A stretch of DNA of 64,000 bases, from contig CAVUWD010000006.1 of NCBI GenBank assembly GCA_963745025.1, positions 192,001 through 256,000 of the forward strand, read 5' to 3'. Each line of letters starts with the position of its first letter. Positions within the stretch are counted from its first letter, which is position 1. Source of the stretch: an uncultured delta proteobacterium. Lineage in GTDB: Bacteria; Desulfobacterota; Binatia; JACPRU01. The position numbers and the translations under genes were made by a program. Positions 1-64,000 of this stretch are shown in pieces. The notes below the pieces were generated by a model. The model did no database searches. It saw nothing but the letters and a program-made list of their open reading frames with translations, and was not told the DNA's origin.

Positions 1-2590
1 GAATGGTCGGCCTGGAAGTGAGACGGCCCCGTGAAGTGCACGAACACCGCGTAGTCTCGACCCACGCGCTCGACGCACTTCCAGAACAGCGGGACGGTGA
101 AGGTGCCGCCGGGCTTCACTTCCGCGGGCAGCGGGCCGTAGCCGAGCAGGTCTACGGCGCCGAAGTCCGCTTCGAGTGGCGTCACCGGCGTGAAGCGCTC
201 CTGCCGCAACGCTTCGAGACGGTCGCGCTCCGCGTCGTCTGCCGCTTGCGAAAGCACGCGATCCACGCAGAGTGAGTCGAGCGTGTCCTCTTCTGCGCAC
301 GCCCTGAACTCACGCGAGGCGAGATCGCCGAGCCCGAGCGACTGGTACCGCAGCCCGTCGTGGCCGCTCGGCTCGCCGCCGACGAAGCCGTTGATCCACA
401 GGGCCCGCGCCAGCCGATAGCTGAACTCGACGTTGTCCGGGTCGGCGCGGATCGCGCGCTCGTAGTCAGCGATCGCCTCGCTCCAAGGCGTGGTATCCGC
501 GTCGGGCGCGAAAGCGGCGTGGATCGAATGGTAGTTGATGCCCATGAAGCCCCGCCGCTCTGCGAGCATCCCTTGGAGGAAGTCAGACAGGCCCGCAGTG
601 GTCTCGGGCACGTCCGCGGCGCGCACGAAGATCTCGGCCACGGACCAGTCCCAGCCGACACTGTCTTGCAGCAGCCGCACGCGAAGGTGACGAGCCTCGA
701 CCGGCTCGAAGTAGAACGACGCCCGCCCGTCGTCGTCGTGCTTGGGGTGTCCGTTCCACCAGTACCAGGGCAGGGCGACGAGGCGCTGCCGCACGGTCCA
801 CGTCGCTCCGTCGAGCGAGGTCTCCACCACGGCTTCCCCCGGCAGGTCGTGAATGCGCACGCCCGCGAGCAGATGGACCTCTTCCACGCGGTGCACGCGC
901 GCCGAGGTCGACGGCGATCCAATCCTCGGCGCGTCCGACCCGATTCGTCGACCACACCGTGAGCGGGTCACGATCGACGATGGCCTCCACGCGTTCCGCT
1001 TCGGTGGACGCGCTGAGCTTCCACTCCGCGGGGGAAAGCCATCCCCCCGAGCGCTGCGGCCGCTGGAAATCGTAGAAGATGACGTACGGCCCGGCCTCTG
1101 CGCGCCGGTAGCGGCCGTCAAGGACGCGCAGCGAGCGGCTGACGTCCTCGGGCGAAGGGATCTTGAGCACCTTGTGCGTGACGATCGCTGCCGAGGAGGC
1201 GTCGTCCACGGCGTCGAGGTACGGCTCGTAGGGGATGCCGTAGTAGTCGGAGACGATGATGCGCTCGCGCGAGGCGAGCGTCAGCGGCAGCGAGATGCGG
1301 TCGTGGGCATAGGCGCGGGTGATGCCGAGTCGTTCGAGCGCGGCCACTCCGAGTCGCGCGCCGTTGTCGTGCAAAGGCTTTGCCCATTCGGCGTAGTGGC
1401 GGCGGTCGTTGATTCCGGGCAGGACCATCACTACGAGCAGCGCCGCCGCAGCGGTTCGCGAGCGGCGTCCGAGCATCGCCACCGCCCCTCCGACCAGGAT
1501 CGGCAGGGGGAAGCACATGGGGATCAGATAACGAGAGAAGCCGGCGCTCACTCCCCAGCGGCTCTTGGAATAGAGGATCGCGGTGGTCGCCACGAGCACG
1601 AGCAGCATGCCGCAGCCGACGCGCGCGGCACGCTCCGCGCGAAGCCACTGCCAGATCGCGAACAGCATCAGCACGACGAACAAGAGTTGTCCTACGTACG
1701 AGCCACGGCCAGGCGCTCGGGGGGTTCGTCCAGAACTGAGTGTTCGCCGCCAGCAAGCTGCCGATCGACTCCCAGAAGCCTTCGACCGACGCCTCGATCG
1801 GTCGCGCCGCGTAGTCGGACGAGGTGAAGTTGCGCAGCACGATCCAGTGGAAGACCGCGTTCCAGCCGATCAGCGGCGCGGCGCCGATAGCCATGCCGAG
1901 GGCGAGGCGCCAGGCATCGGCGCGAAGGAACGAGCGGCCCGAGACCGCGATGAGCGTCGCGCCGACCGCCGCCACGAAGCAAACGCCGAGCTGATGGCAC
2001 CACACGGAAGCGCCGAGCATAACGCCCGCGAGCCAGATCCAGCGCGGACGCGCCGGCGCGCTGACGAGATGTTGCAACGCGGCGAAGCAGCCGAGGCCGC
2101 CGAGGGTGACGAATAGCGCGTAGGAATTGACGTCGTAGAACGGGAAGTAGGCGGGGGCGAGCGCGAGGTAGACAAGTGTGGCGATCCCCGCCGTATCACC
2201 CCACAAGCGCCTCGCGAAGAGGTAACCCGCGAGGGTGCCGAGGAGGTTCAGACCGACGCTGACCCAGCCGTAGGTGCGAATCGGATCGCCGCCGAGCGCG
2301 TAGAAGGGTGCCAACAGGTACGAGAACACGGTGCCGTGATAGGGTTCGCTCCAGTTCATCACCGGGGTCTCGCCGCGCAGGATGGCGAGGGCTTCGAGGC
2401 CCATCGGTGCGCGCTCATACTGGATCTCCTCGAAGTACGGCGAGTCGAGCATCGCGACGCGCGACGCGGCCACCGCCGCGAAGCCCGCGAGCGTGGCGAG
2501 CGCCACGAGCAACACTCGGCCTCTCCGCCCCCGTGCCTCAGCGAGGACCAGCAGCCCCGCCGCCATCGCCCATGAAGCTCTTGGTCTCAT
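1..2590 (-). CDS. GT-C fold (ArnT/PMT-like) membrane glycosyltransferase with discoidin-like and C-terminal soluble domains; several frameshifts; runs off the left edge
   Basis: ORF 1118..2590 N-terminus (APMGLEALAILRGE..EPYHGT, many TM helices) continues in ORF 583..1683 (YWIS-like HDRISLPLT, DRDPLTVWST) and in further minus-strand frames down to nt 1 (LLGY..FWK..DYAVFVHF). This parallels the adjacent 864-aa paralog. Confidence 0.7.
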
Positions 2591-2701
2591 CGAGCGTTGG
2601 TCAAGTCGAGGCCCGGGTTACCGAGTCGTCCGGCGACATCGTGAGCCGCGTGCAAGGCGAATGACCGAGACGAGGGAGGGCGGGCCACGGGCGACACGTT
2701 C

Positions 2702-5296
2702 CTACGTAGCCATCTGGAGGCGGCGACGCCACCCCGAGTTGGCGGTTGCGACAGGCACGCCCGCGGGGCCGACCTCGAGATCGAGGAGGTCGCGACTCTT
2801 GGCGGGATGCCACCATGGGCCGAGAGCGAGGTGGTGGTGGTCTGAGGGGTCCCACACGCCGATCTCTAGGGCATAGCCGCCCACGGGCAGCTCTTGCGGA
2901 ATCGTCACGCGCTCGGTCTGCTTCACGATCTCCCCCACCTCCCACGTACGGGTGGAATGACCGGCATCGCCGAGGACGTAGTCGGTGGGGAACTGCCCGT
3001 GCGGTCCACGCACGTGGACGAAGGCCGCGTAGTCGCTCTGCATGCGCCGCTGCGCCTTCCAGTAATACGTGAGCTCCACCGCGCGCGGCCCGACGCTCTT
3101 GCGGTCGTAACCGACGAGCTTCAGCGCCGTCCCGAAGCGCCAGCCCAGAGGCACCGCCGGAGAAAAGCGCTCCCTCTCCATGCGGTCGATGGCCGCCAGC
3201 CGCTCGGCGTCGCCGTGACTGCTGTAGAGCTCGCGCAGCGCCAGCAGCGCGGCGTTGCTCTCGGGGTGACGGTCGGCCTCGCGAAGCAGACGGCGCTCGG
3301 CCACCTCGAAGGAGCTCGGGTCGGCGAACCGCGGCGGCTGAAGGATCGGGCCCGCGGAGGCCTGCCCGAACACGTCGAGCTCGGCCACCGTCCAGCTCTG
3401 CCCGGGGAAGGCTTGCAGCAGCGTCAGGCGCACCCAGCGCGCCGGGCGCGGCGGGAAGAGCACCATCTGCACGTCATCGGGCATCACCGACACCTGGCCG
3501 TCGGAACGGAAGCTGATCGGGGAATCCCAACTCGCGTCCTTCACCAGCTCCCAGCTCTCGCCATCGCCCGAGGCCTCCACGAGCAGGCGGCGAAAGGCCG
3601 TGGTCGGCTGCCCGCCGAGGCCGAGGTAGATTCCCGTGATCGTTTCGCTGCGGCCGAGATCGAGCGTGAGCGCCGGGCGGAACGCCGTCGGCGGCACCGA
3701 CCATCTCGTCAGCGGATCGCCGTCGATCACCAGGTCCGCGTCTTCGGCGTCGGTGGTGGCGGAGACTTTCCAGCTCTCGCGCGCCAGCGGCGCGCGAGGC
3801 ACGCCGTCGTAGTGGATCTGCCAGTAGATGCGATAGCCGCGGACGTGCGCCCGCGCGAAACCGGCGTCGAGGGATGCGAGCGTGCTCTCGGCGCCGCTGC
3901 CCGGATCGTCGTGCAGGATGACCGCCGGATTCTCGATCCTCTCCTCGTCGATTGGATAGCGGCGGTTCTGGTAGTCCGTGACGATGACCCGGTCGCGGGT
4001 GAGAAACGTCGTGATCATCGCATCGCCGTAGTCGGCGTACGCGAAGCGGATCGGGCTCTGCAGCAGGTACTTGCTGAGCTCCTCGACCGGCCCGGCGAAG
4101 AACCGCGCCGGCATCTTCACGAAGTCGCGGTGAAGCTCCAAGACCTCGCGGGCGTAGAGCGCGAGGGCGAGACCGAGGACGGAGAGGCCGAGCGCTCGCT
4201 TGCGCTCGAGGAGCCACTCCACGGCGAGCGCCGAGAGCGGGATCGTCGCGGTCGCGAACGGTACGAGGTAGCGCTCGAGCCGAAGCGTCGTCGGCCGGCA
4301 CTCGGTGTAAACGACGACTGTCACGAGCGCGAAGAGGAAGAGGCTCGCGACGGGGCTCATTCGCGCGACACGTCCGCGCACAAGATCGAGCCAGGACCCG
4401 CGCAGGGCGACGAGAGCGGCACCCGCGCCGGCGGCGGCGAGCGTTGCGAGCGCCAGGCCGGGCGCGCCCTCCGAGAACTCGCCCGTCAGCTCGCGTACGC
4501 CGAGCACGTTGGGCAAGCCGCGCGTCAGCACCCAGTAGAGATCCGCTCCCCGTCCCGTTGCCCCCGCCAGCGCGGCCTCGTGGGTCAGCAGGTGGAACGT
4601 GCCAAACCCGTGCCGGAGGTTGTAGGCCCAGAAGGGAAGGCTCGCGACGAAGAACGCGGTGATCGCCAGCCACGCCGCGGGGCGGCGCAGGATCCGCCAA
4701 TCCCAGAGCACGAGGTAGAGGCCGGCGACGACGAAGTACGGGAGCACCAGCCAGTTGGTCCAGAACGCGAAGCCGCCGATCGCACCGATCGCGAACAGGT
4801 ACGCCCCCTGTGCACGGGGTGAGAGCGGGCGGTAGATCAATCGCAGTGTCAGCACGAGCAGCCACGTGCCGAGCGCGAGCGTCTCGGGATAGCCACCGAG
4901 CGGCATCATCTCGTGATACTGCAGGTACGCGGGCGCGATGGCCGAGAGCAGCGCGGCGATGATCGCAGCGCGCTCGCCGCCGCACAGCTCGGTGAGCGCG
5001 TAGACCGCGATCGTGAACAGCATGAACCAGGGGAGCAGGCCGAGCGACAGCGAGAACTCGTTCACGCCGAACAGAGCGAAGAACGGCGCGATCGACAGGG
5101 ACTCAGTCGAGCCCATGTACGATTGTCCCCAGTAAAACGCGTAGAAGCGCCCGGCGAGCTCGTGCATCGCCATCAAGCCGACGATCGCCGTATCGTTGAA
5201 CGCCTTCCCGTCGAGGGCCGCTGCGACGTAGAGTCGGACGAGGATCCCGACGACGAGGATCGCGACGAGGCCGATCTTGCGGGTCCGATCTTTCAT
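2702..5296 (-). CDS. GT-C fold (family 39-like) glycosyltransferase with F5/8 type C (discoidin-like) domain
   Basis: 864-aa ORF. N-terminal DTAIVGLMA..FYWGQSYMG, multi-TM core, IDGDPLTRWS..LTLDLG..ARWVRL discoidin-like segment and C-terminal YYWK..DYAAFVH domain. Confidence 0.8.
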   Translation of the reverse strand: MKDRTRKIGLVAILVVGILVRLYVAAALDGKAFNDTAIVGLMAMHELAGRFYAFYWGQSYMGSTESLSIAPFFALFGVNEFSLSLGLLPWFMLFTIAVYALTELCGGERAAIIAALLSAIAPAYLQYHEMMPLGGYPETLALGTWLLVLTLRLIYRPLSPRAQGAYLFAIGAIGGFAFWTNWLVLPYFVVAGLYLVLWDWRILRRPAAWLAITAFFVASLPFWAYNLRHGFGTFHLLTHEAALAGATGRGADLYWVLTRGLPNVLGVRELTGEFSEGAPGLALATLAAAGAGAALVALRGSWLDLVRGRVARMSPVASLFLFALVTVVVYTECRPTTLRLERYLVPFATATIPLSALAVEWLLERKRALGLSVLGLALALYAREVLELHRDFVKMPARFFAGPVEELSKYLLQSPIRFAYADYGDAMITTFLTRDRVIVTDYQNRRYPIDEERIENPAVILHDDPGSGAESTLASLDAGFARAHVRGYRIYWQIHYDGVPRAPLARESWKVSATTDAEDADLVIDGDPLTRWSVPPTAFRPALTLDLGRSETITGIYLGLGGQPTTAFRRLLVEASGDGESWELVKDASWDSPISFRSDGQVSVMPDDVQMVLFPPRPARWVRLTLLQAFPGQSWTVAELDVFGQASAGPILQPPRFADPSSFEVAERRLLREADRHPESNAALLALRELYSSHGDAERLAAIDRMERERFSPAVPLGWRFGTALKLVGYDRKSVGPRAVELTYYWKAQRRMQSDYAAFVHVRGPHGQFPTDYVLGDAGHSTRTWEVGEIVKQTERVTIPQELPVGGYALEIGVWDPSDHHHLALGPWWHPAKSRDLLDLEVGPAGVPVATANSGWRRRLQMAT

Positions 5297-5364
5297 TGCG
5301 ATTGCGCGATCGGGGTTCTTACGTTAAAACCCTCAATCATGGCTGATATTACGTAGGAACTTGA

Positions 5365-5913
5365 ATGGCTTCAACGGGCAAAGGCGGCGGCAGACCGCCG
5401 AAGTTCGACGAGCCACGAAGGCCGGTGACGGTGACGCTGCCCAAACGCACGCTTTCTGCGCTCGCCGCGGTCGACACCGACCGCGCCAGGGCGATCGTCA
5501 AGCTCGTCGACGCGGCGCTGTCCGGCAAGAGGAGCGGCAAGCCTGTGGAGGTCGTCGAGGTCGCTCCGGGAGCGGCCGTCATCCTGGTGGCACCGAGTCG
5601 ATGTCTGCGCCGTATTCCCTGGCTGAAGCTCGCCGAAGTGACGCCGGGCCGCCATCTGCTGACGATCGTTCCCGGCACGGCGATCGAGTCGCTCGAAGTT
5701 GCGATGCTCGACATTCTCGAGCGCTTGGCACCCGACGAAGACTACGAACGGAAGATCCTCGAGGAGCTACGGCAACTGATCGGTGCGAGCCGGCGCGGGC
5801 ACACCATCCGCAAGTTCGAGATGCTCTACGTGCGCCCCTTTGCCGCACGCCGCCGCCCGGCCTCTTCGCGCCTGCGCGGTACGCCGGCGATCCGAGATTC
5901 ACACGTCAGATGA
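5365..5913 (+). CDS. Conserved hypothetical protein, possible DNA-binding regulator
   Basis: 182-aa ORF divergent from the glycosyltransferases. Basic N-terminus GRPPKF..RRPVTVTLP is RHH-like (inference). Confidence 0.6.
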   Translation: MASTGKGGGRPPKFDEPRRPVTVTLPKRTLSALAAVDTDRARAIVKLVDAALSGKRSGKPVEVVEVAPGAAVILVAPSRCLRRIPWLKLAEVTPGRHLLTIVPGTAIESLEVAMLDILERLAPDEDYERKILEELRQLIGASRRGHTIRKFEMLYVRPFAARRRPASSRLRGTPAIRDSHVR

Positions 5914-6032
5914 CCACGGTTGCGGCTTGATATGACCCGACCGAACGGGCCGTCCCGGATCGGGCCGCGGTGATTTGTCCTTTCGGTGCGCCTTCGGCTG
6001 AGATAAGGAGCCTGAGAGAAAGGGGAGCGAGC

Positions 6033-7229
6033 ATGGCAGCGACCGTTCTTTATCGTGACCAGGTTTCGGAAATCGCAGTGGCGTCAGCTGAGGGAGAGCA
6101 CCTCTGGGTTCCAGTCGCGGACCTGGAGCGGGCGAGCGGCTGGCAACTCAAGCCCGAGGGGGCCTGCAAGGGTGAGGTGTGCGTGCCGCTACCTCGAGAC
6201 CGGTCGTGGCTCCGCGGAGATCGATTCGATCTCGCCGCGCTCGCGCGCCATGTCGGCGAGCCGGTCGTTCACGACGACGAGGGTCGCGTCTGGCTGTTCG
6301 CCGAGCCAGCTGACACCAAGCGCAGCCGGCTTCAGTCCGGCGAGGCACCCGACTTCGCGCTGCCGGATCTGAGCGGGCGCATCCATCGTCTGTCCGACTA
6401 CCGGGGCAAGAAGGTCTTACTCTACGCCTGGGCCTCCTGGTGAGGATGCCGCTTCGACTTGCCCGTGTGGCAGGCGATCTACGAGGAGCTCCGGGGCCAG
6501 AACTTCGTCGTCATCGCGATCGCGCTCGATAGCGCCGGCCCCGCGGCGGCGCGTGCCGCGATCGAGGCCGACGGTCCGCCGCCCGAGCTTGCGCCAGTCG
6601 CGAAGAACCTGATGGGCTGGGACGACGACATCTGGAGCCGTGCCGGACGGCCGACGTATCCCTGCCTGATCGACGCGCAACACGTCGTCGCCGAGCTCTA
6701 CGACATGGTGAACGTGCCGACCGCCGTGTGGATCGACGAGAAGGGACGGATCGTCCGTCCCCCCGAGAGCGGTGGCTCGAACGACGCTTTCCGCAAGATG
6801 GATCCGGCGACGTTCGCGTTGCCCGAGGACGCCGCGGCGTCGGGGCGGAAGGCCCGGAGCGTCTACGTCAACGCGCTCCGCGATTGGGTGAAGAACGGCG
6901 AGCGGAGCCGGCACGCGTACAAGCTCAAGGAGGCGATTCACCGCACGCGCATGCCGACGGACGCCGCCGCGCTGGCCACGGCGTGGTTCCGGCTCGGCAA
7001 GTACTTCCACGAGAAGGGCGACCTGGCCGCGGCGCAGAAGTATCTCAAGAAGGCGGTCGCGCTTCGGCCCGAGAGCTGGAACTTCCGACGCCAGACATAC
7101 GTGCTCGCTGACCCGGCGTTGACCGGACAGCTGAACGCGCAGCCCGAGTTCTTCGCGGACGTGGCCGCGCTCGGTGATCGGCACTACTACGAGCCGATCG
7201 ACATGGAAGGGATGCCCAAGCCGGATTGA
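6033..7229 (+). CDS. Selenocysteine-containing AhpC/TSA (TlpA/Prx-like) redoxin with C-terminal TPR-like region; TGA 6441-6443 read as Sec (U137)
   Basis: ORFs 5970..6443 and 6459..7229 are in the same frame. Read-through gives APDFALPDLSG..RGKKVLLYAWASW-U-GCRFDLPVWQ..VPTAVWIDEKGRIVR, a continuous thioredoxin fold with the TGA at the redox site. A hairpin lies downstream. Confidence 0.88.
6458..6474 (+). promoter_or_regulatory. Putative bacterial SECIS stem-loop for the redoxin UGA
   Basis: CTTGCC-CGTGT-GGCAGG hairpin (one G-U pair) starting 15 nt after the TGA, with a G-containing apical loop. Confidence 0.7.
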
Positions 7230-7424
7230 TTCGCGTCCAGACCCCCTGACGCATCGAAATCGATCGCGCGTCGGCTCCCACCCGGCGCCTTCGGTCTCGT
7301 CCATGGCTGGCTTCTGCAGACGCTCGCCTCGTGCGGTAACTACGCGGCGCTCCGTCCTTCAACGCGGAGGCCCATTCGCCACCGTCCCGACCGGAGAACG
7401 GAAGACGCGGCCGAGAATGGCGCC

Positions 7425-8039
7425 TCATGCCGGGCGCGCGATCCCCTCGTACGTGTATGTGAGCAGCGGGATCCCGCCCAGGTAGAAGTTCTCCAGCTCC
7501 GCGATCTGAAATCCCGCTCGCCGTAGGAGATCGTCGGTCTTGCGGTTCATGTTGCATCCGCCCGAGAGCCGCCGCCAGACAGGATTCAGGCGCTCTTGCC
7601 AGGTCCGCACGCGATGGTCGGGAGCGAGGCCATGCTCGATGAAGAGCATCCGCCCGTCGGGTTTCAACACGCGGCGGATCTCTTGGAGCGCCCGCAGTGG
7701 ATCGGCGATGCTGCAGAGCACCCAGGTAGCGACCGCCGTGTCGATCGAGCGGTCATCGAGAGCAAGCGCCTCCGCCGATTGGTGGAGGAGCTCCACCGGA
7801 AAGGGAAGCCCATCGATCTTCCGCCGCGTCATGTTCAGGAGGTCGGCGGAGGGATCGACGCCGAAAAGTCGCTGAACGCCGCGCGAGTAGAAGGGCAAGT
7901 TCAGTCCCGAGCCGATGCCGATCTCGAGCACTCGACCGCTCGCCGCTGGGACGACCTCCGCGCGGCGGCGCCCCGCCTCCTTGTTCCGCATCACCAGGTC
8001 GATGACGCGGGGGATCACTCGATCTCGGTAGAAGCCCAT
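7425..8039 (-). CDS. Class I SAM-dependent methyltransferase
   Basis: VLEIGIGSGLN motif I, LCSI..ALQEIRRVLKPDG, GGCNMNR. Confidence 0.9.
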   Translation of the reverse strand: MGFYRDRVIPRVIDLVMRNKEAGRRRAEVVPAASGRVLEIGIGSGLNLPFYSRGVQRLFGVDPSADLLNMTRRKIDGLPFPVELLHQSAEALALDDRSIDTAVATWVLCSIADPLRALQEIRRVLKPDGRMLFIEHGLAPDHRVRTWQERLNPVWRRLSGGCNMNRKTDDLLRRAGFQIAELENFYLGGIPLLTYTYEGIARPA

Positions 8040-8663
8040 CTTTCAGGATTCTTTCAGGATGCGGCAGGTTGCCTTGCGGCCGATCCTTCAGCAGATGACG
8101 CAATCGATCAAGATCGGAGGCCGGCGCGCGCCGCTCGCGGGTACTGCCGAGATCTTTCGCGCGTTTGCAGAGTGCGTCGACCAGACCGCATGGATGAAGT
8201 GCTTACCAAGACCGACGAAGGAGAGAAGGAGTTCGTATGAGCCACACCGGTACTTGAAAGTGCCGCCCCGCTTCGCGCAGCTGGTCGAGCACGAGATTGA
8301 CTCATGTTGGGGGCGTTGACCTCCTCACAACCAGCCAACGGCGCAGACGCTCGAAAAGATCAGCTCACCCATGTCGCGAGCGCACGCCTCGTACTTGCGG
8401 GTTTCCTCAGCTCAGGCGTAGGCACGTCGCGCCATCGGCGGTCGGCGCCTCGGTTCCTGAAGGTCTTCGCCCCGCCGATTGTTGGACCCGTTTACTCCTC
8501 GACCGCTATCGCCGGTCGTGCTGGTCGTGAGCGCCCGCGACGACTGCGCCATGCGGGCCGCCCGGGATAGTCGCAGTTCCGCCGGGTTCGCTTTTGCGTT
8601 GCCCGCGCCACGCGTGCTAGGTAGCCGGCTGCACGCACAGGCCAACGAATCGGGAGGCGGACG

Positions 8664-9677
8664 ATGTTGCCAGTAGGCTATTTCTCGCCGACGCAGGACC
8701 CGCCCAACGTCAAGAAGACCGCGGTCCTGATCGATGAAATCATGGAGCAGGCGGTGCTCGCCGAATCGGTCGGCTACGACGGCTTCTTTTTCCCGGAGCA
8801 CCATCAGCAGGCCGACGCCTTCCTGCCCAACCCGGTGCTGCTCGCCGGTCTCGTCGGCATGCGCACGAAGCGCATCAAAGTCGGCCCGTCGGTGCTCCTC
8901 GCGCCGCTCTACCACCCGATCCGGCTCGCCGAGGACGTCGCGATGATCGACCTCGCGACCAAGGGGCGGTTTATCTGCGCGCTCGGCGTCGGCTACGTGC
9001 CCGAGGATTTCGATGCCTTCGGCATCCCGTTCAAGCAGCGCGCGCGGCGCACCGAGGAATGCATCGAGATCCTCCGGCGCGCCTGGACCGGCGAGCGGTT
9101 CAGCTATCCGAGCAAGTACTACACACTCGAAAACATCCGCGTCACGCCGACGCCGTATACCGAGGCCGGCCCGCCGATCTGGGCGGCCGGCTGGTCGCGG
9201 CCGGGAATCGAGCGCGCCGGGCGCATGGCCGACGGCCTAATTGCGGATCCAATGCAGTCGTTGCAGGTGATCAAGGAGCACGCCCGCGAATACCGCGAAG
9301 TCGCGAAGCGGCACGGGCGCACCCCCTACTACGTGTTGATGCGCGACTGCGTGATCGGCGAGAACCGCGACACGGTCCTTGCCAAGAGCGTGCCGGCGAT
9401 GACCAAATACCGCTGGTACTACGAACACGGCGCCTATGTCGCCGACCAGTACCTGAAGGACGTCAAGAGCCCGGCTGATCTGACCTTCGACCTCTGCGCG
9501 AAAGACCGGCTCGTTGCTGGATCGCCCGAGCAGTGCCGGGACCAGTTGCAGATGTGGAAACAGGAAACCAAGCCCGACTATCTGATCCTGCGCATGCGCC
9601 ACGCGAGCGGCCCGCCCCTGCCCGAGGCCCTCGCCGATGTCCGGCGCATCGGCGAGAAGGTCATCCCGCACCTCTAG
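8664..9677 (+). CDS. LLM-class flavin-dependent oxidoreductase
   Basis: AESVGYDGFFFPEHH, HPIRLAEDVAMID, GRFICALGVGY, PPIWAAG; RBS GGAGG upstream. Confidence 0.92.
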   Translation: MLPVGYFSPTQDPPNVKKTAVLIDEIMEQAVLAESVGYDGFFFPEHHQQADAFLPNPVLLAGLVGMRTKRIKVGPSVLLAPLYHPIRLAEDVAMIDLATKGRFICALGVGYVPEDFDAFGIPFKQRARRTEECIEILRRAWTGERFSYPSKYYTLENIRVTPTPYTEAGPPIWAAGWSRPGIERAGRMADGLIADPMQSLQVIKEHAREYREVAKRHGRTPYYVLMRDCVIGENRDTVLAKSVPAMTKYRWYYEHGAYVADQYLKDVKSPADLTFDLCAKDRLVAGSPEQCRDQLQMWKQETKPDYLILRMRHASGPPLPEALADVRRIGEKVIPHL

Positions 9678-9684
9678 CCGCGAG

Positions 9685-10458
9685 ATGGCCGATCCGGTCC
9701 TCTACGACGCCCGCGCTCGCGCGGCCTGGCTCACGCTCAACGCTCCCGCCGTGCACAACGCGCTCGGCCCGGAACTGGTCGGTGGGCTCGACACGGCTCT
9801 CGCACGGGCGGTCGCCGACGAGGCGGTGCGCGTGATCGTGCTGACAGGCGCCGGACGCAGCTTCTGCGCGGGGCTCGACCTCAAGGGCGGCTCCGATGCC
9901 TTCCGGCGCCCGGGCGACGGCGACGCGCCCTCGCCCTACGAGCGCCTCGTGCGGGCGTTCTGGGAGTGTCCGAAGCCGATCATCGGCCGCATCCAGGGCG
10001 GCGCCTTCGGCGCGGGCTTCGGTCTCGTCTTGTGCTGCGATCTCGCGGTCGCTGCCGAGACCGTGGAGTTCGCCGTCACCGAGCTGCATTTCGGCATGCC
10101 GCCGACCCTCATCCCGCTGATGCTGCACCACCGCCAGCTGCTCGGCGCGGTGCGGCCGCTGCTCTTCACGGGCGAGCGTTTCGACGCGCGCCGCGCCCAC
10201 GCGCTGCACATCGTCCACGAAGTGGCCGCCGCACCGCAACTCGACGAGACCGTCGCGGCCTGCGGTGCGCGCCTGCTGAAGTGCGCGCCCGGCGCGCTCG
10301 CGACCGCCAAGACCATCCAGCGCGCGCTGCCGGCGATGACCTTTGCCGAGGGCCTCGCGTTCGCCGCCGGCCACCTCTCGCGCGCCCTGTCCTCGAGCGA
10401 GGCGCGCGAGGGGTTCGCGGCGTTCGGCGAGCGCCGCGCGCCGCGCTGGACCGCCTGA
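9685..10458 (+). CDS. Enoyl-CoA hydratase/isomerase (crotonase family)
   Basis: LTGAGRSFCAGLDL, PKPIIGRIQGGAFGAG, EAREGFAAFGERRAPRW. Confidence 0.9.
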   Translation: MADPVLYDARARAAWLTLNAPAVHNALGPELVGGLDTALARAVADEAVRVIVLTGAGRSFCAGLDLKGGSDAFRRPGDGDAPSPYERLVRAFWECPKPIIGRIQGGAFGAGFGLVLCCDLAVAAETVEFAVTELHFGMPPTLIPLMLHHRQLLGAVRPLLFTGERFDARRAHALHIVHEVAAAPQLDETVAACGARLLKCAPGALATAKTIQRALPAMTFAEGLAFAAGHLSRALSSSEAREGFAAFGERRAPRWTA

Positions 10459-10825
10459 TGCCCCCGCCGGATGAGCCTCCGCCCCGCGGAGGGCGCCGCT
10501 GAGGCCTGCCGTTTCGCGGTGGCGGCCACCTCGGCGACGGCGTCGGGGTTGACGAGACCGATTTTCCCAGAAGGCCCGCGGGCCGGTAACCGACCGCGGC
10601 TCGGTCGCGCCGCACGGCCCCGCCCCGGCGTGCTCTGCGGCAAGGCCGTGTTTTCCCGCACCCCGGAGCGTTGAATCCATCACAGGGTCGTGCGAGAGTG
10701 CCCCCGTTGCCCGGCGCGAGCTCCCGCCGGTACCCCAGGCTGCAGATGAGCGCGGCTGTGGCGGTCCCCAGCGAGGTCCCGCGCCGGAAGAGCGAGACCA
10801 GCACAAAGAGGATCGAGGATCACTG

Positions 10826-13006
10826 ATGACGAATCCCTCGATGATGATCGCGATCGATGCCGGCGGCACGATGACCGACGCGTATCTGACCGATGAGCAC
10901 GGCAATTTTGCCGTCGGCAAGGCGCTGACCAACCGCGCCGCCGAGCACGAGAGCTATCTCGAGGCGATCGAGGACGCGGCGCGCGTCTGGGGCATCGACG
11001 GCCGCACCGTGCACGAGCGCGCGATGCTGTCGGTCTACACCGGAACGGCCATGCTCAACGCCATGCTGATGCGCCGCGGCAAGCGTGTCGGCCTGTTGGT
11101 CACGCGCGGCTTCGAGCATTCGACGATCCAGGAGCGCGGCCTGACCTATCTCGGGCAGTCCTACGCCGAAATCCTGCACCAGCGGCTGCATGAACACACC
11201 GTACCGCTGATGGACCCGCGGCACGTGCGCGGCATCACCGAGCGCATCGAGAGCGGCAGCTATTACGGCCTGTCGCCGGCCGGCGGAGTGCTGATCCCGA
11301 TCAACGAGAACGACGTCAGGCGCGAGGTCGCCTTCCTGCTCGACGAGGGTATCGAGGCGATCGGCATCGTGTTCCTGTTCTCCTATCTCAATCCGGCGCA
11401 CGAGCGGCGCGCGGCCGAGATCGCGCGCGAGGTGATCGCGGCGCGCGGCGCCGACGTGCGGGTCATCACCTCGGCCGAGCTGATCCCCGTGATCAAGGAA
11501 AACCAGCGTTTGAAGAGCGTGCTGATCGAGGCCTTCACGGCCGACGAAGCCCGCAAGCAGCTCGGCGCGGTCGAGCGCGCGGCCCAGGACAGCGGCTTGA
11601 AGTCGAGCCTGCTGACGGTGACGAGCTACGGCAGCGTGGTCAGCATCAACACGCCGCGGCTCTACGAGACGATCATCTCAGGGCCGGTGGGCGGGCTGAT
11701 GGGGGGCAAGTGGATCGCCGAGCTCAAGGGGCTCGACAGCATCGTCTGCTGCGATATGGGCGGCACCAGCTTCGACGTCGGCCTGATCGTCGGCGGCAAC
11801 ATCGGCATCCGTCACGAGCCGGATTTCGGCGGCCATCGCCTCGCCCTGCCGATGGTCGCACTCGACTCGATCGGCGCCGGTGCCGGCAGCGTCATTCATG
11901 TCGATCCGGTCACCAAGAGCATCGAGCTCGGTCCGGACTCGGCCGGGGCCGAGGTCGGGGTGTGCTACAAGTACCCCGAAATCACGGTCTCCGATCTCGA
12001 TGTCGCGCTCGGCTACCTGAACCCCAATTACTTCCTCGGCGGCAAGATCACGCTCGACCGCGAGCGCGCGCTCGGCATCCTCGAGGAACGCCTCGCCAAA
12101 CCCCTGGGGCAGGATCTGTTCCACGCCGCCGAGGGCGTGCTCGAGGTCATGCACACGCGCATGAAGGAGTTGATCTATTCGATGCTGCTCGCGCGCGGCT
12201 ACGAGCCGAGTTCCTACACGCTGTTCATGTACGGCGGCGGCGGGCCGCTGCACATGTGGGGCGTGACCGAGGGGATCCCGCTGGCCAGCATCGCGACGTT
12301 CCCGTGGGCGGCGGCCTTCTCGGCCTTCGGCGCGACCGCGGCCGAGTACTCGCACCGCTACCAGGCCGGCGCGAGCCTCTTGATCCCGCTGCATCCGGAC
12401 CGCGACACGCAGCGCCAGGCCGCGGCGCAGTTCAACCGCGTGTTCGAGGAACTCGAGGAGCGCGCCTACCAGGAACTGCAGGACGAGGGATTTCGCCGCG
12501 ACCAGGTGCGCTTCAACTACGGCATGCAGGCGCGCTACACGGGTCTGCTCGAAAGTCTCGAGGTCGCGCTGCCCTTCGGGCGGCTGGCCGAGCCCAAGGA
12601 CCTCGATCGGGCGATCGCGGCGTTCGAGGATCGCTACGAGAAGGTCTACGCGCGCGGCGCCAAGTACCGCGAGGCCGGCTATTTCATTTCCGAGTTCTTC
12701 ATTGAAGCGTTCGCCGAAAAACCCAAGCCGGCGCTGCGCCCGCAGCCGCTCGGGCCGGCGGCGCCGCCGCGCAAGGCTTACAAGCAGAAGCGCAAGGTCT
12801 TCCATCGGCGCCGCTGGATCGACTTCGAGATCCTCGAGATGGCGCACCTCGGCCCCGGCAACTGCGTTGCCGGGCCGGCGATCATCGAGGATCCGATGAC
12901 CACGCTGGTAATCCCGCCCGGCAAACAGGTATCCTTCGATGAGCACGGGCTCATCTGGTATCTGGGGTCAGAACGCGCAGGCCTAGCGCGGAGGAGAGTC
13001 TCATGA
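10826..13006 (+). CDS. acxA: Acetone carboxylase beta subunit-like protein (hydantoinase A/oxoprolinase family)
   Basis: IDAGGTMTD, SGPVGG, DMGGTSFD, YGGGGPLH, GPAIIEDPMTT; first of three coupled genes. Confidence 0.85.
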   Translation: MTNPSMMIAIDAGGTMTDAYLTDEHGNFAVGKALTNRAAEHESYLEAIEDAARVWGIDGRTVHERAMLSVYTGTAMLNAMLMRRGKRVGLLVTRGFEHSTIQERGLTYLGQSYAEILHQRLHEHTVPLMDPRHVRGITERIESGSYYGLSPAGGVLIPINENDVRREVAFLLDEGIEAIGIVFLFSYLNPAHERRAAEIAREVIAARGADVRVITSAELIPVIKENQRLKSVLIEAFTADEARKQLGAVERAAQDSGLKSSLLTVTSYGSVVSINTPRLYETIISGPVGGLMGGKWIAELKGLDSIVCCDMGGTSFDVGLIVGGNIGIRHEPDFGGHRLALPMVALDSIGAGAGSVIHVDPVTKSIELGPDSAGAEVGVCYKYPEITVSDLDVALGYLNPNYFLGGKITLDRERALGILEERLAKPLGQDLFHAAEGVLEVMHTRMKELIYSMLLARGYEPSSYTLFMYGGGGPLHMWGVTEGIPLASIATFPWAAAFSAFGATAAEYSHRYQAGASLLIPLHPDRDTQRQAAAQFNRVFEELEERAYQELQDEGFRRDQVRFNYGMQARYTGLLESLEVALPFGRLAEPKDLDRAIAAFEDRYEKVYARGAKYREAGYFISEFFIEAFAEKPKPALRPQPLGPAAPPRKAYKQKRKVFHRRRWIDFEILEMAHLGPGNCVAGPAIIEDPMTTLVIPPGKQVSFDEHGLIWYLGSERAGLARRRVS

Positions 13007-15246
13007 ACCCGACTGAATCGACCTTGCTCGATCGCCCGGCGACCGCCACGCGGCCGGCCACGACGGCGAATCTGCGCCGCCTGCTCGCCGAGCGCGACCG
13101 GCTCTCGAAAGATTGCTACTACGGGTTGCGCAAACTGCGGCTCAAGGACGCCGACCCGACGCGCTACGAGCGTTTTCACTCGGCGCTGCGCGTCGGGCTG
13201 TTCTCGGCGCGCGAGGTCTCGAAATTCGTCTCGGCCTCGCCAGGCTCGCGCGAGATGGGCGAGTTGCTGTTCGGTCTGTTGACGCCCGAGGGCGACCCGG
13301 TCGGCATCTCGCAGGGACTGGCTGGCAGCATCGCGTCCTTCCCGATTGGCGTGCGCTGCATGATCAACAACGACTACGAGGACAACCCCGGGATCCGCGA
13401 GGGCGACATCTTCTCGGGCGACGACCCGCAATCGATGGGTGCGATCCATCCGGGCGACTGTTTCACCTATCTGCCGATCTTCCACTCGGGGCGGGTCGTG
13501 GCCTGGGCCGCGGGCATGAACCACATCATCGACGTCGGCTCGATGATTGGCGGCAGCTGGCCGCCGTTCTCGCAGGACACCTTCACCGACGGCTTCGTCG
13601 TTCCGCTGACCAAGACCGGCGAAAACTACGAGTACCACGCCTGGTGGCTGACGATGTGGAAGCGCCGCACGCGCGCCGCGGTGTTCAACATCCTCGACGA
13701 GAAGATGCGCCTCTGCGGCTGCCAGATGATCGAGCGCAAGGTCCACGAGGTCATCGCCGAGTTCGGCCTCAAGTACTTCGTCGAAGGGACCCGCGAAATC
13801 ATCGAAGACGGCCGGCGCGCGGTCAAACGCAACGTCCGCGAGCTCGCGGTGCCGGGCCGCGCGCGCAACGCCACGTTCCGCGCGGCCGGCTACAGCGGCG
13901 TCGGCGTGCTGTTTCCGCTCGCGGCGCGCGAGTACTTGATTCACGTGCCGGTCGAATCGCGCGTCGACGGCGACGCCGGTCTGATGATCGATACCGCCGG
14001 GGCGAGTCCGTGGGGTTTCCATTCCTATAACGGCTACAAGGGCGGGCTGTCCGGAGCGGTTTATCTCGGGGCCATGGACGGCTACGCGCACAACACCAAG
14101 ATCAGCGCCGGCCTCATGGAGCACGTCCAGGTCGGGGCGGACCTGGGGTCGGTCCTGAATCCGGACTACGAGCACGCGAGCGCCTCGAACCCGTGGGCCA
14201 CGACCGTGTCGGTGATCTCGTGCTCGATCAGCAACGCGAGTCGCGGGTTTCTCGCCCGCGGTTACCTCGAGGAATGCTGGACCGGGGAAGCCTCGTGGGA
14301 CGGCGTGCAGGGCAGCGGCATCCTGCCGAACGGCAAGGGCTGGGGCTTCACCAATTTGCAATACGTCGGCGCTTCCGGCATGGGCGCGTTCTGTTACAAG
14401 GACGGGCTGCCGACCGCCTGGACGAACTGGAACCACCGCTCCGACATCGGCAACGCCGAGGAATGGGAGTACGTGACCCCGGCGCTCTACTACCTCGGCC
14501 GGCGGCTGGTGCCCGAATACTGCGGGCACGGCAAGTACCGCGGCGCGATCGGCCACAGCGCGGTCTACGTGATCCTCAATCCCGGGCGTCTGGCGATCAA
14601 TCGCGGTGGCGGCACCGGGGCGCGCAACACCGTGATCGCGAACGGCATGTGCGGCGGTTATCCGGCGCCGGGCGTGTTCATCAAGACGCTGCACGGCACC
14701 AACATGCGCGAACTCATGGCGCGCGGCGAACCTTATCCGAGTTCGCCGTGGGAACTCGACGAGTTCGTGGCGAGCGGCCGTCTCAAGGCCGCGCGTTCGA
14801 CGGCTTGGAAAAAGGACTTCCCGCCGCACGAGATGAAGGACGGGGACGTCTACGCCCAGGCCGCGGGCGCCGGCGGCGGCTGGGGCGATCCACTCGAGCG
14901 CGATCCCGGGCTGGTCCTCGACGACTTGCAGAACGAGTGGCTCGACGCCGACACCGCGCGCGAAGTCTACGGCGTGGTGTTTGCCGGTGCCGGGCGCGCC
15001 GCGACAGTCGACGAGTCGGCGACCGCCGCGCTGCGCAAGGCGATCCGCGTGCGCCGTCTGGCCCGCGGTGTGCCGGTCAAGGACTGGTGGCAGGCGACGC
15101 GCCGCCGCGTGCTGGCCGGCGACTTCATCGAGCCGGTGCGCTCGATGCACCGCGATAGTCTCGGGTTTGCGCATTATCGCGACGAGTTCACGAGTTTCTG
15201 GGCGCTGGACCCCGCGTTCAGCTACGACCAGGAGGCCTCGCTATGA
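13003..15246 (+). CDS. acxB: Acetone carboxylase alpha subunit-like protein (hydantoinase B family)
   Basis: Metal-ligand motifs IHPGD and NHIIDVG, GHGKYRG, GGGWGDPLERDP; ATGA overlap with the upstream gene. Confidence 0.85.
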   Translation: MNPTESTLLDRPATATRPATTANLRRLLAERDRLSKDCYYGLRKLRLKDADPTRYERFHSALRVGLFSAREVSKFVSASPGSREMGELLFGLLTPEGDPVGISQGLAGSIASFPIGVRCMINNDYEDNPGIREGDIFSGDDPQSMGAIHPGDCFTYLPIFHSGRVVAWAAGMNHIIDVGSMIGGSWPPFSQDTFTDGFVVPLTKTGENYEYHAWWLTMWKRRTRAAVFNILDEKMRLCGCQMIERKVHEVIAEFGLKYFVEGTREIIEDGRRAVKRNVRELAVPGRARNATFRAAGYSGVGVLFPLAAREYLIHVPVESRVDGDAGLMIDTAGASPWGFHSYNGYKGGLSGAVYLGAMDGYAHNTKISAGLMEHVQVGADLGSVLNPDYEHASASNPWATTVSVISCSISNASRGFLARGYLEECWTGEASWDGVQGSGILPNGKGWGFTNLQYVGASGMGAFCYKDGLPTAWTNWNHRSDIGNAEEWEYVTPALYYLGRRLVPEYCGHGKYRGAIGHSAVYVILNPGRLAINRGGGTGARNTVIANGMCGGYPAPGVFIKTLHGTNMRELMARGEPYPSSPWELDEFVASGRLKAARSTAWKKDFPPHEMKDGDVYAQAAGAGGGWGDPLERDPGLVLDDLQNEWLDADTAREVYGVVFAGAGRAATVDESATAALRKAIRVRRLARGVPVKDWWQATRRRVLAGDFIEPVRSMHRDSLGFAHYRDEFTSFWALDPAFSYDQEASL

Positions 15247-15854
15247 GCGGGACGAACGAACGACCCGGAGACGGCGCCGCCGGCGCCGAGGACCTCCATG
15301 CCGAGGAGGTCAACGAACATCTCGTCGAGCGCATGGTGGCCGATGACCTGGCGTGGGAGGAGTGGCGGCAACTCCTCAAGCTGCCGCGCAAGGACGCCGA
15401 CCGGATCCACAAGTACCTCAGGGTTCTGCAGCAGCGCGTCGGTTTCGCCGAGCCGATCCTGCTGCGCATCGCCGATCACCTCTACATCGTGCGCGCCGCC
15501 GATGGCCGCGTCGTGAAATGCGACTGCGGGCATGTGTTCGGCGATTACCGGGTCAACTGGAAGCTCGGTGCGCTGGTGCACGTGCGCGAGACCGCCGCGA
15601 GTATCGCCGAGGTCTACCGCCGCGAGAACTTCGCGCCCGAGCCCGGTTGGTCGGAGGTCCGCGAGTACTATTGTCCGGGCTGCGCGACGCAACTGTGCGT
15701 CGAAGTCGTGCCGCCGGGCTACCCGCCAATCTTCGAGTTTCTGCCGAATCTCGACACCTTCTACCGCGATTGGCTCGGGCAGCCGCTCGCCGACGCCGCG
15801 CCGGACTGGTTCGAGGATCGCACGCGCAGGGTCACGGCCAGCTGGCGCGAGTGA
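15243..15854 (+). CDS. acxC: Acetone carboxylase gamma subunit-like protein
   Basis: KCDCGHVFGDYRVNWK and REYYCPGC zinc motifs, PPGYPPIFEFLP. Confidence 0.85.
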   Translation: MSGTNERPGDGAAGAEDLHAEEVNEHLVERMVADDLAWEEWRQLLKLPRKDADRIHKYLRVLQQRVGFAEPILLRIADHLYIVRAADGRVVKCDCGHVFGDYRVNWKLGALVHVRETAASIAEVYRRENFAPEPGWSEVREYYCPGCATQLCVEVVPPGYPPIFEFLPNLDTFYRDWLGQPLADAAPDWFEDRTRRVTASWRE

Positions 15855-15915
15855 GGCGCGGCGCGCGGGTCCGAGCCCGGCCTGGCGCAGACGCAGAGAT
15901 CGCGAGGAGGCCCGC

Positions 15916-17100
15916 GTGAGCGGTGTGCTCGAGGGGCTCAGGGTGCTTGACTTCGGGCGCTACGTCGCCGGCCCGTTTTGCGCCACGATGCTCGGCGACA
16001 TGGGCGCCGAAGTGATCCGCGTCGAGCGCGTCGACGGCAGCGAGGACCGCTACATCGCGAGCGTCGCCGCGACCGGCGAGGGCAGCGCCTTTCTGCAACT
16101 CGCGCGCAACAAGCTCGACCTGACGCTGAACCCGATGAAGGCCGAGGGCCGCGAAGTCGTGCGCCGTCTCGTCGCGACCGCCGACGTGGTGGTCGCCAAC
16201 CTGCCGATTTCGACCCTCAAGGCCATGGGCATCGATTACCCGACGCTCACCGGGATCAAGCCCGACATCATCCTCACGCACGTCTCGGCCTTCGGCAGCG
16301 AGGGTCCCTACGCGGAGCGCGTCGGTTTCGATCTGCTTGGCCAGGCGATGTCGGGCATGGCTTACATCTCGGGCACCGCGGAGCAGCCGATGCGCTCGCA
16401 GGTCGCCTATGTCGACTACAGCACCGGCCTGCTCGCGGCCTTCGGGACGATGGCGGCGCTGATGGAGCGCCAGAAGACCGGGCGCGGCCAGGTCGTCGAG
16501 GCCTCGCTGCTCGCCTCGAGCATCATGCTCAACAACAACTTCCTCGTCGAGGAGGGTGTGTTGCGCCTCGGGCGCAAGCCGCACGGCAACCGCGGCCACC
16601 ACATCGCTCCGAACGACATCTTTCGCACCCAGGACGGCTGGATCATCCTGATGGTCGCGGGCGATCCGATTTTCGAGCGCTGGGCGAAGCTCATGGGCGA
16701 AGAGCACTGGCTGACCGATCCGCGGTTCTCGTCGGACGGCCGGCGCGCGGAACACGGCGCGGTGATCAGCGAGCGCACGGCGGGCTGGTGCGCCGCGCGC
16801 TCGACCGCCGACGCGCTGCGTGAACTCGAGGAGGCGCGGCTGCCCGCCGGGCCGCTCTACACGCCCGCGCAGGTGCTCGAGGATCCCCATGTGCGCGAGC
16901 AGGGAATTTTCCGCGAGGTCGACTATCCCGGACTGCCGCGGCCGGCGCCGCTCGTCGACACCCCCGTCCGATTGTCCGCGACCCCGGGCTCGATCCGCAG
17001 CCGTCCGCCGACGCTCGGCGAGCACACCGATCGGATCCTGGGCGAACTCGGCTACGGTGCCGCCGAGATCGCCGAGCTCAGACGCAAGCGCGTCGTCTGA
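15916..17100 (+). CDS. CaiB/BaiF family (class III) CoA transferase
   Basis: LEGLRVLDFGRYVAGPFC..LGDMGAEVIRVE, RNK, PPTLGEHT; GTG start after AGGAGG. Confidence 0.92.
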   Translation: MSGVLEGLRVLDFGRYVAGPFCATMLGDMGAEVIRVERVDGSEDRYIASVAATGEGSAFLQLARNKLDLTLNPMKAEGREVVRRLVATADVVVANLPISTLKAMGIDYPTLTGIKPDIILTHVSAFGSEGPYAERVGFDLLGQAMSGMAYISGTAEQPMRSQVAYVDYSTGLLAAFGTMAALMERQKTGRGQVVEASLLASSIMLNNNFLVEEGVLRLGRKPHGNRGHHIAPNDIFRTQDGWIILMVAGDPIFERWAKLMGEEHWLTDPRFSSDGRRAEHGAVISERTAGWCAARSTADALRELEEARLPAGPLYTPAQVLEDPHVREQGIFREVDYPGLPRPAPLVDTPVRLSATPGSIRSRPPTLGEHTDRILGELGYGAAEIAELRRKRVV

Positions 17101-17254
17101 CCCGCCTCCCGGAGCCGCTTTTGTGCGAAACTGTCACCATGTTCCCGCTCTGCACCGCGTTTCGGCCTAACGGTTGGTCCAGACCGGCGCACAAGCGGCT
17201 TGCCGCCGCCGAGCGACTTTGCGCGCCACACGTGTATCGAGAGGAGGACTCATC

Positions 17255-17767
17255 ATGGACGCTGACGAGTTGCGCGCCGTCCAGGCGCCGTTGAAGGAGC
17301 GTTATCGCCAAGCCCCTGAGGCAGCACTCATCACGCTGCATGCGAAGGGGCGCCTCGGTGAAGGCGTTAGTTGCAAGATCGAGACGGGTAAAGCACTCGT
17401 CGTCGCTGGGTTGCACCCCGCCACCGGCGGAAGCGGACTCGGCGCATGCTCCGGCGATATGCTGCTGGAAGCGCTCGTTGCCTGCGCAGGAGTGACCCTC
17501 AACGCCGTGGCGACCGCACTTGGAATCGCGTTGCGCGATGCCACTTTGCTCGCGGAAGGCGATCTCGATTTCCGCGGCACTTTGGGCCTGTCGAAGGAGG
17601 TGCCGATCGGCTTCCAGAACATCAGACTTCAGTTTACGCTCGACACTGATGCTTCGGAAGAGCAAGTCGACACGCTGCTGCGCCTGACCGAAAGGTACTG
17701 TGTCGTGTACCAAACGCTCGCACATACACCCGCGTTGTCGGTAACCCGGAAGGCCGCCAGTGTCTGA
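17255..17767 (+). CDS. OsmC family protein
   Basis: GLHPATGG, CSGDMLLEALVAC, LTERYCVV; RBS GAGGAG. Confidence 0.88.
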   Translation: MDADELRAVQAPLKERYRQAPEAALITLHAKGRLGEGVSCKIETGKALVVAGLHPATGGSGLGACSGDMLLEALVACAGVTLNAVATALGIALRDATLLAEGDLDFRGTLGLSKEVPIGFQNIRLQFTLDTDASEEQVDTLLRLTERYCVVYQTLAHTPALSVTRKAASV

Positions 17768-17851
17768 GTGCATAGCGAGAACGGAGCGGGGCTGCCTCAG
17801 TCAGGTGTCCAAGGAAATCGTGGGGCGGGGTCCCGAAAGAATTCACTGGGT

Positions 17852-17974
17852 TTACGGCGCGGTTTCTGAACCCCATCGACACGCGCTCGACCGCTCGGAT
17901 CGGAGCGTACTGCCGCAGCGGCCGCAGAACGCGGCGTCGTCAGGCAGCTGAGCATCGCAGGAGGCGCAGTTCAC
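17852..17974 (-). CDS. Short zinc-ribbon ORF (40 aa) or truncated gene remnant
   Basis: Manual translation MNCASCDAQLPDDAAFCGRCGSTL..., with CxxC-x10-CxxC, directly downstream of the GNAT gene. Below the ORF-track length cutoff. Confidence 0.45.
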   Translation of the reverse strand: MNCASCDAQLPDDAAFCGRCGSTLRSERSSACRWGSETAP

Positions 17975-17982
17975 CACCCTAC

Positions 17983-18924
17983 TTACCGCCAATCATCGAT
18001 GACGAACATGCCCGGCCGATTGAAACCCTCCTCGTTGGGCCGTTGCATCGCGACGCCCTGTAGAAACGTGCGAAATCCTCGATCGACCATGATTCGATAC
18101 GCTTCGTGACGCGCCATGTTGACGCCCGCGTCGATCTTCTGAGCGCCCCGTGTGGCTGCAAAGCCCTCACACGCATCCAGGAGGTGATTGAAGCGATCTG
18201 CCGCGTTCGTGCCGGGCCGGACCGCTCCGAACTTCACATAGCACGCGCCGCTGCGGGCCTCGGTTCCCGGCCCGCAATGACATACCGCCAGTCCCGCGAT
18301 CCCCCCTTGATCACGAACCAGGACCGTGTCGCCGAGCTTCTGCTTCTCCACCGATCGGACCTCGAGCTCGAGGTCTAGTCCATCGAAGACGGTGTTGGTC
18401 AGATCCCGGCACTCGCGGAGGTAAGCGTCGTGCTTGCTCGCCGGCACCTCCGAAAAGCTCGACCATTCCACCTGACGGGCCGATGACTGCACGGATTTGG
18501 ACATGACCGGAGTGAGGAACCGCGCCGCGAAGCCGAACTTCTGATAGAGGGCGATGTGCTTCGGACTGTGGGAGAAGGTGAAGAGTCCAAGATGCTTCGT
18601 ACCCCGCTCCGCGAAGAGATCCATCGTCCGGCGGAGCAGCCGCCGGGCAACGCCCTGCTCCCAGAGATCGGGCCGCACGGTCAGCGGACCGAAAAACCCG
18701 AAGCTGCCCCAGCAGGTGACGAAGTTCGAGCCCACGAGCTCGCCGTTGCCTTCCGCCGCGACGGCGGCCGCTGGATCGGCACGCCACCGCGTTTCCACAT
18801 AGCCGGCATCGCCCATGAACGCCATCGGATCGGGAAGCCCGAGGAAGGTGCCGAAGGCCAGGCGGCAGATTCGATCGGCAGTAGGCAGGTCCCGTTCTTC
18901 GAGCCCGCGGATGACAATGTTCAT
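17983..18924 (-). CDS. GNAT family N-acetyltransferase (two-domain)
   Basis: FGPLTVRPDLWEQGVARRLL acetyl-CoA-binding motif, ALYQKFGF. Confidence 0.85.
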   Translation of the reverse strand: MNIVIRGLEERDLPTADRICRLAFGTFLGLPDPMAFMGDAGYVETRWRADPAAAVAAEGNGELVGSNFVTCWGSFGFFGPLTVRPDLWEQGVARRLLRRTMDLFAERGTKHLGLFTFSHSPKHIALYQKFGFAARFLTPVMSKSVQSSARQVEWSSFSEVPASKHDAYLRECRDLTNTVFDGLDLELEVRSVEKQKLGDTVLVRDQGGIAGLAVCHCGPGTEARSGACYVKFGAVRPGTNAADRFNHLLDACEGFAATRGAQKIDAGVNMARHEAYRIMVDRGFRTFLQGVAMQRPNEEGFNRPGMFVIDDWR

Positions 18925-19061
18925 AGGGTGCTTCGATCACGCACGATCAACTATTGACAAGAATTTGGCTCTTGCGCGCCCGCATGTCCTCGGCGCTGCT
19001 GAGAGAAAATTGGTTTTCGGTTCCACTCATCATGATCCGATGCTCCCAAAACGGGAGCCGT

Positions 19062-19094
19062 GCCGTCAACCGGCAAGCTTTGCCGGTTGACGGC
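19062..19094. repeat. Perfect 15-bp inverted repeat with 3-nt spacer
   Basis: GCCGTCAACCGGCAA-GCT-TTGCCGGTTGACGGC in the divergent intergenic region. Confidence 0.85.
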
Positions 19095-19300
19095 GTTTGT
19101 GCCCGGGGAAGGCTGTTGGCCGGAAGCAAACAGTACCGCAGATCAGCTTCCCACAATCGAGAGAGGCTCACATGTCCAGGGTCGGTCGTTGAACACGAGG
19201 GGCAGACTTGGCGCGTCACCCGCCCCGCTTCCATCCCCCTGCGGAGGAGAATCGCGCTGCCGACCTTGCCCGCCACTGCGCGCTCGGCTAACTGCTCGGC

Positions 19301-20455
19301 ATGGCGAACGAGCCCGTGATCGACGGCCACTGCGACCCGCGCTTCGCCTCGGTGCGAGACGCCTTCATCGCGAACTTCGAGGCAGGGCGGGAGGTCGGCG
19401 CATCGTTCGCCGCGACGGTGAACGGTGAGTTCGTGGTAGACCTCTGGGGCGGCTACGCCGACGCGGCGAGCACGCGGCCGTGGGAGCGCGATACCCTCAT
19501 CAACGTGTTCTCGACGACGAAAGCGATGACGGCGCTCTGCGCCCACATCCTCGTCGATGGCGGCGCACTGGACGTGGATTCCCCCGTCGCGCGTTACTGG
19601 CCTGAGTTCGTGCAGGCGGGGAAAGAGAGGATCACGACGCGCCAACTCCTGAGCCACACAGCCGGGCTCGCGGGGATCCGGCAGCCGCTCCCGACCGAGG
19701 CGCTGTACGATTGGAAGCGAATGATCGAGGTGCTCGCCGCCGAAGCGCCCTGGTGGGAGCCCGGCACCGCCAACGGCTACCATCCTCTGACCTACGGCTA
19801 CCTGGTCGGGGAGGTGATCCGGCGCATCAGCGGAAAAACACCGGGAGCATTCTTTCGCGACGAGGTCGCCGCGCCCCTCGAGGCGGACTTTCATATCGGT
19901 CTCCCCGAATCCGAAGACGACCGCGTAGCGGAGATGGTGCCCCCGACCACGGGAGAGCTTGCGGCGGTGGGGGCACCGACGACTATCGACCCTGAAACGC
20001 TCAGCGGCCGGGCGATCGCCAACCCGCCGCTCCGAGCCGAGTTTGCCAACCGGCCCGAGTGGCGGCGAGCAGAGATTCCGGCGGCGAACGGCCACGGCGA
20101 CGCCCGGTCGGTGGCGCGGGTGATGGCGCTCCTCGCTTGCGGCGGAAAGCTTGATGGCGTGCGGCTGCTCAGCGAGCAGACGATCGCCAAGGCAATCGCA
20201 GAGCAGCGCTACGCCAAAGATCTCGTCCTCGGGTTCAAGATGCGCTGGGGCCTCGGCTTCATGCTGACCAGCCGACAGCTTCCAGTTGGGCCGAACCCGC
20301 GGACGTTCGGCCACGGAGGATGGGGCGGCTCACTCGGCTTCGCCGACCTCGACGCCCGCGTGAGCTGGTCCTACATTATGAACAAGATGTCGCCCGGCAC
20401 GGCAGGCGACACGCGCGTCGCGGGGATGCTCGCGGCGCTCTACGGCGCGCTGTAG
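19301..20455 (+). CDS. Serine hydrolase, beta-lactamase/EstB family
   Basis: FSTTK (SxxK), LLSHTAGL, GYHPLTYG, FGHGGWGGS. Confidence 0.92.
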   Translation: MANEPVIDGHCDPRFASVRDAFIANFEAGREVGASFAATVNGEFVVDLWGGYADAASTRPWERDTLINVFSTTKAMTALCAHILVDGGALDVDSPVARYWPEFVQAGKERITTRQLLSHTAGLAGIRQPLPTEALYDWKRMIEVLAAEAPWWEPGTANGYHPLTYGYLVGEVIRRISGKTPGAFFRDEVAAPLEADFHIGLPESEDDRVAEMVPPTTGELAAVGAPTTIDPETLSGRAIANPPLRAEFANRPEWRRAEIPAANGHGDARSVARVMALLACGGKLDGVRLLSEQTIAKAIAEQRYAKDLVLGFKMRWGLGFMLTSRQLPVGPNPRTFGHGGWGGSLGFADLDARVSWSYIMNKMSPGTAGDTRVAGMLAALYGAL

Positions 20456-20631
20456 CGACCGCACCGTCGTCGTCGCGTTCATGCGCCGAGCGATCAAGAC
20501 ATGAGGTGACGGTCGAGGCGCACCGTCGGATTTTCTCGCGGTTGGAAACGCCATCCTCGTTTCATTCTCACTGCCGGGAAGGAATACCGAGACGTGGCTA
20601 TAGAATTCTCGCCGATTCCGAGGGTTGAGCG

Positions 20632-20648
20632 CTGGCACGGAATTTGGG
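20632..20648 (+). promoter_or_regulatory. Possible sigma-54 (-24/-12)-like promoter of the hydrogenase operon
   Basis: CTGGCACG-GAAT-TTGG has a perfect -24 box and correct spacing, but GG instead of GC at -12. It ends about 25 nt before the hypA start. Confidence 0.35.
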
Positions 20649-20673
20649 AGTCGAGGTGTTCGGAGGCTCGGCC

Positions 20674-21060
20674 GTGCACGAGCTGTCGATCTCGAGCGGG
20701 ATCATCGAGGTAGCGCGACGGGCAGTCACGTCGCCGCCGCTTTCGGCTGCGAGGGTTCTCCGGGTGGATGTCCGGATCGGGCGTCTCACCGGGATCGTTC
20801 CCGACATCCTTCGGCACTACTACGCGCTCCTGACGGTCGGTACCGAGCTCGAAGGGTCCGTCCTGGCCGTCGAGGTGGTTCCGGTCCGTGGCCGGTGCAG
20901 CGACTGTTCGGCGGCCTTCGAGATCGATGACCTGAGCTTCGGCTGCCCATTTTGCGGCTCGGGATTCTCGGAGATCTTCTCGGGGAAAGAGCTCGAGGTC
21001 GTTTCGCTCGAGACCGCCGAGGATGGCAACGAGAATCGCGAGGTGGCGTATGGAAATTGA
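20674..21060 (+). CDS. hypA: Hydrogenase maturation nickel metallochaperone HypA
   Basis: MHELSI N-terminus (GTG start), CSDC and CPFC zinc motifs, SGKEL. Confidence 0.93.
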   Translation: MHELSISSGIIEVARRAVTSPPLSAARVLRVDVRIGRLTGIVPDILRHYYALLTVGTELEGSVLAVEVVPVRGRCSDCSAAFEIDDLSFGCPFCGSGFSEIFSGKELEVVSLETAEDGNENREVAYGN

Positions 21061-21742
21061 GATTGGGCGCAAGGTTCTCGAGACGAACGACCGGATTGCC
21101 GATCAGAACCGGAGGGTCTTCGACGTACTCGGCGCCTTCGTCGTGAACCTGATGAGCGCTCCGGGAAGCGGCAAGACGTCGCTCCTCGAGCGCACGCTCG
21201 CCGCCGTCGACGGCACCCTGCGCACCGCCGTGATCGAAGGCGACGTGCGCGGCTCGCTCGACGCCGATCGGCTGGCGCGCTTCGAGCTGCCGATCGTCCA
21301 GATCAACACGGACCCGCTCTTCGGCGGCGAGTGTCATCTCGACGCGCCGATGGTGCGTGATGCGCTCGAGCGGCTTCCCCGCGAGTGGTTCGACCTCGTC
21401 GTCATCGAGAACGTCGGCAACCTGGTCTGCCCGGCGGAGTTCCGCGTCGGGGAGGATCTCAAGGTGATGGTGCTCTCCGTCGCCGAAGGCGACGACAAGC
21501 CGCTCAAGTATCCCTTGATGTTCCAGGAGTCCGCGTTGCTGCTGCTCAACAAGATCGATCTCCTCCCTCACGTCGACTTCGACGTCGCGCGCTTTCGCGC
21601 CAACGCCGCGCGAGTCAATCCGCGCCTCGAGGTCATCGAGACCTCGGCGCGGACGGGAGAAGGCATCGATCGGTGGATCGACTGGCTTCGTGCTCGAGTC
21701 GGCGAAGCCGCGAGCGGGAGGCGCTCATGTGGCGAGACCTGA
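21050..21742 (+). CDS. hypB: Hydrogenase nickel incorporation GTPase HypB
   Basis: SAPGSGKT, ECHLDA, ENVGNLVCPAEF, EGDDKPLKYP, NKID. Confidence 0.95.
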   Translation: MEIEIGRKVLETNDRIADQNRRVFDVLGAFVVNLMSAPGSGKTSLLERTLAAVDGTLRTAVIEGDVRGSLDADRLARFELPIVQINTDPLFGGECHLDAPMVRDALERLPREWFDLVVIENVGNLVCPAEFRVGEDLKVMVLSVAEGDDKPLKYPLMFQESALLLLNKIDLLPHVDFDVARFRANAARVNPRLEVIETSARTGEGIDRWIDWLRARVGEAASGRRSCGET

Positions 21743-22890
21743 ACGGTTCGATCGTCCCTCGAGCGGCTGAGGCCGAGGACTGGGAGGGCTGGCCCGGCTC
21801 GCGCTGGCAGGAGCGTGGCGTCTCGCGCCGCGCCTTTCTGCGCTTCTGCGCTGCGATGACTGCGACGCTCGCCTTGCCCGAGCGCTACTTGATGCGCGTC
21901 GCGCACGCGCTCGAAGCGGTTCGCCGCCCCCCGCTCGTCTGGCTCGAGTTCCAGGATTGCGCCGGCTGCACGGAGTCGTTCCTGCGCGCGAGCCGACCCT
22001 CGGTGGGCGACATCGCGTTGGACATCCTCTCGGTCAATTACCACGAGACCATCATGGCGCCGTCGGGAAAGGCTGCCGAAAAATCGCTCCGCGACACGAT
22101 CGAACAAGAGAAGGGCAAGTACCTCGTGGTCGTCGAGGGATCGATTCCGACCAAGGAAGGTGGCGTCTACTGCACCATCGGCGGGCGCACCGCGCTCGAC
22201 ATCGCCCGCGAGGTATGCGGCCAAGCGGCCGCCACGATCACGGTCGGCGCCTGTGCCTTCTACGGCGGCTGGCCCTCGGCACGGCCGAACCCGACGGGCG
22301 CGGTCGGCGTCGCGCAGGCGGTTCCCGGCATCACGCTGATCAACCTACCGGGATGTCCCCCGAACGCGGTCAACATCACGGCGACGGTCGTCCACTACCT
22401 GACCTTCGGGGCACTGCCGGCGACGGATCAGCAGGGGCGACCGCTCTTCGCTTACGGAGAGCGGATCCACGACCGCTGCGAGCGTCGGGCGCATTTCGAC
22501 GCCGGCGAATTCGTCGAGGAGTGGGGCGACCAGGGGCACCGGCAGGGCTGGTGCCTCTACAAGATGGGCTGCAAGGGCCCGGAGACCTACCACAACTGCC
22601 CGACGGTGCGGTGGAACGACGGCACGAGCTGGCCGGTCGGCTCCGGACACGGCTGCGTGGGCTGCGCCGAGCAGTACTTCTGGGACACCATGTCGCCCTT
22701 CTACCGCCGGCTCCCGGAGGTCCCGGGTGCGGGGATACAGACCACGGCGAATCGAATCGGCGGGTGGATCGTCGGCGGCACGGCCGCTGCCTTCGCCGCC
22801 CACGGCGTGGCATCGGCCGTGCGGGCCAAGCTCGTTCCGCGCGCGCCGCAGCAGGATGCTGAGGAGCCCTCGACGAAAAGCGAATCGTGA
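21727..22890 (+). CDS. hyaA: Group 1 [NiFe]-hydrogenase small subunit with Tat signal and C-terminal membrane anchor
   Basis: SRRAFLRFC twin-arginine motif, QDCAGCTES, GACA..GG, PGCPPN, IHDRC, CLYKMGCKGP, NCP..WP..GHGCVGC, C-terminal TM helix. Confidence 0.95.
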   Translation: MWRDLNGSIVPRAAEAEDWEGWPGSRWQERGVSRRAFLRFCAAMTATLALPERYLMRVAHALEAVRRPPLVWLEFQDCAGCTESFLRASRPSVGDIALDILSVNYHETIMAPSGKAAEKSLRDTIEQEKGKYLVVVEGSIPTKEGGVYCTIGGRTALDIAREVCGQAAATITVGACAFYGGWPSARPNPTGAVGVAQAVPGITLINLPGCPPNAVNITATVVHYLTFGALPATDQQGRPLFAYGERIHDRCERRAHFDAGEFVEEWGDQGHRQGWCLYKMGCKGPETYHNCPTVRWNDGTSWPVGSGHGCVGCAEQYFWDTMSPFYRRLPEVPGAGIQTTANRIGGWIVGGTAAAFAAHGVASAVRAKLVPRAPQQDAEEPSTKSES

Positions 22891-22909
22891 CCCAGGAAGG
22901 AGTCCAATC

Positions 22910-24619
22910 ATGGCGAAGATCGCGATCGATCCGATCACCCGCATCGAGGGACATCTGCGCATCGAAGCCCAGGTCGAAGGCGGAAAGGTCGCCGACGCCT
23001 GGAGCTCGAGCACGATGTTCCGCGGCATGGAGCTCGTGCTGAAGGGGCGCGATCCGCGCGACGCTTGGCTCTTCGCGCAGCGCATTTGAGGCGTTTGAAC
23101 GACGGTTCACGCCAACTGCTCCGTGCGAGCAGTAGAAAACGCCCTCGGTATCGAGATTCCGGACAACGCCCGGATCATCCGCAATCTGATTGCGGGCATC
23201 CAGTACGTCCAGGACCATGTGGTCCACTTCTATCATCTGCACGCGCTCGACTGGGTCGATATCACGAGCGCGCTCCAGGCCGATCCTGCCGAGACCTCGA
23301 AGCTCGCGCAGTCGCTTTCGCCTTGGGCGAAATCGAGCGCGGTCTACTTCAAGAGCGTGAAGGACCGTCTCAAGAAGTTCGTCGATTCCGGCCAGCTCGG
23401 GCTCTTCGCCAACGGTTATTGGGGGCACCCGGCGTACAAACTGCCTCCCGCCGCGAATCTCATGGCGGTCGCTCATTACCTCGAAGCGCTGGACTGGCAG
23501 CGCGAGGTCATTCGCATTCACGCGATCCTCGGCTCGAAGAATCCCCACCCGCAGACCTATCTGGTGGGAGGCATGGCGATCCCACTCGACCCGAACAGCT
23601 CGGCGGCGCTGAACGCCGACAAGCTCGCCCTTCAACGCCAGCTCCTGGTGCAGGCGAAGCAGTTCGTCGATGAGGTCTACGTGCCCGACCTCCTCGCCGT
23701 CGCCTCGTTCTACAAGGAATGGGCGGGGATCGGTGCGGGGATCGGCAACTACCTCGCCTGCGGCGACTTTCCCCTTGATTCGAGCGGCGATCCGTCGCGG
23801 CTGTGGCAGCCCGCGGGAGTGATCCGGAACCGCGACCTCGCCAAGATCCATCCCTTCGAGCACCAGAAGGTGACGGAGTACGTGACACACTCCTGGTACG
23901 AATACTCAGGCAGCGACGGCGCTTCGAAGCACCCGTGGGACGGCGAGACGAATCCTCGCTACAGCGGCCCCAAGCCGCCCTACGAGTTCCTCGACACCGA
24001 CGGCAAGTACTCTTGGCTCAAGGCGCCGCGCTACGAGGACGAGCCCATGGAGGTGGGGCCTCTCGCGCGCATGCTCGTCGCTTACGCTTCGGGGCACGGA
24101 GCGGTCAAGACGGCGGTAACCGGCGTCCTCGCTCATCTCGGCGTGGGCCCCGAGGCGCTTTTCTCCACCCTCGGACGAATCGCGGCTCGCGGCATCGAGA
24201 CCCAGGTGACCGCGGCCGCGCTTCTCGACTGGCACGATCAGCTCGTCGCCAACATCCGGCGAGGCGATCTGCGCATCCACAACGGTGCGAAGTGGGATCC
24301 ATCTCGCTGGCCTCCCGAAGCGCGCGGCTTCGGCTTCCACGAGGCGCCGCGCGGTGCGCTCGGTCACTGGGTGCGGATCGAAAAGGGTGCGGTGTCGAAC
24401 TACCAGTGCGTGGTGCCGAGCACCTGGAACGCCTCGCCGCGCGATGCCAAGGGAAAGCGCGGTCCCTACGAGGCGGCGCTGCTCGAGACGCCGGTCGCGG
24501 ACCCGGAGAAGCCTGTCGAGATCCTACGCACCGTCCACTCCTTCGATCCCTGCATGGCGTGCGCCGTTCACGTGAGCGGAGTCGGGCGCCGGCCAATCAC
24601 GCGGATCCAGGTGGCGTAG
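22910..24619 (+). CDS. hyaB: Group 1 hydrogenase large subunit (569 aa) with two in-frame TGA codons at the N-terminal CxxC, predicted Sec60 and Sec63
   Basis: ATG after AGGAAGGAG. DPITRIEGH..MFRGME..QRI-TGA(23087)-GV-TGA(23096)-TTVH continues in frame into ORF 23123..24619 (HFYHLHALDW, EAPRGALGHW, VVPSTWN, SFDPCMACAVH plus a 15-aa cleavable tail). Confidence 0.92.
23090..23113 (+). promoter_or_regulatory. Stem-loop 1, directly after the first TGA (candidate SECIS; encloses the second TGA)
   Basis: GGCG-tt-TGAAC-[GACG]-GTTCA-CGCC, 9 bp with a 2-nt bulge. Confidence 0.55.
23115..23133 (+). promoter_or_regulatory. Stem-loop 2, putative SECIS for the hydrogenase UGA codons
   Basis: Perfect 7-bp stem ACTGCTC-[CGTGC]-GAGCAGT starting 17 nt after the second TGA. 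The loop is nearly identical to the redoxin hairpin loop (CGTGT). Confidence 0.72.
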
Positions 24620-24621
24620 TC

Positions 24622-25308
24622 ATGACGGACACGACACAAACGACGGCCCCGACAGTCCCGGTGGCTCCCTACCGGCAAGTCTACGTATGGGAGTTCCCGG
24701 TGCGTCTCACGCACTGGGTGAATTTCGCGGCGATCGGCGTACTCTCGGTGACCGGCTTCTACATCGGCCACCCATTTCTAGCCGGCGGCGGCTCGCTCAT
24801 GAGCTGGATGAGCGCCGTTCACCGCCTGGCCGGGTACGCGCTCGTCGCGAGCCTCCTCCTCCGCGTTTATTGGGCCTTCGCCGGGAACCAGTGGGCGTCC
24901 TGGCGGGCGCTATTCCCATGGCTCACGCCCGATGGGCGAGCAGCGATGCGGCAGACCTTCCTCTATTACACCTTCGTGCGGCGCGAGCCGCCGCGCGAGG
25001 TCGGTCACAACCCTCTCGCCGGCATGGCGTACTCGGCGGTCGTGGCGCTCCTCGCGGCGGAGGTGGCGAGCGGGTTTGCCCTCTATTCGATGGGGCGGGG
25101 CGGGGGCTGGACGATCGCCTTCGGCTGGGTCTTCTGGATCGCCAGTCCGCAGATCGTGCGCCTCGCGCATCATCTCATCATGTGGCTGCTCCTGGGCTTC
25201 GCGGTCCACCACGTCTACAGCTGTGTGCTGTTGGAGGTGGAAGAGCGAAACGGCCTCGTCACCAGTATCTTCTCGGGTTACAAGCTCGTCCGCAGGAGCG
25301 TGCACTGA
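24622..25308 (+). CDS. hyaC: Ni/Fe-hydrogenase b-type cytochrome subunit
   Basis: VYVWEFPVRLTHW, GHNPLA, RLAHHLIMW, VHHVY, SIFSGYK. Confidence 0.93.
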   Translation: MTDTTQTTAPTVPVAPYRQVYVWEFPVRLTHWVNFAAIGVLSVTGFYIGHPFLAGGGSLMSWMSAVHRLAGYALVASLLLRVYWAFAGNQWASWRALFPWLTPDGRAAMRQTFLYYTFVRREPPREVGHNPLAGMAYSAVVALLAAEVASGFALYSMGRGGGWTIAFGWVFWIASPQIVRLAHHLIMWLLLGFAVHHVYSCVLLEVEERNGLVTSIFSGYKLVRRSVH

Positions 25309-25838
25309 AGACGTTGGTGCTCGGGTGCGGCAACGTTTTGCTCGGCGACGACGGGGCCGGCGTGTGGGTGATCGAGCAACTGCGGTGCGCCTACGTGTTT
25401 CCGGCGAACGTGTCGCTCGTCGAAGCGGGAACGCTCGGCCTCGATCTCCTCGCGGAGTTCGATGGCGTAGAGCGTCTGTTGGTCGTGGACGCGGTCGCCG
25501 CCGGCCGCGCGCCCGGAGACCTCGTCCGCCTGGAGGGAGACCAGGTGCCCTCGGTGCTCGAGCTCAAGACATCGCCTCACCAGGTGGGGCTCGCGGATCT
25601 CTTGGCCGGGGCCAAGCTCCTCGCCCGCTGGCCGCGCCAAGTCGTGCTCTGGGGCGTCGAGCCGGCGCTTCTCGATCCGGGAACGAGGTTCTCGCCCGAG
25701 GTCCAGCGCATGCTGCCGTCCCTGGAGGCGGCGGTACTCGACGAGCTCGCCCGCTGGGGGATCGAGGTCATGCCTCTCGAGGATGCACCGCCGCCGGCTC
25801 TGTGGTGGCTTCCGCCGACGACGGAGGGGGCGCGGTGA
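25305..25838 (+). CDS. hyaD: Hydrogenase maturation protease
   Basis: LVLGCGNVLLGDDGAG, EAGTLG, LVVDAV, SPHQVG. Probable CTG start overlapping the cyt b stop (CTGA) with AGGAG 6 nt upstream; alternative TTG at 25314. Confidence 0.88.
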   Translation: MKTLVLGCGNVLLGDDGAGVWVIEQLRCAYVFPANVSLVEAGTLGLDLLAEFDGVERLLVVDAVAAGRAPGDLVRLEGDQVPSVLELKTSPHQVGLADLLAGAKLLARWPRQVVLWGVEPALLDPGTRFSPEVQRMLPSLEAAVLDELARWGIEVMPLEDAPPPALWWLPPTTEGAR

Positions 25839-28114
25839 GCCAGCCGACCGCATGCCGCGTCTTGGTCGAGGGCATCGTCCAGGGAGTCGGATTCCGCCCC
25901 TTCGTGCATGCGATCGCGCGCCAGTACCAGCTGGCCGGCCGCGTGCGCAACACGAGCCACGGAGTGGAGATCGAGGTCGAGGGAGAGCGCGAGGAGATCG
26001 GTGAGTTCGTCGCAGCGCTGCGCGATCGCCCGCCGCCGCTCGCGCGCATCGAGCGGATCGAAGCGCAGGAGATCGTGCCCTCCGGGGTCGAGGGCTTTCG
26101 CATCGATCCCTCGGCCGACGGCGATGGCTTCCTTCCGATCTCGGCTGACATCGCGACTTGCGAGGAGTGCCTGCGGGAGGTCGAGGACGTCTCCGATCGC
26201 CGCTTCGGCTACGCCTTCACGAACTGCACGAGCTGCGGGCCGCGCTTCACGATCCTCCGCTCGGTTCCCTACGACCGGCCGAACACGACGATGGCCGAGT
26301 TCGCGATGTGCTCCGCGTGCCGCGCGGAGTACGAGGATCCAACCGACCGCCGTTTCCACGCGGAGCCCATCGCCTGCCCGCAGTGCGGGCCTTCGCTGGC
26401 CCTGCTCGACGCCACCGGACGCACACTGCCGGGTGACCCGCTGACCGGGATCCGCCGCGCGCTCGCGGACGGGCGTATCGTCGCGATCAAGGGAATCGGC
26501 GGTTTCCATCTCGCTTGCGACGCGCGGCAGGAGATGGCGGTGCGGCGACTGCGCCGCCGCAAGGTGCGCGAGGGCAAGCCGTTCGCCCTGATGGCGGCGG
26601 ACCTCGCCGAGGCCGAGCGACTCTGCTTCACCTCTGCGCGGGAGCGGCGCCTCCTCGAGTCGCGTGCGCGGCCGATCGTGGTTCTACGCGAGCGACCCGA
26701 TTCGGGGATCGCCGCCTCGGTCGCCCGGCCGCTTTGCCATCTCGGCGTCATGCTGCCCTACTCGCCGCTCCATCCTCTGCTCTTCTCCGACGCCGCCTGT
26801 CCGCGCGCGCTCGTGCTCACCAGCGGGAACCGCTGCGGCGAGCCGCTCGCTCGCGACAACGGCGAAGCGCTCGGGCGGCTCGGCGGAATTGCCGACCTCT
26901 TTCTCGTCCACGACCGCTCGATCGAGGTGCGCTGCGACGATTCGGTCGTCCGCGTGGTGGGCGGAGAGGAGCTGCCGATCCGACGCTCGCGCGGCTACGC
27001 CCCGTATCCAGTCCGTCTACCCCTCGAATCGCCGCCGCTGCTCGCGTGCGGGGCCGACCTGAAGAGCACGGTGTGCGTCGCGCGCGGCCGCCACGCGTTC
27101 CTCTCACCACATGTCGGTGACCTCGAGGACGCGGAGACCTGGCGGTCGTACGCGCGGATGGCAGCGCACATGGAATCCATCTTCCGCGTGCGGCCCGAGG
27201 CAATCGTCCACGACGCTCACCCGGACTACTTCTCGACCCGCTACGCCCTCGGGCGCGATCGGTCGCTGCCGCATCTCGCCGTGCAGCACCACCACGCCCA
27301 CGTGGTCTCCTGCATGATCGAGAGCGAGCTGGCGGGAAGCGTGATCGGCGTCGCTTTCGACGGCACGGGTTACGGCGCCGACGGGGCGATCTGGGGCGGC
27401 GAGTTCCTGGTGGCGGACTACGCGTCTTTCGAACGTGGCGGCCACCTCGCTTACGTGCCGATGCCGGGAGCTGCCCGGGCCGTCCATGAGCCCTTCCGCA
27501 TGGCACTGGCGCACCTGATCGCGGGATGCGGTTCCACGCGGGGCATCGCCGCGGCTGCGGTCGGGGCGACGGAGGCGGAGATCGCCGCCGTCCAGTGGCA
27601 GATCGCTCACGCCGTGAATGCGCCGCTCACCTCGAGCATCGGGCGGCTCTTCGACGCGGTCGCCTCGCTCGCCGGCATCCGTCACCGTGCGCTGTACGAG
27701 GGTCAGGCGGCGATGGAGCTCGAGGCTTGCGCCGCCCGCGGAGAGACGGGGTCGTATCCGTTCCCGATCACCGGCGAGCGGCCGACGGTCGCCGATCCCG
27801 GCCCGCTCGTCGCCGCGGTCGTGGAGGAGATCGCACGGGGGATCGCGCCGTCGATCGTGAGCGCCCGCTTCCACAACTCGGTGGCGCGGATGGTCGTCGA
27901 GATGTGCGAGCGGATCCGCGCCGCGACCGGTCTCTCCCGCGTGGTCTTGACCGGAGGAGTATTCCAGAACGCGACGCTGCTCGAGCAAGCCGTCGAGCGG
28001 CTCGCGGCGCGCGGCTTCGCGGCGCACCGCCACCGCAAGGTGCCCCCGAACGACGGCGGCATCGCGCTCGGTCAAGCGGCGATCGCCGCCGCGCGCCTGA
28101 CGGAGGACCGCTGA
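25835..28114 (+). CDS. hypF: Carbamoyltransferase HypF
   Basis: GIVQGVGFRPF acylphosphatase domain, zinc-finger CxxC pairs, KGIGGFHLACDA, QHHHAH, PNDGGIALGQ. Confidence 0.95.
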   Translation: MSQPTACRVLVEGIVQGVGFRPFVHAIARQYQLAGRVRNTSHGVEIEVEGEREEIGEFVAALRDRPPPLARIERIEAQEIVPSGVEGFRIDPSADGDGFLPISADIATCEECLREVEDVSDRRFGYAFTNCTSCGPRFTILRSVPYDRPNTTMAEFAMCSACRAEYEDPTDRRFHAEPIACPQCGPSLALLDATGRTLPGDPLTGIRRALADGRIVAIKGIGGFHLACDARQEMAVRRLRRRKVREGKPFALMAADLAEAERLCFTSARERRLLESRARPIVVLRERPDSGIAASVARPLCHLGVMLPYSPLHPLLFSDAACPRALVLTSGNRCGEPLARDNGEALGRLGGIADLFLVHDRSIEVRCDDSVVRVVGGEELPIRRSRGYAPYPVRLPLESPPLLACGADLKSTVCVARGRHAFLSPHVGDLEDAETWRSYARMAAHMESIFRVRPEAIVHDAHPDYFSTRYALGRDRSLPHLAVQHHHAHVVSCMIESELAGSVIGVAFDGTGYGADGAIWGGEFLVADYASFERGGHLAYVPMPGAARAVHEPFRMALAHLIAGCGSTRGIAAAAVGATEAEIAAVQWQIAHAVNAPLTSSIGRLFDAVASLAGIRHRALYEGQAAMELEACAARGETGSYPFPITGERPTVADPGPLVAAVVEEIARGIAPSIVSARFHNSVARMVVEMCERIRAATGLSRVVLTGGVFQNATLLEQAVERLAARGFAAHRHRKVPPNDGGIALGQAAIAAARLTEDR

Positions 28115-28116
28115 CC

Positions 28117-28419
28117 GTGTGCCTCGGTGTTCCCGGCAAGGTGCTCGAGGTCCAGGGAAACGTTGCCGTCGTGGATTTCTTCGGCCTGCGTCGGCCGGTA
28201 CTGCTCGACGTCGTCGACGAGCCGGTGGCTCCGGGCGACTTCGTGCTCAATCACGTGGGCTACGCCATCCGCCGGATCCCGCCCGACCAGGCGCAGGCGA
28301 CGCTCGCGTTCTACCAGCAGTTGCTCGGCGAGGCGGCCGAGGACGCGATGGCCGCCGACGTTCGTGGAGAGATCACAGGCACCGGCGAGCCAAAGGGACC
28401 CGACGATGGATCCGACTGA
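28117..28419 (+). CDS. hypC: Hydrogenase assembly chaperone HypC
   Basis: (M)CLGVPGKV N-terminus and GDFVLNHVGYAI. Confidence 0.92.
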   Translation: MCLGVPGKVLEVQGNVAVVDFFGLRRPVLLDVVDEPVAPGDFVLNHVGYAIRRIPPDQAQATLAFYQQLLGEAAEDAMAADVRGEITGTGEPKGPDDGSD

Positions 28420-29545
28420 GCAGGCGCGTCGCGAACTGAAGTTCCGCGATCCCGGGAAAGGTCGCGCGCTCGCCGCAACGCTCGCCCGCGTGGTCGCCGA
28501 CCTCGGGCGGGCTCCGGTTTCGGTCATGCACGTCTGCGGTAGCCACGAGCAGGCAATTGCGAAGTTCGGATTGCGCGCCACCTTTCCGAAGGGGCTCGAC
28601 GTGATCATGGGGCCGGGCTGCCCGGTGTGCGTGACCGACGTTCCGGAGGTGGACGAGGCGGTGGCGCTGGCGGAGCAGGGAGTGCGCGTCGCCACCTACG
28701 GCGACATGCTGCGGGTACCCGGGAGCGCCGCCTCGCTCGCCGACGCCCAGGCGGAAGGCGCGAGCATCGACGTCGTCTATGGCGCGGCGCAGGCGGTCGA
28801 GGTCGCGCGTCGCACCGAGGACGAGGTGGTATTCTTCGCCTCCGGCTTCGAGACGACGGCGGTGGCGACCGCGGCCGTGCTGCTCGGCCATCCGCCCACG
28901 AACTTCTCGGTGCTGTCGGCGCACAAGTACATTCCCCCGGTCATGGAGATCGTTGCCGAGATGCCCGGGACGCGCATCGAGGGGTTCCTCGCCGCCGGCC
29001 ATGCCGCAACCATCACCGGCTGGGGGGTCTTCGAGCCCTTCGTCGAGCGCCACGGGATCCCGGTGGTCGTGGCCGGGTTCGAGCCGCTCGACATCCTGGC
29101 GGGGCTCGTGAAGCTGGTCGATCTCATCGCCGAAGGTCGGCCGCGCGTCGAGAACATGTATCCGCGCTGCGTGACGCGAGAGGGGAATCGGAACGCCCAG
29201 GAGCGACTCTGGCGGGTCTTTCGGCCGACCGGGGGATGCTGGCGGGGGATCGCCCACGTCCCCAACGGGAACCTGAGACTCCGCGACGAGTTCGCCGAGT
29301 TCGATGCGCGCCGCCGCTTCATGATCGACCTCCGCGGCGTCCGGATGCGCGCTCCGCGAGCGCTCGTCGACCAGTGCCGCTGCGGCGAGATCATGTCCGG
29401 CACCGCCTCGCCACGCGATTGCCGACTCTTCGGGAGAGAATGCGTGCCTGAGACGCCCGTCGGCGCGTGCATGGTGAGCAGCGAAGGCACGTGCAAGATC
29501 TGGCACCTGTACGGCGGCCACCCGGATCTCGGGAGCCGGGCATGA
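28406..29545 (+). CDS. hypD: Hydrogenase formation protein HypD
   Basis: MHVCGSHE, GPGCPVCVT, GFETT, PVGACMVSSEGTC. Confidence 0.95.
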   Translation: MDPTEQARRELKFRDPGKGRALAATLARVVADLGRAPVSVMHVCGSHEQAIAKFGLRATFPKGLDVIMGPGCPVCVTDVPEVDEAVALAEQGVRVATYGDMLRVPGSAASLADAQAEGASIDVVYGAAQAVEVARRTEDEVVFFASGFETTAVATAAVLLGHPPTNFSVLSAHKYIPPVMEIVAEMPGTRIEGFLAAGHAATITGWGVFEPFVERHGIPVVVAGFEPLDILAGLVKLVDLIAEGRPRVENMYPRCVTREGNRNAQERLWRVFRPTGGCWRGIAHVPNGNLRLRDEFAEFDARRRFMIDLRGVRMRAPRALVDQCRCGEIMSGTASPRDCRLFGRECVPETPVGACMVSSEGTCKIWHLYGGHPDLGSRA

Positions 29546-30585
29546 CGCTTCGGTCGGCGGCGCGCGACGAGCGCATCGGGCTCAAACACGGTGCAGGTGG
29601 CCGAGCCATGCGCGCGCTCATCGAGCAGGTTCTCGCCCGCGGCTTCATCGACCCCGCGGGCGCGAACGGCTTCGGTCTAGCGGCGATGGACGACGGTGCC
29701 GCCTTGCGCATTGGGGATCGCTGGCTCGTGATCACCACCGACTCGCACGTCATCCACCCGATCTTCTTCCCCGGGGGTGACATCGGGCGACTCGCCGTCG
29801 CGGGTACGGTCAACGACCTCGCGGTGATGGGGGTGACCGATATCCTCGGCCTGACCTGTGCGGTGATCGTCGAAGTCGGCTTCCCGCGTGCGGATCTCGA
29901 GCGCATTCAGCAATCCATGCAGGCGACTTGCCTGGAGGCCGGCACGACCGTGCTGACCGGCGACACCAAGGTGATGGGGAAAGGGGAGATCGACGGTATC
30001 GTCATCAACACCACTGGAATCGGTCTCACCAGCCGAGTGGTCCCCGACCGCGGACTCGGCCCCGGAGATCGCATCCTCGTCAGCGGAACGATCGGCGATC
30101 ATGGGCTCGCCATTCTCGCCACTCGCCACGGCTTGGAGCTGGAAGGCGAGATCCGTTCCGACGTTACTCCGCTCGGAGGTCTGGTGCAGACGGTGCTCGC
30201 CGCCGCCGGCGATGGGGTCGTGGCGATGAAGGATCCGACGCGCGGGGGCCTCGCGAGCGCCCTCCACGAGATGGCGGAGAAGAGCGAGGTCGGCGTCCTC
30301 CTCGACGAGGCGGCGATCCCGGTTTCGCCGGCGGTTCGTTCGGCCGCCGAACTCCTCGGCATCGATCCGCTGCACGTGGCGAACGAAGGCAAGGCGGTGA
30401 TCGGGGTGCACCCCGAGGCGGCGGAGAAGGTTCTCGCGGCGCTACGCGCCCACCCCGCGGGCCTCGACGCCGCGATCGTCGGCACCTGTGTCGCGGAGCC
30501 GATCGGGCGGATCATCGTCGACACAGGCTTTGGGCGACGCCTGCTGGTCGAGCCGGAGGGCGAGCCTCTGCCTCGCATCTGCTGA
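29542..30585 (+). CDS. hypE: Hydrogenase expression/formation protein HypE
   Basis: HGAGG, TTDSH, GTVNDLA, DPTRGG, ANEG, C-terminal PRIC. Confidence 0.95.
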   Translation: MTLRSAARDERIGLKHGAGGRAMRALIEQVLARGFIDPAGANGFGLAAMDDGAALRIGDRWLVITTDSHVIHPIFFPGGDIGRLAVAGTVNDLAVMGVTDILGLTCAVIVEVGFPRADLERIQQSMQATCLEAGTTVLTGDTKVMGKGEIDGIVINTTGIGLTSRVVPDRGLGPGDRILVSGTIGDHGLAILATRHGLELEGEIRSDVTPLGGLVQTVLAAAGDGVVAMKDPTRGGLASALHEMAEKSEVGVLLDEAAIPVSPAVRSAAELLGIDPLHVANEGKAVIGVHPEAAEKVLAALRAHPAGLDAAIVGTCVAEPIGRIIVDTGFGRRLLVEPEGEPLPRIC

Positions 30586-30599
30586 GAGGACGGGGCGGC

Positions 30600-31433
30600 A
30601 TGGAGCACATCCGCACGGAGCGTGACGGCGCCGTCGGCGTGATTACGATCTCGCGGCGCGAGCGGTTCAACTCACTCGACGTGAAGACGGCGCAGGATCT
30701 CCGCAAGGCGGGGCTCGGCTTCGCGCGCGACGAGTCGGTGCGCGCCGTGATCTTGCGCGGAGAAGACGGAGTGTTCTGCAGCGGTGCCGACCTCAAGTAC
30801 ATCGGCGAGCGAGGCGACGAGACTGATCTCGGTTACCTGCAGCCCTCGTCGCCGCCCGCCGGACGCGGGTACGGGGAAGTCTTCAAACAGATCCTCGAGT
30901 ACATCCACAGCACGATCTCCGAGATCCGGCGTGCTCCGAAGCCCTTCATCGCCGCGGTCGACGGCGTGGCCGCGGCAGGAGGCTTCGGGCTCGCCATGGC
31001 GTGTGATCTCGTCCTCGCCTCGGAGCGTGCGAGCTTCGAGTGGGCGTACGGAAAGACGGGCCTCACTGGTGCCGAGAGCTCGACGTTCTTCTTGCCGCGG
31101 CTGATCGGCCTGCGGCGGGCCCTGGAACTCGTCTTCCTGAACCCCCGAGTCGATGCCCGCAGAGCGCTCGAGATCGGCCTCGTGACCGCAGTCCATCCGG
31201 TCGAACGGCTCGAGGCGCAAGCCCGGACGCTGGCGAGCCGGCTCGCCGCGGGCCCGACCGGCGCCTACGGCGTGGCCAAGCGGCTGCTCAACCTGGCGGC
31301 GGGAGGCGATCAGCTCGACGCCCACCTCGATCAGGAGCTCGAGAGCTTGGCTCGCATCGCCGATGGAGCGGACTTCGGCGAAGGGCTGGAGAGCTTTCTC
31401 CTGAAGCGTGAGCCGCGATTCGGCGGGCGCTGA
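30600..31433 (+). CDS. Enoyl-CoA hydratase/isomerase family protein (PaaG-like)
   Basis: FCSGADL, PKPFIAAVDGVAAAGG, LPRLIG, EGLESFLLKREPRF. Confidence 0.88.
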   Translation: MEHIRTERDGAVGVITISRRERFNSLDVKTAQDLRKAGLGFARDESVRAVILRGEDGVFCSGADLKYIGERGDETDLGYLQPSSPPAGRGYGEVFKQILEYIHSTISEIRRAPKPFIAAVDGVAAAGGFGLAMACDLVLASERASFEWAYGKTGLTGAESSTFFLPRLIGLRRALELVFLNPRVDARRALEIGLVTAVHPVERLEAQARTLASRLAAGPTGAYGVAKRLLNLAAGGDQLDAHLDQELESLARIADGADFGEGLESFLLKREPRFGGR

Positions 31434-31661
31434 GCTAGTAATAAGAGATACTCACTGCGCTGATTGCCAGGGAACTAACACGGACCAACAGGATACCCTT
31501 GGCGTCAATCGCTGCGAGCGTCCCCTACCCCGCTCGGCTTCACGCGCTCGGAGGACGGTAGCGGCTCCCTCCCCTCTTTCTGCTACCGCAACACCATGGC
31601 GGACGTGAGTATGGTGGATCGCGTCGCCGCCACAGGATGAGATCGGCGTCCGCGGGCGCCA

Positions 31662-33407
31662 TCACGCCGCCTCCAAGGAGGCTCTTCCTTCCGCGTTGGG
31701 TGCGATCTTCCAATGCCGGTCGTGGTAAGCAGCGACCTCCGGCCGATGCGCCACCGAGATCACCGTGGTGTGCGGTAACCGCTCGGCAAGCAGCGCATAG
31801 ACGCGCTTCTCCATCTCCTCGTCGAGCGTGGAAGTCGCCTTGTCCAGGAACACCCACTCGGGCTCGTTGAGGAGCACACGCGCGATCGCGAGGCGCTGCT
31901 GCTCGTGGGGCGAGAGTTGCTGATCCCACGCCGCCGTCTCGTCCAGACGCGTCGAGAGACGATCGAGCCCGAGCAGCCGCAGCACCTCGCGGATCCGCAC
32001 GTCGGGAAACGTGCCCTCGGGCGCCGGATACGAGACCGCGATGCGCAGCGGCCCGATCGGAAGGTAGGGCCATTGGGGAATGAAGAGCATGCGGGCCCGC
32101 GCGGGGACGTCGATGCGCCCCTTGCCGAACGGCCAGATCCCGGCGATGGCGCGCAGCAGGATGGTCTTGCCCGCTCCCGAAGGGCCCGTGATGGCCACAC
32201 GTTCTCCCGCGCTCACCGTGGCGCTGGCCACGTCGATCAGCACACGGCCATCCGGAGCCTCGAGGCTCAGGTCCACGAGCCGGAGTATGGGTGCCTCCGC
32301 CGAGACGACGCGGAGGTTCGAGCGCTCCAGATCCTGCTCCGTCTCGTTCATCGCCTCGGTGAAGGTCGAGAGCCGCTCGACGTTCGCACGCCAGCGCGCG
32401 ATCTCCTGATAGGCGTAGACGAACCAGCTCAGGGCTCCCGACACCTGCCCGTAGGCGAATCGAATCTGCGCGATGGTGCCGAGCGTGATCAGGCCGGCGA
32501 AGAACCCGGGCGCGGCTACCAGGAGAGGCACGACGCCGTTGGCCTGACCGACGAGGCCGGTGAAGACCGTCAATCTCCGCTGCGCGGCGACGAGCTGCCA
32601 CCAGTTCCGCATCACGTTCTCGAAGCGCGCGAGCGCGCTTCGCCGCTCCAGGGCCTCTCCGCGCGAAAGCGTCACCACCTCGACGTTGTCGCGGAAGCGC
32701 ATGAGCCCGTAGCGGAAGTCGGCTTCGTAACGCAGCCGATCGAAGTTGAGGGGTACGAGCGGGCGGCCCACGACGTGCGTGAGCCAGGTCGAGAGCGCAG
32801 CGTAGAGGACGGCCACCCAGAGCAACAAGCCTGGGAGGTGAAGCTGCCGACCGGCGATCGGGAGCCCCCAGTCGCCGGAGAGCATCCAGAGGAGCCCTCC
32901 GAACGAGGCGAGCGTCGCCATCGAGTTCAGGAATGAGAGCGAGAGGCCGAGCGCGCTCGCCGCGAAGTCACGGATGTCCTCGGCGATGCGCTGATCCGGG
33001 TTGTCGACACCGTCACGGTGGAGCTGCACTTGGCAGTACGCACGCTCATTCATCCAGCGATCCAAGTAGTGAGTGGTCACGCCGCGCCGCCAGCGGATCT
33101 CGAGGAGCTGCCGGAGATAGATCCGATAGGCGGAAACGAAGACGAAGGCGGCCGAAAGGGCCGCGAACAGCCCGAGCGCCGCGAGGAAGGCCATGGCCTG
33201 CCTGTCTTGCACGGCGTCCATGATGCGTCGTTCCGCGTCTGAGAGGCGTAGATTTCCGTAAACCGTGCCGAATTCGAGAAAGACGGCACCCGCCAACAGC
33301 AGAGCGCCTCGTCGAGCGTCCGGCAATGTCCAGTAGATGTGGATCAGCTCCCCGAGATGATGGATGAACCGTCGACCGAAGATGGCGTGTCTGCCTCGCT
33401 CGTGCAT
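31662..33407 (-). CDS. ABC transporter permease/ATP-binding protein (YddA/ABCD-like)
   Basis: DNPDQRIAEDI, EADFRYGL, Walker A GPSGAGKT, LSPHEQQR, LDKATS, SVAHR. Confidence 0.88.
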   Translation of the reverse strand: MHERGRHAIFGRRFIHHLGELIHIYWTLPDARRGALLLAGAVFLEFGTVYGNLRLSDAERRIMDAVQDRQAMAFLAALGLFAALSAAFVFVSAYRIYLRQLLEIRWRRGVTTHYLDRWMNERAYCQVQLHRDGVDNPDQRIAEDIRDFAASALGLSLSFLNSMATLASFGGLLWMLSGDWGLPIAGRQLHLPGLLLWVAVLYAALSTWLTHVVGRPLVPLNFDRLRYEADFRYGLMRFRDNVEVVTLSRGEALERRSALARFENVMRNWWQLVAAQRRLTVFTGLVGQANGVVPLLVAAPGFFAGLITLGTIAQIRFAYGQVSGALSWFVYAYQEIARWRANVERLSTFTEAMNETEQDLERSNLRVVSAEAPILRLVDLSLEAPDGRVLIDVASATVSAGERVAITGPSGAGKTILLRAIAGIWPFGKGRIDVPARARMLFIPQWPYLPIGPLRIAVSYPAPEGTFPDVRIREVLRLLGLDRLSTRLDETAAWDQQLSPHEQQRLAIARVLLNEPEWVFLDKATSTLDEEMEKRVYALLAERLPHTTVISVAHRPEVAAYHDRHWKIAPNAEGRASLEAA

Positions 33408-33657
33408 GCAGGGCTCCTTCGCGCGCAATCATTGCGCCGACGGCGGCGCGGTCAAGCGATCCGCGGTCCGCGGTCTCGCGCGTTTTTCCTCGCGTCCAAC
33501 CTCGTCGCCCGCTCGCGCCGGAGCGCGGGAGCGCCGGTCCGAGTCGCGCGATTTCTCGCCTTCGGCAATCCGTCCGGTGGTTTTTTCTCACACGGGGGAA
33601 AATTGGCCGGCTTTTTCCGGCGTTCGTCCGTTGGCACGGCTTGCACGAATTGTGATC

Positions 33658-34896
33658 ATGAGTGAACAACTGGCCGCAAACTCGGCGCAAAGACCCGGAA
33701 CGGCAACGGCTCCGAAGAAGCTAGAGGACAAGGACGATTTCTCCCTGGTGCTGGGGGGACCGCTCTATCAGCTGCTGCGTCGGTCGCATCTATCCGACGA
33801 CGCGCTGGGGCTACTACGTGTGCGCGTCGTCGCCATCACGCTCATCACATGGCTGCCGCTGCTGATCCTGTCCGCGCTCGGTGGGCGCGCGTGGGGTGAC
33901 GCGGTCAGAGTGCCCTTCCTCCGGGACGTCGCGGTGCACACGCGGTTCTTGCTGGCGCTGCCGCTGCTCATCCTGGCGGAGCTGATGGTGCATCAATCGA
34001 TGCGCCCGCTCATCGGGCAGTTCCTGGAGCGCGGCCTGATCCCGGAAACGTCCCGGGCGAGGTTCGACGCGGCCCGGGCCTCGGCCCTGAGGCTGCGAAA
34101 CTCGGTGATAGCGGAGGTGCTGCTCATCGCGTTCACGTACCTCGTCGGCGTTCACTACATCTGGCCTCACGCCGGCGCCCTGAAGGTAGCCAGCTGGTAT
34201 GCCACGCCCGCGGAGGGCGGCAGCCGGCTGTCGGCGGCGGGCTGGTGGTTCGCCTACGCGAGCCTTCCCGTGTTCCAGTTCATCCTGCTTCGCTGGTATT
34301 TTCGCCTGTTCGTCTGGACACGCTTCCTCTGGCAGGTGACGCGGTGCGAGCTCAAGCTGGTGCCCACGCACCCGGATCGCGCGGGCGGCCTCGGCTTCCT
34401 TTCGCTCACCGTGGTCGGGTTCACGCCGGTGCTAGCCGCCCATGGGGCATTGCTCGCCGGGGGGATCGCCAATCGCATCTTCTTCCAGGGGGCGACGCTC
34501 CCGGACTTCAAGGTGGAGCTGGTGGTGATGGTCGCGTTCCTCTTGCTCGTCGTGCTCGGGCCCCTCCTGCTGTTCCTGCCGCACCTGGCCGAGGCGCGGC
34601 GCGTCGGCCTGCTCGAGTACGGTGCGCTCGGCCAGCGCTACGTGCGGGAGTTCGACGACAAGTGGCTTCGCGGCGGCGCGCGGGCAGGCGAAGCGCTAGT
34701 GGGGAGCGGCGACATCCAGTCCCTCGCGGACATGAGCAATAGCTTCGAAGTCGTCTGGGGCATGCGGGTCGTGCCCTTCACGAGATACACGGTGCTCCAG
34801 CTCGCCGTGATCACCCTCCTGCCGGTCGTCCCGCTGCTGCTCACGATGTTCTCGCCGCAGGAGCTCTTCGAGCGGCTGCTGCGCGTGGCGTTCTGA
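33658..34896 (+). CDS. Conserved hypothetical multi-pass membrane protein
   Basis: Multiple TM helices; motifs DFSLVLGGPLY, PTHPDRAGGLGFL, DIQSLAD. Confidence 0.75.
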   Translation: MSEQLAANSAQRPGTATAPKKLEDKDDFSLVLGGPLYQLLRRSHLSDDALGLLRVRVVAITLITWLPLLILSALGGRAWGDAVRVPFLRDVAVHTRFLLALPLLILAELMVHQSMRPLIGQFLERGLIPETSRARFDAARASALRLRNSVIAEVLLIAFTYLVGVHYIWPHAGALKVASWYATPAEGGSRLSAAGWWFAYASLPVFQFILLRWYFRLFVWTRFLWQVTRCELKLVPTHPDRAGGLGFLSLTVVGFTPVLAAHGALLAGGIANRIFFQGATLPDFKVELVVMVAFLLLVVLGPLLLFLPHLAEARRVGLLEYGALGQRYVREFDDKWLRGGARAGEALVGSGDIQSLADMSNSFEVVWGMRVVPFTRYTVLQLAVITLLPVVPLLLTMFSPQELFERLLRVAF

Positions 34897-34953
34897 GGGG
34901 CTTGCCGTGAAAACGCAAAAACGAGATTAGCTTCGGCGAAAGGAAAAGATGCC

Positions 34954-37715
34954 ATGTCACAAACGGCCGAGCACACTCGATTGCTGCAGGACGGCTCCAA
35001 CTGGAAACGCTGGGGCCCGTACTTGAGCGAGCGCCAGTGGGGAACGGTGCGCGAGGATTACAGCGAGAACGGCGATGCCTGGAACTTCTTCACCCACGAT
35101 CAGGCCCGTTCCCGGGCGTACCGCTGGGGCGAGGACGGCCTGGGAGGGATCTCCGACGACAAGCAGCGGCTCTGCTTCGCCCTCGCCCTGTGGAACGGCA
35201 AGGACCCGATCCTGAAGGAGCGGCTCTTCGGGCTCACGAACAGCGAGGGCAACCACGGCGAGGACGTCAAGGAGTACTACTTCTACCTCGACAGCACGCC
35301 GACCCACTCGTACATGAAGTACCTCTACAAGTACCCGCAGGCGGCCTATCCCTACGCCGACCTGGTGGAGACCAACCGGCGGCGCAGCCGCAACGAGATG
35401 GAGTACGAGCTGCTCGACACGGGCGTCTTCAACGAGGACCGCTACTTCGACGTGTTCGTGGAGTACGCCAAGGCGTCGCCCGAGGACATCCTGATCCAGA
35501 TCACGGCCTGCAACCGCGGCCCGGAGGAGGCCGAGCTGCACGTGCTGCCGACCCTGTGGTTCCGCAACGACTGGGCGTCGTGGATCGCCAGACGCCGCCG
35601 AGAAACCGCTGCTCAAGCAGATCGACGGACCGGCGGGCACGAGCACGATTGCGGCAACGCATGCCGTACTGGGGACGTACCACCTGTACTGCGAAGGCGA
35701 TGTGCCGCTGCTCTTCACCGAGAACTCGACCAACCACGCCCGGCTCCACCTCGACTACCCGGACGTGGGCCCGTACCTCAAGGACGGCATCAACGACTAC
35801 GTGGTCCAGGGTCAGCCGGGAGGCGGTGAACCCCGAGCGGCAGGGCACCAAGGCCGCGGCGCACTATCGGCTGACGATTCGGCTCCCGGCCAGTCGGCGA
35901 CGGTGCGGCTGCGCCTCACCGCCCAGGCTCCGGCCGGGTCGCGCACGTCGGCAAAAGGGAGCGCCGTCCCTTTCGGGCAAGACTTCGACGAGACCCTGGC
36001 CGCCCGGCTGCGGGAGGCGGATGAGTTCTACAAGTCGGTGACCCCGCCCTCGGTCTCCGCCGGATGCGGCCAACGTGATGCGCCAGGCCATCGCCGGCAT
36101 GCTCTGGTCCAAGCAGTACTACTACTGGGACGGCGATGCGTGGCTGGAGGAGCACCACGCCCACCCCCTCCATCACGGCAGCCGCGACTTCCGGAACCGC
36201 GAGTGGTTCCACATGATCAACGACGACATCATCTCCATGCCCGACAAGTGGGAGTACCCCTGGTACGCCGCCTGGGACCTCGCCTTCCACACGCTGCCGA
36301 TCGGGATCGTGGACCCCGACTTCGCCAAGGAGCAGCTGCAAGCTGATGCTCCGCGGGGTGTACCTCCACCCCAGCGGCCAGATTCCCGCCTACGAGTGGA
36401 ACTTCAGCGACGTGAACCCGCCGGTGCACGCCTGGGCGACCCTGTTCCTGCACCGCACCGAGCAGGCCCTGCGCGGCGAGGTCGATCTCGACTTCCTCAA
36501 GTCGGCGTTCAACAAGCTCATGCTGAACTTCACCTGGTGGGTGAACCGCAAGGACCGGTTCGGCAAGAACGTCTTCGAGGGCGGCTTCCTCGGCCTCGAC
36601 AACATCGGCGTCTTCGACCGCAGCGCCCCGCTGCCGACCGGGGGCTATCTGGAGCAGGCGGACGGCACCGCGTGGATGGCCCTCTTCACCCAGAACATGC
36701 TCGAGCTCGCCGTGGAGCTCGCCGCCCACGACCCCACCTACGAGGACATGGCCTTCAAGTTCGTCGAGCATTTTCTCTATATCGCCGCGGCCATGAACAA
36801 GCCCGGGCAGGACGGCATGTGGGACGAGGAGGACGGCTTCTACTACGACCTCTTGCGGCTCCCCGACGGCAGCGCCACGCGGCTCAAGGTGCGCTCGATG
36901 GTCGGGCTCCTGCCCCTGTGCGCCACGACGGTGGTCGAGAAGTGGCAGCGCGAGCGCGTTCCGCAGGCAACGGCCGCGGTTTTCGAGCACGCCTGCGCCA
37001 GATGCCGGAACTCCTGGAGTCGATCCATCCGACGGGTCCGGGTCACTTTGGCGTAGCTGAGCGGGGTATCTTCGCCCTGGTCAACCCGGAGCGGCTCCGT
37101 CGGATTCTCTCGAAGATGCTCGACGAGAACGAGTTCCTGAGCCCCTACGGCATCCGCTCGCTCTCCAAGTTCCACGAGCAGCACCCGTACGTCTTCCACG
37201 CGGGCGGTCAGGAGTACCGCGTGGACTACCTGCCGGCCGAATCGAACACCGGCATGTTCGGCGGCAACTCCAACTGGCGGGGGCCGGTCTGGATGCCGGT
37301 CAATGCCATGCTGATCCGGGCGCTCCTGAACTTCTACCTGTACTACGGCGACAACTTCAAGATCGAATGCCCGACCGGTTCAGGCAAGATGATGAACCTC
37401 TTCGAGGTGGCCAAGGAGATCTCCGACCGGCTCACGCGGATCTTCCTGCGCGATGAGCACGGCCGGCGGGCCGTGTACGGCGGGACCGAGAAGTTCCAGA
37501 CCGACCCCCACTGGCGCGACCACATCCTGTTCTACGAGTACTTCCACGGCGACAACGGGGCGGGGCTGGGCGCGAGCCACCAGACGGGATGGACAGGAGT
37601 GGTGGCGAAGCTGATCCAGCTCTTCGGATTGCTCGATGCGGAGAAGCTGCTCGAGGCCGGCAAGGCAGGCGGCCTTCGTCCGCGGAAAGTCAGGGAAGGT
37701 GAGGTGCAGAAATGA
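34954..37715 (+). CDS. MGH1-like glycoside hydrolase (GH63 family glucosidase); multiple frameshifts
   Basis: Fragments in different frames: [72 protein letters not shown]. Confidence 0.85.
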
Positions 37716-39202
37716 AGGCCTTACCCGCTTATCCCTCGCTCTATCAGATCAACACGCGCGTCTGGCTGACCGAGCTGTCGCAGGCCTCTGGGCCGGCCGG
37801 CCACGCTCGACGACATTCCGGACGCCGAGCTGGACCGCCTGGCCGCAAATGGGCTTCGACTGGATCTGGTTCCTGAGCGTCTGGCAGACCGGGCCGGCGG
37901 CGCAGCAGGTCTCGCGCAGCAACGCCGAATGGCGCACGGAGTTCAGGAGACGCTGCCGGATCTGCGCGAGGAGGACATCGCCGGCTCCGGGTTCGCCATC
38001 ACCGGCTACACGGTGCATCGCGATCTGGGCGGGGATGCGGCGCTGGCGCGGCTGCGCGAGCGGCTGCGAAAGCGCGGACTGCGGCTGATGCTCGACTTCG
38101 TCCCGAACCACATGGCGCCGGATCACCCCTGGGTCGACGAGCATCCGGAGTACTTCGTCCACGGCAGCGAGAGCGACCTGGCGCGCGCACCGCAGAACTA
38201 CTGCGCGCGTCAAACGAAAGGCGGGCCGCTGCTGCTCGCCTACGGCCGCGACCCGTACTTCGCCGGCTGGCCCGACACGCTGCAGCTCGACTACGGCAAC
38301 CCGGCCACGCAGGAGGCGATGATCGGCGAGCTGGAGAGGATCGCCGGGCAGTGCGACGGCGTGCGCTGCGACATGGCCATGCTGGTCCTGCCCGACGTCT
38401 TCGAGCGCACCTGGGGCATCCGGGCGCCGACCTCTTCTGGCCGAAGGCGACCGAGCGCGTGCGGCGAGCGAGTGCCGGGCTTCCGCTTCATGGCCGAGGT
38501 CTACTGGGATCTCGAATGGACGATGCAGCAGCAGGGGTTCGACTACGCCTACGACAAGCGGCTCTACGACCGGCTGCGCGAGGGGCACGCGCGGCCGGTG
38601 CGCGAGCACCTCTGCGCCGGGCTCGACTACCAGAGCAAGCTGGCCCGCTTCCTGGAGAACCACGACGAGCCCCGGGCCGCCGCGACCTTCGCGCCCGGCA
38701 TGCACGAGGCCGCGGCCGTCATCACGTTCCTGTCGCCGGGCCTGCGGTTCTTCCACCAGGGTCAGTTCGAGGGGCGGAGGAAGCGCATCTCGCCGCACCT
38801 GGTCCGCGCGCCGCTGGAGCCCGCCGACGAGACGCTCGAACAGTTCTACGAGCGCCTGCTGGCGGTGCTCCGGCAGCCGGCCGTGCGCGATGGCCAGTGG
38901 CGCCTGCTCGAGTGCGCGCCGGCCTGGGACGGCAACTGGACGTCGGACTGCTTCATCGCGTGGTCCTGGCAGGGCGGCGGACGGCCAGCGGCGGCTCATC
39001 GCCGTCAACTATGCCGGGAACCAGAGCCAGTGTTACGTCCGGCTCCCGTTTCCAGACCTGGGCGGCCGCGCGGTGCGGCTGAAGGACCTGATGGGTCCCG
39101 CCAGCTTCGATCGCGACGGAGATGACCTCGTGTCGCGGGGCCTCTATCTCGACATGCGCGCCGTGGAGCTACCACGTGTTCGAGATGTCCACGCTTCCCT
39201 AG
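37712..39202 (+). CDS. Alpha-amylase family (GH13) glycosidase; frameshifted
   Basis: LMLDFVPNH, DGVRCDMAM, AEVYW, RFLENHDE, with N- and C-terminal parts in other frames. Confidence 0.82.
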
Positions 39203-39325
39203 ACGCACGACACGGGCCTGTCCAAGTCGGCAAGCAGTGGCTTCGCGGTCGCCCAGGAGTTGCGGTGCGCGACCGTCGAGCGTAAGCCTCGGCTGCAAAC
39301 CTTTCACTCAACTTCGGAGGCTACG

Positions 39326-39466
39326 ATGACCCTCTGTCCGGTTGCACTGGCCGTCGGTTGCAAGAAGTGCCCGATGTTCGCGATCTGCCCCGCGAAGGGC
39401 ATCATCGGCGATTACCGCGGGGAGGGAGAGCCGCAAGACAAGCGGGCACCGAAGAAATCCGACTGA
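39326..39466 (+). CDS. Small Cys-rich conserved hypothetical protein (46 aa)
   Basis: RBS GGAGG then MTLCPVALAVGCKKCPMFAICPAKGIIGDY... Confidence 0.7.
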   Translation: MTLCPVALAVGCKKCPMFAICPAKGIIGDYRGEGEPQDKRAPKKSD

Positions 39467-39688
39467 CGACCCGAGGAAATTCCCAGACGGCTGAGGAAGT
39501 GTAGCCAGCGTCGCCCAGTGCCCAGACCTAGGGCGTGGCTCGCAGGTGCGGGCGCTTCTCGGTGCGGGTGTCCGCTCGACGCTCGCGTTCATCGCCGTCG
39601 TGTTCTCGGACCGCCTGGGCGAAGCAGATTCCACGCGATTGACGGAGCTCCACGCGCGCAGCCGACGGAAAGGCAAGGAAACCCAAAC

Positions 39689-41670
39689 ATGGAGAGACAA
39701 ATGCGCTTCAAGCTCGCCGCACCGCTCCTCAGCCTGGCGCTGGCCGCGGTCATCGCTTCGCCGGCGCTCGCCGCTGACGCGACCACCACCGACGTCGGCA
39801 CGCTCGACAAGGAGGCGGCCGAGAAGGCGTTCCCCGCCAAGCCGCCGTACTCGCCCTACGCCGGTCGCAACTTCCCCACGCGCCCGTTCTTCGGCGACAC
39901 GCACCTGCACACGTCGTTCTCGATGGACGCCGGCGCGTTCGGCTGCCGGCTCGGCCCGAGGGACGCCTACCGCTTCGCCAAGGGCGAGGAGATCACGGCT
40001 TCGAGCGGCCAGCGCGCGAAGCTCTCGCGGCCGCTCGACTTCCTGGTCGTGGCCGACCACTCGGACAACATGGGCTTCTTCCCGCTGATCGTCGGCGGCA
40101 ACCCGAAGGTGCTCGCCGACCCGACAAGGCCGCAAGTGGTACGACATGATCCAGTCGGGCAAGGGCGCCGAGGCGGCGATCGAGATCATCATCAGCTTCG
40201 GCAAGGGAACGATCCCCAAGGCGATCCTGTCCCTGCCCGGCACGCCGGCCTACCGCTCGGCGTGGGAGGAGACGATCAAGGCGGCCGACGAGGCGAACGA
40301 TCCGGGCCGCTTCACCGCCTTCATCGGCTACGAGTGGACCTCGAACACCGGCGGCAACAACCTGCACCGCAACGTCATCTTCCGCGACGACGGCGACGAA
40401 GGCGAGCCAGGTCGAGCCCTTCACCACCATGCAGCCGCTCGGCAGCGACAATCCGCGCGACCTCTGGAAGTGGATGGCCGCCTACGAGCAGAAGACCGGC
40501 GGCGAGGTGCTCGCCATCGCGCACAACGGCAACCTCAGCAACGGCCGCATGTTCCCGATCATCGAGTCGTTCACCGGCAAGCAGGATCGACCGCGAGTAC
40601 GCCGAGACACCGCACGCAGTGGGAGCGCCTCTACGAAGCCACGCAGATCAAGGGCGACGGCGAGACGCATCCGTTCCTCTCGCCCAACGACGAGTTCGCC
40701 AACTTCGAGCGCTGGGACAAGGGCAACCTCGACCTCAGCGAGCCGAAGAAGCCGGAGATGCTGGAGTTCGAGTACGCGCGCTCGGCGCTGAAGAACGGCC
40801 TCAAGCTCGGAAGCCGAGCTCGGCGTCAACCCCTACAAGTTCGGCATGGTCGGCTCGACCGACGCGCACACCGGCTCTCGCCGCCGTCGAGGAGGACAAC
40901 TTCTTCGGCAAGACCTCGAGCGCCGAGCCGAGCGCGACCCGCGCTGCGCATCCGTTCGTCAAGAATCCGCAGACCGGGCTCACGATCATGGGCTGGGAGA
41001 CGACCGCGTCGGGCTACGCCGCCGTGTGGGCGACGGAGAACACGCGCGAGGCGATCTTCGACGCCATGCAGCGCCGCGAGACCTACGCCACGACCGGCCC
41101 GCGCATGATCGTGCGCTTCTTCGGCGGCTGGGATTTCGAACCGGAGCGACGCGCAGAACCGCATGCCCGGCGCAGCATCGGCTACACCAAGGGCGTGCCG
41201 ATGGGCGGCGATCTGCAGCGACGCTCCGCAGGGCAAGTCGCCGACGTTCCTCGTCGCCGCGCTCAAGGATCCGATCGGCGCGAACCTCGACCGCATCCAG
41301 ATCGTCAAGGGCTGGCTCGATGCAAGGATGGCAAGACCGCAGGAGCGAATCTACGACGTGGCCGTGTCCGGCGACCGCAAGATCGACGCCGAGGGCCGCT
41401 GCAAGACACCGGTCGGCAGCACCGTGGACGTGCCGAACGCGACCTGGACCAACACCATCGGCGCGCCGCGAGCTGATCACCGTGTGGAAAGACCCGGACT
41501 TCGACCCGACGCAGCGCGCGTTCTACTACGTCCGCGTGATCGAGATCCCGACGCCGCGCTGGACGGCGTACGACGCGAAGTATTTCGGCATGACGATGCC
41601 GAAGGAAGTGCCGATGACCACGACCGAGCGCGCCTACACCTCGCCCATCTGGTACACGCCGGCCAAGTGA
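39689..41670 (+). CDS. DUF3604 family secreted putative metallohydrolase; multiple frameshifts
   Basis: Signal peptide, [66 protein letters not shown] across frames. Confidence 0.85.
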
Positions 41671-41677
41671 GGAGCGT

Positions 41678-42565
41678 ATGGCGAGTCTCAAGACGCTTCT
41701 GCGCGAACCGCTGGTGCATTTCCTGCTGCTGGGGGCCGGACTCTTCGTTGCCTTTGGCTTCGTGAGCAAACGCACCAGCCCCGCGCCAGAAAAGATCGTC
41801 GTCACGCGAGGACAGATCGAATCGCTGGCGCTAAGTTTCACTCGCACCTGGCAGCGTCCGCCGACCGACGAGGAGCTGGAAGGATTGATCCGCGACCACG
41901 TCCGCGAGGAAGTCTACTACCGCGCCGCGATCGCCTTGGGATTGGATCGCGACGATACGATCGTCCGCCGGCGGCTCCGGCAGAAGATGGAGTTCCTCTC
42001 CGAAGACGTCGGCGCGGAGGTTGGGCCGACCGACGAGGACCTGCAGGCGTACCTGCGGGCGCATCCCGAGACGTTCCGCGTCGAGCGCCGGTTCACGTTC
42101 CGCCAGGTCTATCTCAACCCCGATCGGCACGGTGGAAATCTGCGGCGCGATGCTGCCCGGCTGCTCGCGCAGCTGAACCAAACCGGCGGCAAGGCGGATG
42201 TCATCGAGATGGGCGATCCTTCGCTGCTCGAGCACCAGTTCGATGCGGTTCCAGCCAGCGAAGTCGCAAAGCAGTTCGGTGAGAAGTTCGCGGCGGCGTT
42301 GACCGACGTTGCGCCCGGTCGATGGCAAGGGCCGATCGAATCCGGTTACGGCGCGCATCTGGTCTTCGTAGCCGAGCGCACCGACGAACGGCTGCCGGCG
42401 CTGGAAGAAGTGCGTGACGCCGTCCGGCGCGAGTGGATGAACTTCCACCGGCAGAAGGCCAACGATCAATTCTACGCCGGCCTCCTCGAGCGCTACACCG
42501 TCACCGTCGAGCAGCCACAGCGGGCGGACGGAGAGAAGAAGCTCGCCGCGGTGAAGTCGCGATGA
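41678..42565 (+). CDS. PpiC-type peptidyl-prolyl isomerase-like protein (DUF3604-associated)
   Basis: [45 protein letters not shown]. Confidence 0.85.
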
Positions 42566-43548
42566 AGCGCACGAGCCTGCTCTTCGTCCTGCTCGTCGGC
42601 TTCGCGGGCAGCGTGCTCGCCCATGAAGTACGCCCGGCCTATCTGGAGCTCCGCCAGAGCGGCCCGGAGACCTACGACGTGCTGTGGAAGGTGCCGGCTC
42701 GCGGCGCGGACCTGCGCCTCGGCATCTACGTCGAGATGCCCCCGGATTGCCAGAGGGTTACCGAGCCGCGGGCCTCCTTCGCCGACAACGCGTTCACCGA
42801 CCGCTGGTCCGTGAAGTGTGCGGGAGGGCTCACCGGCGCTACGATTCGCATCGCCGGTCTCTCGGCGACGATCATCGACGTGCTGGTGCGCCTGGAGCGG
42901 AGCGATGGCACGACGCAAGTCACGCGGCTCACGCCGCCGTCTCCGTCGTTCACGGTCGAAGCCGCGCCGCGCGCGACGCAAGTGGCGGCGACGTACCTGC
43001 GGCTCGGGGTCGAGCACATTCTCGGCGGCATCGATCATCTGCTGTACATCCTGGCGATGCTCGTTCTCGTCAAAGGCTGGCGGCGCGTGGTGGCGACGAT
43101 GACCGCCTTCACCACAACCCACAGCCTGACGCTGACCGCGGCGGCGCTCGGCTTCGTTCACGTGCCGCAGCCGCCCGTCGAAGCGGCGATCGCTTTGAGC
43201 ATCGTGTTCGTCGCGCGCGAGATCGTGCGCGGCGCGCAGGGCCGGTCGGGCTTGACGGAACGCTGGCCGTGGGTGGTCTCGTTCACCTTCGGATTGCTGC
43301 ACGGCTTCGGCTTTGCCGGCGCGCTCAGCGAGGTGGGGCTGCCGCAGCGCGCGATTCCGGTGGCGCTCGCGTTCTTCAACGTCGGCGTCGAGATCGGGCA
43401 ACTCGTGTTCGTCGCGGCGGTGTTGGGGATATTCGCTCTCGTCCGCTGGCTGGGGATATCCGTCTCGCGCCGGGCGGAGCTCGTCCCCGCGTACGCGATC
43501 GGCGGCGTCGCGGCATTCTGGGTCGTCGAGCGCGTCGCCGCGTTTTGA
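42562..43548 (+). CDS. HupE/UreJ family protein with N-terminal periplasmic domain
   Basis: AHEVRPAYL, LGVEHILGGIDHLL, TAFT..HSLTL, FGLLHGFGFA, FNVGVEIGQL. Confidence 0.88.
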   Translation: MKRTSLLFVLLVGFAGSVLAHEVRPAYLELRQSGPETYDVLWKVPARGADLRLGIYVEMPPDCQRVTEPRASFADNAFTDRWSVKCAGGLTGATIRIAGLSATIIDVLVRLERSDGTTQVTRLTPPSPSFTVEAAPRATQVAATYLRLGVEHILGGIDHLLYILAMLVLVKGWRRVVATMTAFTTTHSLTLTAAALGFVHVPQPPVEAAIALSIVFVAREIVRGAQGRSGLTERWPWVVSFTFGLLHGFGFAGALSEVGLPQRAIPVALAFFNVGVEIGQLVFVAAVLGIFALVRWLGISVSRRAELVPAYAIGGVAAFWVVERVAAF

Positions 43549-43653
43549 GCGGACCGAGCTCTGCACGCGGGCAGCTTCGCATCGACCCGGCGCTCACGCC
43601 CCCCCGCAACCAAGCGAGCAACAGTCCGTTGACCTCGTTGGGACGGGATTCCC

Positions 43654-43670
43654 TCGGCATTGAAATTGCA
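43654..43670 (+). promoter_or_regulatory. Possible sigma-54 promoter upstream of the OmpA gene
   Basis: TCGGCATTGAAATTGCA has GG-N10-GC spacing with TTGCA at -12. Confidence 0.35.
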
Positions 43671-43843
43671 TGGCACTTTGATTTGAGGACACCCGGATAC
43701 TCAGGGACGATGAACCTGACGTCAGACGAAAGGAGTCCATCGAGAGATGGTCTTTCCACCAACATCGGCTTGCATTCGATGCGTTTCGTAGATAAACGGC
43801 AATTGGTCTTATGGTAGATGGCACTTGGGTGAGGAGGAGTAAA

Positions 43844-44551
43844 ATGAGGCTAACGTCAAAATTCGGAAAACCGGTTGCAGGAATCGCGGCGGTCGCCCTG
43901 ATGGGCAGCGTGCTGGCTGGCTGCTCCCAGGAGGCCATGAAGACTCACCCTTGGGGGCGTTGTGCCGTGGTCGGCGGAGCGCTCGGGGGCGCTTTGGGTG
44001 GCGCCGCTGGCGCGGGTGGTATGTACGCGGCCAACCCAAGCGATGACAAGGATAACGCCATAGGTGTCGCGACCATGGGCAGCGCAGTGGTCGGCTCCAT
44101 ACTGGGAGCGGTCATCGGCCATTACACCTGCGATCCGGTCGTAACTCCGCCTCGTGCAACACCTCCAACCACCACCGCAGCACCCGCCCCCGTCGTCTCC
44201 ACCGCCACTGTGGAGAAGCTGGTTCTGCGCGGCGTGCATTTCGACTTCAACAAGTCGAAGATCCGCACGGGCGATGCGGCAGTTTTGGATGAGGCCGCGG
44301 CGACTCTCAAGACCCATCCGGGCGTGACGGTGAACGTGAACGGCTATTGCGACGCCGTTGGCAGCGTAAAGTACAACCAGAAGCTGTCGGAGCGTCGGGC
44401 GGCAGCCGTCGTGGCATATTTGGCGAAGGCCGGAATTCCGGAAAACCAGCTGGTTCCGCGCGGGTATGGCAAGACGGACTTCGTCGCCACCAACGATACG
44501 GCTGAGGGCCGCGCCCAAAACCGCCGCGTCGAGCTGTTGCCCGTACAGTAA
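43844..44551 (+). CDS. OmpA family lipoprotein
   Basis: Lipobox LAGC, glycine zipper, VHFDFNKS, YNQKLSERRA, GRAQNRRVE. Confidence 0.92.
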   Translation: MRLTSKFGKPVAGIAAVALMGSVLAGCSQEAMKTHPWGRCAVVGGALGGALGGAAGAGGMYAANPSDDKDNAIGVATMGSAVVGSILGAVIGHYTCDPVVTPPRATPPTTTAAPAPVVSTATVEKLVLRGVHFDFNKSKIRTGDAAVLDEAAATLKTHPGVTVNVNGYCDAVGSVKYNQKLSERRAAAVVAYLAKAGIPENQLVPRGYGKTDFVATNDTAEGRAQNRRVELLPVQ

Positions 44552-44574
44552 GCCGGAAAAATCAGTTCGTAGAG

Positions 44575-44612
44575 AACGGCCACGGTCCCTTCGGGGGCCG
44601 CGGCCGTTTCTT
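44575..44612 (+). terminator. Putative intrinsic terminator after the OmpA gene
   Basis: AACGGCCACGGTCCC-TTCG-GGGGCCGCGGCCGTT hairpin followed by TCTT. Confidence 0.6.
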
Positions 44613-44721
44613 CATCAGGGCGAATAACATCGGCGTGAAACTTCAGGTGAATCGAAAGGTGCAAAAGGCTGACCTGAACCGGCAGATTTGCTATCAATCT
44701 ATGCAGGGAGGAATAGGAGGT

Positions 44722-45327
44722 ATGAAGCAAGGCGGGTTGATGATCGCCGCCGTCACGGTTGCGGCATGCTTTCAGGTTTCGAGATGCCTCGCCGGAGAGC
44801 AACTCGGCGAAGCGCCTGCCGTAAACGCCAAACCGACTGCGACGGCATCCCATGGAGTGTCCGGGGGCAATCAGCCGGAAGCGCCGGGTGCGCCAGCGCC
44901 GACGTCCCAATCTGACGCGCCGAACAAGACGCTGCGCCAAAACGTCCGTTCGCTGATAGGGAAGATTGCGCCCGAACGCCTGAAACGCGACCTGGAGTTC
45001 AAAAAGGCATCCGCGCAGTTCCAGGACTTCTGCCGGCATTGGGAGCAGAACCTTCGTGAGCGGGAGCGCGATAATCTTTCGAAGCTGATGTTCACGTTGA
45101 AGGACGGCTTCCAGACCGCGACCTATACCGGATACGGCGACGTCAAGACTTGCGAGGCCCATCAGTCCAAAGAAGGATTCTCGATCGGCAAAATTACTTA
45201 CCAGGAGTTCACCTATTACCTGGCCGGCAAGACTCCCGAAGAAGCCTTACACGGAGACAAGAAACCGATCAGCGACACTCACACCACCGAGATTTTTCGG
45301 TGGGAGAACAATAAATGGTTCTATTGA
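44722..45327 (+). CDS. Hypothetical exported protein
   Basis: RBS AGGAGG, hydrophobic N-terminus and plausible codon usage; no family recognised. Confidence 0.65.
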   Translation: MKQGGLMIAAVTVAACFQVSRCLAGEQLGEAPAVNAKPTATASHGVSGGNQPEAPGAPAPTSQSDAPNKTLRQNVRSLIGKIAPERLKRDLEFKKASAQFQDFCRHWEQNLRERERDNLSKLMFTLKDGFQTATYTGYGDVKTCEAHQSKEGFSIGKITYQEFTYYLAGKTPEEALHGDKKPISDTHTTEIFRWENNKWFY

Positions 45328-45642
45328 TCTGACTGCTGCATCTTTGCCGGCTTCGCAGGAAAATCGGCAGTCTGAAACGATCGCGCTTTTCACGACCGAT
45401 CTCGGGATTTTGCGGCGAAGCTTGCCGGGCGCCGCTGCAAACCAACGCTCGCAAGCACGACTGATGTCAGCCGGGCCCTCGTACCCACGCTCGTAGCCAA
45501 CTCCAAAACCGTCAGTGATCCTTCGCGGAGGAACTCCCCGCGCGCCGTTGCCGTTCGTCATCGAGCTGACCTTCATTGTGACGCCGCATCGCGGTAGCTT
45601 CTTGGCTGACAGGTTGGATCAACCGTAAGAAAGGCGCTCGAA

Positions 45643-46713
45643 ATGCAACGTCACGCTCCTCGCACAAGCCCTGGCGAGTCGGCAGTGCGCAGCGCCCTGC
45701 GCATCCTGCTGGCGTCACTTTGGGGGATCCTCATCGCCGCCATCACGGTGTGGGATAGCCTGGCAATTGGCTATCGTGCTCCGTTCGGTGACGCGGCGCG
45801 ACAGATCCTCGGCATCGGCTTGGCCCTACTGGGCGTCGCAGCCATCGTCGGCCTCTTCGCTCGGCCCATGCGTCGCACGACCGTGGCGTTCCTGGTCGTA
45901 TTCGTACTGATGCTCGCCTGGTGGTCGCGTATCGAGCCCCGCAACGACCGCGAGTGGCAGCCGGAAGTCGCCGTGCTTGCCTATGCCGATGTGCACGGCG
46001 ACCAGGTGACGATGCACAACATTCGGAACTTCGACTACCGCAGCGAAACCGATTTCACGCCACGGTACTACGACAAGACCTTCGACTTGAACACACTCGA
46101 CACCCTGGACCTGATCGCCACGTACTGGATGGGTGACGCCATCGCGCACATGATGGTGAGCTTCGGCTTCGGCGGCCGGGACTATCTCACCGTTTCGATC
46201 GAAACGCGCAAGGAGCGCAGCGAGAGCTACTCGACGCTCGCCGGCTTCTTCAAGCAGTACGAACTGTATTACGTGGTCGCCGACGAGCGCGACCTGATCC
46301 GCGTACGCACCAACTACCGCAAAGACCCGCCCGAGGATGTATACCTCTACCGCACGGCTGCGCCTGCCGAAAACGTGCGCCGCTTGTTCTTGAGCTACAT
46401 CACGAAGATCAACTCACTCAAGGACCACCCGGAGTTCTACAACACGCTGACGACGAACTGCACGACGAACATCTGGATGCACACCAAGGTCAACAAGCAG
46501 AGCCTCCCGCTGAATTGGAAGATCCTGGCCAGTGGCTACCTGCCGCAGTTGGTCTACGAACACGGCCGGCTCGATACGCGTTTGCCGTTCGAAGAGTTGC
46601 GACGGCGTTCGCACATCAACGAGGCGGCGCGCGCCGCAAACGGTGCCCCGGACTTTTCGCAACGCATACGCGCCAACGTTCCGGTGCCGCCGCCATCCCG
46701 GCCCGAGCACTGA
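45643..46713 (+). CDS. DUF4105 domain-containing membrane protein
   Basis: HNIRNFDY, AHMMVSFGF, SIETRKE, FYNTLTTNCTT. Confidence 0.85.
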   Translation: MQRHAPRTSPGESAVRSALRILLASLWGILIAAITVWDSLAIGYRAPFGDAARQILGIGLALLGVAAIVGLFARPMRRTTVAFLVVFVLMLAWWSRIEPRNDREWQPEVAVLAYADVHGDQVTMHNIRNFDYRSETDFTPRYYDKTFDLNTLDTLDLIATYWMGDAIAHMMVSFGFGGRDYLTVSIETRKERSESYSTLAGFFKQYELYYVVADERDLIRVRTNYRKDPPEDVYLYRTAAPAENVRRLFLSYITKINSLKDHPEFYNTLTTNCTTNIWMHTKVNKQSLPLNWKILASGYLPQLVYEHGRLDTRLPFEELRRRSHINEAARAANGAPDFSQRIRANVPVPPPSRPEH

Positions 46714-46714
46714 C

Positions 46715-47875
46715 ATGGTTTCGTCGGCTCCCGAATCGACGACCACCCCAGACCACCCACTGTCCTTCGATCGCGCAGCCGACGGCGCGCTCGTCGTGCG
46801 CCTGGCAGGGGCGTGGCAGCTCTCGAGCACCTTGCCGCCGGTGAGCACCGTGGAGCGCCAGCTCTCCGATTCCGCGCCACGCCGGATCGTATTCGATTCC
46901 ACGCGGCTCGGCGCCTGGGACAGCGGCCTCCTGACCTTCCTCATGGACCTCGATGCCGTCTGCGCTCGCCGAGGGACCCAGATGGACCGCAGCGGATTGC
47001 CCACGGGTGTCCAGCGGCTGCTCGCCCTGGCCGCCGCGGTGCCGGAACGAACCGGCGCGCGGCAGGCGACCGTCGCGCCGTCCTGGCTGGCGCGCATCGG
47101 CCTCGCCTTCACCGGCGCCCGCCAGCCGATCCTGGACATGCTCGGCTTCATCGGAGACGCCACCGCAGCGTTCGGAAGCCTGCTACGCGGCCGCGCGCGA
47201 TTTCGCCGGAGCGATCTCTTGCTGCTCATCCAGCAGGCCGGGGCCGATGCGCTCGGGATCGTCACGCTGATCAGCTTCCTGGTCGGCACGATCCTCGCCT
47301 TCGTCGGTGCGGTGCAGCTTCAGCAGTTCGGCGCAGCGATCTACGTCGCCGATCTGGTCGGCATCGCGATGGTGCGCGAGATGGGCGCGATGATGACCGC
47401 GATCGTCATCGCCGGACGCACCGGCGCCGCCTACGCGGCACAGCTCGGCACCATGAAGGTGACCCAGGAGATCGATGCGCTGACCACGATGGGCATCTCG
47501 CCGCTCGAATTCCTGGTGCTGCCGCGCATGCTGGCGCTCTGCTTGATGATGCCGCTGCTCTGCCTGTACGCCGACTTCGTCGGCATTCTCGGCGGCGCGT
47601 GCGGTCGGCGTCGGCGATGCTCGATCTCGCGCCGCTCGTCTACTACAACCAGACGGCCGCGGCCGTGCACCTGGGGATCTCGTCGGCGGCGTCTTCAAGG
47701 CTTCCGTGTACGGCGTGCTGATTGCGCTCTCCGGGTGCCTCGCGCGGCATGCAGTGCGGCAACAGCTCCTCGGCGGTCGGCAGACGCGGCGACCTCCGCC
47801 GTCGTCACCGGCATCGTGTTCATCATCAGCGCCTGCGGCGTGTTCGCCGTGATGTTCTATGTCCTCGGGATCTGA
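46715..47875 (+). CDS. mlaE: MlaE-family ABC permease with N-terminal STAS domain; compensating frameshifts at about 47600-47785
   Basis: WDSG, REMGAMMTAIVIAGRTGAAYAAQLGTMKVTQEIDAL, LVLPR, ATSAVV. Confidence 0.85.
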   Translation: MVSSAPESTTTPDHPLSFDRAADGALVVRLAGAWQLSSTLPPVSTVERQLSDSAPRRIVFDSTRLGAWDSGLLTFLMDLDAVCARRGTQMDRSGLPTGVQRLLALAAAVPERTGARQATVAPSWLARIGLAFTGARQPILDMLGFIGDATAAFGSLLRGRARFRRSDLLLLIQQAGADALGIVTLISFLVGTILAFVGAVQLQQFGAAIYVADLVGIAMVREMGAMMTAIVIAGRTGAAYAAQLGTMKVTQEIDALTTMGISPLEFLVLPRMLALCLMMPLLCLYADFVGILGGACGRRRRCSISRRSSTTTRRPRPCTWGSRRRRLQGFRVRRADCALRVPRAACSAATAPRRSADAATSAVVTGIVFIISACGVFAVMFYVLGI

Positions 47876-48672
47876 CAGCGTCACCCGCCCATCGACCACG
47901 GGCGATGCCCACATCACCGTGCGGAATCTGACGATGGCCTACGGGAGCTTCGTGCTCATGCGCGACCTCAACTTCACCGTGAAGCGAGGCGACGTCTTCG
48001 TCATCATGGGCGGCAGCGGCTGCGGGAAGAGCACGCTTGCTGCGACACCTGATCGGCCTGAACGAGCCGGCCACCGGCGAGATCTGGTACGGGAGCGAAA
48101 ACTTCACGGCCGCCGACCCCCTCAAACGGCGAGCGATGCTGCAACGCTTCGGCGTCCTCTATCAGAGCGGCGCGCTCTGGAGCTCGATGACGTTGGCCGA
48201 GAACATCGGCCTACCCCTGGGCGAGTACACGGAGTTGACGCCCGACGAGATCCGCGAGGTGGCGAGCCTCAAGCTCGCGCTCGTCGGACTGAAGGGCTTC
48301 GAGGACTTCTATCCTTCGCAGATCAGCGGCGGCATGCAGAAGCGTGCCGGCCTGGCACGGGCGATGGCGCTCGATCCGGAGGTGCTGTTCTTCGACGAGC
48401 CATCGGCGGGGCTCGACCCGATCAGCTCCAAGCTGCTCGACGATCTCATCCTGGAGCTGCGCGAGAGCCTGGGAGCCACCATCGTCGTCGTCACCCACGA
48501 GCTGGCGAGCATCTTCGCGATCGCGACCAACAGCGTGTTCCTCGACGTGGAGACCCGGACGATGACCGATCTCGGGCCGCCGCGGGAACTGCTCGACTCG
48601 GGAAGCGCCGGCGTGCGCCGCTTCCTGAGCCGCGGGGAGGCGAACGGCGCCGCAGGGAGGACCCATGGGTAG
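47859..48672 (+). CDS. mlaF: MlaF-family ABC ATP-binding protein; frameshift at about 48040
   Basis: GGSGCGKST then, in another frame, ISGGMQKRAGLARAMALDP, FDEPSAGLDP, VTHEL. Confidence 0.85.
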
Positions 48673-49621
48673 AAAGGCCAACCCGGCAATGATCGGCGCC
48701 TTCGTGGTGGGGGCAGTCGCCTTGGCGGTGGCTAGCGTGTTGATCTTCGGTTCCGGCCAGCTGTTCAAGCACACCTCCGAGTACGTCTGCTTCTTCCGGG
48801 GAACGGTCGACGGCCTCAACGTCGGGGCCCCGGTCAGGATCAAGGGTGTGGAGGTCGGATCGGTGGTCGACATCCGGCTCCGCTTGCCCGAGCAAGAGAT
48901 GCCAATGGTCACTGCGCAGGGGATTCAGATCCCGGTCACCATCGAGATCGACGACGACAAGGTGGCTGCCTTGGGCGCTCGGCAGCAGCGCAACCTCAAG
49001 GAGTTGATCGCCTACGGCCTGCGCGCGCAGCTCAACGCGCAGAGCCTGGTGACCGGTCTGCTCTTCGTCCAACTCGACTTTCGTCCGGAGAACCCGGCTG
49101 AGTTCGTTCTCCCGCCAGACTCGAAAACACCCGAGATCCCGACGATGCCGACCACCATGGAACAGGTGCGGTCGGCGGCCGAGAACCTCTTTCGCAAGCT
49201 GCAAGCGGTGCACGTCGAGGACCTCGTCAAGTCGCTCACGGAGACGGTCGACGCCATCAAGAACGTCGTGGCAACGCCCGAACTGAAGGAGACCATCCAG
49301 GCCCTGCCGGCCACGGTCGCAAACCTCAATCAGGCGGTGACGAGCTTCCGCGAGTTGAGCGCGCACGTGGACGCCAAGGCAGGCCCGCTGTTCGACAGCC
49401 TCAAGGGAACATCCGAAAAAGGCGGGGTCGCCTTGGACCAGGCGCGCGGTACGATGCAGAGCGTCGACGAGTTCGTCAAGCCCGATTCGCCGCTGTCCAC
49501 CGAGCTTACCGGAACCCTGCAGGAGCTGTCGGCCGCGGCGCGCGCGCTGCGATTGCTTGCCAACTATCTGGAGCGCAACCCGAGCGCCCTCGTGCGCGGA
49601 AAGGCCGTGACATCCCAATGA
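48665..49621 (+). CDS. mlaD: MlaD/MCE family protein (PqiB-like)
   Basis: IGAFVVGA TM, GLNVGAPVRIKGVEVG, GLRAQL..SLVTG, LERNPSALVRG. Confidence 0.88.
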   Translation: MGRKANPAMIGAFVVGAVALAVASVLIFGSGQLFKHTSEYVCFFRGTVDGLNVGAPVRIKGVEVGSVVDIRLRLPEQEMPMVTAQGIQIPVTIEIDDDKVAALGARQQRNLKELIAYGLRAQLNAQSLVTGLLFVQLDFRPENPAEFVLPPDSKTPEIPTMPTTMEQVRSAAENLFRKLQAVHVEDLVKSLTETVDAIKNVVATPELKETIQALPATVANLNQAVTSFRELSAHVDAKAGPLFDSLKGTSEKGGVALDQARGTMQSVDEFVKPDSPLSTELTGTLQELSAAARALRLLANYLERNPSALVRGKAVTSQ

Positions 49622-50265
49622 GTCAGAGATCGGGTCGCGACGCGGCAACGGTCCTCGTCGTCGGCGCCTGGCTGTGCGGATGCTCGTCGGTTCTCGCCCC
49701 GCAGCCGGATCCCTCCCGGTTCTACACGCTGAGTCCCGTCGTGGACGCGGGCGGAAGCCAGCAGCGCGAGCCGCGGACCGTCATTTACGGCCTCGGCCCG
49801 ATCGAGCTGCCGGAGTATCTTGATCGCAACGAGCTCGCGGAGCGCCTGAGCTCGGCCGAGGTGCGGTATTCGCCGACAGACCTCTGGGCCGAGCCCCTGA
49901 AGACAAACCTGACCCGGGTGCTGCTGCAGAATCTCTCGTCCCTGCTGGGCGCCGATCGGATCGTCTTGTACCCGCGGCCGGGCACGGTCGCCGTCGACTA
50001 CCAGGTTGCGGTCAGCATCCTGCGCTTCGAGCGGACGGCTGCGGGCGAGGCGCAACTGCGAGCGCGCTGGGTGATCCGAGACCCGCGCAGCGGGGAGTAT
50101 CTGGCCCTCGAGGAGTCCAACTTCGCACACCCGGCGTCGTCGCCCAAGGCCGCAGACGCGGTCGACGCATTGAGCGCCGACCTCGGCGATCTCTGTCGCG
50201 AGATCGCCGCCGCCCTCCAGAAATTGCCGCCCCCGCAGCAGCCGCCGCGACGGGGACGTTCTTGA
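49618..50265 (+). CDS. pqiC: PqiC-like ABC transport auxiliary lipoprotein
   Basis: LCGC lipobox, RFYTL, LPEYLDR, WAEPL. Confidence 0.85.
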   Translation: MSQRSGRDAATVLVVGAWLCGCSSVLAPQPDPSRFYTLSPVVDAGGSQQREPRTVIYGLGPIELPEYLDRNELAERLSSAEVRYSPTDLWAEPLKTNLTRVLLQNLSSLLGADRIVLYPRPGTVAVDYQVAVSILRFERTAAGEAQLRARWVIRDPRSGEYLALEESNFAHPASSPKAADAVDALSADLGDLCREIAAALQKLPPPQQPPRRGRS

Positions 50266-50357
50266 CCTTCGTAACCTTCGTCGCGTTCCTCGCGTCGGCG
50301 GAATGCTGTAAGGAGAGAGGCGCGACGAAGGTTACGAAGGTCAAGAACGTCCCCGTC
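50249..50357. repeat. 37-bp perfect inverted repeat with 35-nt spacer between convergent genes
   Basis: GACGGGGACGTTCTTGACCTTCGTAACCTTCGTCGCG (50249-50285) is the exact reverse complement of 50321-50357. Confidence 0.92.
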
Positions 50358-51429
50358 AGTGCCCGTGACGGTGGTGGACGTCGGGGCTGTGCGGATGATC
50401 GTGCTCGAGCGCTTCGTGGCAATGCCCGTGCGCGTGTGAGCCGCCGATTTCGCCCGCGGCATGCGCGTGGCGATGATGCTCGTCATGCACGTGAGCGTGA
50501 GAATGCTCGACCGCCTCGTGCAGGTGGCGATGCCCGTGCGATTCGCCGAGGAGGCGCCAGACGCCGACCGCCATCAACGCAGCGGCGAGGCCGAGGCGGG
50601 GCGAGACCGGCTCGGAGAGCACGCAAACGGCCGCAATCGCCCCGATGAACGGCGCGGTCGCGAAATAGGCGCCTGCGCGCGACGTGCCGAGGCCGCGCAG
50701 TGAAACGATGTAGAGCGTGAGGCTCGCGCCGTACGAAAGCGCGCCGACGACGCCCGCGGCGATGATCGTCCCGGACGACGGCCACGAGGCATCGAGCCGC
50801 AGCGCGATCGCGACGTTGACCGCACCGCCGACGAGCCCCTTCAGCGCGGCGATCGTCACGGCGTCGCCATGCGCCACTTCTCGCGTGAAATTGTTGTCGA
50901 GCGCCCAGCACGCGGAGGCCAGCGCCACGGCCGCGAGGCCGAGGGGGTCGACGGCCGCATCCTCGAGGGTGACCGTCGCAACCGCTCCGAGGGTGATGAG
51001 CACGAGCGCTTCGAGCGTGCGCGCGCCGAGGTGCTCACCGAAGAACAGGCGTGCGAAGAGAGCGGTGAGCGGCGCTTCGAGGACGAGCACGAGCGAGGCC
51101 GAAGACGCAGTCGTGCGCGAAAGGCCCTCGAGGAGCAGCAGCGGCGCCACGACTCCGCCGAGGACGACCGCGCCCGCCAGCCACGTCGCGTCACGCGGCG
51201 CCGGCGTCCAGGCCGTACCTCTCCGCAGCAGCCGGACACCGCCGAGAGCGATTCCCGACCCGAGGTACAGCAGACCGGCGAGCACTTGAGGATCGGCCGC
51301 GCCGAGCAACGTCTTCGCGACCGGCGCTCCGCTCCCGAACAAGAGCGCCGCGGCCAGGGCCGCAGCCGAAGCTCGTCTCGTCCTTCGCTCGTTTGACGCC
51401 GTTCCGTTTGCCCGTGTAGAACGCCACAT
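50356..51429 (-). CDS. DMT/EamA family transporter with His-rich C-terminal tail
   Basis: About 10 TM helices, LAGLLYLGSG, CWALDNNFTR, YGASL, C-terminal HxH repeats. Exact start uncertain. Confidence 0.88.
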   Translation of the reverse strand: MWRSTRANGTASNERRTRRASAAALAAALLFGSGAPVAKTLLGAADPQVLAGLLYLGSGIALGGVRLLRRGTAWTPAPRDATWLAGAVVLGGVVAPLLLLEGLSRTTASSASLVLVLEAPLTALFARLFFGEHLGARTLEALVLITLGAVATVTLEDAAVDPLGLAAVALASACWALDNNFTREVAHGDAVTIAALKGLVGGAVNVAIALRLDASWPSSGTIIAAGVVGALSYGASLTLYIVSLRGLGTSRAGAYFATAPFIGAIAAVCVLSEPVSPRLGLAAALMAVGVWRLLGESHGHRHLHEAVEHSHAHVHDEHHRHAHAAGEIGGSHAHGHCHEALEHDHPHSPDVHHRHGH

Positions 51430-51485
51430 CGATTTGGCTAGCGCCCCCGGATGACCCGAACCCCCGACATCGCGAGGCCCTGATC

Positions 51486-51914
51486 ATGCCTTGGTGGCTG
51501 TGGATGCTCTTCGGTTTGGTGTTGTTGATCCTCGAGGTGCAGCTCGCCGGCGGCTTCTACCTGGCGTTCTTCGGAATCGGCGCGCTGTGCGTCGGGTTTC
51601 TCGTGGCGATCGGTTTGGCCGAAGCGGGCTGGCTCCAGTGGCTGCTCTTCTCCGTGCTCTCCCTGGTCACTCTCGCGTTCCTGCGCCGTCCGATTATGAT
51701 GAGGCTCGCTCCCGCCGGCGGCGATCGTGTCGACAGCCTGGTCGGCGAAGCCGCGACTGCCACCGAGGATATCCCGGGGGGCGGGGTCGGCAAAGCAGAA
51801 CTCCGCGGCACGACGTGGACCGCTCGCAACAACGGGTCGGTCTTGCTCGCGAAGAACACGCGCTGTCGCGTCGAGCGGGTCGACGGACTGACGATCTGGA
51901 TTCGCCCGGAGTGA
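51486..51914 (+). CDS. NfeD family protein
   Basis: Hydrophobic N-terminus (W..GL.L..LE), LVG..A, G..ELRGTTW OB-fold; adjacent to an SPFH gene. Confidence 0.88.
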   Translation: MPWWLWMLFGLVLLILEVQLAGGFYLAFFGIGALCVGFLVAIGLAEAGWLQWLLFSVLSLVTLAFLRRPIMMRLAPAGGDRVDSLVGEAATATEDIPGGGVGKAELRGTTWTARNNGSVLLAKNTRCRVERVDGLTIWIRPE

Positions 51915-51942
51915 TTCGCGGCACGCACAATCGGAGGATTTC

Positions 51943-52893
51943 ATGACCGGAAGCTTGATCGTCGTCCTCGGGCTCGCCGCGCTGGTCGTGTACGTGTTGG
52001 CACGCACCGCGGTCGTCGTCCCGCAGCAGAGCGCGTACGTCGTCGAGCGCTTGGGCAAGTTCACCGGCACGCTCGGCGCCGGCTTCCACATCCTGCTGCC
52101 GTTCGTCGACGTCATCCGCTACAAGCATTCGCTGAAAGAGCAGGCGATCGACATCCCGGCGCAGAGCTGCATCACGCGCGACAACGTCCAGGTTCACGTC
52201 GACGGCATCCTCTACTTGAAGGTCATGAACGCCGAGCGCGCCTCCTATGGGATCTCGGACTACGTCTTCGCGCTCGTGCAGCTCGCGCAGACCAATTTGC
52301 GGAGCGAGATCGGCAAGATCGACCTCGACCGCACGTTCGAGGAGCGCACGCACATCAATGCGCAGGTGGTGAGCGAAGTCGACAAGGCCTCCGAGGCATG
52401 GGGGGTGAAGGTCCTTCGTTACGAGATCAAGAACATCAAGCCGCCCGACGACGTGCTCGCGGCGATGGAGAAGCAGATGCGGGCCGAGCGCGAGAAGCGC
52501 GCCGTGATCCTCACCTCCGAGGGCGAGCGCGACGCCGCGGTCAACTCGGCCGAAGGCAAGAAGCAGCAAGTCATCAAAGCGTCCGAGGCCAACCGCCAGC
52601 AGCGCATCAACGAGGCCGAGGGCGAGGCCGCCGCGATCCTCGCGCGGGCGACCGCCACCGCCGAAGGGATCCGCAAAGTCGCCGAGGCAATCCAGTCCGC
52701 GGGTGGCTACGAAGCGGTCCAGCTGCGCGTTGCCGAGCAGTACATCACGAACTTCGGCGAGCTCGCCAAGACGGGCAACACGCTGATCCTGCCCGCGAAC
52801 CTCTCCGACGTCGGCTCGATGATCTCGCTCGCGATGAACGTCATCCGCCGCCAAGGGGCGCAACCGAAGGCGGGCGACGGCCAAGGTAGCTAG
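51943..52893 (+). CDS. SPFH/stomatin (QmcA/paraslipin-like) protein
   Basis: VVERLGKF, ITRDNV, QMRAEREKRA, band-7 C-terminal region. Confidence 0.93.
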   Translation: MTGSLIVVLGLAALVVYVLARTAVVVPQQSAYVVERLGKFTGTLGAGFHILLPFVDVIRYKHSLKEQAIDIPAQSCITRDNVQVHVDGILYLKVMNAERASYGISDYVFALVQLAQTNLRSEIGKIDLDRTFEERTHINAQVVSEVDKASEAWGVKVLRYEIKNIKPPDDVLAAMEKQMRAEREKRAVILTSEGERDAAVNSAEGKKQQVIKASEANRQQRINEAEGEAAAILARATATAEGIRKVAEAIQSAGGYEAVQLRVAEQYITNFGELAKTGNTLILPANLSDVGSMISLAMNVIRRQGAQPKAGDGQGS

Positions 52894-52901
52894 CGAGTGT
52901 C

Positions 52902-53477
52902 CTAGATGCCGAGGCGATCGAGCTCGCGGACGAGGGCCCGCGCCGCCTCGGAACGGGCGGAGAACCGGTTCTTCTCTTCGCGGGTCAGCTCGGCGAGCGT
53001 GCGGCCAAGCGCGGGAAGCAGAAACAGCGGGTCGTACCCGAAGCCTCCCGAGCCGCGGGGCGCTTCGACGATCTCTCCCTCGCAGCGGCCGTCGGCGGCC
53101 AGCTCTCGGCCATCGGCGAGGATCAGCACGATCGCGGTGCGAAAGCGCGCACGGCGCTCCGCGCCGACTCGTCCGCGGAGCTCGTCGAGGAGCCGCCGAT
53201 TGCGATCGGCGGCCGCGGTCCCGTAACGAGCGGAATGGACACCCGGCCGGCCGCCGAGCGCATCGACCTCGAGGCCCGAATCGTCCGCGAGGGCGGCGGC
53301 GCCGAGCGCGGCGAACAGCGCGCGCGCCTTGATGCGCGCGTTCTCTCGATAGCTCGCGCCGCTCTCCGGCGGCGCGCGATACGACTCGGGAGCCGGCACG
53401 AGCCGCAGACGAGAGCCGAGCAGCTCGTCGAGCTCGCGGAGCTTCGCCGGACTGGCGGTGGCCGCGGTGACGATCAC
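52902..53477 (-). CDS. rdgB: Non-canonical purine NTP pyrophosphatase (RdgB/HAM1)
   Basis: [37 protein letters not shown]; GTGA overlap with rph. Confidence 0.9.
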
Positions 53478-54208
53478 GCGCGCCGGATCGCGGCTCGCTG
53501 CAGCTGGATCAGCTGGCGGATGCCGGACCAGGCGAGCGCGGCCATGCGGTCGGATTGAGTCTTCGAGAACGGCGCGGCTTCCGCCGTGCCTTGGATCTCG
53601 ACGAAGCGCCCTTGATCGGTCATCACGAAATTCATGTCGACCTCCGCCTTGCTGTCTTCTTCGTAGCAGAGATCGAGGCATTCGGCGCCGTCGACGACGC
53701 CCGCGCTCACCGCCGCAACCGCGCCACGGATCGGATTCCTTTCGAGCAGCCCCTTCCGTTCGAGATTTCGCACCGCGAACGCCAGCGCCACCCAGCCTCC
53801 GGTGATCGATGCGGTGCGCGTGCCCCCATCCGCCTGCAGAACGTCGCAATCGATCCAGATGCTCCGCTCGCCGAGCGCCTCGAGATCGGTCACGGCGCGC
53901 AAGCTCCGGCCGATCAGCCGCTGGATCTCGTGCGTCCGTCCTCCGATACGGCCGCGGGCGGCTTCCCGCTCCATGCGCGTGTGCGTCGAGCGCGGCAGCA
54001 TGCCGTACTCTGCGGTGACCCACCCTCGACCGGAATCTTTGAGGAAAGCGGGTACCCGATCCTCCACCGATGCCGTGCACAGGACCCGCGTGTCCCCCAC
54101 CTCTATCAGCGCCGAGCCTTCCGCGTGCTTGAGAACGCCCGTGGAGATTTTAACGGCCCGGAGCTGTCGAGGACGACGGCCATCGGCCCTACCCCCACTC
54201 TTTTTCAT
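53474..54208 (-). CDS. rph: Ribonuclease PH
   Basis: [54 protein letters not shown]. Confidence 0.96.
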
Positions 54209-54301
54209 GGCCTTTCCGGTTTCAGACACGGGTTACTTGTTCGGTTAGAGCGAGATGTGTTAATTTTTCAACACTTGGACAACGGTCATAACCATAGACT
54301 G

Positions 54302-55267
54302 ATGATCGGGCAACACCCGCTCATCCAGCGCATCCAAGTGTTGATTCGAAAGGTTGCGGCGACCGGCGCGACCGTGCTCATCACCGGCGAGAGCGGCACG
54401 GGCAAGGAGCTCGTCGCTCGTAACGTCCACGCCTTGAGCGCGCGCTCCGAGGGGCCGTTCATCGCGCTCAACTGCGGCGCCATTCCGGCGGAGCTGCTCG
54501 AGTCCGAGCTGTTCGGGCACGAGCGAGGGGCCTTCACCGGCGCGATCGGCGCTCGCCATGGAATGTTCCAGGTGGCACGCGGCGGGACGATCTTCCTCGA
54601 TGAAGTCGCCGAGATGAGCCCGCCGCTGCAGGTCAAGCTGCTTCGCGTGCTGCAGGAGCGAGAGTTCCGCCCGGTCGGCTCCGATCGGACCCTCAAGGCC
54701 GACGTGCGCGTCATCGCGGCCTCCAACAAGGAGCTGTTTGACGAAGTCAGCAAGGGACGGTTTCGCGAGGACCTCTTCTATCGCTTGCAAGTGATCCCCA
54801 TCCGCCTCCCGCCGCTCCGCGATCGCCGATCGGACATCCCGCTCTTGATGGAGCATTTCCTGGAGAAGATGAATGCGCGGCGGCCGCAGGGGCCGGTGCG
54901 CCTCAGTGAGGCGGCACAGGTGCAACTCTGGGAGTACGACTGGCCGGGAAACGTCCGCGAGCTGGAGAACGTCATCGAGCAACTGGTGATCCTCGCCGAC
55001 AACGACACGATCGACGCCGAGAATTTGCCGCCGAGCGTTCGCCGCTTCGTCTCCGGCAAGCGGAATCCGACTCCCATGCTCAGCGACGGGACGTTCGACT
55101 TCAACCGCGCCGTCGAGGCGTACGAGAACCAGCTGATCCAAGAAGCCCTGCAGAAGTCGGGCGGAAACAAGCAGGCGGCCGCACGTCTGCTCGGGCTCAA
55201 ACGCACGACGTTGGTGGCAAAGCTGCGGCGGCGAAGCACGGTCCCCATACAGCATCTGGCCTCGTGA
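54302..55267 (+). CDS. Sigma-54 enhancer-binding protein (AAA+ and Fis HTH) without an N-terminal regulatory domain
   Basis: [58 protein letters not shown]. Confidence 0.92.
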
Positions 55268-55278
55268 GATCTGGCATC

Positions 55279-55806
55279 ATGAACAACCCAACCGACGATA
55301 AGCCCGGCCCGCACCCGCAAGGGCGGGCGGCAGATCTCGGCGAGAGGGTCCCTGGCAAGCTCGGGCATCCGCTACACCGCGCTTCGGATTTCGGCTCCGT
55401 TCTCGTCGTCGACGACGACCCGGACGCGGTCGAGATCCTCTGCCGTCTACTCGGCACGCAGAAGCTGCGCACGCTTCCCGCTCAAAGCGGCGCACAGTGC
55501 CTCGAGATCGCCCGAGCACAGTCCGTCGACGTGATCTTGCTCGACGTCAACATGCCGGGCATGGACGGCCTCACGGTCTGCACGGAGCTCGCCCGCGACG
55601 ATCGAACCCGTGCGATCCCGGTGATCCTGGTCACCGCCCGCGACGACCACGAGACGCGCGTGGCGGGGATGAAGCTCGGCGTCAGCGAATTTCTCACGAA
55701 ACCGGTCAACAAGGCGGAGCTCTTCAGCCGTGTTCGCGGTCAGCTCGAGGGCCGCGCGCTCGCCCGTCAGATGGACCAGGCGATTCAGGAACCGACGAAG
55801 GAATAG
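55279..55806 (+). CDS. Stand-alone response regulator (receiver domain)
   Basis: VLVVDDD, LLDVNMPGMDG, VTA, FLTKP. Confidence 0.9.
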   Translation: MNNPTDDKPGPHPQGRAADLGERVPGKLGHPLHRASDFGSVLVVDDDPDAVEILCRLLGTQKLRTLPAQSGAQCLEIARAQSVDVILLDVNMPGMDGLTVCTELARDDRTRAIPVILVTARDDHETRVAGMKLGVSEFLTKPVNKAELFSRVRGQLEGRALARQMDQAIQEPTKE

Positions 55807-55847
55807 GCTTCAGGCCAAAGAGCCGGTCGGTTCCGACTCCTTCCGCG

Positions 55848-56406
55848 TCAGTCCGCCGCCGTGGGCCGCACGCGCGCGACGTAGGCGACGAGATCCGCGT
55901 AGTCGCGAGCAAATTCCAGTTCCGCGACTTCCTGGCAGGTGACGAGATGAGCCGCAACGGCGATGTCGCCGAGATGGCGGGCGCCGGAATCGAGCGCGCG
56001 ACGGCCGATGGCCTCGCGGACCTGGCCGAGACGGACACGTAGCTCCGTCACGAGGTCGTCGCGCGGCGAGTCGCCCCGGAGAAGCCTGGTGGTGAGCGTG
56101 CGGATCGCTTGCTCCGCGAACTCGGCGAGCGTCACGGCCTGGTTCCGTTTCTGCGGGTCGGGCGGAAAAATCGACGGCGGCCCGTACGTGCGCTCGAGGT
56201 AGAACGCGATTGGCCGCGTGCCCGCGACGGCGTGCGCGTCATCTTCGAGCAGCGGCAGCGTCGTCCGTTTCGTGGCGGCGCCGGAGATCCGCGGCGATCG
56301 ACGGTTCGACCTCGATCGGCTGATAGTCGAGACGCTTGCGCTCGAGCACCCAGCGGACCGTGCGGCACTCGGGTGAAGCCTCGCGCTGATAGAGGCGGCG
56401 GCTCAC
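55848..56406 (-). CDS. Glutathione S-transferase-like protein; one frameshift at about 56280-56310
   Basis: Manual translation MSRRLYQREASPECRTVRWVLERKRLDY.. then, in another frame, TLPLLEDD..IAFYLERTYGPPSIFPPDP, running into ORF 55848..56135. Confidence 0.6.
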
Positions 56407-56452
56407 GGCCGGGTCCCTACAACAAGACGTCGCGATCGGCTACAACCGCCGC

Positions 56453-59400
56453 GTGGACCCCACCCCGTTTCATCCGCTCGTCGCGCGCTGGTTCGCAGAG
56501 ACATTCGCCGCTCCGACGGCATCGCAGCAGGCCGGCTGGCGAGAGATCTCCCGCGGGCTCGACACGCTGATCGCGGCGCCGACCGGCTCGGGCAAGACGT
56601 TGGCCGCGTTTCTCTGGGCGCTCAACCGCCTGGTCGAAGACGCGGCGGCCGGCGTGCTCACGGAGCGGGTCCGCGTCGTCTACGTGTCGCCGCTCAAGGC
56701 GCTCGGCAACGACGTCGAGAAGAACCTGCAACGGCCGCTGGCCGACATCCGCAAGCTTGCCGAAGGTGAAGGCATCGACCTCTCCGAGATCCGAGTCGCC
56801 GTGCGCTCCGGCGATACTCCGCCGCACGAGCGGCAGCTCCAGGTGCGCCGCCCGCCGCACATCCTCATCACGACGCCCGAGTCGCTCTACATTCTCCTCA
56901 CCGCCGAGAAGAGCCGTCAGGCGCTCGCCGAGGCGGAAACCGTGATCGTCGACGAGATCCATGCGGTCGCCGCCGACAAGCGAGGGGCCCACCTCGCTCT
57001 TTCACTCGAGCGCTTTGATGCGCTCGCCCGGCGACGGCTGCAGCGAATCGGGCTCTCCGCGACCCAGAAGCCGATCGAGGAGGTCGCGAAACTGCTGGTC
57101 GGCGCCGGACGGCTCGCGGAGGATGGACAACCGCGATGCGCGATCGTCGACGCTGGGCACCGGCGCGATCTCGACCTGTCGATCGAGACGACCGATCTCG
57201 AGCTCGGGCCCATCGCCACCCACGAACTCCGCGCGGCGATCTACGAGCGCATCGTCGCGCTCGCTGCCAGCCACCGGGCGACGATCGTGTTCGTCAACAC
57301 CCGACGGCTCGTCGAGCGCGTCGCCCACGAGCTGACGGAGCGGCTCGGCGAAGGCAAGGTCGCCGCGCATCACGGAAGCCTCTCGCGGAAAACCCGGTTG
57401 GCGGCGGAAGAAGGCCTCAAGTCGGGCGCGGTGTCCGTGGTCGTCGCCACGGCCTCGCTCGAGCTCGGCATCGACGTCGGTCACGTCGACCTCGTCTGCC
57501 ACCTCGGCGCTCCGCGGTCGATCGCGACGCTGCTCCAGCGCGTCGGACGTTCCGGGCATTTTCTCGGCGCCGTTCCGAAGGGGATCCTGTTTCCGCTCAC
57601 GCGCGACGAGCTCTTGCAATCCGCGGCCGCGGTGCGCGCCGTGCACCAAGGCCAGCTCGACCGGTTGAGCATTCCGGAAAACCCGCTCGACATCCTCGCG
57701 CAGCAGATCGTCGCCACCGCCGCATCCGCGGAGATCGACGTCGACGATCTCTTCGCGTGCGTCCGCCGTGCCTATCCGTTTCGCGATCTCGAGCGGAGCC
57801 GCTTCGACCAAGTTCTCGAGATGCTCAGTGAAGGCGTTTCCACGCGCCGCGGGCGGCGCTCGGCACACCTCCATCACGACCGCGTGCACGGGCGCCTGCG
57901 CGGACGGCGGGGCGCGCGCCTCGCCGCGATCACCGGCGGCGGGGCCATTCCCGATACCGCCGATTACGACGTCGTCGAGGATCCGACCGGCAACCTCGTC
58001 GGACGGATCAACGAGGACTACGCGGTCGAGAGCATGGCCGGCGACATCTTCCTGCTCGGCAACCATTCGTGGCGCATCCGGCGGGTCGAGGCCGGCCGCG
58101 TGCGCGTGACGGATGCCGAGAACGCGCCGCCGACGATCCCCTTCTGGCTCGGCGAGGCGCCGGCGCGCACTGCGGAGCTGTCCGCCGCCGTCGCGGATCT
58201 CCGCCGCGAGATCGCCGAGCGACTGCACGATCCCGCGGGCGCTGCCGGGTGGCTCTCCGCAGAGAGCGGCGTCGATCACTGCGGAGCTGGCGAGCTCGTC
58301 CGCTACGTCGCCGAGACCATGACGGTCCTCGGCGCGGTTCCAACCCTGGAGACGATCATCGCCGAGCGCTTCTTCGACGAAGCCGGCGGCCAGCAGCTCG
58401 TGCTGCACGCTCCCTTCGGCGGGCGCATCAACCGCGCGCTCGGTCTGGCGCTCCGCAAGCGCTTCTGCGTGAGCTTCGACTTCGAGCTCCAGGCGGCTGC
58501 GACCGACGACGGCGTGGTCATCTCACTCGGCGAGCAGCACAGCTTCCCGCTCCCGGCCGTGTTCTCGATGCTACACCCACGGACGTTCGAGGCCGATCTC
58601 GTTCAAGCCGCGCTTCGTGCGCCGATGTTCACCAACCGCTGGCGTTGGAACGCAACGCGCGCGCTGGCATTGGCGCGCACGCAAGGGGGCAAGCGCGTGC
58701 CAATCGCGATACAGCGGATGCGGGCCGAAGACCTGCTCGCGGCGGTGTTCCCGGCGCAGCTCGCCTGCGGAGACAACGGGCCCCGGCTCATCGACCCACC
58801 GGATCACCCGCTCGTCAACGAGACACTCGGCAACTGTCTGCACGAGGCGATGGACGCCGACGGCCTTCGCCGCGTGCTCGAGGCGATCGAGAGCGGAGCG
58901 ATCCGCGCGCTCGCCGTCGAGACGCCGGCACCCTCGCCGATGTCGCATGAGCTTCTCAACGCCAACCCCTATGCCTTCCTGGACGACGCACCGCTCGAAG
59001 AGCGTCGCGCCCGGGCGGTGTCGCTGCGACGGACCGATCCCGACCTCGCCAGCGGCCTCGGCAGCCTCGATCCGGCGGCCATCGCGGAGGTTCGCCGCCA
59101 GGCCTGGCCCGACGCGCGCGACGCCGACGAAGCGCACGACGCCTTGTTGACGCTTTGCCTGCTGCCCGAGGCCGACGCCGGCGGATGGCAGTCGCTTCTC
59201 GAGGCGCTCGTCGCCGCCGGCCGGGTGAGCGTGGCGCGGATCGGAGCGTCCCGCCTGTTCGTCGCCGCGGAGCGGGCGGCGTGGGTGCGAGCGGCGATCC
59301 CGGAAGCCGTTTTTTCGCCGGAGCCTCCGGCGCTCGTCGGCATACGCGAACCGGCGGATGGCGAAGAGGCGCTGCTGGAAATCGTTCGTGGCTGGATGAG

Positions 59401-60718
59401 CGTGGCCGGGCCGACGACCCTCGGCGCGCTCGCCGAGCGACTGAAGCTGCCGCCGGCGCGAGTCGAGGCTGCGCTCGCCCGGCTCGAGGCGGAGGGACAA
59501 GCGCTGCGGGGCTCCTTCCTTCCGGGATCGAGCGACGCAGAGTGGTGCGATCGCGCTCTTCTCGCGCGCATCCACCGCCTGACCCTCGGCCGTCTACGGA
59601 AGGAGATCGAACCGGTCTCGCCGGCCGAGTTCTTGCGATTCCTCCTCCACTGGCAGCATGCGCAGCCGGGGACGCAGCTCCACGGGCGGGACGGCGTGCT
59701 CGAGATCATCCGGCAGCTCGAAGGGCTCGAGCTGCCGGGACCCGCCTGGGAGCGTGACGTCCTGTCCGCGCGAATCGCCGACTACGATCCTTCGGACCTC
59801 GAAGACCTCTGCCTCGCCGGCGAAGTCGTCTGGGGACGGCTTCGTCTCGCCCCACCGACCGGCGACGAGCTCCCCGAGCCAGCGCGCGAGCGCCGGCGCG
59901 TCGCGCCCACACGCTCGGCCCCCCTGGCGTTCATGCTTCGCCAGGATCTCGACGCGCTGCTCGAGCCCGCGCCTGCGCGCTTCACGCCCGCGGATCTCTC
60001 CCCGGTCGCCGCCGGCGTTCTCGAGTTCCTCTCGGCGCGCGGGGCTTCGTTCCTCGGCGACATCGCCCGCGGTGTCCACCGCCTGCCGAGCGAGGTCGAG
60101 GAGGCTCTGTGGGAGCTCGTCGCTTCGGGCTTGGTGACCGGCGACGGGATCGCCGGTCTTCGCACGCTCCTGCTCCCCGAGAACAAGCGCCAACCTCGGC
60201 GCCGACATTTGCGCGCGCTTCCCGGCCGCGGGAGATCGGCCCGCCTGATGCCGGTCGGGCGGTGGGCGCTGTTGCGGGGTGATGTCGCCGCATGCGTGGA
60301 GGCCGGCGATGGCGTCGAACGGAGCGCGCGCTTCTTGCTCCGTCGCTACGGCCTCCTCGTCCGTGAGCTCTGCTTCCGCGAGCGCCACGCTCCGCCCTGG
60401 AGAGATCTCCTGGCGGTGCTGCGCCGGCTCGAGGCCCGCGGCGAGGTGCGCGGGGGACGTTTCGTCGAGGGGCTGGTCGGCGAGCAGTTCGCGTTGCCGG
60501 AGGCCGTCGAGGCGCTGCGCGCCACCCGCCGTCAGGCGTCACGCGGCGAAGTCGTGTTGATCAGCGCCGCCGATCCGTTGAATCTCGTCGGAATCATCCT
60601 CCCCGGAGCGCGCCTGTCTCCGTACTCGGGGCAGACGATCGCCTATCGGGACGGGCTGCCCGTAGAGGTCGGTGAGCTCGGAGCCGTGCGCAGCCGTTTG
60701 CAGATCGGTCAGGGGTGA
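56453..60718 (+). CDS. lhr: Lhr-family DEAD/DEAH-box ATP-dependent helicase
   Basis: APTGSGKT, SPLKAL, TTPESL, DEIH, LSAT, LELGID, QRVGRSGH, plus the long Lhr C-terminus (RGEVRGGRFV..GEQFA). Confidence 0.95.
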   Translation: MDPTPFHPLVARWFAETFAAPTASQQAGWREISRGLDTLIAAPTGSGKTLAAFLWALNRLVEDAAAGVLTERVRVVYVSPLKALGNDVEKNLQRPLADIRKLAEGEGIDLSEIRVAVRSGDTPPHERQLQVRRPPHILITTPESLYILLTAEKSRQALAEAETVIVDEIHAVAADKRGAHLALSLERFDALARRRLQRIGLSATQKPIEEVAKLLVGAGRLAEDGQPRCAIVDAGHRRDLDLSIETTDLELGPIATHELRAAIYERIVALAASHRATIVFVNTRRLVERVAHELTERLGEGKVAAHHGSLSRKTRLAAEEGLKSGAVSVVVATASLELGIDVGHVDLVCHLGAPRSIATLLQRVGRSGHFLGAVPKGILFPLTRDELLQSAAAVRAVHQGQLDRLSIPENPLDILAQQIVATAASAEIDVDDLFACVRRAYPFRDLERSRFDQVLEMLSEGVSTRRGRRSAHLHHDRVHGRLRGRRGARLAAITGGGAIPDTADYDVVEDPTGNLVGRINEDYAVESMAGDIFLLGNHSWRIRRVEAGRVRVTDAENAPPTIPFWLGEAPARTAELSAAVADLRREIAERLHDPAGAAGWLSAESGVDHCGAGELVRYVAETMTVLGAVPTLETIIAERFFDEAGGQQLVLHAPFGGRINRALGLALRKRFCVSFDFELQAAATDDGVVISLGEQHSFPLPAVFSMLHPRTFEADLVQAALRAPMFTNRWRWNATRALALARTQGGKRVPIAIQRMRAEDLLAAVFPAQLACGDNGPRLIDPPDHPLVNETLGNCLHEAMDADGLRRVLEAIESGAIRALAVETPAPSPMSHELLNANPYAFLDDAPLEERRARAVSLRRTDPDLASGLGSLDPAAIAEVRRQAWPDARDADEAHDALLTLCLLPEADAGGWQSLLEALVAAGRVSVARIGASRLFVAAERAAWVRAAIPEAVFSPEPPALVGIREPADGEEALLEIVRGWMSVAGPTTLGALAERLKLPPARVEAALARLEAEGQALRGSFLPGSSDAEWCDRALLARIHRLTLGRLRKEIEPVSPAEFLRFLLHWQHAQPGTQLHGRDGVLEIIRQLEGLELPGPAWERDVLSARIADYDPSDLEDLCLAGEVVWGRLRLAPPTGDELPEPARERRRVAPTRSAPLAFMLRQDLDALLEPAPARFTPADLSPVAAGVLEFLSARGASFLGDIARGVHRLPSEVEEALWELVASGLVTGDGIAGLRTLLLPENKRQPRRRHLRALPGRGRSARLMPVGRWALLRGDVAACVEAGDGVERSARFLLRRYGLLVRELCFRERHAPPWRDLLAVLRRLEARGEVRGGRFVEGLVGEQFALPEAVEALRATRRQASRGEVVLISAADPLNLVGIILPGARLSPYSGQTIAYRDGLPVEVGELGAVRSRLQIGQG

Positions 60719-60799
60719 ATCGGCGACATGCAGCTCGCAGGCGCCTAGTTTTGCCTTCTCGTCGTTGTCGGGGGAGACGTCGATTCGATTCCGCCGCTC

Positions 60800-61669
60800 T
60801 TAGAAAACGGTTCCCTTGAAGAGCTTCGGGAGGACCGGCGTCACCACCACCTGGACATTCCACTCCTGCCCGAACTCGGAGGGGTGCACGGGCATGTACT
60901 GCCCCGCGATCTGGAGCTTGACTGGAAGCCGCCCCAGCCTCACGACCCTGCCGATCGCCAAGCCGACGGGAACGGTCCACATGTCGCCGCTCGAGGCATG
61001 CCAGTTGGCGAGGATGTTGCCCGAATAGCCCACACTCCAACCTTCGCCGAAGAACCACGCGGCAAAGGGCTGCAAATTGAGCTGGCTCACAGCGGGCCGG
61101 TCCCCTTCCGACACAGACCACCACTGCTGGGGAAATACGCCGACGATGTAGTCCTTTGTGAGATAGCCGAGCACGCCGGCCGGCCCGATCTGGTATTGGC
61201 CCTGCCCGGTGAACTTCGACGATGCGCTCGGGAAAATGAAAGTGGGTCCGAGCGCGAGAAGCCAGGGGTCGGCATGCGCGGGCGAGAGCATCTCCACGTC
61301 CGCGATGTCGCCGAATGCGGTGGTCTGCCGCACGCGCCCGGGGCCGATGGGATGCGGCACGCTTTGATAGAGGGGGATCACCGGCCGGTTGATGAGGTTC
61401 CAGTCCTCAGTGAGACTGATCGGCAGCACGGGCTGGAACTGCAGGTTGTGGTTCCAGTGACCATTCTCGAGGATGTAGTTGTTGAACTGGAAAGCCAGGG
61501 ACCAGAGGCTGGTGACAGGGTTGCTCAGTTGCTTGTTGAGCTCCTTTGCCGATTGACTCTCCTCCGCGGTCTCTGCCGCCATGACCGGGCCCGGGCCGAC
61601 GATCGACAGAAGAATCGCAAGCGCCGAGAGGAGGATGTTTCTGCTGACGAGAGCTCGCATTTTCATCAC
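60800..61669 (-). CDS. Exported, probably outer-membrane beta-barrel protein (sulfatase-associated)
   Basis: Signal peptide, LSNPV, QPVLP, amphipathic beta strands and terminal Phe. Confidence 0.7.
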   Translation of the reverse strand: MMKMRALVSRNILLSALAILLSIVGPGPVMAAETAEESQSAKELNKQLSNPVTSLWSLAFQFNNYILENGHWNHNLQFQPVLPISLTEDWNLINRPVIPLYQSVPHPIGPGRVRQTTAFGDIADVEMLSPAHADPWLLALGPTFIFPSASSKFTGQGQYQIGPAGVLGYLTKDYIVGVFPQQWWSVSEGDRPAVSQLNLQPFAAWFFGEGWSVGYSGNILANWHASSGDMWTVPVGLAIGRVVRLGRLPVKLQIAGQYMPVHPSEFGQEWNVQVVVTPVLPKLFKGTVF

Positions 61670-61711
61670 GGTTCCTCGACAAGGAGTTGCCGCTGTGGGT
61701 TTGACTTAGCG

Positions 61712-61744
61712 AAAAAAAGCGGGCGGCCCTTGCGAGCCGCCCGC
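61712..61744 (-). terminator. Intrinsic terminator after the arylsulfatase gene
   Basis: On the minus strand, GCGGGCGGC-8 nt-GCCGCCCGC followed by T7. Confidence 0.8.
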
Positions 61745-61761
61745 CGTGAAGGTCATTCCGG

Positions 61762-63404
<1,643 letters not shown>

Positions 63405-63707
63405 ATGGTCTCCCTTCTTCACGCTGTTTCGCTGATGTGCGGCCGACCGTTGCTGGCCCATGCGGTCACCGCTTTCGCTTAGGCGCCGGCGCCGGCAGCC
63501 TGTGAGCATCCTGCGATCAACGCCGCCAGTGCAATCGCAGGCAGTGTGCCGCGCAGCGATTTTCTGATCTCGTCTTGATCTCTCATCTTATTGGGACTCT
63601 TCCATTCTGTGCTGCGGTCTGATTCGAAGAGCTCGCTCGTAGCCCAATTGGCGACCCAGTTCCAGGGATCGGGGGTTGGGGGGGACCGCACGCACCAGCG
63701 CCGTTAC

Positions 63708-64000
63708 TTACGCACCACGCCCCCCGATCGCCAGATACTCGTCGAGGTCGACGAGTGGCCGCGCGGGCTCGACAAGGATTCGCCGGCTGCGCTCGACGAT
63801 CGCACCACCACCATGCTCGAACCACTCCACCAGCTCACGAGCGCGGCAGTGTCGGGCGGGATCGACCACGCTGAGGCCGCGGTCGATCGACCGCATGCGC
63901 CTCCCGAGCGCCTCACCAACCACGCAAGCCAGCGACCGTCCCGTCTCGAGAGCGGCGAGAAAGCCCTCCCATCGCTCGTCGAGTTCGGCCCGCAGCGGCT
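63708..64000 (-). CDS. 3' end of a hypothetical protein starting beyond the right edge
   Basis: The frame of ORF 63708..63923 stays open to the window end (..AELDERWEGFLAALETGRSLACVVGE..). Confidence 0.45.
   Translation of the reverse strand, partial: PLRAELDERWEGFLAALETGRSLACVVGEALGRRMRSIDRGLSVVDPARHCRARELVEWFEHGGGAIVERSRRILVEPARPLVDLDEYLAIGGRGA

Follow-up and report, generated by a model that had tools for sequence, protein, structure and literature searches.

The large-subunit gene of a [NiFe] hydrogenase in an uncultured delta proteobacterium raises the question of how two in-frame TGA codons are read that stand where two of the enzyme's metal ligands belong. The gene lies in a stretch of 64,000 nucleotides, the whole of which was analysed and is referred to here as the window. 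It occupies positions 22910..24619 of the forward strand; its translation is open for 569 codons, TGA at codons 60 and 63 excepted, and ends at a TAG stop (a small correction to an earlier note on this DNA). The DNA across the motif reads CGC ATT TGA GGC GTT TGA ACG ACG GTT CAC, or R-I-U-G-V-U-T-T-V-H, exactly as the earlier note had given it. The first TGA (codon 60, 23087..23089) takes the column of the first Cys of the N-terminal motif RxCGxCxxxH and the second (codon 63, 23096..23098) that of the second Cys. Both are aligned to Cys in Cys-type homologues, and in solved homologues these residues are the terminal Ni ligand and the Ni–Fe bridging ligand, respectively. The C-terminal motif, D-P-C-M-A-C-A-V-H, has ordinary Cys codons (C548-M-A-C551-A-V-H554, 24551..24571) and precedes a 15-residue tail of the kind removed by a protease; the translation agrees with the description of an otherwise intact frame with an ordinary DPCMAC. 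The protein has both ligand motifs of Group 1 [NiFe] hydrogenases, RxCGxCxxxH with U at both Cys columns and DPCxxCxxH.

The surrounding cluster, all on the forward strand, is intact and has the order hypA, hypB, small subunit, large subunit, cytochrome b, maturation protease, hypF, hypD and hypE. It begins with the nickel metallochaperone gene hypA (20644..21060; Pfam PF01155, 87 bits) and a hypB-like GTPase ORF whose start codon is not fixed (21023..21742; PF02492 CobW/HypB/UreG, 73.2 bits). The small subunit (21820..22890; start approximate, a GTG just before S-R-R-A-F-L-R-F) matches TIGR00391 hydA with 446.8 bits against a cut-off of 179.5, as well as PF01058 and PF14720. Downstream of the large subunit are a b-type cytochrome membrane subunit (24622..25308; PF01292 Ni_hydr_CYTB, 90.9 bits over the full profile, 1–179) and a maturation endopeptidase of the HyaD/HybD type (25308..25838, start approximate; TIGR00072, 140.5 bits, above cut-off; PF01750). 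These are followed by the carbamoyltransferase gene hypF (25865..28114; TIGR00143, 774.6 bits, cut-off 466.1), hypD (28430..29545; TIGR00075, 388.5 bits, above cut-off) and hypE (29572..30585; TIGR02124, 380.7 bits, above cut-off), all three with approximate starts. The profile matches bear out the statement that the operon has no lesion.

The small subunit has the features expected of Group 1, namely a twin-arginine signal (SRRAFLRF) and Fe–S domains, together with a hydrophobic C-terminal segment; its partners in the operon are a cytochrome b and a dedicated endopeptidase. C-x-G-C is the standard proximal-cluster motif, and the O2-tolerant small subunits of subgroup 1d have two extra Cys at the proximal cluster, C-x-C-C replacing C-x-G-C. 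The region in question reads Q-D-C-A-G-C-T-E-S, so that the 1d signature is missing at this motif, which covers one of the two extra-Cys positions. The nearest solved structure, which bears only indirectly on the 1f/1d-like placement suggested in the earlier note, is the membrane-bound [NiFe] hydrogenase of Allochromatium vinosum (3myr_B, 748.6 bits, residues 3–554), followed by Salmonella Hyd-5 and E. coli Hyd-1. The A. vinosum enzyme shares the RICGVCT and DPC-x-AC motifs, but all four of its ligands are Cys. In its operon, Isp proteins lie between the subunit genes, whereas in the window the small- and large-subunit genes are adjacent and the cytochrome b follows.

No equivalog model (NCBIfam) scored above cut-off for the window large subunit or for seven other U-type proteins. 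PRK10170 reached 636.6 bits, below its equivalog cut-off, and the models of E. coli Hyd-1 and Hyd-2 were far under theirs (636.6 against 1101 and 623.8 against 969). The HysA models also stayed below threshold for the window protein (NF045518, 398.1 against 780; NF033181, 545 against 600), the seven other U-type proteins giving 520.8 to 588.7 against 600 with NF033181, and the HysA Sec position is occupied in the window by the ordinary Cys codons of C-M-A-C. Classical Hys enzymes (Desulfovibrio vulgaris and Desulfomicrobium baculatum; PDB 5jsu and 1cc1) belong to Group 1, are periplasmic and carry Sec on Ni by means of SelB and a SECIS, as is predicted here. However, their one Sec occupies the first position of the C-terminal motif; they are soluble, about 500 aa long and without cytochrome b, and are distant from the window protein (323 bits, residues 178–558 only). 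The enzyme is most likely a membrane-bound, cytochrome-b-linked Group 1 [NiFeSe] hydrogenase with predicted selenium at one terminal and one bridging position.

A double stop in one assembled gene might be a sequencing or assembly artefact or the mark of a pseudogene, or the cell might make only the 498-aa ORF that starts at the GTG at 23123. Gene callers yield exactly this ORF (P0003), the orthologue in a same-genus genome (G001) is split near codon 410–417, and the copy of the large-subunit gene at locus L091 is disrupted. Against this, the same-genus orthologue, with 85% protein identity, has both TGAs, and a degenerate pattern scan found the U-G-V-U motif in at least 118 species genomes, every listed match standing in a hydrogenase large-subunit context. 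The motif specifies 20.5 bases and about 1.2e12 sites were scanned, so that fewer than one match is expected by chance and the number found is far beyond it. Both TGAs also occur in 18 metagenome contigs. Over codons 1–59, synonymous-only differences outnumber amino-acid-changing ones by 17:2 (G001), 16:3 (L032) and 21:4 (L183), indicating that the stretch before the UGAs is translated and under purifying selection; the relaxed selection that would have spoken against a functional gene is not seen there. Both TGAs are spanned by Logan contigs of four libraries, two of DNA and two of RNA, from four studies; presence in an RNA library is no proof of transcription. Among the differences listed for these contigs, none falls between 23066 and 23259. 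Two of the four metal ligands would be missing from the 498-aa product, and the full maturation operon is intact. On comparative grounds, the double TGA is neither an error nor a pseudogene, and a reading as artefact, relic or fragment is very improbable. Sense reading of TGA throughout the genome (for example, table 4 or 25) has nothing in its favour beyond the two codons and is refuted by the stops of the operon: TGA is an ordinary stop here, ending seven of eight operon genes at full profile length, where the family profiles end, and the two internal TGAs fall only on Cys columns.

The distribution of the motif shows that the arrangement is not confined to one lineage. A metagenome sample of relatives comprised 80 loci, of which 78 had a readable motif; U-G-V-U was present in 18, C-G-V-U in 11 and U-G-V-C in none. 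All 29 U-type loci thus have the second TGA, and the C-terminal motif is C...C in 77 of the 77 loci where it could be read. C-G-V-U was also found at loci L148, L171 and L174, and U-G-V-U is kept across phyla in the at least 118 species genomes. The alternation between TGA and TGC/TGT that was to be expected in homologues is seen exactly at the two columns. Both trees were built with FastTree and have local support only. The first comprised 116 rows, loci without a full-length ORF of 520–620 aa bearing both motifs being left out; it placed 88 UU sequences and one CU sequence in a single U-G-V-U clade (support 97), which was rejected as ascertainment bias because the rows had been drawn from a U-only pattern. 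In the second tree, with 119 database proteins added and P0001 to P0003 left out, Cys and U forms interleave; 16 changes are counted for CC, and at least 11 are forced by the starred branches. The earlier picture of a singular, independently evolved active site gives way to that of a widespread family with interleaved U-G-V-U, C-G-V-U and Cys forms.

The host genome, a bin of 92.65% completeness and 7.6% contamination, encodes the whole Sec apparatus that had been called for: selA (571 bits), selB (397 bits) and selD (385 bits), all above cut-off, and one canonical copy of tRNA-Sec (76.5 bits), whose acceptor stem has 8 bp and which carries G73 and the anticodon UCA. None of these genes is on the hydrogenase contig. 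SelD itself contains Sec, at G-U-A-A-K, with a hairpin spacing of 17 nt; nothing above cut-off was found with TIGR01553 for a Sec-type formate dehydrogenase. The same-genus genome has selB and tRNA-Sec; in other U-type genomes, tRNA-Sec was detected in 4/5 and 4/5 of two sets and selB in 5/5, tRNA-Sec not being found in G193 (94% complete) and G334. ARAGORN predicted 52 tRNAs in the host genome, including one standard 72-nt tRNA-Cys(GCA) and one tRNA-SeC. As a separate observation, one match on contig C13 was marked '2 TGA'.

A candidate SECIS hairpin is located inside the coding sequence at 23115..23133 (forward strand). Its 7-bp stem pairs 23115–23121 with 23127–23133 and its 5-nt loop, C-G-U-G-C (23122–23126), has G at position 2 followed by U; the loop is 23 nt past the second UGA and 32 nt past the first. 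The fold of 23113–23135 has an energy of −10.2 kcal/mol (z −3.43), and one of 200 shuffles was as stable. The bacterial SECIS model, as given in the available text of PMC13188914, has a loop of 3–9 nt, an upper stem of 4–16 bp, an energy of −7.5 kcal/mol or lower, a G at loop position 1 or 2, frequently with G or U after it, and a UGA-to-hairpin spacing of 16–37 nt. The candidate agrees with all four bSECIS constraints of this model for both UGAs, and with the context that the model expects, namely homologues with Cys opposite the UGA and a genome that encodes the Sec machinery. A scan of 23000–23250 against Rfam with E up to 10 gave no curated SECIS family and two chance-level matches (a microRNA and a snoRNA family); this is no argument against a SECIS, since bacterial elements are diverse according to the review text available (PMC13188914).

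Among the sequences listed (at least 118), the spacing is without indels and G37 and U38 are invariant. Over the 113 distinct rows of these, the covariation score amounts to 0.154; shuffles gave 0.080, and none of 500 reached the observed value. Pair 31–45 occurs as UA in 33, AU in 21 and GC in 14 rows. The stem occurs with and without a bulged C, and pairs were therefore counted both for a named structure and, by script, for both registers; with the second, bulged register allowed, at least 6 bp form in 105/113 distinct rows listed, 24 different stems occur and 112/113 rows have an xGUGx loop. RNAalifold, applied to the alignment of the listed sequences, recovered only the top three hairpin pairs and invariant coding pairs. 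In the metagenome sample, the Arg codon is NGA in 29/29 U-types versus 5/49 Cys-types and the Val codon is GTG in 28/29 versus 12/49; Arg codons in the window operon are CGC or CGG in 106 of 132 cases. A hairpin of at least 6 bp, counted in one register, was found in 26/29 U-type versus 13/49 Cys-type loci, the latter fraction indicating that the hairpin partly follows from the coding sequence. At one Cys-type locus (L201) it is unchanged. A second, small hairpin, UGAAC-GACG-GUUCA (23096..23109, forward strand), is predicted to enclose the second TGA; covariation is uninformative for it because every pair involves coding positions that do not vary.

Together, the sequence data make it probable that this is a Group 1 uptake enzyme whose two N-terminal UGAs are read as Sec via SelB, tRNA-Sec and one in-gene SECIS. 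The small subunit would be Tat-exported, giving a periplasm-facing, membrane-anchored enzyme that would pass electrons to quinone through the b-type cytochrome. Host SelB and tRNA-Sec would decode both UGAs, directed by the single hairpin inside the coding sequence; one Sec would be a terminal Ni ligand and the other the Ni–Fe bridge, and with both C-terminal ligands remaining Cys the predicted site is Ni(Sec)2(Cys)2–Fe. Insertion of Sec and not Cys, the use of one hairpin for both codons and an active enzyme are all predicted features.

The UGAs may instead be read in a SECIS- and SelB-dependent way but as Cys, through tRNA-ReC or Cys-tRNA-Sec at low selenium, the enzyme being at least partly Ni(Cys)4; the earlier note had raised a variant tRNA of this kind. 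For the motif in general this is a live alternative, since tRNA-ReC-like genes were reported in about 56% of UXXU genomes compared with about 2.3% of other Sec-type genomes (Takano et al. 2026, PMC13582414, available text). The interleaving of Cys and U forms, with at least 11 forced changes, and the unchanged hairpin at the Cys-type locus L201 would also fit a near-neutral Cys/U exchange. The variant tRNA itself was not detected in the host genome (92.65% complete), where the remaining Rfam tRNA-Sec matches were Leu, Ser, Tyr, Thr, Gly and similar tRNAs and the tRNA-Cys and tRNA-SeC are single; nor was a second Sec-like tRNA found in five other U-type genomes. U73 is the Cys identity base of tRNA, and the host tRNA-SeC has G73. 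Reading as Cys is therefore a possible but unlikely explanation here. Somewhat less likely again is that only one UGA, most plausibly the second, is decoded well as Sec, while decoding of the first is poor or of another kind, so that the products would be mixed or mostly truncated. The 11 C-G-V-U and no U-G-V-C among 78 loci point in this direction, as does the distance of the second UGA (23 nt), which is nearer than that of the first (32 nt) to the 17 nt of selD. Yet U-G-V-U is commoner than C-G-V-U (18 versus 11) and kept across phyla, both distances are within the range of 16–37 nt (PMC13188914, available text), and a leaky first codon would be costly in the sole Group 1 large subunit found in the host genome with the window query. 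Reading of both UGAs as Sec is preferred to these alternatives.

The earlier note knew of no characterised natural example of such a site. None is characterised, but there are in silico precedents, and the claim holds only in that form: published work already includes Group 1 sequences with N-terminal CXXU (2011) and Group 4 sequences with UXXU (2026), as far as the available text of PMC13582414 goes. Takano et al. 2026 described there, in silico only, Group 4 [NiFeSe] variants with N-terminal CXXU, UXXC or UXXU. Like the window gene, these variants have their Sec codons in the N-terminal motif. In a UXXU form, two UGAs stand 9 nt apart and are followed by one SECIS-like hairpin whose loop has G in its first two positions; one subgroup has the conserved loop G as the opening base of a Val GUG codon, which in Cys types is an Ile codon without this G. 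The occurrence of these variants is sporadic and repeated, as it is here. Group 4 enzymes are, however, energy-converting, multisubunit and cytoplasm-facing, in contrast to the Tat-exported Group 1 uptake enzyme with cytochrome b predicted for the window; UXXC is present among them but in 0/78 loci here, and tRNA-ReC, frequent there, was not found here (PMC13582414, available text). Baltazar 2011, as cited in that text, had two Group 1 sequences with N-terminal CXXU, the arrangement of the C-G-V-U loci described above (L148, L171, L174 and 11 metagenome loci); each has one predicted bridging Sec, whereas the window has Sec codons at both positions. In the literature searched, no report of Group 1 UXXU was found, in line with the wording of Takano et al. 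in the text available, although supplementary tables may list such sequences. PMC13582414 alone linked UXXU with hydrogenases, two reviews, in their available parts, using UxxU for other families; the available part of PMC9961374 has no mention of N-terminal Sec. A membrane-bound, quinone-linked enzyme of Ca. Sulfobium was called '[NiFeSe] (HysLS)' without details in the text of PMC5812927 that is available, no peptides having been detected.

The positions of the two predicted Sec residues have been substituted in E. coli Hyd-1, also a membrane-bound Group 1 enzyme, by amber suppression (Evans et al. 2021, PMC8020662, available text). The single substitutions C76U and C79U retained 3% and 13% of native activity, respectively, with a lower KM for H2, and O2 tolerance was lost, the variants being almost inactive at 10% O2. 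Such sites can thus assemble and turn over, and the loss of activity means that the benefit of Sec at these positions is not obvious. Hyd-1 is, however, O2-tolerant and was changed at one position at a time, while the window has both changes naturally and C-x-G-C in its small subunit. A wider proposal is advanced tentatively, as something slightly short of probable: that a Ni–Fe site with two selenolates, one of them bridging, is used by a large branch of Group 1 that is common in the environment, both UGAs (9 nt apart) being served by a single SECIS; that this site arose stepwise from CC through CU to UU, never through UC, with many gains and losses; and that selenium at these 'wrong' positions confers an advantage in anoxic sediments poor in H2, such as a higher affinity for H2, and is not the handicap suggested by the single engineered substitutions.

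Group 1 contains the best understood [NiFe] enzymes, and work on [NiFeSe] hydrogenases and engineered Hyd-1 favours one 'special' C-terminal Sec position. If the proposed decoding is true, a naturally selected Ni(Sec)2(Cys)2 site with bridging Se would be a new natural test of how the chalcogen tunes H2 affinity, catalytic bias and O2 sensitivity, and the gene would be a clean system for the decoding of two close UGAs by SelB and one SECIS. The double-TGA arrangement is common in sediment bacteria, and 29 of the 78 nearest metagenomic relatives sampled have N-terminal Sec codons; in sediments, wetlands and groundwater, a shortage of selenium may hold back the oxidation of H2. A common uptake hydrogenase is probably misannotated when H2 metabolism is surveyed in these environments, because gene callers truncate it at the loop GTG. 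The gene is indeed split as had been foreseen: 45 of the 120 best database matches are fragments of 495–498 aa, and the start chosen for these fragments is the GTG inside the candidate SECIS loop, at 23123 in the window.

The hydrogenase large subunit is encoded on the forward strand at 22910–24619 by a frame of 569 codons that ends in TAG and is otherwise open except for two in-frame TGA codons, codon 60 (23087–23089) and codon 63 (23096–23098). Translation confirms this reading of the earlier note, as well as the ordinary C-terminal DPCMAC, which is part of D-P-C-M-A-C-A-V-H. With TGA as U, the N-terminal motif is R-I-U-G-V-U-T-T-V-H. The gene product is of the [NiFe] hydrogenase large-subunit type, and its closest solved structure is the membrane-bound enzyme of Allochromatium vinosum (3myr_B, 748.6 bits, residues 3–554), followed in the PDB by Salmonella Hyd-5 and E. 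coli Hyd-1; in the alignment to solved structures the U positions coincide with both Cys residues of QRICGVCT. Classical [NiFeSe] enzymes, in contrast, have a single selenocysteine (Sec) in the C-terminal motif and match the window protein only over residues 178–558 (about 320 bits); the window protein lies outside that family. Both TGAs of this Group 1 large subunit probably encode Sec, a reading with good support from the sequence.

The hydrogenase cluster is complete and, in line with the earlier note on the operon, undamaged. On the forward strand, hypA (20644–21060) and hypB (to 21742), both recognised by profile matches, are followed by the small subunit gene (about 21820–22890), whose product carries SRRAFLRF as its twin-arginine motif and has a C-terminal segment that is hydrophobic. 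The large subunit gene is followed by a b-type cytochrome gene (24622–25308; full-length PF01292), and downstream of it lie genes for a HyaD/HybD-type endopeptidase and then hypF, hypD and hypE. Between hypF and hypD (28119–28439), a 106-aa ORF has no Pfam match and a hypC gene was not recognised; the upstream portion of the hypD ORF has no NCBIfam match. The large-subunit query matched no other Group 1 large subunit in the genome. Directly upstream of the hyp genes, an ORF at 19301–20455 encodes a LipL-like esterase of the serine beta-lactamase fold (232.5 bits, under the cut-off of 650), unrelated to the hydrogenase finding.

The earlier note proposed an independently evolved active site. 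In the sense of a singular case this is not supported: a degenerate motif pattern, run against a single genome for each species, gave at least 118 matching loci, and the enzyme belongs to a widespread, under-annotated variant that other genomes share. All 118 listed loci have the same hydrogenase context; the taxa named are Nitrospirota/Thermodesulfovibrionia, Chloroflexota/Anaerolineae, Methylomirabilota, Acidobacteriota and 'Deltaproteobacteria' bins, and Ca. Sulfobium bins are among the U-G-V-U loci. The number underestimates N-terminal Sec forms because the pattern missed another lineage within Group 1, with proteins of about 546 aa and from the window's phylum, which has N-terminal Sec codons of its own in R-T-U-G-V-U-T-M-T-H and R-A-C-G-V-U-T-Y-T-H (L173 in genome G293, L171 in G175 and L174 in G109). 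In a sample not selected for TGA, the best 80 metagenome loci for the window protein, homologs do alternate between TGA and Cys codons at both columns: 18 are U-G-V-U, 11 C-G-V-U and 49 C-G-V-C, with two lacking a readable motif; U-G-V-C is absent from the 78 readable loci. Cys and U forms are interleaved in a 235-row tree, where the C-G-V-C state requires 16 changes, of which well-supported branches force at least 11.

The two-TGA gene is neither an error nor a pseudogene, and an artefact or a decayed gene is very improbable as the source of the two codons. Both TGAs recur in another species of this genus (bin G001), whose protein is 85% identical, and between the two species the stretch of DNA that runs from the first TGA to the end of the hairpin described below is near-invariant, with synonymous changes frequent elsewhere. 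In codons 1–59, synonymous-only and amino-acid-changing differences number 17:2 (G001), 16:3 (locus L032) and 21:4 (locus L183); being mostly silent, they indicate that the region upstream of the first TGA is translated in this frame. Contigs (not reads) from four sediment and rice-paddy studies, with two DNA libraries and two RNA libraries among them, span both codons, with no difference at 23066–23259 among those listed (41 further rows lie outside this comparison). The G001 ortholog (L028/L024, G001:C11:8378–10085) keeps both TGAs, but near codons 410–417 it breaks into two overlapping frames, a frameshift due either to an indel in the assembly or to damage of the copy in that bin. A U-G-V-U copy in genome G334 (L091, CP070788.1), in which an unrelated frame begins about 225 residues past the motif, may be decaying in a genome that lost the Sec trait, or the assembly may contain indel errors. 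A reassigned genetic code has a practically negligible probability, since seven of eight operon genes terminate in TGA at the end of their family profiles and TGA is thus an ordinary stop codon in this organism.

A candidate SECIS hairpin, ACUGCUC-CGUGC-GAGCAGU, lies on the forward strand at 23115–23133, 16 nt after the second TGA. Alone, it has an energy of −10.2 kcal/mol (z −3.43), a stability reached by 1 of 200 shuffles. The bacterial consensus given in a 2026 review (PMC13188914) comprises a 3–9 nt loop on a 4–16 bp stem, G within the first two loop positions and usually G or U next, a UGA-to-loop gap of 16–37 nt and an energy of −7.5 kcal/mol or lower; the hairpin agrees with it on all four points for both UGAs (gaps of 23 nt from the second and 32 nt from the first). 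In an indel-free alignment of the 118 listed loci (113 distinct rows), the loop G and U are invariant, and the stem pairs vary in a compensatory way: UA 33, AU 21 and GC 14 at 31–45, GC 62 and CG 14 at 32–44, CG 102 and UA 7 at 33–43. The covariation score, 0.154 against 0.080 in shuffles, was reached by none of 500 and exceeded every slid control. A second register with one bulged C accounts for most unpaired cells; in the better register at least 6 bp form in 105 of the 113 rows, with 24 distinct stems. Some of the compensatory changes in the 3′ arm alter the protein, replacing Ala by Ser or Gly.

Since kinship of the rows inflates these statistics, more weight is carried by the comparison of U-type and Cys-type genes in the unselected metagenome sample. 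The 3′-arm Arg codon is CGA or AGA in 29/29 U-types versus 5/49 Cys-types (the window operon prefers CGC or CGG, 106 of 132 Arg codons), the Val codon supplying the loop G is GTG in 28/29 versus 12/49, with Ile frequent in Cys-types, and a stem of at least 6 bp is present in 26/29 versus 13/49. The Cys-type locus L201 (TGT...TGT) has the exact hairpin sequence of the close C-G-V-U genes L207, L209 and L211, and looks like a recent switch from Sec to Cys or Cys to Sec with the putative SECIS still in place. A 5-bp hairpin, UGAAC-GACG-GUUCA (23096–23109), encloses the second TGA; it is made of invariant coding positions and is present in Cys-type genes too.

The genome is confirmed to contain selA, selB, selC and selD: the three protein genes are adjacent on another contig (C20), all over curated cut-offs, and the one tRNA-Sec (76.5 bits) has anticodon UCA, an 8-bp acceptor stem, G73 and a long extra arm. 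The selD gene (L017, G000:C20:20417–21343, reverse strand) is itself a selenoprotein gene, with Sec at G-U-A-A-K and an 8-bp hairpin with a GGC loop 17 nt downstream of the UGA. Bin contamination is 7.6% and the Sec genes lie off the hydrogenase contig; the independent bin G001 also has selB and tRNA-Sec. Among other U-type genomes, selB is present in all five tested and tRNA-Sec in eight of ten; one of the two without it, G334 (nothing above 42.5 bits), is that with the disrupted hydrogenase gene. Recoding of the UGAs as Cys is unlikely: ARAGORN and Rfam revealed no gene resembling the Cys-recoding tRNA-ReC in the 92.65% complete bin, as just one of 52 ARAGORN tRNAs is a tRNA-Cys, an ordinary one, and the weaker Rfam tRNA-Sec matches are Leu, Ser and other standard tRNAs. 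Partial decoding of the UGAs is slightly less likely still.

In the double-Sec reading, the GUG loop would be bound by SelB loaded with Sec-tRNA-Sec, which would bring Sec to the first UGA, and a second SelB complex would do so three codons downstream. One hairpin would serve both UGAs, a possibility raised for Group 4 too by Takano et al. (PMC13582414). Of the two Cys in the N-terminal motif, the first binds Ni as a terminal ligand and the second forms the bridge from Ni to Fe (PMC13582414, PMC8020662; also by homology), and the mature site is predicted to be Ni(Sec)2(Cys)2-Fe. The presence of C-G-V-U and absence of U-G-V-C suggest that the bridging position was converted first. The enzyme would be a Tat-exported, membrane-anchored heterodimer passing electrons to quinone via cytochrome b.

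For Group 4, the in silico work of Takano et al. (Front Microbiol, Sept 2026) describes CXXU, UXXC and UXXU, the latter two termed previously unrecognised, and cites Baltazar 2011 for N-terminal CXXU in one sequence of Group 3 and two of Group 1. For Ca. Sulfobium, Zecchin et al. 2018 (PMC5812927) mention, without details, a '[NiFeSe]' enzyme that is membrane-bound and linked to quinone. No published description of UXXU in Group 1 was found, supplementary files and the text of Baltazar 2011 lying outside this search; the variant extends N-terminal Sec, known in [NiFe] hydrogenases, to a predicted UXXU in Group 1. Engineered Hyd-1 C76U and C79U retain 3% and 13% of native activity, with a lower KM for H2 and O2 tolerance lost (Evans et al. 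2021, PMC8020662), which makes the frequent natural use of these very positions surprising.

The sequences closest to the window protein are from Methylomirabilia or Methylomirabilis (83% to L032), together with database fragments of 495–498 aa (80–85% identity); the nearest full-length Cys-type proteins are 69–77% identical. The fragments are U-type genes and make up 45 of the 120 best database proteins, bearing out the expectation that gene callers would split or miss the gene. Those listed start with V/M-R-A-V-E (498 aa) or M-E-D-A (495 aa). This hydrogenase is systematically mis-annotated because the 498-aa ORFs are called from the GTG in the SECIS loop (23123 in the window; database proteins P0003, P0009 and others).

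Follow-up and report, generated by a model that had tools for sequence, protein, structure and literature searches.

We propose that the two N-terminal nickel-motif cysteines of a [NiFe] hydrogenase large subunit are both UGA-encoded and probably read as selenocysteine (Sec), and that a single SECIS, the hairpin shortly downstream (hairpin 2, 23115-23133, + strand), serves the two codons. The gene lies at 22910-24619 (+) of the window, by which we mean the whole stretch of 64,000 nucleotides analyzed here, and has 569 codons, two in-frame TGAs and a TAG at its end. Its product aligns with the Ni-dependent hydrogenase family PF00374 over the entire profile (positions 1-508 of 508, E 8.5e-238), its nearest solved chain is 3myr_B (E 4.6e-224), and the solved chains closest to it are Group 1 enzymes. 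With TGA translated as U the N-terminal metal motif is R-I-U-G-V-U-T-T-V-H, and the C-terminal metal motif keeps its Cys codons (DPCMACAVH). The gene is complete and encodes the large subunit of a membrane-bound uptake [NiFe] hydrogenase of Group 1, and its Cys relatives include genes of Geobacter, Roseiflexus and Acidobacteriota.

The neighboring genes are those of a Group 1 operon, with an exported small subunit, a membrane partner (identified by sequence features only) and a maturation protease. The small subunit (21727-22890, +, start estimated; PF01058, PF14720) has a twin-arginine signal (SRRAFLRF), a C-terminal hydrophobic tail and a proximal-cluster motif that reads C-A-G-C, and its gene stops at a TGA directly upstream of the large-subunit gene. 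An open reading frame at 24623-25308 (+), known from its translation, presumably encodes the b-type cytochrome subunit that anchors the enzyme in the membrane, a name given by sequence resemblance with no family match behind it. The maturation protease follows at 25365-25838 (+, start approximate; PF01750, E 3.4e-26), with hypA and hypB at 20644-21742 (+; PF01155 and PF02492, respectively) and hypF, hypD and hypE at 25850-30585 (+, limits approximate; HypF domains, PF01924 and AIRS/AIRS_C). The large-subunit gene and operon are otherwise intact, and the longest ordinary open reading frame at the locus begins only at 23123. As gene callers truncate such genes at TGA, surveys of hydrogenases will under-count those that bear UGA.

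The two TGAs are 9 nt apart at the positions originally predicted. UGA-1 (23087-23089, +) is codon 60 and UGA-2 (23096-23098, +) is codon 63, both in the frame set by the start codon ATG at 22910, and they align with residues 65 (offset +5) and 68 of the Desulfovibrio gigas chain 1frv_B, the first and second cysteines of RxCGxC. The first of these we take to be a terminal ligand of nickel. The second is the Ni-Fe bridging ligand (PMC13582414), and UGA replaces two of the four nickel-binding cysteines.

Homologous genes were classed by whether they have both TGAs (UU), only the second (CU) or neither (CC), and the 81 that were analyzed comprise 24 UU, 8 CU and 49 CC, so that 32 have TGA at the second position. 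The UU genes come from Methylomirabilota, Nitrospirota, Chloroflexota and Thermodesulfobacteriota, and the states require at least 11 changes on the tree. These counts omit L023 (a duplicate of L019), L022 (motif unreadable), L017 and L021 (on the minus strand of their loci, both Cys-Cys) and L081, L095 and L100 (Ala for the motif Gly, all Cys-Cys). Adding the last five of these, which were found later, gives 24 UU, 8 CU, 54 CC and no UC among genome loci, while the structural statistics rest on the 49 CC genes. The homologs are kin, and raw counts therefore overstate their independence. A metagenome scan for the U-x-x-C pattern gave one convincing gene, the full-length L115, and that there is only one is a point against the single-SECIS reading.

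The fold of minimum energy for 23080-23145 contains the two tandem hairpins that had been described. Hairpin 2 begins one base past hairpin 1 and forms seven perfect pairs (23115-23121 with 23127-23133) around the loop CGUGC (23122-23126), whose G at 23123 is 34 and 25 nt from the last bases of UGA-1 and UGA-2, all as first reported. Its conserved core is 23116-23121 paired with 23127-23132, and the outermost A-U pair (23115/23133) is seen in just 6 of the 32 TGA-bearing rows. All pairs of the 6-bp core form in 20 of the 24 UU and all 8 CU genes (28 of 32) but in only one of the 49 CC genes, and the remaining four UU genes have the hairpin in a shifted register with one bulge (-9.5 kcal/mol). 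Compensatory changes occur at three pairs, one of which is AU in 12 rows, UA in 12 and GC in 4, and RNAalifold recovers the stem independently. Against synonymous recodings the mean z is -2.12 in UU, -2.84 in CU and 0.02 in CC genes, and at codons 69-73 the third position has an entropy of 0-0.54 bits among genes with TGA vs 1.50-1.82 among CC genes. Among phylogenetically independent pairs, hairpin 2 changes the same way as TGA in seven, the opposite way in none and is unchanged in one (p 0.016). The same hairpin is at the same place in UU genes, CU genes and the U-x-x-C gene L115, and it decays after loss of TGA, as in the CC locus L040 beside the UU locus L050.

Hairpin 2 also agrees in every respect, and for both UGAs, with the four-part bacterial SECIS model as presented in PMC13188914. 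In that model an upper stem of 4-16 bp is capped by an apical loop of 3-9 nt, here a stem of 7 bp in the window (core 6 bp) and a loop of 5 nt; a G occurs among the first two loop bases, with G or U as the usual next base, here CGUGC, CGUGA or GGUGA in each of the 32 TGA-bearing rows; the apical loop lies 16-37 nt from the UGA, here 23 nt from UGA-2 and 32 nt from UGA-1; and the minimum free energy is at most -7.5 kcal/mol, here -10.2 kcal/mol for a 21-nt segment of the window, with class means of -8.96 (UU) and -8.24 (CU) kcal/mol. Hairpin 2 is probably a SECIS, to which SelB would bind. Like the SECIS of E. coli fdhF, it lies within the reading frame 3' of UGA and has a small apical loop that contains G-U, but the E. 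coli mini-hairpin begins 11 nt past its UGA and has a bulged U (PMC8659212), whereas hairpin 2 begins 16 and 25 nt past the two UGAs, which counts against the single-SECIS reading, and the bulge is absent in most rows. A permissive Rfam scan of 22900-23300 found no SECIS family, the sole match being by chance (E 5.8), and RNAalifold applied to 180-nt UU, CU and CC alignments found no further UU-specific structure, pairing upstream near the GRDPRD codons occurring in CC genes too. An alternative lower stem (23090-23095 with 23138-23143) was dropped because its positions vary without covariation.

Hairpin 1 (23090-23113, +), although it forms in the window, is not conserved among the homologs. 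In the window it has 5 + 4 bp (23090-23094 with 23109-23113 and 23097-23100 with 23105-23108) and the loop GACG, and the G and A of UGA-2 are paired within its stem, as the original prediction had it. The 66-nt fold that holds both hairpins has -23.1 kcal/mol (z = -2.01; 7 of 200 dinucleotide shuffles equally stable), which for a single sequence is only moderately unusual. The presence of two hairpins in this fold invites a dual-SECIS arrangement, in which UGA-1 would depend on SelB recruited by hairpin 1 and UGA-2 on SelB recruited by hairpin 2, two preloaded complexes acting one after the other, and the inner stem of hairpin 1 is indeed complete in 18 of 24 UU genes compared with 3 of 8 CU and 12 of 49 CC genes. 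The comparative evidence points the other way and makes this arrangement highly improbable. Both stems of hairpin 1 are complete in just 10 of 24 UU genes (2 of 8 CU, 4 of 49 CC); five of its nine pairs are invariant because the codons for G-V-U-T-T-V-H-A fix them, the pairs that these codons leave free are disrupted in 8, 10 and 11 of the 32 rows, and among the TGA-bearing rows there is no compensatory change. Across UU genes its mean z against synonymous recodings is -0.53. Its loop is 11 nt after UGA-1, under the 16 nt of the model in PMC13188914, and 2 nt after UGA-2, and the loop G is variable, since the loop opens with the third base of the Thr64 codon, which across the 24 UU genes is G 13 times, A six times, T four times and C once, and the second loop base is A in every UU row, so that 11 of 24 rows, with ACA, ACT or ACC, lack the G. 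Independent pairs divide into 2.8 the same way, 0.4 opposite and 3.8 unchanged (p 0.5), and neither these nor the class counts nor the recodings associate hairpin 1 with TGA-1. In the nearest relatives it is weakened or broken, with -8.3 kcal/mol (p 0.13) in G001, of the same genus, and -3.8 kcal/mol in the Methylomirabilia locus L024.

On these comparisons hairpin 1 is not a second SECIS, and as only hairpin 2 is conserved, one SECIS probably serves both codons. Of the two arrangements first envisaged, one hairpin for each UGA thus fails on covariation, distribution, recoding, loop and spacing, and hairpin 2 serving both is upheld by its covariation, its restriction to TGA genes, its fixed position across UU, CU and U-x-x-C genes and its spacings of 32 and 23 nt. 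The expectations that the hairpins would covary and would separate TGA-bearing from Cys-only homologs hold for hairpin 2 and not for hairpin 1, and the suggestion that hairpin 1 modulates read-through is left without comparative support; if both UGAs require Sec, selenium-dependent synthesis of the enzyme would be a trivial consequence.

Codon usage in the region leaves a smaller signal. The reported excess of A/T-ending codons in a gene that favors G/C endings is borne out, with 7 of the 17 sense codons in codons 59-77 vs 17% gene-wide (GC3 0.83; binomial P = 0.016), and GTT is used at both Val62 and Val66 while making up 5% of the Val codons of the gene. In addition, hairpin 1 of the window exceeds its synonymous recodings in stability (-10.3 vs a mean of -5.9 kcal/mol, p 0.043). 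These features could indicate that hairpin 2 is the sole SECIS and that hairpin 1 is a helper in this lineage, pausing the ribosome, hiding UGA-2 from release factor 2 or preventing mispairing of hairpin 2. We regard such a role as unlikely given the weakening or loss of hairpin 1 in G001 and L024 and its mean z across UU genes; moreover, three of the seven A/T endings (ATT, CGA and GCA) are explained by hairpin 2 and by the Ile codon that precedes UGA-1, and, judging from the known ribosome footprint, hairpin 1 would be unwound before either UGA enters the A site. GTT at Val66, which closes the inner stem, is found in 18 of 24 UU genes (4.46 expected) and is in excess in CC genes also (17 of 49, 5.77 expected), and together with the stable hairpin 1 of the window it is a residual signal against the single-SECIS reading. 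The Ile codon preceding UGA-1 (23084-23086, +) is ATT in the window and ATA in 20 of 24 UU genes, where gene-wide Ile usage predicts 6.25; ATA is found there in none of the 8 CU genes and in 2 of the 28 CC rows with Ile, and independent pairs give 5.1 the same way and none opposite. This codon is a possible context signal for UGA-1.

Under the single-SECIS explanation hairpin 2 (core 23116-23132, loop CGUGC) would recruit SelB and Sec-tRNA for both codons. The element probably arose for UGA-2 in a C-x-x-U state, the first Cys codon would later have become UGA and co-opted the existing signal, and hairpin 1 would be largely a by-product of the near-palindromic G-V-U-T-T-V-H-A codons that has to melt during decoding of either UGA. 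A more detailed version, offered with considerable doubt, is that SelB docks, leaves and re-docks on the one SECIS within three elongation steps and at two codon-to-hairpin distances, perhaps helped by a kinetic pause from the rare codon AUA (here AUU) before UGA-1 and in this lineage also from hairpin 1; the nickel site would then have two selenium ligands, one terminal and the other bridging. The usual teaching is that a bacterial SECIS depends strictly on its spacing. The C-x-x-U, U-x-x-U and U-x-x-C series with its fixed hairpin suggests that one element may work at both 23 and 32 nt, which bears on the access of SelB to the A site and on the engineering of proteins with several Sec residues. 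The cost is a point against, as recoding efficiency in E. coli is put at 30-40% per UGA (PMC4513850) and two in series would be costly.

Among hydrogenases U-x-x-U has appeared in print, as far as our search goes, for Group 4 only (Takano et al. 2026; PMC13582414); it is there termed previously unrecognized, in a survey confined to that group. Our literature search found no description of U-x-x-U in a Group 1 hydrogenase, and the supplements of that paper, outside the search, may list more. The Group 4 U-x-x-U [NiFeSe] enzymes likewise have both motif cysteines as UGA 9 nt apart, followed by one downstream hairpin with a loop G that is also present in C-x-x-U relatives, and Takano et al. propose that the decoding of both codons may rest on one SECIS. 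Their enzymes are energy-converting, whereas that of the window belongs to Group 1 and is accompanied by a small subunit with a twin-arginine signal and by a presumed cytochrome in the membrane. Its hairpin, compared with theirs, draws support from compensatory changes, from a control with synonymous recodings and from the U-x-x-C gene L115. PMC13582414 cites Baltazar et al. (2011) for a list of Group 1 N-terminal C-x-x-U sequences, with Sec, as in the eight CU genes, at the second, bridging position of the large subunit; the window gene differs from these in that its first, non-bridging ligand is recoded too. The canonical [NiFeSe] enzymes (1cc1_L, 2wpn_B) are likewise periplasmic Group 1 enzymes with a selenium ligand to nickel, but their Sec is the first residue of the C-terminal DPCxxC, where the window has DPCMAC with Cys codons, and the window protein matches their chains far less well over its length, at E about 1e-93 vs 4.6e-224 for 3myr_B. 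To our knowledge, two N-terminal-side selenium ligands at a Ni-Fe site have been studied in no natural enzyme. In E. coli Hyd-1, engineered replacement of single cysteines by Sec altered catalytic bias (PMC11212049). Other predicted bacterial U-x-x-U selenoproteins in PMC13188914, namely a Prx-like oxidoreductase, an FmdB-family protein and a metal-binding protein, similarly have two UGAs with two sense codons between, but are thiol-redox or metal-binding proteins, unlike a hydrogenase active site.

The host genome has the machinery to insert Sec, with tRNA-Sec (76.5 bits), SelA (571.2), SelB (397.3) and SelD (385.4) all above cut-off. SelB is above cut-off in 25 of 30 other TGA-bearing genomes, and the remaining five have SelA (5 of 5) and tRNA-Sec (4 of 5). 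Global reassignment of TGA was ruled out, since TGA stops the small-subunit gene, tRNA-Trp has the anticodon CCA and the UCA anticodon occurs in one host tRNA only, tRNA-Sec. A different reading is that UGA-1 or both codons specify Cys through a Sec-like Cys tRNA or Trp through near-cognate read-through, or that the gene is a decaying pseudogene. Takano et al. (PMC13582414) caution that U-x-x-U genes might be served by a Cys-accepting tRNA(ReC), Sec at both codons is here predicted from sequence, and in G001 the gene seems to be frameshifted near residue 410. We consider this reading very unlikely, as the host genome has no second Sec-like or UCA tRNA (an unusual one could escape detection), UGA-1 is retained in 24 genes with frames otherwise intact and has its own ATA context signature in 20 of them, and hairpin 2 decays once TGA is lost. 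Matches to molybdopterin enzymes in TAA/TAG-free frames yielded no usable SECIS, such frames being open by chance in G+C-rich DNA. The one other usable SECIS example in the host is at the SelD site, which has an 8-bp stem and the loop GGC 17 nt past the UGA.

The hydrogenase operon on the + strand of the window is complete, with hypA and hypB at its upstream end, followed by the genes for the small subunit (which has a twin-arginine signal and a hydrophobic C-terminal tail, and a TGA stop at 22888-22890) and the large subunit (22910-24619), an ORF (24623-25308) that resembles a membrane cytochrome b in sequence features and may encode one, and, at the downstream end, a maturation protease gene, hypF, hypD and hypE. 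Judging by its likely ATG, the small subunit gene shares 16 nt (21727-21742) with the end of hypB. With TGA read as U, the large subunit has 569 residues and matches PF00374 across the whole profile (E 8.5e-238). Its nickel motif, R-I-U-G-V-U-T-T-V-H, holds both in-frame TGAs, at codons 60 (UGA-1, 23087-23089) and 63 (UGA-2, 23096-23098), which align with residues 65 and 68 of the D. gigas chain 1frv_B, the two N-terminal nickel-motif cysteines, and its C-terminal motif, DPCMACAVH, has normal Cys codons. The nearest solved chains are 3myr_B (E 4.6e-224), Hyd-5 and Hyd-1, whereas the classical [NiFeSe] enzymes are much more remote (E ~1e-93). Selenocysteine (Sec) in canonical [NiFeSe] enzymes is located in the C-terminal motif.

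Takano et al. (PMC13582414) describe C-x-x-U, U-x-x-C and U-x-x-U motifs in Group 4 enzymes, term U-x-x-U previously unrecognized and, for C-x-x-U in Group 1, refer to two sequences of Baltazar 2011; they also consider it possible that a single SECIS is used for the two codons. A full-text literature search yielded no description of U-x-x-U in Group 1 hydrogenases; a genome paper only mentions a [NiFeSe] hydrogenase of Candidatus Sulfobium by name (PMC5812927).

A protein-guided scan, limited to a single genome for each species, gave 80 loci with 65-83% identity to the large subunit, and a same-genus genome (G001), found by a search among relatives, has a homolog of 85% identity that likewise contains two TGAs. 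The G001 homolog matches as two pieces (L019/L023) that overlap near residue 410, which suggests a frameshift or assembly error in this copy. The 81 rows analyzed comprise 24 U-x-x-U genes (the window and G001 included), eight C-x-x-U genes, 49 Cys-Cys genes and no U-x-x-C gene; five further loci, every one Cys-Cys, and one unreadable locus stand outside these counts. The U-x-x-U genes are distributed over Methylomirabilota, Nitrospirota, Chloroflexota and Thermodesulfobacteriota. In a FastTree protein tree built with both positions masked, one half has all three states intermingled, which takes at least 11 changes, and the other half (30 rows) is entirely Cys-Cys. Three loci from Acidobacteriota/Terriglobia (L081, L095 and L100) read R-I-C-A-V-C-T-M-V-H, with Ala replacing the usually conserved motif Gly.

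Gene content indicates that the organism is able to use Sec. Its genome has one tRNA-Sec (anticodon UCA, 76.5 bits), and selA, selB and selD (571, 397 and 385 bits) lie side by side outside the window on contig C20 (20417-25012), with selD having its own in-frame TGA and an 8-bp hairpin whose loop, GGC, starts 17 nt downstream. Among the 52 tRNAs that ARAGORN found in this genome there is no UGA reader other than tRNA-Sec, and the tRNA-Trp anticodon is CCA. SelB scores above the cut-off in 25 of the 30 other TGA-bearing genomes (a set without G001) and in 31 of 49 Cys-Cys genomes; of the five TGA-bearing genomes that lack a full SelB match, all have SelA and four have tRNA-Sec. Two molybdopterin-oxidoreductase matches elsewhere in the same genome also contain in-frame TGAs, four on contig C7 (74816-76045) and one on contig C16 (402524-403792), of which the latter may be a Sec formate dehydrogenase.

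Both hairpins of the original prediction, hairpin 1 (23090-23113, loop GACG) and hairpin 2 (23115-23133, loop CGUGC), are present at their predicted places in the minimum-energy fold and the distances quoted for them are correct. Taken by itself, the fold of this segment is only moderately unusual (z -2.01; 7 of 200 shuffles equally good). The excess of A/T-ending codons noted originally is also borne out (7 of 17 sense codons vs 17% gene-wide, P 0.016). Covariation among homologous genes, proposed as a check, separates the two hairpins. When the 32 TGA-bearing segments are aligned without gaps, the inner six pairs of hairpin 2 are intact in 28, and the remaining four have a bulged stem shifted one base in register (-9.5 kcal/mol). 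Compensatory changes occur at three pairs (AU 12/UA 12/GC 4; GC 24/CG 4; CG 29/UA 2). Some of these substitutions alter the protein, as at codon 70, which encodes Cys, Ser or Ala, and the facing Ala codon provides the pairing partner through its synonymous base. None of 500 shuffles matched the covariation score, 87.5% of cells are paired vs 26-46% when the partners are slid 1-3 columns, and RNAalifold predicts the identical six pairs. The loop is CGUGC, CGUGA or GGUGA in all 32 rows.

The Cys-Cys genes provide the comparison that ties hairpin 2 to TGA. Its core is complete in only one of 49 of them, and the 21-nt segment averages -3.83 kcal/mol, vs -8.96 in U-x-x-U and -8.24 in C-x-x-U genes. 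Compared with synonymous recodings sampled according to the codon usage of the gene concerned, this segment is unusually stable in U-x-x-U genes (mean z -2.12; p ≤ 0.05 in 12 of 24) and C-x-x-U genes (-2.84; 7 of 8) but not in Cys-Cys genes (0.02; 1 of 49). Codons 69-73 have a third-position entropy of 0-0.54 bits in TGA genes vs 1.50-1.82 in Cys-Cys genes. Eight phylogenetically independent pairs differ in TGA-2, with hairpin 2 concordant in seven and opposite in none (p 0.016), and the hairpin decays after TGA loss in close pairs such as Cys-Cys locus L040 and U-x-x-U locus L050. By these comparisons hairpin 2 is a conserved, TGA-linked structure.

Hairpin 1 is, from the same alignments, not conserved. 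Five of its nine pairs are invariant (GG and GU of Gly-Val, UGA, AC of Thr, GU of Val, CA of His and GC of Ala) because the amino acids fix both bases. Three pairs involve a third codon position that is free to vary; these are broken in 8, 10 and 11 of the 32 TGA-bearing rows, with no real compensatory change among them. Both stems are complete in 10 of 24 U-x-x-U, 2 of 8 C-x-x-U and 4 of 49 Cys-Cys genes, the segment is nearly as stable in Cys genes (-6.10 kcal/mol) as in U-x-x-U genes (-7.18), and mean z against synonymous recoding is -0.53, +0.32 and +0.44 for U-x-x-U, C-x-x-U and Cys-Cys genes, respectively. Phylogenetically independent pairs show no association with TGA-1 (p 0.5 and 1). 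The first loop base is G in just 13 of 24 U-x-x-U rows, a Gly codon change breaks one pair in G001, and the segment of Methylomirabilia locus L024 reaches only -3.8 kcal/mol. The window's own hairpin 1 is more stable than its synonymous recodings (p 0.043), and GTT at Val66, which closes the inner stem, is in excess in U-x-x-U genes (18 of 24 vs 4.46 expected) and also in Cys-Cys genes (17 of 49 vs 5.77); these two features lend hairpin 1 at most weak, lineage-local support. Judging by the known size of the ribosome mRNA channel, UGA-1 in the A site would place the 5' arm of hairpin 1 inside the ribosome, and with UGA-2 there the hairpin would be wholly melted.

The consensus bacterial SECIS, as set out in a 2026 review (PMC13188914), has a 3-9-nt loop, a 4-16-bp upper stem, a G at loop position 1 or 2 with G or U usually next to it on the 3' side, a UGA-to-loop distance of 16-37 nt and a folding energy no higher than -7.5 kcal/mol. 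Hairpin 2 agrees with this model in every respect for both UGAs, at spacings of 23 and 32 nt, and hairpin 1, at 11 and 2 nt, fails on spacing. The 17-nt E. coli mini-hairpin lies 11 nt from its UGA (PMC8659212), whereas hairpin 2 starts 16 and 25 nt from the two UGAs. A dual SECIS, in which hairpin 1 would serve UGA-1 and hairpin 2 UGA-2, is not supported, given the spacing and lack of conservation of hairpin 1. The best-supported reading, for which we infer all functional steps, is the other one originally offered, that hairpin 2 probably serves both codons, being conserved, linked to TGA and suitably spaced from each. It occupies the same alignment columns in U-x-x-U and C-x-x-U genes, so a change of the first codon to UGA brings no new feature into the RNA.

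A scan of a metagenome collection for the U-x-x-C state gave two contigs. The first (L115, 66.7 kb) has a full-length gene, in minus-strand orientation within the locus, that ends in the C-terminal Cys motif and has its sole TGA at site 1, preceded by ATA, with hairpin 2 intact at the usual position; thus the 32-nt spacing is all that at least one natural gene has to rely on. This single case supports the predicted ability of hairpin 2 to serve UGA-1. The nearest relative of L115 among the analyzed rows, Cys-Cys gene L028 (90% identity), keeps five of the six stem pairs and the CGUGC loop. The second (L114), possibly from a broken gene or the result of an error, is a 1.1-kb fragment with TGA at site 1 and without hairpin 2.

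The codons around the UGAs are also biased. The Ile codon before UGA-1 (23084-23086 in the window; loci L024-L101) is ATA in 20 of 24 U-x-x-U genes vs 6.25 expected from gene-wide usage, even in genes that otherwise never use ATA, compared with none of eight C-x-x-U genes and 2 of 28 Cys-Cys rows with Ile; it is present in L115 and its relative L028, and the window and G001 have ATT. In independent pairs ATA and UGA-1 change the same way in 5.1 and oppositely in none (median p 0.06). ATA is a possible context signal, for which the P-site tRNA, the base before UGA or a pause are candidate routes. After UGA-2 (23099-23104), Thr64 hardly ever uses ACC (1 of 32 TGA-bearing rows vs 26 of 49 Cys-Cys) and Thr65 is mostly ACG (third-position entropy 0.78 vs 1.57 bits), possibly reflecting a context requirement 3' of UGA-2.
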